DNA from: an uncultured Anaerolineaceae bacterium
Lineage (GTDB): Bacteria > Chloroflexota > Anaerolineae > Aggregatilineales > Aggregatilineaceae
DNA: 24,656 nucleotides
NCBI GenBank assembly: GCA_964567525.1
Contig: CAZMNL010000003.1
Span: forward strand, 1-24,656
Direction of reading: 5' to 3'
Shown: positions 1-24,656 of the stretch, in pieces
Position numbering within the stretch: the stretch's first letter is position 1
Layout: the number at the start of each line of letters is the position of its first letter
Notes under the pieces: generated by a model
Seen by the model: only the letters and a program-made list of their open reading frames with translations
Told to the model about the DNA's origin: nothing
The model's database searches: none
Position numbers and translations under genes: made by a program

Positions 1-2080
1 ACCCCGCCGGGGAGATATGATCAGTGGTCACGGAATCGCCCAGCAGCGCCAGCACACGCGCCCCGGTGATGTTGTTCAGCGGGTCCGGTTCCGGCGCAAG
101 ATCGATGAAGAACGGCGGTTCCTGGATGTAGGTAGATTCCGGCGACCAGTCATAAACCGGGCTGCCCGTCAACGGGATCGCGTTCCAGATTTCGTTACCA
201 TCGTACACATTCGCGTACTGCTCGCGGAACATCTCCGGTTTGACCGCCGCCGTAATCGTTTCGCCAATTTCCTTTTGTGTGGGCCAGATATCGCGCAGAT
301 AGACCGGCTCGCCCTGCGCATTGTGCCCGATAGGTTCGGTCGTGAGATCGATATCGACCGTTCCGGCAATCGCATACGCCACCACCAGCGGCGGTGACGC
401 GAGATAGTTCGCGCGCACATGCGGGTTCACGCGCCCCTCGAAGTTGCGGTTGCCACTCAGGACGGCGGCAGCGACGAGATCGTGCTCTTCGATCACGGCT
501 GCGACCGCTTCGGGCAGTGGGCCGCTGTTACCGATACAGGTGGTACAGCCGTAACCGACCAGGTAAAAACCCAACTGCTCCAGGTACGGCAGCAGCCCGG
601 ATTCTTTCAGATAGCGTGTCACCACTTGCGACCCCGGCGCAAGACTGGTCTTAACGTAAGGCGCAACATGCAGCCCGGCTTCGACGGCTTTCTTCGCCAG
701 CAGCCCGGCCCCAATCATCACCGACGGATTCGAGGTGTTGGTGCAGCTTGTGATCGCCGCGATGACAACAGCCCCCTGGCCTATCTGAACCTTATGTCCA
801 TTGTCCGCCACCGCGCCGCGCTTCGCCAACTGATCCGCAGCCAGGCCAAAGCCCCGCTCCGACGCAGGAGCCGTCAAATCATGCTGGAAAGTCCGCTTCA
901 TGTCGGTAAGCTGCACGCGATCCTGGGGCCGCTTGGGACCAGCTAAACTGGGGACAACCGTTGTCATATCCAGTTCGAGCGTATCGGTATACACCGGGTC
1001 CGGCATATCGTCCGTGCGGAACAAACCCTGCGCCTTAGTGTATTTCTCGACCAGTTCCACCTGCGATTCGGAACGCCCGGTCAGGCGCAGATAACGCAGC
1101 GTTTCCTGATCGACAGGGAAAAAGCCCATCGTCGCGCCATATTCCGGGGCCATGTTCGCCAATGTCGCGCGGTCCGGCAGGCTCAGATTGCTCAGGCCCG
1201 GCCCGAAGAACTCAACGAATTTGCCGACAACGCCTTTACGTCGCAACATCTGTGTGACGGTCAATACAAGGTCGGTCGCAGTAGCGCCTTCAGGCATCTT
1301 GCCATCCAGATTGAAACCAACCACCTCAGGCATGACCATGTAAATCGGCTGATCCAGAATGACCGCTTCCGCCTCAATGCCGCCCACGCCCCAACCAACA
1401 ACGCCCAGGCCGTTGATCATCGTGGTATGCGAGTCCGTGCCAACGAGACTATCTGGATACACAACCATCTGCCCATCAATCGTATCGCTCAATGTGCCAC
1501 GCGCGAGATACTCAAGATTGACCTGGTGTACAATCCCCGTCGCAGGTGGCACTGCGCGGAAGTTTTCGAACGCACCCTGCCCCCAGCGGATGAACTCATA
1601 GCGCTCGCGGTTGCGCTCAAACTCAATTTCGGCGTTGATTTGCAGCGCTTTCGCCGTACCAAAGTGATCCACCTGCACGGAATGATCGATCACCAGATCG
1701 ACCGGGATCACGGGCTGGATGCGCGCCGGGTCGCCGCCCATGCGCTGCATCGCGGAGCGCAGCGCCGCCAGGTCAACCAGCGACGGCACCCCGGTGAAAT
1801 CCTGCAAAATTACACGCGCTGGTTTGAACGGAATCTCTTCGCCGGTCGAGGGGCCGGGCGACCACTGCACGATACGCTCAATGTCCGCGTCGGTGATTTC
1901 GAAACCATTATTGTTACGCAGCGCCGATTCCAGCAGCACCTTGATCGAAAATGGCAGCCGGGCTACCTTTCCGATCCCCTGTTCTTCCAACACATCCAGG
2001 CGATAGTAGTAAAACGTCTCGCCCGCGACCACTAATGCAGTCTTCGCGCTGAACGGATCACGAAATTGTCGGTCAGTCAT
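1..2080 (-). CDS. acnA: Aconitate hydratase AcnA (partial; C-terminus lies beyond the left edge of the window)
   Basis: Manual translation of the minus strand from ATG at 2080 (SD GAGGAAGGA upstream) gives [16 protein letters not shown]...[16 protein letters not shown]. The same frame at the window edge reads [19 protein letters not shown], a hallmark AcnA/IRP motif. Absent from the ORF track because no stop codon falls inside the window. Confidence 0.96.
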
Positions 2081-2152
2081 TTAGCCGTCCTTCCTCAACT
2101 ATGTGCCTATACCCAGTCTTGTTGACTGTTGCGGGGAGTTTATACAGCGCGT

Positions 2153-2161
2153 ATTATACCA
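2153..2161 (-). promoter_or_regulatory. Putative extended -10 promoter of acnA (TGgTATAAT)
   Basis: Minus strand reads TGGTATAAT about 75 nt upstream of the acnA ATG; no convincing -35. Confidence 0.55.
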
Positions 2162-2243
2162 AACCCAGCCCCCAGTGGGTCAGGTGCTGCGGATGTGAAT
2201 ACGGTCGGGTTTTTGCCCCAACCCAGCAGCCCCAGGAATTTTG

Positions 2244-2272
2244 TTGCACCATCCCCTTTGTTTGATTATAAT
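2244..2272 (+). promoter_or_regulatory. Putative sigma70 promoter for the 2344-4394 operon
   Basis: TTGCAC (2244-2249), 17-nt spacer, TATAAT (2267-2272). Confidence 0.65.
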
Positions 2273-2284
2273 AACCGCTTGCAA

Positions 2285-2308
2285 GTAACCATATTGTAAC
2301 CACAATAT
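2285..2308. promoter_or_regulatory. Putative operator: ATATTGT-N4-ACAATAT palindrome overlapping a GTAACCA direct repeat
   Basis: Perfect 7-bp inverted repeat (2291-2297 / 2302-2308). GTAACCA occurs at 2285 and 2296, an 11-bp period. It lies just downstream of the predicted transcription start. Confidence 0.45.
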
Positions 2309-2343
2309 CACCTGTATACCTAAGCGCGTTGTAGGGCGAGACA

Positions 2344-3918
2344 TTGCTTCAGATCCAAACCACCACTGAACAGTACTGGACCGAGAAGTTCGAAATCACG
2401 GACGAAGATATCGAGCATGTCTTCAACGTGTTCCTGGAAACAGAAGCGCCGCTGACCAGTGCCGAACTTGCCAAACACCTCATCAAATCCCGCATCGATC
2501 AGGAAAAACAGCTCTTACGCCACCAGATTGAGCGCGGCGATCTGTTCCAGCCGCAAAACGCCTATACGGTCGGGCAAAGCCTGATTTTCCCGGCCCTGGG
2601 TTATAAAGCCGGTGAAATCGTCGATAAGCGGCCCGGCAATAATCCTGAGCACGGAGAATTTATCGTTATCAAGGTTTCATTCGAATCCGGCGAAGAACTG
2701 GAATTCGCCAGCGAACTGCAAACCGATCATACGCTGAATATCTCGCAAGAAGTGCCGCTGCAAGACCTCGTGGGGACAACAGATATCGAACGCCTGATGC
2801 GAGAGTACGGGGACGATATCATTTACCTGCTCGAAGAACGACTGCGCCAGGAACAGGATGCCGTCTACTTCGCCGGGCGCTGGTTCCTGAAATCGCTGCT
2901 GGCCGATGTCAGCATCGCCCATCTGCACCTTGCTGAAGCGGTACTGGTCATGCACGAGGGCGGCCCACTGGATACCAGGAACATCCTCAGCGAGATCGAC
3001 TTATCGGACGAGGTAAATACGCGGTTGCAGATGTTCTCACTGGATCATGCGCTGTTCAACGACAAACGTTTCGACGAAGTGGGACCAGCAGGGCATGTGA
3101 TGTGGTACCTCAACGACATGGAACCCCCGGAAGTAGCCACCCTACCTCAATGGCTGCGATACGAACCAGTTGACTATAACTGGCAGGTGCTCACCAACGA
3201 ACTGGCCGCGCTGGAACGCGAACTCGATGATGAGCTTTCCAACCTGCGCTCGCCGTCCGACCTGCCGGATTCCGTGACCTTCAGCCTGAATTATCCGCAC
3301 CGCCGTGCCGGTACACTGCCGCTAAGCTCGCGCGTGCGCCACCTCTTCCCCACCGCTTATGAAGCACCGCGCGTTTTGATGACGCTGGTGGACGGGCAAA
3401 CCGGGGACGAAATGATTGGCTGGGTCGTGCGCGAGAATCGTTATGTATTTGGGCTGAACGACTTCTACCGCCGCCATAAACTGCCGGTCGGCGCGTACAT
3501 CACGGTCCGCCGCTCGGACGATCCCTCTCGTGTGATCATCGACTATCACGCCCACCGCCCCCGCACAGAGTGGATTCGCCTGGCCGTGCCCCACGAGGGT
3601 GGGAACCTGACCTTTACCAATGACAAGCGTGCAATCGGGGCCGAATACGACGACCTGATGGTCTTCGGGACCGATAACCTGGCCGGGCTGGATTCCTACT
3701 GGGTTTCCGCCGCCGCCAGCAAACCCACGCTTTTGGACACCATTCGAGATGTTTTGGGCGAACTGCAACACCTGACACCACAACAAGCCGTTCACGCCAA
3801 AACCGTCTACAGCACCGTAAACGCCACACGCCGCTGTCCACCCGGCCCAATATTCGCTGCGTTGGTTGCCCAGCCAGCCTTTGAGCACGTGGGCGGCCCC
3901 TATTGGCGCTTAACCTGA
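2344..3918 (+). CDS. Hypothetical multidomain protein, 524 aa (putative wHTH repeats, CarD-like and B3-like modules)
   Basis: Long ORF with TTG start behind a good promoter and typical composition. No enzyme motif recognised; domain guesses are by eye (see findings). Confidence 0.85.
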   Translation: MLQIQTTTEQYWTEKFEITDEDIEHVFNVFLETEAPLTSAELAKHLIKSRIDQEKQLLRHQIERGDLFQPQNAYTVGQSLIFPALGYKAGEIVDKRPGNNPEHGEFIVIKVSFESGEELEFASELQTDHTLNISQEVPLQDLVGTTDIERLMREYGDDIIYLLEERLRQEQDAVYFAGRWFLKSLLADVSIAHLHLAEAVLVMHEGGPLDTRNILSEIDLSDEVNTRLQMFSLDHALFNDKRFDEVGPAGHVMWYLNDMEPPEVATLPQWLRYEPVDYNWQVLTNELAALERELDDELSNLRSPSDLPDSVTFSLNYPHRRAGTLPLSSRVRHLFPTAYEAPRVLMTLVDGQTGDEMIGWVVRENRYVFGLNDFYRRHKLPVGAYITVRRSDDPSRVIIDYHAHRPRTEWIRLAVPHEGGNLTFTNDKRAIGAEYDDLMVFGTDNLAGLDSYWVSAAASKPTLLDTIRDVLGELQHLTPQQAVHAKTVYSTVNATRRCPPGPIFAALVAQPAFEHVGGPYWRLT

Positions 3919-3947
3919 TTAGAAGGTTGACACGTTAGGATAGTTCC

Positions 3948-4394
3948 GTGAGTTCATCAGCCAGCACAGCCAGCAGACGCATTAAACCGACGCTTGAAAC
4001 CAAGTTCCACATTGATTACAACTGGTGGGAACGCGAAGAACGCGAGCTGCGCGTCTACTTGCTGAGTCACTTGCCACCGCAGCAGCGAGAATTGTTTGCC
4101 AGGCAGACAGATGCTGACGCCGAAGAAATTGATTTTGTGGACCCGGTGACCGCCCAGGTTTACAAAGTCGATCCGCTGCGTCGGGCGCTGCAATCTGCCA
4201 GCGAACAAGAAGACTTCATCACCCCGCATACCTCGTTGGTCGATGCCGTCTTTCGCGTCTTTCTGGCGAACAACAATACCCCCCTCACCCCACTTGAACT
4301 GGGAGAACGCACCGGTCGCCAACCAATGACGATTCTGCGAACGCTGACAGGGCAAAATGTGTACAAGGGGCTGCGTCCGTTCATCGAAAAGTAA
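3948..4394 (+). CDS. Hypothetical protein, 148 aa, with a C-terminal winged-helix-like segment
   Basis: GTG start with AGGA SD, 29 nt after the upstream stop. C-terminal SLVDAVFRVFLANNNTPLTPLELGERTGRQPMTILRTL has an HTH-like pattern. Confidence 0.85.
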   Translation: MSSSASTASRRIKPTLETKFHIDYNWWEREERELRVYLLSHLPPQQRELFARQTDADAEEIDFVDPVTAQVYKVDPLRRALQSASEQEDFITPHTSLVDAVFRVFLANNNTPLTPLELGERTGRQPMTILRTLTGQNVYKGLRPFIEK

Positions 4395-4424
4395 CATGCA
4401 CCAACAAACAGGTAAAACTCTTGC

Positions 4425-4454
4425 TTGACACACGCCACCCCCGTCTTTTACAAT
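4425..4454 (+). promoter_or_regulatory. Putative sigma70 promoter of the tRNA
   Basis: TTGACA (4425-4430), 18-nt spacer, TACAAT (4449-4454), ending 11 nt before the tRNA. Confidence 0.7.
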
Positions 4455-4465
4455 GGCGGCGGCTG

Positions 4466-4539
4466 GCCCCTGTAGCTCAGTGGACTAGAGCAACTGCCTT
4501 CTAAGCAGCAGGTCGGGGGTTCGAATCCCTCCAGGGGCG
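4466..4539 (+). tRNA. tRNA-Arg (anticodon TCT); 3' CCA not encoded
   Basis: Acceptor stem GCCCCTG/CAGGGGC, D-arm TAGCTCAGTGGACTAGAGC, anticodon loop CTTCTAA (TCT at 4500-4502), T-loop GTTCGAATC. Discriminator G4539 is followed by CAC, not CCA. Confidence 0.96.
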
Positions 4540-4562
4540 CACGGCAAAGCACAGCACTATAC

Positions 4563-4590
4563 AAAAAACCCGCCAATACTGGCGGGTTTC
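4563..4590. terminator. Probable bidirectional intrinsic terminator between the tRNA and the convergent BTAD gene
   Basis: AAACCCGCCA-ATAC-TGGCGGGTTT hairpin, with an A6 run on the left (U-tract on the minus strand) and TTTCGCTTTC on the right. Confidence 0.8.
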
Positions 4591-4595
4591 GCTTT

Positions 4596-4622
4596 CTAAC
4601 AGGTGGCTAACAGGTGGCTGAC
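4596..4622. repeat. Tandem 11-bp direct repeat CTAACAGGTGG x2, followed by a partial CTGAC
   Basis: Exact copies at 4596-4606 and 4607-4617. Confidence 0.8.
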
Positions 4623-4639
4623 TTTCCAGCAGCGACCGC

Positions 4640-5917
4640 TTAGGACATGATCGACGCGTACAGCGCCTGTGTTTCGGGTTCGGGTTCCTGCCCGTCTTCC
4701 TTCAGCAGTTCGATCAACTTCTGGTAATGCGCGGCGGCCTCGCTGCGACGGCCCAGGCTGGCGTAAAGCTGCATGATCTGGCGATGGATCGGCTCATAGC
4801 GGTCGTTTTCACCTACCGCCCGCTGAAGCAATCCCAGCGCATGCTGCTGGCGACCTTCGTCCAGCCGGATTTGCGCCATCTGGCTCAGCGCTTCGAGATA
4901 GCCCTTCTGGTAATCCGCGCGCCGCTCGACAATCCATTGATCGGTGTGCCCTTGCAGGAACGGCCCCTGATACATATCAATCGCCGCCTGCCAGACGGAA
5001 GCTTTATCTTCAACCTCTGGCGAACGCCCGTCCACCAGTGCGCCCACAAATTCCATAATGTCGTAATGTACGGAAACCTGAGGATTGACACGGTAATAGC
5101 CGCCGTCATGCACCAGCACATCGAAGTTGAGCGCCTTGTGCAAACGCCGCTTGGTCACATGGAACACGTTCACGGCCTGGTCATTTTCCAGGTCCGGCCA
5201 GAACGCCTGGCAGATTTCCGAACGGGTCACGACCGGGCGATCCAGCGCGAAGAAAAACAGCAGGCGCGGCAGATGCCCTTCCCAGGTTTCGATCTGCTCG
5301 TCATTGAGCGAAACATACCCCGGCCCCAATGCTTGCACATCCAGGTGCGTGTCACCGGAAGTACGCATCCCGTAAAAGTTGTTCGCCACAACCTGATCGT
5401 CTTCCAGGATAACGGCTTTACGCTGGGCGATCAGCGATACCCAGGGAAGGCGCGGAAGCGTGCGGCTGTTGATCAACATCTGGCAGTGCTGCGGCAACCG
5501 CAAAATGACCTTTTCGACAAACGCCTGGATATCATCCGCGCTGTCTGTGCGGTCGTATTCATCCAGGATCAACAGAAACGGTTCGCCGCTTAACTCGCTG
5601 AGATCGGCGACAAAGGCTTGCAGCAGCAGCTCGAAGTCCAGGTTTTCCTCGGTTTCAAAATGAATCTGGTTCAGGTGCCGCCCAAAAGTCGGGTGCTGGT
5701 TCGCCAGATCGTGCGTGATACCGAGCAAGAAAGAACGGATATTGACATCATCCGGCCCCATCGCATAGAAAAAAACCTGGGTGTTTGGGTCGCTCATCAA
5801 CTGCGCCACTAACACAGAACGGTAACGCCCATCAGGATGCAGCAGCACTACGCTAGCATCGCGTGCGCGTTCCTTAAATGCCTGGTATGAGGCAGTAACC
5901 AAATTGTTCAGTTCCAT
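4640..5917 (-). CDS. BTAD/SARP-family transcriptional regulator with a degenerate MalT-like (STAND) N-terminal domain
   Basis: N-terminal Walker-B-like FLLILDEYD and LINSRTLP; central wHTH (VVTRSEICQAFWPD...FHVTKRRLHKAL); C-terminal BTAD (AIDMYQGPFL...W...ERR, EPIHRQIMQLY...GRRSEA, EPEPET). Confidence 0.88.
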   Translation of the reverse strand: MELNNLVTASYQAFKERARDASVVLLHPDGRYRSVLVAQLMSDPNTQVFFYAMGPDDVNIRSFLLGITHDLANQHPTFGRHLNQIHFETEENLDFELLLQAFVADLSELSGEPFLLILDEYDRTDSADDIQAFVEKVILRLPQHCQMLINSRTLPRLPWVSLIAQRKAVILEDDQVVANNFYGMRTSGDTHLDVQALGPGYVSLNDEQIETWEGHLPRLLFFFALDRPVVTRSEICQAFWPDLENDQAVNVFHVTKRRLHKALNFDVLVHDGGYYRVNPQVSVHYDIMEFVGALVDGRSPEVEDKASVWQAAIDMYQGPFLQGHTDQWIVERRADYQKGYLEALSQMAQIRLDEGRQQHALGLLQRAVGENDRYEPIHRQIMQLYASLGRRSEAAAHYQKLIELLKEDGQEPEPETQALYASIMS

Positions 5918-5960
5918 AGCTCAGTAGTCCCCTGTATCCACTCCAAAATCGGTCTTTTTT

Positions 5961-5989
5961 AGTATAATCACGTTATTTCTATAAGGCAA
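5961..5989 (-). promoter_or_regulatory. Putative sigma70 promoter of the BTAD regulator
   Basis: Minus strand: TTGCCT, 17-nt spacer, TATACT. Confidence 0.6.
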
Positions 5990-6208
5990 GTGCTAAGGTC
6001 AAGGTAGTTTCAACTTACCAATTATGCTGATTTCGAATAGTAATCCGCTTACAAACACCTCCAAACTCCCTGAAAATGCACGTGGCGGCAATCAACCATC
6101 CCCAAAACAGCCAATATCAGGTATTATTGATGGCATATTCTGCGCACCAAATCACCCGTTCATCTTCATCAACTATTGAAAATGGCTTAAGAACCGGTTG
6201 GTGAATTA

Positions 6209-6237
6209 TTGTTACGCGTCAAAATATGTGGTACTTT
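6209..6237 (+). promoter_or_regulatory. Putative promoter of the 6290-7651 operon
   Basis: TTGTTA, 17-nt spacer, TACTTT, preceded by an extended -10 TG (6229-6230). Confidence 0.4.
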
Positions 6238-6289
6238 GTCTATACACATTCCTTTGAATAGCCAATAAGCGACAAAGTGAGCCGGTTCC

Positions 6290-6736
6290 ATGTACAAAAC
6301 AGTGCGAAATCTAACAATCCTGGGCGTGGGCCTGGGGGCAAGTGCCGTTGTAGGCTGGTTATTACTGCGCGAAACCAAGCGCCAGGACAGCGAAGCCAGT
6401 GTCACAATCAAGTCGCAACGCCGTCAATCCGAACTGGATGAATCTCCGCAGATTGTGCTGCCGCTGGATGCCCTGGATGCCGAAGATGATACGCCTCCCC
6501 CCTCAACACGCCATGACACCAACGCGCAAACTGACGATCTGACACAGATCAACGATATTGGCCCCCGGTTTGCCGAAGCGCTGGCCGCCATCGGCATCAC
6601 CCGCTTTGCCGATCTCGCGCAGCAAGATGCGGAGACTCTGGCGGCGCGCCTGGCCGAACATGTCACCGTCCGCGCGCGGCGTATTCAAGAAAAAGACTGG
6701 ATCGGGCAGGCGGCACGGCTTGCAGAACAGCGCTAA
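6290..6736 (+). CDS. Membrane-anchored helix-hairpin-helix protein (COG3743/DUF4332-like C-terminal HhH domain)
   Basis: N-terminal hydrophobic helix (LTILGVGLGASAVVGWLLL), acidic linker, then DDLTQINDIGPRFAEALAAIGITRFADLA...DWIGQA, the HhH module seen fused to NuoE and RplU. Confidence 0.8.
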   Translation: MYKTVRNLTILGVGLGASAVVGWLLLRETKRQDSEASVTIKSQRRQSELDESPQIVLPLDALDAEDDTPPPSTRHDTNAQTDDLTQINDIGPRFAEALAAIGITRFADLAQQDAETLAARLAEHVTVRARRIQEKDWIGQAARLAEQR

Positions 6737-6741
6737 CCATC

Positions 6742-7077
6742 ATGTCCACATCAACGCCGCTTGATATCACGCTCCACCAGTCCGAAGGTGTTCTGATCAT
6801 CACGTGGTCAGACAGCCGTGTCTGCCGCTACCCAGTCGGTCCGCTGCGTATGGCCTGCCCCTGCGCCGAGTGTCGCGGCGGTCACGAGAATATGGGGCGG
6901 CATGGTGATCCCGCTAACCTGCTGGACCTGCAACCCGACCGCCCATACACAATCGAACGGATCGAACTCGTCGGGCATTACGCCCTACAACTCGTTTGGA
7001 ACGATGGACACGATTCGGGTATCTATACGTGGGACTACCTGTACCGGCTGTGTCCACAGGAGAACCAGAATGCTTGA
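6742..7077 (+). CDS. DUF971 / gamma-butyrobetaine-hydroxylase-like N-terminal domain protein
   Basis: LIITWSD...LRMACPCAECRG...VGHYALQLVWNDGHDSGIYTWDYL matches the family pattern (CPCAxC, GxYA, WxDGHxxGIY). Confidence 0.9.
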   Translation: MSTSTPLDITLHQSEGVLIITWSDSRVCRYPVGPLRMACPCAECRGGHENMGRHGDPANLLDLQPDRPYTIERIELVGHYALQLVWNDGHDSGIYTWDYLYRLCPQENQNA

Positions 7078-7651
7078 ACATGCTCTTAACCAGGAACTGC
7101 TTTCGCTGACAGAGTTCAACCATCTGCGGCTGGAAGCCATGCGCCTGTTCGAAGGCTGCCTGACAAGCGGCAATGATCTCCCGCTGGTGGAGTTCATTCA
7201 GCACCAGCTTGCGCACACTCCCCCTCATCTCCACCTGCTCCACGACATCGCCGACGACCTTCAACAGCGCCTGCTATCCTTAAGAGAGCACCACTTCGAC
7301 GTTCGAGAACGAGTTGTATCAACCCTCGGCGAAAGTTACGAGATCGACATCACGCCATTGGCTCCGGCGGATCAGCTTGGCAGCTACCATCAACTGCACA
7401 CCGAAACACTCATGGCCTACATCCAACAACGCACCAGCGACATTTCGGATGACGAACTCGCCATGCTGCAAAAAATGCTTGATGCATCCCTAAACATGGC
7501 AGGCCAGTTGTACAAGGATATCCAGATGGCACAACGCCTGCACACCCTGATCCTGGATTGGCTGAACGGGCTAAATTCGCTAATCATCCGCCAGCATTGG
7601 CCCTCAACAACACCGCTTCAAAAAGGCCACGATCTCGCCACACAGCACTAA
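7070..7651 (+). CDS. Hypothetical alpha-helical protein, 193 aa
   Basis: ATG at 7070 with CAGGAG SD, overlapping the DUF971 stop by 8 nt. The 6818 start in the ORF track is an upstream extension running over the DUF971 gene. Confidence 0.78.
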   Translation: MLEHALNQELLSLTEFNHLRLEAMRLFEGCLTSGNDLPLVEFIQHQLAHTPPHLHLLHDIADDLQQRLLSLREHHFDVRERVVSTLGESYEIDITPLAPADQLGSYHQLHTETLMAYIQQRTSDISDDELAMLQKMLDASLNMAGQLYKDIQMAQRLHTLILDWLNGLNSLIIRQHWPSTTPLQKGHDLATQH

Positions 7652-7673
7652 GCGGCGGTGGATGCAAAGCCCA

Positions 7674-7713
7674 CAGCCGGCGCGAACGACTTGCGGCGGC
7701 TGCTCTTTTTTTT
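7674..7713 (+). terminator. Intrinsic terminator (possibly an attenuator) upstream of hpt
   Basis: CAGCCG...CGGCTG GC-rich stem followed by CTC and T8 (7706-7713). Confidence 0.65.
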
Positions 7714-7759
7714 CTAAACCGGCACAACGCCGCACACATCATTCACCACGAGGAATATC

Positions 7760-8326
7760 ATGAGTCAGCCCTACCAGGATTATCTAAACGAAATTCTGAT
7801 CGACAGCGATACCCTTCAAGCGCGCATCCGCGAACTGGGCCAACAGATCAGCACCGATTACGCCACGTCCGAAAACCTGCAACTGGTGTGCATTCTCAAA
7901 GGCGGCGTCATGTTCCTGACCGACCTGATGCGCCATATCAGCGTCCCCCACAGTATTGATTTCATGGCTATCGCCAGTTATGGCGGCGGCATACGCGAAT
8001 CATCGGGACACGTGCGGATCGAAATGGACCTGCGCCAGGACATCGCCGGAAAACACATCTTGATCGTCGAAGACATCATCGACAGCGGGCATACCCTGCA
8101 ATATATCCTGAGCTTGCTCGAAACGCGCAAGCCCGCCAGCCTGCGCACCTGTTCACTGCTCAGCAAACCCAGCCGCCGCCAGGTGGAGATCAACATTGAC
8201 TATATCGGGTTCGAGATTCCTGATAAGTTTGTCTTTGGGTACGGGCTGGACCTCGACGAAGTTTTCCGTAACCTGCCGTTTGTCGGCGTGGTCAAGCCCG
8301 GCACATTCTTCGGGGCAGACGAATAA
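7760..8326 (+). CDS. hpt: Hypoxanthine phosphoribosyltransferase
   Basis: VCILKGGVMFLTDL, PRPP-binding ILIVEDIIDSGHTL, FVFGYGLD; GAGGA SD. Confidence 0.95.
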   Translation: MSQPYQDYLNEILIDSDTLQARIRELGQQISTDYATSENLQLVCILKGGVMFLTDLMRHISVPHSIDFMAIASYGGGIRESSGHVRIEMDLRQDIAGKHILIVEDIIDSGHTLQYILSLLETRKPASLRTCSLLSKPSRRQVEINIDYIGFEIPDKFVFGYGLDLDEVFRNLPFVGVVKPGTFFGADE

Positions 8327-8328
8327 TC

Positions 8329-9828
8329 ATGATCGCCACCTCGCCGGACCGCCCGCTACACTGGGATGCCAGCATTAACGCGCTGCGTGAAATCCTCGAC
8401 CCGCAGATCGATATCTACCTCGTCGGCGGCGCGGTGCGCGATGCCTACCTGCACCGGTCCCTGCACGATATCGATCTCGCCACGCCGGGGGATGGGCGTT
8501 CCCTGGCACGCCACATCGCCAACGCATTTGGCGGCGCATATTACGCGCTGGACCGCGCGCGCGGCGTCGGACGCGCATTGATCCCCTGGCAAGACCACCA
8601 ACTGACCGTTGATGTTGCCCAGTTTCGCGGTACGGACCTGCTCACTGATCTGCGCAAACGTGATTTTACAATCAACGCGATGGCCGTGCGGCTGACCGGC
8701 GATCTGCAAACGGTATACGATCCAACCGGCGGACTGAACGACCTCGCAGCAAAACGGCTGCGCCACTGCACCCCAAACGCGATCCCGGATGACCCGGTGC
8801 GCGGGCTGCGCGCCGTGCGCGCGAGCATGAGTTTCAACCTGACCATCGAAGCAACCACTCGCGATAGCATCAAAGCACATGCCGCCGCGCTCAGCACGAT
8901 CTCAGCCGAACGGCTGCGCGATGAGTTCTTCCAGATTCTCGAAACGGATAAACCGGCAGCCGCGCTCACGGCGCTGCATCACCTGGGGCTGCTGGCATTC
9001 ATCGCGCCGGAAGTCGCCGCGATGCAGCACGTCACCCAGCCCCCACCCCACCAGTTTGATCTGTGGCCGCACACGCTGCGCACCGTTGAATACCTCGACC
9101 TGCTGCGGCACGTGCTCAGCCCGCGCCGCCGAACCGGGCGCACCGCTAACATCCAGGCCGCCGCCGTCCTATCGACGCTGAACACATTCCGCGAACCGCT
9201 GCGCGCGCACCTGGCGCACACCTGGCCCGACGGTCGCTCACATGGCGCGCTGCTGCTGCTGGCGGCGCTGCTGCACGATGCTGGCAAACCGGCAGCGCGC
9301 ACCCTCACCGCAGAAGGACGTATTCAATTTCACCAACACGAATTACTCGGAGAAGATATCGCCGAGGAACGCGGGTATGCGCTTCGGCTGAGCAATAACG
9401 AGGTTACACGCCTGATGACGATCATCCGGCAGCACATGCGCCCGCACTGGCTGTTTACCGAGCACCCGGTATCCCGGCGGGCAATCTACCGCTTCTGGCG
9501 TGATGCCGGTCCCGCCGGGGTAGATGTGTGTCTGCTGGCGGTCGCGGACTACCTCGCTACCTACGGACCAACGCTCGATATTCTTACCTGGACCGACTAT
9601 CTGCAACACATCCGGGCGCTGCTGGCCTATTATTTCGAACACCCCGCCGAGCAGATCGCGCCGCTGGCGCTGCTCACCGGGCAGCAGTTGCTCGACGAAC
9701 TGGACCTCACCCCCGGCCCGCAGATCGGCGCGCTGCTCGAAGCGCTGCGCGAGGCGCAGGCAGCAGGCGAAGTCACCACCCAAAAAGAAGCGCTGGACTT
9801 TGTCCAACGCTTGTCTTCCAGCAGGTAA
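8329..9828 (+). CDS. cca: Class II tRNA nucleotidyltransferase with HD domain (CCA family; flexible loop deleted, possibly CC-adding)
   Basis: YLVGGAVRD...DIDLA, DLRKRDFTINAMA, DDPVRGLRAVR, SAERLRDE, HQFDLWPHTL, LLHDAGKP, C-terminal LTGQQLL...PGPQIG. Confidence 0.9.
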   Translation: MIATSPDRPLHWDASINALREILDPQIDIYLVGGAVRDAYLHRSLHDIDLATPGDGRSLARHIANAFGGAYYALDRARGVGRALIPWQDHQLTVDVAQFRGTDLLTDLRKRDFTINAMAVRLTGDLQTVYDPTGGLNDLAAKRLRHCTPNAIPDDPVRGLRAVRASMSFNLTIEATTRDSIKAHAAALSTISAERLRDEFFQILETDKPAAALTALHHLGLLAFIAPEVAAMQHVTQPPPHQFDLWPHTLRTVEYLDLLRHVLSPRRRTGRTANIQAAAVLSTLNTFREPLRAHLAHTWPDGRSHGALLLLAALLHDAGKPAARTLTAEGRIQFHQHELLGEDIAEERGYALRLSNNEVTRLMTIIRQHMRPHWLFTEHPVSRRAIYRFWRDAGPAGVDVCLLAVADYLATYGPTLDILTWTDYLQHIRALLAYYFEHPAEQIAPLALLTGQQLLDELDLTPGPQIGALLEALREAQAAGEVTTQKEALDFVQRLSSSR

Positions 9829-9847
9829 TGCGTCATCTCTTGAAAGC

Positions 9848-10459
9848 TCAGGAACCAGTTTCAGGAGTTTCCTCACTCAACTCGGCAGTTTCCGCCGATT
9901 CTTCGCCGGGCCGCTCAAAAAACCACAGCAGTGTATTACCATAGATGCGTTCGTCGTACAGAGTCAACGTCTCCAGCGTAAGCTCAACGCGCTCAGTCGG
10001 ATCGATCTGCACGATAACAGTGCCGTCAAGCTGGATATGGGCGGGGTTGGCGTCGAGCGCCAGCAAAGTCTCTTTCCACATACCTTTATACTGCGGCGGC
10101 GCGACAAACACATACTCGAACGCTTCCGGCTGCGCGCGCTGTAGATACACAAAAGCATCCGCCCGCAGCACTTCCGCGTGCTCCGCCAACCGCGTATGTG
10201 CCAGGTTTTCGCGAATCGTCTGGATCGCGTGACGGTTGTTATCAATGAACAACACGCGCCCCGCACCGCGACTCAGCGCCTCGATCCCGACACTGCCAGT
10301 CCCGGCGAACAGGTCCAGCATGGTCGTCCCGCGTATGCCCGGTCCCAGGATGTTGAACAGCGCCTCTTTCACACGATCCATAATCGGACGTGTCGCGTCG
10401 CCAGGGACCGATTTCAACTTGCGCCCTTTAGCCGTTCCCGAAATCACGCGAATAGGCAT
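9848..10459 (-). CDS. rsmD: 16S rRNA (guanine966-N2)-methyltransferase RsmD
   Basis: IRVISGTAKGRKL, RPIMDRVKEALFNIL, LDLFAGTGSVGIEALSRGA. The start overlaps the upstream stop (TGATG). Confidence 0.9.
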   Translation of the reverse strand: MPIRVISGTAKGRKLKSVPGDATRPIMDRVKEALFNILGPGIRGTTMLDLFAGTGSVGIEALSRGAGRVLFIDNNRHAIQTIRENLAHTRLAEHAEVLRADAFVYLQRAQPEAFEYVFVAPPQYKGMWKETLLALDANPAHIQLDGTVIVQIDPTERVELTLETLTLYDERIYGNTLLWFFERPGEESAETAELSEETPETGS

Positions 10460-11451
10460 CAGATGGTCGGCTCGACCACTTCGCGGACCGCGCGGATATT
10501 CGAGACTGGTGTGGTCGTCATGATCACGCAGCCCGTCGAAAGCACAAAACGCCTGCCGTTAGTCTGTTCGATAGCTTGCCGCGCCTGTGCGCGCACCTCA
10601 GCAGGCGTACCGTCATGCATCGGCGTCCAGCGTCCAATGCCGCCGCTGACGGCCCCATCGAACTTGAGCTTAGCCTCACCGAGAGTCAGCCCGGTTTCGC
10701 GGTCATGATAGTTAATCACCTGGACCGGATACTCGGCTATCAAATCAAACATCGGGGCGTCACCGTGCAGATGCAGCACGTTCAGCCACCAGTCATCCGG
10801 CAGCGCCTCAAGGATTTGCAAGTCATACGGGCGACCGAATTCGCGGTATTCAGATTCGCTCATCACTACGTGGGAAGCGTGCTGGATCGCGTAAAAGATG
10901 CCAGATACCCCACTTTTGCGCATTGCGTCAATAAAACGCAGCGTGCTCTCGGTGATCGTCGCCAGACCGGTCTTGAGGCGCTCCGGTGCAGTGCGCATGT
11001 GTTCGATCAGACGTTCTTTCCCCGCGATATTTTTAGCCTGCGCCAGCGGACTGAACACCGTCTGGATATACGGTACGTCGTCGTCCAAACCCTCTTTGAG
11101 CAGGCGCAGCACGTCAAGCTGGCGCGCCAACGCCCCCTTATCAGGGTTAAGCACCCGTAGTTCCGTCCAATCCAGAGAACGCTCGACCGCGCGCCTGGTA
11201 TATTCGCGCGTGCCTTCCAGGCTGCCCACCCAGCGATCCTGAACACCGTAATCGGTCAGGGAAAAACTGCTGGCGGGCGTGACCTTCACGAAATCAAAAT
11301 CCCAGCGCCGCTGGAAAGCAATCGTTGCCTCAGCGAGATCGGTTGCGCGCTGGTCGTCGCCCGGCCAGTGCCGCCACAGTGCCACCGGCACGCGATCTAC
11401 TTCTTCGCCCTGAATCGCACGTTCCAGGCGCGCACGTTTAGTCAACGACAT
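10459..11451 (-). CDS. Uroporphyrinogen-decarboxylase/MtaA-fold family protein (not canonical HemE), 330 aa
   Basis: GEEVDRVPVAL, TVFSPLAQA, YREFGRPYDLQIL, VLHLHG, GRRFVLSTGC match the URO-D/CIMS-like TIM barrel. Start moved to the ATG at 11451 (GGGAG SD). Confidence 0.82.
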   Translation of the reverse strand: MSLTKRARLERAIQGEEVDRVPVALWRHWPGDDQRATDLAEATIAFQRRWDFDFVKVTPASSFSLTDYGVQDRWVGSLEGTREYTRRAVERSLDWTELRVLNPDKGALARQLDVLRLLKEGLDDDVPYIQTVFSPLAQAKNIAGKERLIEHMRTAPERLKTGLATITESTLRFIDAMRKSGVSGIFYAIQHASHVVMSESEYREFGRPYDLQILEALPDDWWLNVLHLHGDAPMFDLIAEYPVQVINYHDRETGLTLGEAKLKFDGAVSGGIGRWTPMHDGTPAEVRAQARQAIEQTNGRRFVLSTGCVIMTTTPVSNIRAVREVVEPTI

Positions 11452-11479
11452 AAATTGCACCTTGCTCCCTATCGAGTCT

Positions 11480-11797
11480 TTACCCGATAAAATCGCTGAT
11501 GTACTCAAGTTGCTGTTTGATCATCCGGTTCAGCATAAAAAGCCGCCCATATTCTTCGGGCTGTTCGTCCAGCGCCGCCGTCACCAGGTCATCAGCGCGT
11601 TGAAACATCTGGCGCGCATTTTCCAGGTCGCCTGCTTTGCGATACGACAACCCCAACCCCCACAGCGCGTCTACGTGGTCCGGGGCTTCGTCCACCAGCC
11701 GCTTGAACTGTGCGATGGCCGCATCTTGATCCCCCTGGTAATGCATTTTCCACGCTTCGCCGATTTTTGCCTCGAACGCTTTTTGATCGTCGCTCAT
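11480..11797 (-). CDS. Small tetratricopeptide-repeat protein, 105 aa
   Basis: AWKMHYQGDQDAAIAQFKRLVDEAPDHVDALWGLGLSYRKAGDLENARQMFQRA fits the TPR consensus. The ATG at 11797 has GGAG 6 nt upstream. Confidence 0.85.
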   Translation of the reverse strand: MSDDQKAFEAKIGEAWKMHYQGDQDAAIAQFKRLVDEAPDHVDALWGLGLSYRKAGDLENARQMFQRADDLVTAALDEQPEEYGRLFMLNRMIKQQLEYISDFIG

Positions 11798-12004
11798 CAC
11801 AATCTCCGTTGATGCACAAGTTAAAGACTCAAAAGATAACTGTTTATTCCCTTAAAAATGCCTTAGGGCCAACAATATGTGGAACGCATTATACAAGACA
11901 GTGCCGGGTTAGCAAGGCCGCACATCTCATCCGCAAGCGCGCAGACCGCAACCATCCGGTACACTACACTATGATATACATGAACCCATAGATCGCGCTA
12001 AAAT

Positions 12005-12034
12005 TTGCATAATGATAGCTACAGGCATTATAAA
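12005..12034 (+). promoter_or_regulatory. Possible promoter of the kinase gene
   Basis: TTGCAT, 18-nt spacer, TATAAA. Confidence 0.35.
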
Positions 12035-12101
12035 AGGGAACGCTTTAATCGGAAAATAAACCACACCATGCAGCATAACGCACGCGGGGTAGCAGCACAT
12101 T

Positions 12102-13373
12102 ATGTCCAATGACGCCTTACTGAACGGACGCTATCGCCTGATGGCCCAACAGGGATCGGGCGGCATGGCGGTCATTTACAAAGCGGTTGACCTGGCATTA
12201 GGCCGTACCGTCGCAGTGAAGATTCTGCGCCCAAGCCTGACCAATGACCCGGAATTTTTGAAACGCTTTCGCCAGGAAGCACGCAATGTCGCCAATCTCT
12301 CGCATCCTAATATCGTCACTGTGCATGATGTCGGGCAGGACGGCGGCACGCATTATATCGTGATGGAATACATCGACGGTGAAGACCTCAAGCACCAGAT
12401 TCGCACCGCAGCCCCCTTCTCCATTGACCGCGCGCTGAGCATTGCGATCAAAATCTGCGCCGGAGTGGGCTATGCACACCGCGCCGGATTGGTACACGCC
12501 GATGTCAAACCGCAAAACGTACTTGTCACCGAAAACGATAACGTCAAAGTGACGGACTTCGGTATTGCCCAGGCGCTCACCGCCACCAAACCGCGCGAGC
12601 GCCAGCGCATTGTATGGGGCAGCCCGCATTACTTCTCCCCGGAACAGGCCCAGGGCGATCCACCGACTCCGGCCTCGGACGTTTACGCGATTGGCATCGT
12701 GTTGTTTGAGATGCTCACCGGGCGCTTGCCGTTTGTCGGCACCGACCAGCAAGAACTGGCATTAGCGCACATCCGCGAAACACCACCCAATGCGTCAGAC
12801 TTCAACCCCAATGTGCCGGTCCATCTGGATCGTATTCTACAGAAGGTGCTGTCGAAAGAACCCTCATCGCGCTACCGCACCGCTGAGCAGTTGGGGCGCA
12901 TCCTGGCAAGCTACCGTCGCCGGGGCCAGCTCACCACCGACCAGGTGCCCGAAGTTACCTACAATAACGCCGCTTCCGAAGCCGATATCGAGGATTCACC
13001 ACCACCCGAAGCGATTGAATCGCCAATCCCGCCACAGCAAACACCGCCCTACGCGGCCCCGCCGCAGAATGTCATCGCGCCGCCTCCCGCACCCACCTAT
13101 CCCCCTGACCCACGCGCCGAAGCGATCACCAGCGTCTATACCCAACCACCCTACAGCAGTCCGGCCACAACACCGAATATGCAGCCGGTTGGATCGAGCC
13201 AGTATACCCCCATGCCTCACCCGCCAGCTTCCATGCTGCAATCACGCTACCGGGCCGCAGAGCCACCGCAGCAGCTTGATATCGTGACCCTGGTGCTGCT
13301 GTTTATTGCTTTTATTGCCGTTGTCATGTTAATTCCCCTATGGATCATGGTCTACCAGGCATGGTTAGGGTAG
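12102..13373 (+). CDS. Hanks-type Ser/Thr protein kinase with Pro-rich linker and a single C-terminal TM helix (non-RD, no PASTA)
   Basis: GSGGMAVIY, VAVKIL, RFRQEA, HPNIVTVHD, HADVKPQN, KVTDFGIA, GSPHYFSPEQ, DVYAIG; C-terminal IVTLVLLFIAFIAVVMLIPLWIMVY. Confidence 0.95.
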   Translation: MSNDALLNGRYRLMAQQGSGGMAVIYKAVDLALGRTVAVKILRPSLTNDPEFLKRFRQEARNVANLSHPNIVTVHDVGQDGGTHYIVMEYIDGEDLKHQIRTAAPFSIDRALSIAIKICAGVGYAHRAGLVHADVKPQNVLVTENDNVKVTDFGIAQALTATKPRERQRIVWGSPHYFSPEQAQGDPPTPASDVYAIGIVLFEMLTGRLPFVGTDQQELALAHIRETPPNASDFNPNVPVHLDRILQKVLSKEPSSRYRTAEQLGRILASYRRRGQLTTDQVPEVTYNNAASEADIEDSPPPEAIESPIPPQQTPPYAAPPQNVIAPPPAPTYPPDPRAEAITSVYTQPPYSSPATTPNMQPVGSSQYTPMPHPPASMLQSRYRAAEPPQQLDIVTLVLLFIAFIAVVMLIPLWIMVYQAWLG

Positions 13374-13455
13374 CGCGCGTGTTAATGACCAGCGCACAGG
13401 CACGCCACGTATAACCGTTATGTACGGTGGCATTTCTTATATAACACTAATTCGC

Positions 13456-13488
13456 CCAGACGGTAAAACTCTGGTCTTTACCGTCTGG
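13456..13488. repeat. Perfect 12-bp inverted repeat with 9-bp spacer upstream of the ftsH promoter
   Basis: CCAGACGGTAAA (13456-13467), 9-nt spacer, TTTACCGTCTGG (13477-13488). Confidence 0.85.
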
Positions 13489-13494
13489 TTCCTG

Positions 13495-13500
13495 TATAAT
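13495..13500 (+). promoter_or_regulatory. Putative -10 element of ftsH
   Basis: Perfect TATAAT about 105 nt upstream of the start. No canonical -35; that position is occupied by the inverted repeat. Confidence 0.5.
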
Positions 13501-13604
13501 TTCGTTAGCAAGCATAAAGAAAACGCCTCGCCAGGCATGTAACAGGCTGATGGCAATTGACTTGATGTGCCATTGCGGTATTGGTATAAGGGCTGGAGGC
13601 AAGT

Positions 13605-15554
13605 GTGAATAACCGCTCACGTAACGTATTCGTATGGGTGCTGATCATCGCAGCGATTGCTGCGATTTACGTTGGAGTACGCAACAGCAGCGCCGGGACA
13701 GAAGACATCACGGCCAGTGAATTGGTAGAAGACATCAACCGGCGGCTGGTCGCTTCAATTGAAGTCTCCGACGACAATGAGCTGACAGCCATCTATCGGA
13801 ACGATGAACGGCGCAAAGCGCAGCTCAACCCCAACGCTTCAAATCCCCTGGAAGTGCTGGAATCCCTGGGCGCAGACCCGGAAATTCTACACACAGATGT
13901 AGACTTTGAATTCAAACAATCGAGCAATATCTTCAACTGGATCGGCCTGCTCGGTACATTTCTGCCGCTGCTGCTCATCGGTGGTTTCATCTACTTGATG
14001 CTGCGGCAAGCACAGGGGTCGAATAACCAGGCGCTTTCGTTTGGCAAGAGCCGGGCACGTATGTTTACCGGCGACCAGCCAACCGTCACGTTTGACGACG
14101 TGGCCGGGGCCAACGAAGCCAAAGAAGAATTACAGGAAGTGGTCGAATTCCTCAAAGACCCGGAACGCTTCATCCAGCTTGGCGCACGTATCCCTAAAGG
14201 CGTGCTGCTGGTCGGGCATCCGGGAACCGGTAAGACACTGATGGCGAAGGCCGTCAGCGGTGAGGCAGGTGTGCCCTTCTTCAGCATTTCCGGTTCAGAG
14301 TTCGTGGAAATGTTCGTCGGCGTAGGGGCCAGCCGTGTGCGTGACTTATTCGAACAGGCCAAGCGCCACAGCCCGTGCATTGTCTTCGTGGACGAGATCG
14401 ACGCGGTAGGCCGCCATCGCGGGGCCGGGCTGGGCGGCAGCCACGACGAACGCGAACAGACGTTGAACCAGATTCTCGTCGAAATGGACGGGTTCGACAC
14501 CGACACCAATGTGATCATCATCGCGGCGACCAACCGCCCCGATATTCTCGACCCGGCGTTGCTGCGTCCGGGACGCTTCGACCGCCGCGTCGTGCTGGAC
14601 CGTCCTGATATGCGCGGACGTGAAGCTATTCTGAAAGTTCACTCGCGCGGTAAACCACTGGCAACGGACGTTGACCTGAGCGTGCTCGCCAAATCTACGC
14701 CCGGTTTCGTCGGTGCAGACCTGGAAAACCTGGTCAACGAAGCGGCTATCGTCGCGGCCCGCAAGAACAAAAAGAGCATCGGCATGCGCGACTTCGAGGA
14801 AGCAGTCGAGCGCGTGGTGCTGGGGCCGGAGCGCCGCAGCCGCATTATCACCGAAGAAGAAAAACGTCTGATCGCCTACCACGAAGCCGGACACGCTGTT
14901 GTCGCGCATATGCTGCCTGGCGCGGACCCGGTCCGCAAAGTGACCATTGTTTCGCGCGGCATGGCGGGCGGCGTCACCTGGGTCATGCCGAAGAACGACT
15001 CGGCCCTGGGTACGACGCGCAAGTACCAGGACCAGATCACCTGGACACTGGGCGGGCGTGCTGCCGAAGAAATCGTTTTTGGCGATATCACCAACGGTGC
15101 ATCAAGCGACCTGGAACACGTCACGCGCATCGCGCGCACGATGATCACCCGTTGGGGCATGAGCGCCAAACTCGGCCCGCGTGTCTTCGGCCAGAAAGAA
15201 GAACTGGTCTTCCTGGGGCGCGAGATTGGCGAGCAACGCGACTACAGCGAAAGCGTCGCCGAACAGATCGACGAGGAAGTCCACGAACTGGTATCCGTAG
15301 CTTACGACCGCGCGCTAACGCTGCTGCATGAAAACCGCGACAAGCTCGACGCCGTAGCCGGACGCCTGGTAGAAATTGAAACAATTGGCCGTGACGAGTT
15401 CCTGGAACTGATGGGCGAGCCACCTTCGCACGATGATCACGACGACATCCCTGACGAACCGACCGCGTCGGCACGCGCCGACGACCTCGACGACGCACAA
15501 ACCGACAGCGATATGCCCCCCTCACCTATGGGTACAGCGCCCTCACCCGCGTGA
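13605..15554 (+). CDS. ftsH: ATP-dependent zinc metalloprotease FtsH
   Basis: Two N-terminal TM segments, Walker A GHPGTGKT, Walker [35 protein letters not shown], zinc motif HEAGH; GTG start with GGAGG SD. Confidence 0.98.
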
Positions 15555-15572
15555 TGGTCCGCTGATACGTAC

Positions 15573-15603
15573 AACGCCCCGTCGTTTTGACGGGGCGTTT
15601 TTA
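15573..15603 (+). terminator. Intrinsic terminator after ftsH (may also serve the convergent HAD gene)
   Basis: AACGCCCCGTC-GTTTT-GACGGGGCGTT followed by TTTATT. Confidence 0.88.
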
Positions 15604-15641
15604 TTCCGGTTACATTGCGTGTGCTTGATGCGCACGCCGCA

Positions 15642-16337
15642 CTACTTGCCCGCGAACACCGGCCCGACCACCGCGTCAGCCGCTTCGCGCATGGCATCAT
15701 CGGGATACACCGCCACAGGGAAACCCACACCCGATAGAAACGGGATATCCGAGCCACTGTCGGCATAGGCGGCGCACGCACTGACGGCGATATCGGGCCA
15801 GTTTTCCGCCAGATAGCGTTGGGCAAAAGCCACTTTGCGCACACCGGAACACGTCTCCCCCACAATGCGCCCGGCGCACACATCGCCGTCAAACGCGACC
15901 CGCGACCCCAAACCAGCATCAGCCTCCATCAATTCGGCAAAACGGCTGACAATGCGCTCAAACATCGTCGATACCAGCACAACCGGGTGGCCCTGTGCCC
16001 GATGCATCTTGAGCAAATCCACCACATCGGCGCGCACATTCGGGACCAGCGCCGTCTGGACGATTTTCTCACACATGGCGTCCACCTGTGTCCTGTGCCA
16101 ACCGCGCATGAGCCACGCCATCAGCCGCACCCAGCGATCCCGGAACCGGGCCTGGTCCGCGAGACGCGCTTTGCTCAGCGCATAGTGCGGGAACGCCGTC
16201 CCATACAGCCACAACTTGCGCGCCGGGAGTACGTCTTGCGATTGTACCAGCGCCTTCCAGACCGGCCCGCCGGTGGTCAGTGTGCCGTCGATATCGAACA
16301 ACGCAGCCTGCACATCCGAATGATCGGTATAGGTCAC
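15642..16337 (-). CDS. HAD-superfamily (SerB-like, subfamily IB) phosphatase, 231 aa
   Basis: Motif I ALFDIDGTLT, motif II VLVST, motif III K, motif IV YADSGSD. Start moved to the GTG at 16337 behind a GAGGAG SD. Confidence 0.88.
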   Translation of the reverse strand: MTYTDHSDVQAALFDIDGTLTTGGPVWKALVQSQDVLPARKLWLYGTAFPHYALSKARLADQARFRDRWVRLMAWLMRGWHRTQVDAMCEKIVQTALVPNVRADVVDLLKMHRAQGHPVVLVSTMFERIVSRFAELMEADAGLGSRVAFDGDVCAGRIVGETCSGVRKVAFAQRYLAENWPDIAVSACAAYADSGSDIPFLSGVGFPVAVYPDDAMREAADAVVGPVFAGK

Positions 16338-16371
16338 AATGAACTCCTCTTTGATTTTGGGCGATACAAGA

Positions 16372-18129
16372 TCAGTTTCCTTCCGCCTGCTCACGCGCCT
16401 CGATCTCCATACGTGCGAGTTCCCGACGCAGAATTTTGCCTACCGCAGTGCGCGGCAGTTCGTCCACAAATTCGATACGCGTAGGCACTTCATACCGCGC
16501 CAGCCTATCACCCGCAAACGCGATCAACTCGTCTGCGGACAATGTATACTCCGGCTTGACCACAACCCAGGCTTTCAATGCCTCCTGCCCCACCTTCGCC
16601 GAGTCAGGATGTGGAATAGAAGCGACGGCAGCATCCTGCACAGCCTCGTGCTCCATCAGCACATCTTCCACATTGCGCGGATAAACGTTAAATCCGCCAA
16701 TCAGCGCCATATCTTTTTTGCGGTCTACGATGTAAAAGTAACCATCTTCGTCCATGCGCGCGATATCGCCGGTATACAGCCAGACCTTACCCTCGGCATC
16801 AGGGCGCAGCGCGTTCGCCGTCTCGGTCGGCATCCCGTGATAACCGCGCATTAACTGCGGCCCGTGCATCAACAGTTCGCCAATCTCGCCGACCGGCAAA
16901 TCCGTTTCGCCCTCATCCAGATCAACGATGCGCATTTCCATGTCAGGAAACGGCAGCCCAATTGAACCGGTGCGATTCTCCCCCTTGACCGGGTTCGCGT
17001 GCGAGGCGGTAGGCGCTTCGCTCATCCCGAAGCCCTCCAGGATCACGCCGCCGGAGAGTTCCTCAAAGCGGCGCTTGGTAGCCGGTGGCAGCGGCGCGGA
17101 CCCGCTGATACACGCATAAATTGATGATAAGTCGAAACGTCCTTCCTTAACGCCCTGGTGGTTATTGATCGCGTTAAACAGTGCCGGCACGCCCATGAAA
17201 ATCGTCGGGCGGAACTGGTCGATATTTTCTACCACGTCCTGAATATCGCGCGCGTTGGTCACCAGGATCATCTCCGCGTGCATTGAAACCGCGAAACTCA
17301 TCACCGCCACCATGCCGAACACGTGAAACAGCGGAATCGCCGCCAGAAAGACCTCCTGGACGTTCTCACGGGCCAGCCACGCGCGGCACTGCATCGTATT
17401 GGCAACCAGCGCCGCGTGGGTGGACATGGCCGCTTTCGGCACGCCGGTAGTACCGCCCGTATACTGAAAAATAGCGATATCATCGCCGCTGACAGCCACC
17501 CCCGGCTGACGCCCGGCATACTGCGCCAGCACGTCCTGGAACCCGTGATCGCCGGGGCGCTTCTCGATGCGGTGGCCCTCTTTTTTCTCTTTCGCCAGCG
17601 TGAACAGCACGCGCGCCAATCCGGGTAAATATTCCTTGATATTCGTCACAATGACGTGCTCTACCGGCGTCTCGCGCTGGATGGACTTCACACCCTCGTA
17701 GAACAGCGAGAGTGTCACCACCGCTTTCGCGCCGCTGTCCTTCAACTGCTCGGCAATTCTGCGCGGCGGGAACGTAGGATTCACAGCCACCACCGTACAT
17801 CCGGCTTTGAGGATCGCGTAGAACGTGATCACGAACTGGGGGCAGTTGGGCATCACCACCGCCACGCGATCCCCCTTGTGCAAGCCCCAATCAACCAGCG
17901 CCGCCGCCAGCGCATCTGAAGCCGCGTTTATATCGTGGTAAGTCAGCCTGTGCGCCAATCTGCCCACCAGCGGCAGTTTGGCCGACATAATCGTCGCGGT
18001 AGCATCACCATGCTGTTCAGCAGCGCGGATCAAGAACGTATGTAAGGGATGGTTGGGATAGGGGTGCAGCGTGTGCGGCACGTCATCGTCGTAGTGTGCC
18101 AGCCAGGGTTTATCTCGATATGTAACCAT
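16372..18129 (-). CDS. fadD: Long-chain-fatty-acid--CoA ligase, 585 aa
   Basis: YTGGTTGVPK AMP-binding motif, EGFGMSE, WLYTGD, DRKKDM, PRTAVGKILRR. Start moved to the ATG at 18129 (GGAGG SD). Confidence 0.9.
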   Translation of the reverse strand: MVTYRDKPWLAHYDDDVPHTLHPYPNHPLHTFLIRAAEQHGDATATIMSAKLPLVGRLAHRLTYHDINAASDALAAALVDWGLHKGDRVAVVMPNCPQFVITFYAILKAGCTVVAVNPTFPPRRIAEQLKDSGAKAVVTLSLFYEGVKSIQRETPVEHVIVTNIKEYLPGLARVLFTLAKEKKEGHRIEKRPGDHGFQDVLAQYAGRQPGVAVSGDDIAIFQYTGGTTGVPKAAMSTHAALVANTMQCRAWLARENVQEVFLAAIPLFHVFGMVAVMSFAVSMHAEMILVTNARDIQDVVENIDQFRPTIFMGVPALFNAINNHQGVKEGRFDLSSIYACISGSAPLPPATKRRFEELSGGVILEGFGMSEAPTASHANPVKGENRTGSIGLPFPDMEMRIVDLDEGETDLPVGEIGELLMHGPQLMRGYHGMPTETANALRPDAEGKVWLYTGDIARMDEDGYFYIVDRKKDMALIGGFNVYPRNVEDVLMEHEAVQDAAVASIPHPDSAKVGQEALKAWVVVKPEYTLSADELIAFAGDRLARYEVPTRIEFVDELPRTAVGKILRRELARMEIEAREQAEGN

Positions 18130-18151
18130 TTTAGGACCTCCGGGGAGTAAG

Positions 18152-18179
18152 TATGCGTACAATTTGATCTATGTTAACC
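18152..18179 (+). promoter_or_regulatory. dif-like 28-bp site (11-6-11) in the divergent fadD / xer-like intergenic region
   Basis: TATGCGTACAA-TTTGAT-CTATGTTAACC compared with E. coli dif GGTGCGCATAA-TGTATA-TTATGTTAAAT: 7/11 and 8/11 arm identities with an exact 6-bp spacer. Confidence 0.4.
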
Positions 18180-18231
18180 TATTTCAAGATACGATGATCA
18201 ATAACAGTGAAGATTCAACAAAGGAAACACC

Positions 18232-19179
18232 ATGTCGCTGCGACAGTTGCCGCTTTTGCCCGATGATTCAGAACACGCCCTGACCCACTTCAGCCCATTC
18301 AGCGCAGCGGTAGAACCGTTTTTAGAATATCTACGCCAGGAAGGGCGCAGCCCGCACACGATCAGCGCGTTCCAGTCTGATCTACGCCTGGTGACAGAGT
18401 TCTTCGGGGAGGATATGCCACTCGGAGAATTCACCACCAGCCAGCTTAACCGCTTCATGGAATGGATCGAAAGCGGGCGCGGGGTTCCATGCAGCCGCAA
18501 GACCTACGCGCGGCGCGTGACGACGCTCAAGGTATTTTTCAAATTCCTGAAAAGCGAGTCTGTGCTGCCCTACGACCCCGCCGAGGCCCTGCTCCAGCGT
18601 TCCGGTGCGGCCCCGCTGCAACCGGTGCTGTCCGATGACGCCATCGCGCGCCTGCTCTCGCAAACCGCCCAACTGCGACTCGCTGACAAACCCGACGCAC
18701 GTCCCGATCTGCTGGTGCGCTTGCTGCTGGATACCGGCATCAAAAAGAGTGAGGCCATGCACCTGACCCGCGACCACATCCAGCGCGACGACCCGCAGCA
18801 GCCCGTACTGATTGTGCGCCACAAAAAGCCGAACAACGTCTACAAAGAGCGCAGAATCCCGCTTGACCCCGACTGGCTCAACGTGCTGGACGAATACCTG
18901 GAACAGTATGAACTGGAAGACACGATCTTCGACTGCACCGCGCGCAACCTGGAATACGTGCTGCGTGATACGGCGAAAGGCGCAGGAATCGAGGACCGCG
19001 TGTCGTTTGAGATTCTGCGCTGGACCAGCGCCGTGCGCGACTATCGCCGGGGCATGGACCTGGAGAAACTGCGCGAGAAGATGGGCCTGAGCCGCATTAG
19101 CTGGCGCGAAACCAGCGACAAGATCGTCCGGTTGGCTGCCATACAGATGCACGGGGAACTACCCGAAAACCGGGCCTGA
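18232..19179 (+). CDS. XerC/XerD-like tyrosine recombinase homolog with degenerate catalytic residues, 315 aa
   Basis: Integrase SAM-like N-domain (FLEYLRQEGRSPHTISAFQSDL...ARRVTTLKVFFKFL...DPA), box I LLDTGIKKSE, KERRIPL, box II SFEILRW...MGLS. No Tyr after residue 271. Confidence 0.88.
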   Translation: MSLRQLPLLPDDSEHALTHFSPFSAAVEPFLEYLRQEGRSPHTISAFQSDLRLVTEFFGEDMPLGEFTTSQLNRFMEWIESGRGVPCSRKTYARRVTTLKVFFKFLKSESVLPYDPAEALLQRSGAAPLQPVLSDDAIARLLSQTAQLRLADKPDARPDLLVRLLLDTGIKKSEAMHLTRDHIQRDDPQQPVLIVRHKKPNNVYKERRIPLDPDWLNVLDEYLEQYELEDTIFDCTARNLEYVLRDTAKGAGIEDRVSFEILRWTSAVRDYRRGMDLEKLREKMGLSRISWRETSDKIVRLAAIQMHGELPENRA

Positions 19180-19187
19180 TCTGCGCC

Positions 19188-22455
<3,268 letters not shown>

Positions 22456-23289
22456 TCACTGCGAAGCCACCATCAAAAAGTTCCGCGCCGCCCACCCCAC
22501 GCTGGCCGGATTACCAGGGTCCTCGATCTTCCACCACTCGTAACCGTCTACATCCTGCGGGCCGCCCACTAGCGTATAAAAATTACCTTCACCCGCCAAA
22601 AACAGCAGATTACCATCCAATCCTGGCGCAGAACGTACATTCAGCCCGGCCTCACCCACGCCGACCACCTGGATCGTAATCCCAATCGCAAAATCGCCGG
22701 GGGGTAGAGTCTGCGTCGGAACGGGAGTCGGCAGCGGCACGGTTGCGCTTGGCTGCGCCTGGGGGATGGGAGTCGGCCATGCGCCGCCCGGCGGAGCCGC
22801 CGCCTGCCCCGAACTGGATGAAAAATCCTGGCTCAGCGTCGGCTGCGAGGTCACTACCTGAATGCGCGGAACCTGGTCGCCGGGATTAGCGGGTTCGCTC
22901 AGTTCGGTGAAAAAGTACAACAGCGAAAACGCGATCACGCCCACGATCCCGACCATGAGCACCAGTGACCACCAGGGGAAGTATAAACCGCTTTGGCTCG
23001 GTGGGACCGGCTGGTGACGCTGCTGGACTCGGCGGCGGGTGGGACCTGTACCGGGGGCAGCAGGCGGGGGCGGCGGCGCAGAAGCACGCTGCGGCGAATA
23101 CTGCCGCCGTGTGCCGGTTTGCTGCGGCGGGCGCGAGGGGGAGCGCGGCTGCTGCGCGCGCGTGCGCGGCGCTGGCCCGCTCACGCCGGGCTGCGTCGCA
23201 TCGCCCTGCCGCGTTTCTTCGGGCGGCACTGTTGGGCGGCGTTGCACACCGGTTGTCCTTCGTTCCTCTTGTGGTGGAATCTCGTTCAT
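22456..23289 (-). CDS. Membrane protein with Pro/Gln/Arg-rich N-terminus, one TM helix and a C-terminal bacterial SH3-like domain, 277 aa
   Basis: TM WWSLVLMVGIVGVIAFSLLYFF; C-terminal GLNVRSAPG...GGPQDVDGYEWWKI...GWAA is an SH3b pattern. Start moved to the ATG at 23289. Confidence 0.8.
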   Translation of the reverse strand: MNEIPPQEERRTTGVQRRPTVPPEETRQGDATQPGVSGPAPRTRAQQPRSPSRPPQQTGTRRQYSPQRASAPPPPPAAPGTGPTRRRVQQRHQPVPPSQSGLYFPWWSLVLMVGIVGVIAFSLLYFFTELSEPANPGDQVPRIQVVTSQPTLSQDFSSSSGQAAAPPGGAWPTPIPQAQPSATVPLPTPVPTQTLPPGDFAIGITIQVVGVGEAGLNVRSAPGLDGNLLFLAGEGNFYTLVGGPQDVDGYEWWKIEDPGNPASVGWAARNFLMVASQ

Positions 23290-23342
23290 ACCTGTAAACC
23301 CGAAAGTAATATCACGACACACACCTCAGCACACTTTTGCCA

Positions 23343-23351
23343 AGTATACCA
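23343..23351 (-). promoter_or_regulatory. Putative extended -10 promoter of the SH3b-ligA-rlmI operon
   Basis: Minus strand reads TGGTATACT. Confidence 0.5.
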
Positions 23352-23380
23352 CACGCTGCCCAAAGCAGCGCATCTCCCGC

Positions 23381-23410
23381 TTGACAGTTTTCCTGCGCTT
23401 GCAGTACGCT
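23381..23410 (+). promoter_or_regulatory. Putative sigma70 promoter of the PHP gene
   Basis: TTGACA, 18-nt spacer, TACGCT. Confidence 0.5.
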
Positions 23411-23449
23411 TGGCCTGATGATCATCATGCACCCTGGCGGATAGCGCAA

Positions 23450-24553
23450 ATGGCAGCATACGAATACGTCGGCAATTTACACGTCCACACCCACTATTCA
23501 GATGGCGAAGGCTCCCACACCGCCATCGCAGAAGCAGCTCTACTGGCCGGTCTGGACTTCGTCGCATTCACCGATCACAACCTGCTGGTGACCGGCATCG
23601 AAGGCTACTACGGTGACGAAGATCGCGGCTATGTGCTGCTGCTGGCGGGTGAGGAGGTCCACGACCGGACGCGCGTACCGCAGGCCAACCACCTGCTGAT
23701 ATACAACGTGGACGCCGAAATGACACGCCATGCGCATAATTTCGCCGGGCTGCTCGACGCGGTAGATCGCGCAGACGGGCTGAGCTTCATCGCGCATCCT
23801 GATGACCGCGCGGTAGACTGGTTAAGGCTGCCCGCGATCCCCTGGCTGGACCGCGATACCAGAGGCTATACCGGGCTGGAAATCTGGAACTACATGTCGC
23901 GCTTTAAAGACTCTCTGCCGAACCGCAATGCGGCCCTGCGCGCCCTCTTCCGCCCGGATGACATCATGACTGGCCCGGCGCAGTCCACGCTTGACCTGTG
24001 GGACCACCTGCTCGAAAGCGGCCAACGTGTAGTCGGCATCGGCGGGGCGGACGCGCACGGCCAGCGCGTCGCTTTGGGGCCGGTTACGCATACCGTGTTC
24101 CCCTACGATTTCCTGTTTAACTGCGTGAACACCCACATCCTGACTAAAACACCTCTGGTAGGGGATGCCGCGCACGACCGGATGCTGCTGTACAACGCCT
24201 TACAGCAGGGCCGCGCCTTCATCGGCTACGACATCCCCGGCGATACACGCGGATTTCTGTTCACCGCTCAGGGCCAGAACACCACCGCGATCATGGGCGA
24301 ATCGATCCGCCTGGGACACGGAGTCACGCTGCAAGCGCTGGCCCCTGGCCGCGCGCACATCAAAATCATCCGTTATGGCGTGGTGGTTGCCGAAGATCAC
24401 CGCGCCGAAAACGTGACATTCGTCGTCAGCCAACCGGGTGCATACCGCGTGGAGGTCTGGCGCGAATATCACGGCGCGATGCGCATGTGGATTCTCAGCA
24501 ACCCGATTTACGTCGAACCCAACGCGGGCAAACGCATCACCCTGACCTCGTGA
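23450..24553 (+). CDS. PHP-domain metallohydrolase (CehA/McbA-like), 367 aa
   Basis: GNLHVHTHYSDG, FTDHN, GEEV, AHP, EIWN, GGADAH, C-terminal YRVEV...WILSNPIYV. The real start is the ATG at 23450; the ORF-track extension from 23039 lies antisense to the SH3b gene. Confidence 0.87.
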   Translation: MAAYEYVGNLHVHTHYSDGEGSHTAIAEAALLAGLDFVAFTDHNLLVTGIEGYYGDEDRGYVLLLAGEEVHDRTRVPQANHLLIYNVDAEMTRHAHNFAGLLDAVDRADGLSFIAHPDDRAVDWLRLPAIPWLDRDTRGYTGLEIWNYMSRFKDSLPNRNAALRALFRPDDIMTGPAQSTLDLWDHLLESGQRVVGIGGADAHGQRVALGPVTHTVFPYDFLFNCVNTHILTKTPLVGDAAHDRMLLYNALQQGRAFIGYDIPGDTRGFLFTAQGQNTTAIMGESIRLGHGVTLQALAPGRAHIKIIRYGVVVAEDHRAENVTFVVSQPGAYRVEVWREYHGAMRMWILSNPIYVEPNAGKRITLTS

Positions 24554-24595
24554 CAACGCCTGTTTACACAGGGATTCCGAAAAACTAAAATCACA

Positions 24596-24656
24596 CCGCA
24601 GAGTGCGCAGAGAAAGACGCTCTGCGTCAAATCCCCCTCTCCATTCGAAATCGAGA
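24596..24656. repeat. Possible REP-like / short repeat cluster, truncated by the window edge
   Basis: CGCAGAG direct repeat (24597, 24606); hairpin CGCAGAG/CTCTGCG (24606-24626); CCCCCTCTCC-ATTCGAAAT-CGAGA looks like the left part of a larger palindrome. Confidence 0.35.

Follow-up and report, generated by a model that had tools for sequence, protein, structure and literature searches.

The window, that is, the whole stretch of 24,656 nucleotides analysed here, carries on its forward strand a large-subunit gene for an acidic multi-domain protein of 524 aa (2344..3918, +), followed 29 nt downstream by a gene for a 148-aa partner of no known family (3948..4394, +; GTG start). The reading frame of the large gene is present exactly as a sequence-only reading had described it, and it is backed by homologues and by an AlphaFold model. 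It begins with TTG, and an upstream in-frame stop lies just 3 codons away, giving an open frame of 527 aa; moreover, the alignment of full-length homologues begins at residue 1. A possible promoter of this two-gene operon, TTGCAC-17-TATAAT (2244..2272, +), was read by eye, and is unlisted in a consensus promoter scan because its first hexamer matches just 3 of 6 positions. The sequencing runs containing the gene, among those listed, are DNA runs of one microbial-mat study, with no RNA run among them.

Homologues of the 524-aa protein fill more than 4000 clusters at 90% identity, with 587 representatives at 50% clustering. The window's own genome carries a single copy. Of 201 Anaerolineae genomes sampled, 190 (about 95%) contain a match to the family profile, mostly as a single-copy gene, and both proteins of the pair share 40-75% identity across the class, their distribution being Anaerolineae-wide. 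The gene at 2344-3918 is thus a genuine gene under strong constraint whose product is uncharacterised. Scans with Pfam, NCBIfam, and PADLOC of the 524-aa protein, its segments, and the 148-aa partner gave no match, searching PDB sequences with either the protein alone or its profile returned noise only, and a protein-cluster feature search returned just the pair's own unnamed clusters. The claim that no characterised protein shows this combination of domains agrees with our Pfam, NCBIfam, PDB, and literature searches, the last of which found, among the papers searched, none combining HARE-HTH and pseudobarrel.

The partner gene was found in 192 of the 201 class genomes. It is located immediately downstream of the large gene in 11 of 11 related loci, adjoins it at 3 further deep-branching loci and on long contigs, and lies directly downstream wherever both genes were located. 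The same 8 genomes are devoid of both genes; two families, each sampled with 3 members, lack the pair in every one of these. The large gene and its partner are present or lost together. Beyond the pair nothing else in the neighbourhood is conserved: the genes around it have housekeeping functions (aconitase, a tRNA, peptidases), and aconitase and the tRNA flank the pair in closer relatives only. In some lineages we observed short forms consisting of residues 1-260 and the partner only, and in these genomes the C-terminal half was sought elsewhere and found absent, which shows residues 1-260 together with the 148-aa partner as the putative core of a two-protein module. The predicted complex of the large protein and the partner scored 0.57, compared with 0.00 for the best control, with at least 97% of contacts shared between runs and a partner pLDDT of at least 74; in calibration 58 of 80 solved complexes attained this mark, as did 2 of 110 mismatches, and a pass at 0.60 or under counts as weak. 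The model therefore hints that the two proteins may form a heterodimer. A Rosetta-stone fusion was not found, as no longer protein contains the partner, which is weak evidence in itself. An extension of the homologue P0209 was considered as a fused partner and rejected, since it is unrelated to the partner.

The AlphaFold model of the 524-aa protein (pLDDT 94, pTM 0.82) has no segment with a pLDDT below 50 and presents an acidic scaffold of five predicted ordered modules: a three-helix module, an SH3/Tudor barrel, a divergent HARE-HTH, a B3-type pseudobarrel, and a winged helix. Segment by segment, the AlphaFold model, Foldseek, and profile comparison largely bear out the modules of the sequence-only reading, and the segment boundaries it gave agree well with the predicted domain boundaries, except for residues 20-48. 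These residues had been taken for a winged helix-turn-helix, whereas they belong to a wingless three-helix module (residues 1-65; 2344..2538, +) with helices at 9-15, 20-33, and 39-64 according to DSSP on the model. This module is related to the C-terminal HTH-like segment of the partner, a mildly basic segment (+3): hhalign aligned partner residues 95-138 with residues 21-68 of the large protein at a probability of 66-81% (E 1e-5 to 5e-5).

Residues 73-124 (2560..2715, +) are predicted to form a five-stranded SH3/Tudor/KOW-like barrel, with strands at 79-123, which is the second most conserved domain of the protein (41% mean pairwise identity). The assignment of residues 74-121 to a CarD/Mfd-type Tudor holds for the SH3/Tudor-like barrel, but not for CarD specifically. 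In structure comparison this region matched a designed SH3 (Z 6.7), EF-P (5.5), Thermus thermophilus CarD (5.3), the UvrD/PcrA Tudor (5.2), chromatin Tudors (5.1-5.2), Mycobacterium tuberculosis CarD (5.1), and KOW domains (4.5-4.9), Z 5-9 being the range in which common folds of small domains match by shape alone; the TM score against the PcrA_UvrD_tudor cluster was 0.40. As in CarD/CdnL, Mfd, and UvrD/PcrA, the barrel follows a strand of F/Y-x-V-G type, but the CarD and UvrD matches tie with those to EF-P, eIF5A, NusG/Spt5 KOW domains, and chromatin Tudors, and the 524-aa protein has neither a PF02559 HMM match nor the CarD-type C-terminal domain. The CarD_TRCF_RID HMM (PF02559) had no match in the window's own genome at E<=10, and the same search matched 12 of 14 control genomes. 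The lack of an Mfd/CarD RID in this genome reflects assembly incompleteness (85% complete), as the RID HMM search detected Mfd in all of 40 related genomes. A second RID-containing open reading frame, small and CarD-like, occurs in about 67 of the 201 class genomes. The pair was considered as a CarD replacement, and this was rejected, since about 60 genomes have both the small CarD-like gene and the pair; genomes lacking the pair do show an excess of CarD-like genes (6 of 8), but this comes from about three lineages, and the same-genus contrast between G397 and G320 is undone by G456.

The middle module (residues 188-262; 2905..3129, +) was modelled as a winged helix over residues 191-256 and is the most conserved domain of the protein, at 44% mean pairwise identity. 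A profile of residues 185-265 from 63 sequences was compared by hhalign with 24 genuine PF05066 domains from Chloroflexota and reached probabilities of 86-90% with E values of 2e-7 to 6e-7 over 75-80 columns, compared with a score of 0 for the SH3 and B3 segments in control comparisons. The invariant HARE-HTH columns are D240, R242, F243, W254, and P261. As a fold, the region matched the RNA polymerase (RNAP) delta subunit of Staphylococcus aureus (8x6g_E) with Z 7.7, an rmsd of 3.1, and 20% identity over 75 of 84 residues, while other winged helices tie with this match within 1 Z unit. The Pfam HMM of PF05066 matched neither the whole protein nor its 135-300 segment, and searching all six frames of the genome at E<=10 gave no match either; in all 63 family members scanned it stayed below the Pfam threshold, 1 of 63 being matched at E 0.17. 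The profile-profile homology nevertheless spans the whole domain and shows, at the level of profiles, a divergent HARE-HTH of the RNAP-delta/ASXL type, in line with the delta/HARE-HTH module proposed for residues 194-261. The module shares both the D-x-R-F ... W-x-L wing motif and the extra, inserted helix with RNAP delta (RpoE) of Bacillota; the acidity of the middle domain also counts as a likeness. It is unusually acidic for a HARE-HTH, with a net charge of -10 versus an average of +0.8 for genuine PF05066 domains. In contrast, RNAP delta consists of a domain of about 90 residues and a long, disordered acidic tail, whereas the 524-aa protein is fully ordered, has four further folded domains and an obligate small partner, and belongs to another phylum.

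The B3/EcoRII-N-type pseudobarrel occupies residues 307-436 (3262..3651, +). Residues 310-401, for which a B3/EcoRII-N barrel had been proposed, form the barrel core in the predicted model, the barrel running on to 433 with an extra beta-hairpin (403-433). A seven-stranded pseudobarrel over the entire domain was supported by comparison with FUS3 (Z 9.2, 97 of 106 residues, rmsd 2.8), and further matches were ARF1 (Z 8.7), RAV1 (7.7), LlaJI.R1-N (7.4), and BfiI-C (7.3); Foldseek gave a TM score of 0.69 for VAL1, and 29 of the 30 Swiss-Prot fold matches listed are plant B3 proteins. Residues 307-405 superpose on FUS3, ARF1, RAV1, VRN1, LlaJI.R1-N, and BfiI-C with Z 7.3-9.2, but unlike these domains the barrel carries the added hairpin, is free of HMM-level similarity, and has no attached nuclease. 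The HMMs of B3 (PF02362) and EcoRII-N (PF09217) had no match in the window's own genome at E<=10 and the HARE-HTH is sub-threshold; therefore, both assignments rest on fold or profile-profile comparison. The remaining residues 446-524 (3679..3915, +) comprise two helices and, by DSSP and fold match, a predicted C-terminal winged helix (485-524), which resembles the C-terminal winged helix of MCM (2ma3; Z 8.6, rmsd 1.6, 64 aligned residues). The terminal beta-hairpin at residues 513-523 had been read as a recurrence of the delta-like wing; a winged helix is indeed predicted at the C-terminus, but a repeated delta-like wHTH is not seen at sequence level. Against genuine HARE-HTH domains, hhalign gave just 1-2% probability for the N-terminal module and the C-terminal winged helix, and when these two and the middle HARE were compared with each other the probabilities were 2-17%.

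Taken as a whole, we tentatively read the protein, at somewhat under an even chance, as an acidic adaptor that would connect DNA to a protein machine and act as the large subunit of a two-protein module found in nearly all Anaerolineae. Contact with DNA would be made by the B3 barrel and the C-terminal winged helix; an indirect sign of DNA binding is that the barrel alone among the domains is net-basic (+3), and it would possibly read either sequence or a base modification. Distant paralogues carry this module joined to N6-adenine methyltransferases. The N-terminal half, strongly acidic and the best conserved part, would with its SH3/Tudor and HARE-HTH domains form the indispensable core together with the partner and dock on a protein target.

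The charge of the protein bears on a different reading, in which it would be a conventional sequence-specific regulator or a nucleoid-associated protein that binds DNA through its winged helices and B3 barrel and is not stably attached to RNAP. Three helix-turn-helix-type modules next to a B3 barrel, class-wide conservation, and the charge of +3 on the C-terminal segment of the partner would all suit such a protein. However, nucleoid proteins and most repressors have basic or neutral DNA-binding domains, while the 524-aa protein has a net charge of -33 and a pI of 4.9, and its HARE domain is acidic where genuine HARE domains are near neutral. A net charge of -33 is at odds with a nucleoid protein of the classical, basic type. 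Moreover, the sole net-basic domain, the B3 barrel (+3), is lost in the short forms, and no conserved target gene adjoins the pair, all of which makes a regulator or nucleoid protein decidedly unlikely. The charge counts against the adaptor reading too, for with it the protein could mainly act as a nucleic-acid mimic or a protein chaperone, not as a DNA reader.

The fusions of the module point in another direction. In two distant paralogues, P0208 (979 aa) and P0213 (1105 aa), the whole module is fused to an N6-DNA methyltransferase, and the alignment with the 524-aa protein takes in all five modules (residues 3-522, 31% identity). P0213 is encoded in a type-I-like restriction-modification (R-M) operon with half a type-I specificity subunit, a second methyltransferase, and a DpdF/DinG/RecQ-type helicase. 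In AFDB relatives, the HARE, B3, and winged-helix module is fused to N6-DNA methylases, DUF2357, XPB-N, EVE, or sigma-70 region 4. Among bacterial proteins, EcoRII, BfiI, NgoAVII, and LlaJI are known to contain B3-like barrels. These fusions, above all those with methyltransferases, DUF2357, and EVE domains, would be explained if the protein were a stand-alone target-recognition or modification-reading component of an R-M or other defence system, its HARE-HTH and B3 domains serving an enzyme encoded elsewhere; the HARE-HTH has in fact been proposed as a modified-base reader (PMC10853773, PMC11037411). Several observations speak against this, and we regard it as the least probable of the readings weighed here. 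Defence genes are typically patchy, variable, and island-borne, whereas the pair occurs in about 95% of the class genomes, mostly as a single copy, and is well conserved among them; it has no PADLOC match, sits among housekeeping genes with no enzyme gene linked, and drops the B3 barrel in its short forms while the partner is kept. No partner gene was seen beside P0213 or beside module-only relatives in other classes. The fused paralogues and AFDB fusions bring enzymatic or sigma-like domains and R-M-like operons, whereas the protein of Anaerolineae stands alone without such fusions, occurs almost throughout the class, and is always partnered.

For the adaptor reading, the remaining question is the machine on which the N-terminal half would dock. 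The target could belong to replication, repair, or chromosome segregation, with the Tudor and winged helices used as in UvrD/PcrA, MCM, and kleisin/ScpB-type proteins, and similar folds are indeed seen in the UvrD/PcrA Tudor, the SH3 domains of the RecD/Dda/Pif1 helicases, the MCM C-terminal winged helix, and the winged helices of Scc1/ScpAB. These similarities are generic, with Z 4.5-8.6, and no neighbourhood link to replication or repair genes is found, so that we consider such a machine quite improbable. RNAP is the most plausible target, albeit a doubtful one, since docking on RNAP goes through a HARE-HTH in the case of delta and through Tudor-like barrels in CarD, Mfd, and UvrD; the N-terminal domain of RNAP delta is a protein-docking module on RNAP and not a classical DNA binder. 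Speaking against a role in transcription, no conserved neighbour besides the partner points to it. In its most specific form, the proposal would be that the pair is a hitherto unrecognised, Anaerolineae-specific general transcription factor, a heterodimer seated on RNAP via the delta-like HARE-HTH and the CarD/UvrD-like Tudor, whose long form would also tether the polymerase to DNA or read DNA methylation via a B3 barrel domesticated from R-M systems; we hold this to be unlikely as it stands.

Sediments, microbial mats, digesters, and wastewater all harbour plenty of Anaerolineae, yet to our knowledge their core machinery has seen very little direct study. A pair of genes that is kept by 95% of the class and unnamed in databases makes a strong candidate for a core factor, particular to this lineage, in transcription or chromosome biology, because it is near-universal and built from modules of RNAP-docking (delta HARE-HTH, Tudor) and DNA-reading (B3) type. 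This claim is directly testable, as cultured Anaerolineae and recombinant expression exist. The B3 fold is best known from plant transcription factors, and the 524-aa protein adds a bacterial, non-nuclease context for it; it would moreover be a clear case of an R-M DNA-reading module that was domesticated into a housekeeping role.

The open reading frame at 2344–3918 on the forward strand was borne out as the sequence-only reading had described it, with 524 codons and a TTG start, and that reading's observation of the gene was confirmed overall. An upstream in-frame stop lies only three codons before the TTG (open frame of 527 aa), and the start is considered sound, since full-length homologues align from residue 1 of the large protein. 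Searches of Pfam and NCBIfam gave no match, nor was any sequence relative found in the PDB. Homologues amount to more than 4000 homologous clusters, or 587 representatives at 50% clustering; those that carry a name are without exception annotated as "hypothetical protein" and come from metagenome bins of Chloroflexota/Anaerolineae. Our literature search turned up no paper on this architecture; the family combines known modules into a new, uncharacterised arrangement.

A structure model built from a 63-sequence alignment (pLDDT 94, pTM 0.82, no stretch disordered) contains five consecutive modules, and the modular reading made from sequence was largely right at the fold level. Its N-terminal wHTH was not recovered, as residues 1–65 are predicted to form three helices and not a winged helix. 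This N-helical module resembles the C-terminal HTH-like segment of the partner, the 148-aa product of the next gene (hhalign 66–81%, E about 1e-5), which supports the signature noted for the neighbouring finding. Residues 73–124 form a predicted SH3/Tudor/KOW-like barrel (pLDDT 89 folded alone), whose best fold matches, all effectively tied, are a designed SH3 (Z 6.7), EF-P (5.5), CarD of T. thermophilus (5.3), the UvrD/PcrA Tudor (5.2), CarD of M. tuberculosis (5.1), chromatin Tudors and NusG/Spt5 KOW (4.5–4.9); Foldseek and Atlas concur. Of the CarD-like claim, the Tudor/SH3 barrel thus stands at the fold level, while the assignment to CarD is unspecific, given the tied Z scores and the CarD_TRCF_RID HMM, which matched neither this barrel nor anything else in the 85%-complete assembly. 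Mfd is present in 40 of 40 related genomes, and the missing CarD/Mfd RID is most likely an assembly gap.

Residues 188–262 are a divergent HARE-HTH, as had been read from sequence. Compared with 24 genuine PF05066 domains taken from other Chloroflexota, this winged helix gave a full-length profile match (probability 86–90%, E 2e-7 to 6e-7), as against about 1.5% for the modules at the two termini and zero for the SH3 and B3 segments. The assignment rests moreover on a fold match to S. aureus RNAP delta (8x6g_E, Z 7.7, 20% identity, among many tied winged-helix matches; chain identity confirmed by a sequence search that used a genuine HARE-HTH domain as query) and on the HARE wing residues D240, R242, F243 and W254, invariant in the 63-sequence alignment. 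The Pfam threshold for PF05066 was not reached. In the literature, HARE-HTH figures both as the N-domain of delta and as a module that reads modified DNA (PMC10853773, PMC11037411). The B3 reading likewise holds for the predicted pseudobarrel at residues 307–436, which matches plant FUS3 (Z 9.2), ARF1 (8.7), RAV1 (7.7) and VRN1 (7.5) as well as bacterial LlaJI.R1-N (7.4) and BfiI-C (7.3); B3 proteins head the Foldseek PDB list and make up 29 of the 30 Swiss-Prot rows listed. As the B3 and EcoRII-N HMMs gave no match, this is fold-level evidence. The C-terminal wing was also correctly recognised: the predicted module at residues 446–524 closes with a winged helix that matches the C-terminal wH of MCM (Z 8.6, rmsd 1.6).

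The partner gene (3948–4394, forward strand, GTG start) lies 29 nt downstream, and no known family was found for its product, which at 52% mean pairwise identity exceeds the best-conserved domains of the large protein (HARE 44%, SH3 41%). It directly follows the large gene in 11 of 11 related loci, in three deep-branching loci and on long contigs; beyond close relatives, no other conserved gene was observed around the pair. The operon comprises two genes, since the tRNA-Arg(TCT) next in line (4466–4540) has its own strong predicted promoter directly after them (near-consensus TTGACA-18-TACAAT, 4425–4454). Complex prediction, run three times with concordant results, scored 0.57; the highest control stood at 0.00, and the pLDDT of the partner was 74 or more. 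In calibration, 58 of 80 solved complexes attained the mark, as did 2 of 110 mismatches, and a pass no higher than 0.60 counts as weak. Binding of the two proteins is considered likely in view of the strict co-occurrence of their genes; a search for natural fusions found none. Two further genes keep their places in close relatives (L027, L028): one at 4640–5917 (reverse strand) for a 425-aa protein that domain matches mark as an AfsR/SARP-like STAND regulator (BTAD at the C-terminus and, weakly, the NACHT-like NPHP3_N at the N-terminus), and one at 6290–6736 (forward strand) for a 148-aa protein with helix-hairpin-helix, Cdd1 and DUF4332 matches.

The large gene occurs once in its own genome, a microbial-mat metagenome bin. 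In the phylum sample, each of the 35 genomes listed under the same order or class gave exactly one match, and other classes only weak, partial ones. Among 201 Anaerolineae genomes that were 90% complete or better, the large-protein profile matched 190, mostly singly, and the partner profile 192. Both genes are absent from the same eight genomes, among them every sampled member (three each) of two families. Discordance is limited to four cases: the partner alone in one genome, the partner at a contig edge in two, and a weak partial match to the large protein in one. A simple replacement of CarD was rejected, because roughly one class genome in three has a second RID-containing ORF, mostly alongside the pair.

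In other Chloroflexota classes, relatives have only HARE+B3+wH in common with the large protein, carry unrelated N-termini, and had no partner nearby. AFDB clusters include this unit fused to adenine DNA methylase, DUF2357, XPB-N, EVE and several sigma-70 region 4 proteins. Besides, several non-Anaerolineae Chloroflexota families commonly encode roughly 345–395-aa proteins with two tandem genuine HARE-HTH domains (L031–L039), seen in none of the Anaerolineae sampled. Two distant paralogues, P0208 and P0213, show 31% identity over all five modules and add a C-terminal N6-methyltransferase. The R-M-like or defence-like operon of P0213 (L029, 1–13750) runs from three small unknown ORFs through a 1637–1810-aa RNase T + DinG + RecQ/DpdF-like helicase and the 1105-aa Tudor-HARE-B3-wH-methyltransferase fusion itself to half a type-I specificity subunit, a second N6-methyltransferase and a Pol-beta NTase/HEPN pair. 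The core pair of Anaerolineae has housekeeping neighbours and gave no match to a defence family, and its near-universal, mostly single-copy, conserved distribution makes a defence role unlikely.

In several lineages the large protein is shortened to about 266 aa (residues 1–260) with the partner directly after, and its C-terminal half was not found elsewhere in these genomes; the acidic N-terminal half plus partner is therefore the indispensable unit and the B3+wH half accessory. One such locus (L026 2617–3849, genome G192) encodes a 266-aa N-helical, SH3 and HARE protein with the partner 10 nt on, and short forms also occur in families f7, f9, f110, f114 and f116. The large protein has a net charge of −33 (family mean −26.5) and a pI of 4.9, with −10 on the HARE domain versus a mean of +0.8 in genuine PF05066 domains, and the B3 barrel is its only net-positive domain. 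This charge makes a classical basic nucleoid protein or repressor unlikely; an acidic adaptor fits best. Its DNA-contacting end would be the B3/wH half, apparently derived from R-M-type DNA-reading modules, and its protein-docking end would be SH3/Tudor and HARE-HTH, acting together with the partner. As delta, CarD, Mfd and UvrD bind RNA polymerase through these folds, we tentatively regard RNA polymerase as the most plausible of the possible docking targets, though a doubtful one.

Follow-up and report, generated by a model that had tools for sequence, protein, structure and literature searches.

What does a Xer-type recombinase do for its host when the residues of its active site have been replaced? 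This question is raised by a gene at positions 18232-19179 on the plus strand of the window, by which we mean the whole 24,656-nt stretch of DNA analysed here. The original prediction had described its 315-aa product, referred to as P0001 in the following, as a recombinase fold probably repurposed as a DNA-binding regulator. We compared P0001 with characterized recombinases, followed its orthologues through the phylum Chloroflexota, and examined its N-terminal tail, its genomic neighbourhood and a catalytically intact recombinase of the same genome. Our analysis identifies P0001 as a domesticated, non-catalytic Xer-type tyrosine-recombinase fold.

P0001 is a full-length two-domain tyrosine-recombinase fold

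The ORF encoding P0001 (window:18232-19179:+) begins with an ATG that is directly preceded by an in-frame stop codon, and it is free of internal stops. The initial description of the ORF as full length was right. ORF analysis, Pfam, NCBIfam, HMMER, structure prediction with AF2 and Foldseek all went into the assignment of 18232..19179 (plus strand) as a complete gene for a catalytically degenerate Xer-like protein. It is preceded by an AT-rich divergent intergenic and promoter region (18163..18231), which it has in common with an acyl-CoA-synthetase-like gene on the minus strand and which includes a Shine-Dalgarno-like AAAGGA approximately 7 nt 5’ of the ATG.

Two Pfam profiles matched P0001 with scores over their cut-offs: Phage_int_SAM_1 (PF02899) at residues 28-109 with 50.6 bits, and Phage_integrase (PF00589) at residues 133-290 with 38.7 bits. 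Of the 172 positions of the Phage_integrase profile, the match extends as far as 160, short of the helix that bears the Tyr. The PF02899 match and the helices of the structural model (residues 23-36, 41-58, 69-82 and 89-108) place a core-binding, SAM-like N-terminal domain at residues 23-109 (18298..18558, plus strand), while the PF00589 match, the alignment to XerA and the column counts described below place a catalytic-domain fold devoid of catalytic residues at residues 133-307 (18628..19152, plus strand). All NCBIfam equivalogs that were matched remained below their cut-offs, with 93.9 bits against 220 for XerA, 87.7 against 329.6 for XerD and 86.3 against 335.15 for XerC.

The AF2 model, which was built from 28 orthologues, had a mean pLDDT of 87.8 and comprises the C-terminal helix at residues 288-307. 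Foldseek matched it to XerA, XerH, lambda Int and Cre, each with a probability of 1.00. P0001 is a genuine two-domain tyrosine-recombinase fold. As a side observation, the best PDB sequence match to P0001 was chain 14 of 9i5v, a chain of 401 residues that bears the name ‘ribosome-associated translation inhibitor RaiA’ in its PDB entry; the HxxR and LGH motifs are preserved in its residues 7-273, which can be aligned with Xer-type recombinases, and the chain seems to be either a fusion or wrongly labelled.

The catalytic residues are replaced and no alternative tyrosine is conserved

Active tyrosine recombinases require the catalytic residues R-(E)-K-H-R-H/W-Y, of which P0001 keeps only E174, K205 and R263. 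The HMMER alignment of P0001 to XerA (5hxy) showed that the Arg of box I is replaced by Lys171 (‘ytgvrvgel’ in XerA, ‘dtgikksea’ in P0001; codon 18742-18744, plus strand as for all codons given here). Within the HxxR motif the His is replaced by Glu260 (19009-19011) and Arg263 (19018-19020) is kept (‘phvlrht’ in XerA, ‘feilrwt’ in P0001), followed by W264 as a further key position, and the His of the LGH motif is replaced by Leu286 (‘ilghasva’ in XerA, ‘kmglsris’ in P0001; 19087-19089). When nine residues are counted on from the LGH position, the position of the nucleophile falls on Ser295 (19114-19116), and the protein sequence contains no Tyr after Y271. P0001 thus deviates at four of the seven canonical catalytic positions, and three of the four residues of the R-H-R-Y tetrad are lost. 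Alignment to XerA thus bore out every residue call of the original prediction, which had listed Lys171, E260 to R263, Leu286 and the lack of any Tyr after residue 271.

A nucleophilic Tyr might be displaced rather than lost. Column counts over 74 diverse family members did not show any Tyr of the catalytic domain to be conserved, and all tyrosines of P0001 that came into question, Y204, Y222, Y226, Y242 and Y271, were variable in this set, which argues against a displaced nucleophile. A Tyr occupying the active site would have refuted the original prediction; judged by these columns, there is no candidate for one.

P0001 retains the second Arg of the tetrad (R263), E174, many basic surface residues, and R207, which lies with K205 in the hairpin. 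Since both domains are intact and under selection, the catalytic residues are replaced and the basic residues are kept, P0001 most likely still wraps DNA but is not able to cleave it.

The inactive gene is conserved in Anaerolineae and some other Chloroflexota

A word-index search returned more than 1600 relatives of P0001, the best 120 of which, at 57-92% identity and mostly named as Anaerolineae, Aggregatilineaceae or Chloroflexota, were used for column counts. Residues K171, K172, E174, R207, R263, W264, L286, S287 and S290 were invariant in these 120 orthologues, and E260 was present in 115. Position 295 was variable, with S in 95, G in 16 and other residues in 9 sequences. Nei-Gojobori estimates of dN/dS were 0.11-0.22 for P0001 against eight family-level orthologues, with dS above 1, and about 0.3 against two more distant orthologues; as dS is saturated, these figures are upper bounds. 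Fixation of the substitutions in 120 orthologues and the dN/dS of 0.11-0.22 rule out that P0001 is a recently decayed gene or a pseudogene. Retention of the catalytic residues by the orthologues had been named in advance as the sign of recent decay, and the orthologues do not keep them.

At the level of whole genomes, 36 of 41 relatives had exactly one copy of the gene, and so did 226 of the 251 genomes that represented the class Anaerolineae, in which identity was 40-55%. Across the phylum, the family was detected in 31 of 121 sampled genomes (E ≤ 1e-25), comprising all sampled members of the class and several other families, and most small-genome lineages were without it. The earlier claim that the dead site is under selection is thus supported by substitutions kept in 115-120 of 120 orthologues, by the low dN/dS and by single-copy presence throughout the class. 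The dead Xer-like gene is a conserved, single-copy, chromosomal gene in Anaerolineae and some other Chloroflexota.

When 1.84 billion cluster representatives were searched with a profile, 150 family members were recovered at E ≤ 1e-30, and 73 full-length, diverse representatives at 50% identity were examined for the dead-site pattern. With three exceptions (one S and two gaps), the LGH position was occupied by L, I or V. The box I position was mostly K; R occurred in 8 representatives, and another 10 had S, T, A, P or a gap. R263 was kept in all but one. The most conserved columns of the family were R263, R207, E174, R238, R94, R95 and R157. Homologues came from Chloroflexota and, in one case, from a MAG labelled Bacteroidetes; none was streptococcal. 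The selection acting on the dead site, the class-wide presence in single copy and the absence of an alternative Tyr together argue for a non-catalytic role in DNA binding.

Several variants were observed within the family. One subfamily (P0183, P0186, P0190, P0232, P0234, P0237 and P0248) has S, T, A or R in box I, R at the position of the HxxR His, and A or F at position 264. Many distant orthologues (L030, L031, L035, L037, L039, L044, L046-L051 and L054) end with [RK]LA.P.[LFAV] directly before the stop codon, as in RLAEPPL, RLAAPAL and KLAFPA, and this C-terminal tail, which the copy in the window lacks, is a candidate for a second linear motif. The family was also screened for informative domain fusions and none was found; the eCIS_core N-terminus of family member P0143 was dismissed as an apparent gene-call or assembly chimera.

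The N-terminal tail carries a motif of the clamp-binding type

Residues 5 to 10 of P0001, Q5-L-P-L-L-P10 (18244..18261, plus strand), constitute a motif of the beta-clamp-binding type (QxxLF class), which lies in a disordered tail. In the set of 120 orthologues, 116 sequences had no gap in this region, and Q5 was present in all 116, L6 in 112, P7 in 114 and L8 in 110. At residue 9, F (99 of these 116 sequences) predominated over L (16), and the copy in the window belongs to those with L instead of F at this fifth position of the motif. Residues 1-4 and 11-16 vary freely around it. Since residues 1-12 have a pLDDT below 50, the N-terminus is considered a flexible tail; the first helix of the model starts at residue 23.

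The motif was also found in diverse representatives whose tails are otherwise unrelated, in the forms QLSLF, QLPLF, QLALF, QLELF, QLDLF, QISLF, QLSLW, QPSLF and similar. Among 29 loci sampled from the class and the phylum, with 31-52% identity to P0001, 20 carried Qxx[LM]F 5’ of the domain between unrelated flanks. It was missing from the remaining 9 loci and from the subfamily around P0183 and P0248 described above, which has no QxxLF tail and starts with a short motif of the ‘RPW / PRW’ type instead. This implies that the clamp-type motif is not essential to the family as a whole. As a measure of background, the first 60 residues of the long ORFs of this genome contained Q..[LIM]F in 28 of 2788 cases (about 1%) and QL.LF in 3 of 2788.

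Clamp-binding motifs of bacteria conform to QL[S/D]LF or, in a broader form, to QxxLF, in which positions 1, 4 and 5 are critical, and QLSLPL is a tight-binding clamp hexapeptide (PMC12309361). The tail of P0001 resembles that of a clamp client in having a QxxLF-type motif on a flexible terminus, with positions 1, 4 and 5 conserved between drifting flanks.

For structural prediction of a complex, residues 1-30 of P0001 were folded with DnaN of the same genome (L019:344-1486:-). The pair obtained a docking score of 0.37, compared to 0.01 for the best control, a result that the procedure rates as weak support and that we use as a consistency check. The score may reflect prior exposure of the predictor to solved clamp-peptide complexes. 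It also lies in the range up to 0.60, in which passing scores are wrong in the majority of cases if the pairing was not likely beforehand; 51 of 78 solved complexes attained the docking mark, as did 2 of 108 mismatched pairs. In the predicted complex, residues 3-9 of P0001 contact DnaN residues 155, 172, 174-177 and 247 and the C-terminal residues 372-378, which we take to be the equivalent of the canonical peptide cleft of E. coli beta. A Y-family polymerase (IMS, PF00817), sought because Pol IV would have served as a positive control for the motif, was not detected in the assembly, which is 85% complete.

Clamp-type termini were also noticed in two other proteins of this genome, a DNA methyltransferase of the N6_N4_Mtase/D12 class (L056:1-1167; G000:C295:3206-4375) that starts with MEQIYQLSLFPED, and an AAA_21 ATPase (L055:1-1143; G000:C15:1549-2694) that ends with EQLALF. 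Both may be additional clamp clients.

Genomic context gives no functional hint

In the window, the P0001 gene is monocistronic and surrounded by genes for FtsH (13605-15554, plus strand), a HAD-family hydrolase (15642-16394, minus strand), the AMP-binding acyl-CoA-synthetase-like protein (16372-18162, minus strand), a PUA/SAM methyltransferase of the RlmI type (19188-20420, minus strand) and the NAD-dependent DNA ligase LigA (20401-22437, minus strand). The Pfam-annotated syntenic locus of Aggregatilinea lenta, whose orthologue (P0065) is 71% identical, keeps this gene order, and the neighbourhood in Aggregatilineaceae reads FtsH, PMT_2, HAD, AMP-binding ligase, P0001 gene, RlmI-like methyltransferase and LigA. 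On a 3.7-Mb contig carrying a 58%-identical orthologue, the neighbours were an ABC transporter, UPRTase, a WD40 protein and sigma-70. As neighbours differ between families, gene context provides no functional hint for P0001, and the neighbourhood was discarded as a clue because synteny is confined to Aggregatilineaceae. In accordance with the earlier statement that neither att sites nor cargo genes surround the gene, none was found; there are no phage genes and the flanks are housekeeping genes.

The original prediction had further linked P0001 to an adjacent dif-like site, a 28-mer at 18152-18179. The upstream regions of 44 orthologous loci did not share the ATGTTA/TAACAT element, and the 28-mer is therefore not a conserved partner site, so that this link had to be abandoned. 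By the same evidence, an autoregulatory or dif-like operator upstream of the P0001 gene was rejected.

An intact TIR-recombinase is associated with a dif-like element

The same genome encodes a 506-aa fusion of TIR_2 and Phage_integrase domains (L001:529-2049, on contig C118), in which R, the His of HxxR, H and Y are intact and the TIR_2 domain comprises residues 17-130. In many relatives of the same family this gene is located 18-33 kb from the dead Xer gene. Outside the family, homologues in the class match only the recombinase part, which was detected in 36 of 61 class genomes (E ≤ 1e-15).

The sequence upstream of the active recombinase gene was compared over eleven loci, from this genome and ten relatives (L020, L058-L067). 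An exact 11-mer, ATTATGTTACA, was found just upstream of the gene in 7 of the 11 loci. All 11 contained a wider non-coding element composed of TGTAACATAAT, a 6-bp spacer and AATGTTATA, to which an inverted TTATGTTACA is often added at a distance of about 20 bp. The outer arms of this dif-like element match each other, as TGTAACATAA and its inverted copy. Judged by its sequence, the element is a candidate for a gene-adjacent dif and/or an operator of the active recombinase, and it resembles a dif located next to its gene, as in systems that use one recombinase such as XerS or XerH. Clustering of half-sites in the manner of B. subtilis XerD was rejected, since the arm TGTAACATAAT occurred only 0-2 times per genome in three relatives.

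A clamp-tethered DNA clasp and its alternatives

The fold, the conserved loss of catalytic residues and the N-terminal motif are best accommodated, with somewhat more than even confidence on our part, by a protein that binds DNA without catalysis and is tethered to the sliding clamp. P0001 would bind DNA non-covalently with both clasping domains, while its N-terminal QLPL[F/L] tail would dock in the hydrophobic cleft of DnaN. Such a tether would place the DNA-binding body on clamps at or behind replication forks, and from this position P0001 could read a chromosomal site or a DNA structure in step with replication. Its role might lie in the management of the terminus or of sister chromosomes, comparable to the non-catalytic role of XerD in SMC unloading, or in clamp-dependent control of replication, comparable to Hda or YabA.

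A regulatory function of the more conventional kind was also considered, namely that P0001 is a plain transcriptional repressor or activator like SPbeta MrpR and that its N-terminal motif is unrelated to the clamp. Intact DNA-binding domains, a monocistronic gene with its own promoter region and the precedent of the recombinase-fold repressor MrpR/YopR (PMC10516654) are in line with such a function. However, no operator-like motif is conserved upstream of the orthologues, differing neighbours between families mean that a conserved regulated partner is absent, and a dedicated repressor is not usually a near-universal single-copy gene of a class. Nor would this reading account for the retention, across 31-100% identity, of QxxLF in a disordered tail. 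The repressor or regulator reading of the original prediction thus gained little from the upstream regions and the neighbourhoods, and we regard it as unlikely.

The two-paralogue paradigm established by XerC and XerD suggests another function, in which P0001 would form heterotetramers at dif with the active Xer-type enzyme, the TIR fusion, lend the site asymmetry or control and leave cleavage to its partner. The conserved location of the intact recombinase gene (L001:529-2049) 18-33 kb from the dead gene in many relatives and the conserved dif-like site just upstream of the former fit this arrangement, which we nevertheless judge to be distinctly improbable: homologues of the active enzyme were detected in 36 of 61 class genomes (E ≤ 1e-15) compared to 226 of 251 for the dead protein, one active partner alone would yield only Holliday junctions, the matching outer arms suit a single recombinase with a gene-adjacent site, as in XerS and XerH, and the arm motif is neither enriched elsewhere nor present upstream of the orthologues of the dead gene. 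Hardly credible to us is an unconventional enzyme that would use a pocket of K171, K172, E174, R207, E260, R263, W264, S287, S290 and T294 and a nucleophile other than Tyr for phosphoryl transfer or another reaction. Several of the pocket residues, including S287, S290 and T294, are invariant in close orthologues, yet across the 74 diverse members position 290 also accommodates A, Q, T, G and H and position 294 V, A, I and M, the C-terminal helix has no conserved Ser, Thr or Tyr, and substitutions are present at four of the seven canonical catalytic positions. Single substitutions equivalent to those of P0001 abolish the activity of Cre. The small remainder of our confidence goes to readings other than these four.

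Extending the clamp-tethered reading to the whole family leads to a more far-reaching proposal, which we put forward tentatively, as possible rather than probable. The phylum-scale family of pseudo-recombinases may be an unrecognised class of sliding-clamp clients, in which DnaN delivers a non-cutting Xer-fold clasp to newly replicated DNA, where it would recognise a site or a branched structure and control a replication-coupled step such as licensing of initiation, termination or terminus organisation, or the handling of SMC or FtsK. If this holds true, it would be a Chloroflexota-specific solution to the task that Hda, YabA, MatP or XerD perform elsewhere.

Comparison with known systems and significance

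Contrary to the original prediction, which knew of no described chromosomal housekeeping example of a dead recombinase fold, such a protein had already been reported: the streptococcal and lactococcal XerD-like protein YnbA (‘XerD’ of S. pneumoniae, YnbA of L. lactis) is encoded on the chromosome, lacks two residues of the R-H-R-Y tetrad as well as the C-terminus, and is inactive on difSL, with another, active recombinase resolving dimers (PMC1914069). YnbA and P0001 are alike in being chromosomal, lineage-conserved Xer-type proteins with a degenerate catalytic tetrad. They differ in that P0001 has the C-terminal helix 288-307 and has lost three residues of the tetrad, whereas YnbA is truncated and has lost two. 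Moreover, a sequence-family link between them was not found, the NCBIfam matches of P0001 being generic XerA, XerC and XerD matches far below the cut-offs. To our knowledge, no clamp-binding motif has been reported for YnbA. Since dead chromosomal Xer-like proteins have been described, the re-use of the recombinase fold as such is not new.

B. subtilis XerD, which acts as an SMC unloader at XerD-binding sites in the terminus (Karaboja et al. 2021, as cited in PMC12322038), resembles the proposed role of P0001 in that a Xer fold performs a site-specific job in chromosome organisation other than recombination. Unlike P0001, it keeps its catalytic residues and recombines at dif. XerC/XerD, XerA, XerH and XerS share the two-domain architecture and the fold of P0001 and include its best structural matches, but P0001 has neither their catalytic residues nor an adjacent conserved dif.

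Hda carries its clamp motif at the extreme N-terminus. Like P0001, it has a short Q-L-x-L-(F/L/P) motif on a flexible tail, within the N-terminal ten or so residues; it is an AAA+ protein related to DnaA with a fold unrelated to that of P0001, for which clamp binding is predicted.

MrpR/YopR of SPbeta is an inactive tyrosine-recombinase fold serving as a DNA-binding master repressor (PMC10516654). MrpR is encoded by a phage and controls lysogeny, whereas P0001 is found class-wide among housekeeping genes with no phage genes nearby, and MrpR was not among the PDB sequence matches or the top 50 Foldseek matches of P0001. Domesticated Cryptons are further dead recombinase folds (PMC3212892). A search of the full-text literature found no paper on a dead Xer protein of Chloroflexota or on a clamp-binding tyrosine-recombinase-like protein, which gives the clamp proposal neither a precedent nor a contradiction, and neither Chloroflexi nor inactive members are mentioned in Smyshlyaev 2021. 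The clamp motif and the phylum-scale family of dead Xer proteins appear to be undescribed.

The biology of the chromosome has hardly been studied in Chloroflexota, a phylum abundant in sludge, sediments and soils. A class-wide, long-dead recombinase fold represents a clean case of domestication from enzyme to binder in a housekeeping setting. If the N-terminal motif binds DnaN, the protein would represent a kind of client not previously known for the sliding clamp of bacteria, and it would also offer an entry point to replication-coupled chromosome organisation in this phylum. In addition, hundreds of Chloroflexota genes, in genomes and MAGs, that are annotated as ‘site-specific recombinase XerD’ or ‘integrase’ would have to be re-annotated, as they could be miscounted as markers of mobile elements. 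Altogether, the P0001 family is separate from YnbA, MrpR and the Cryptons, being distinguished by its Chloroflexota lineage, its full-length C-terminal helix and its clamp-type motif.
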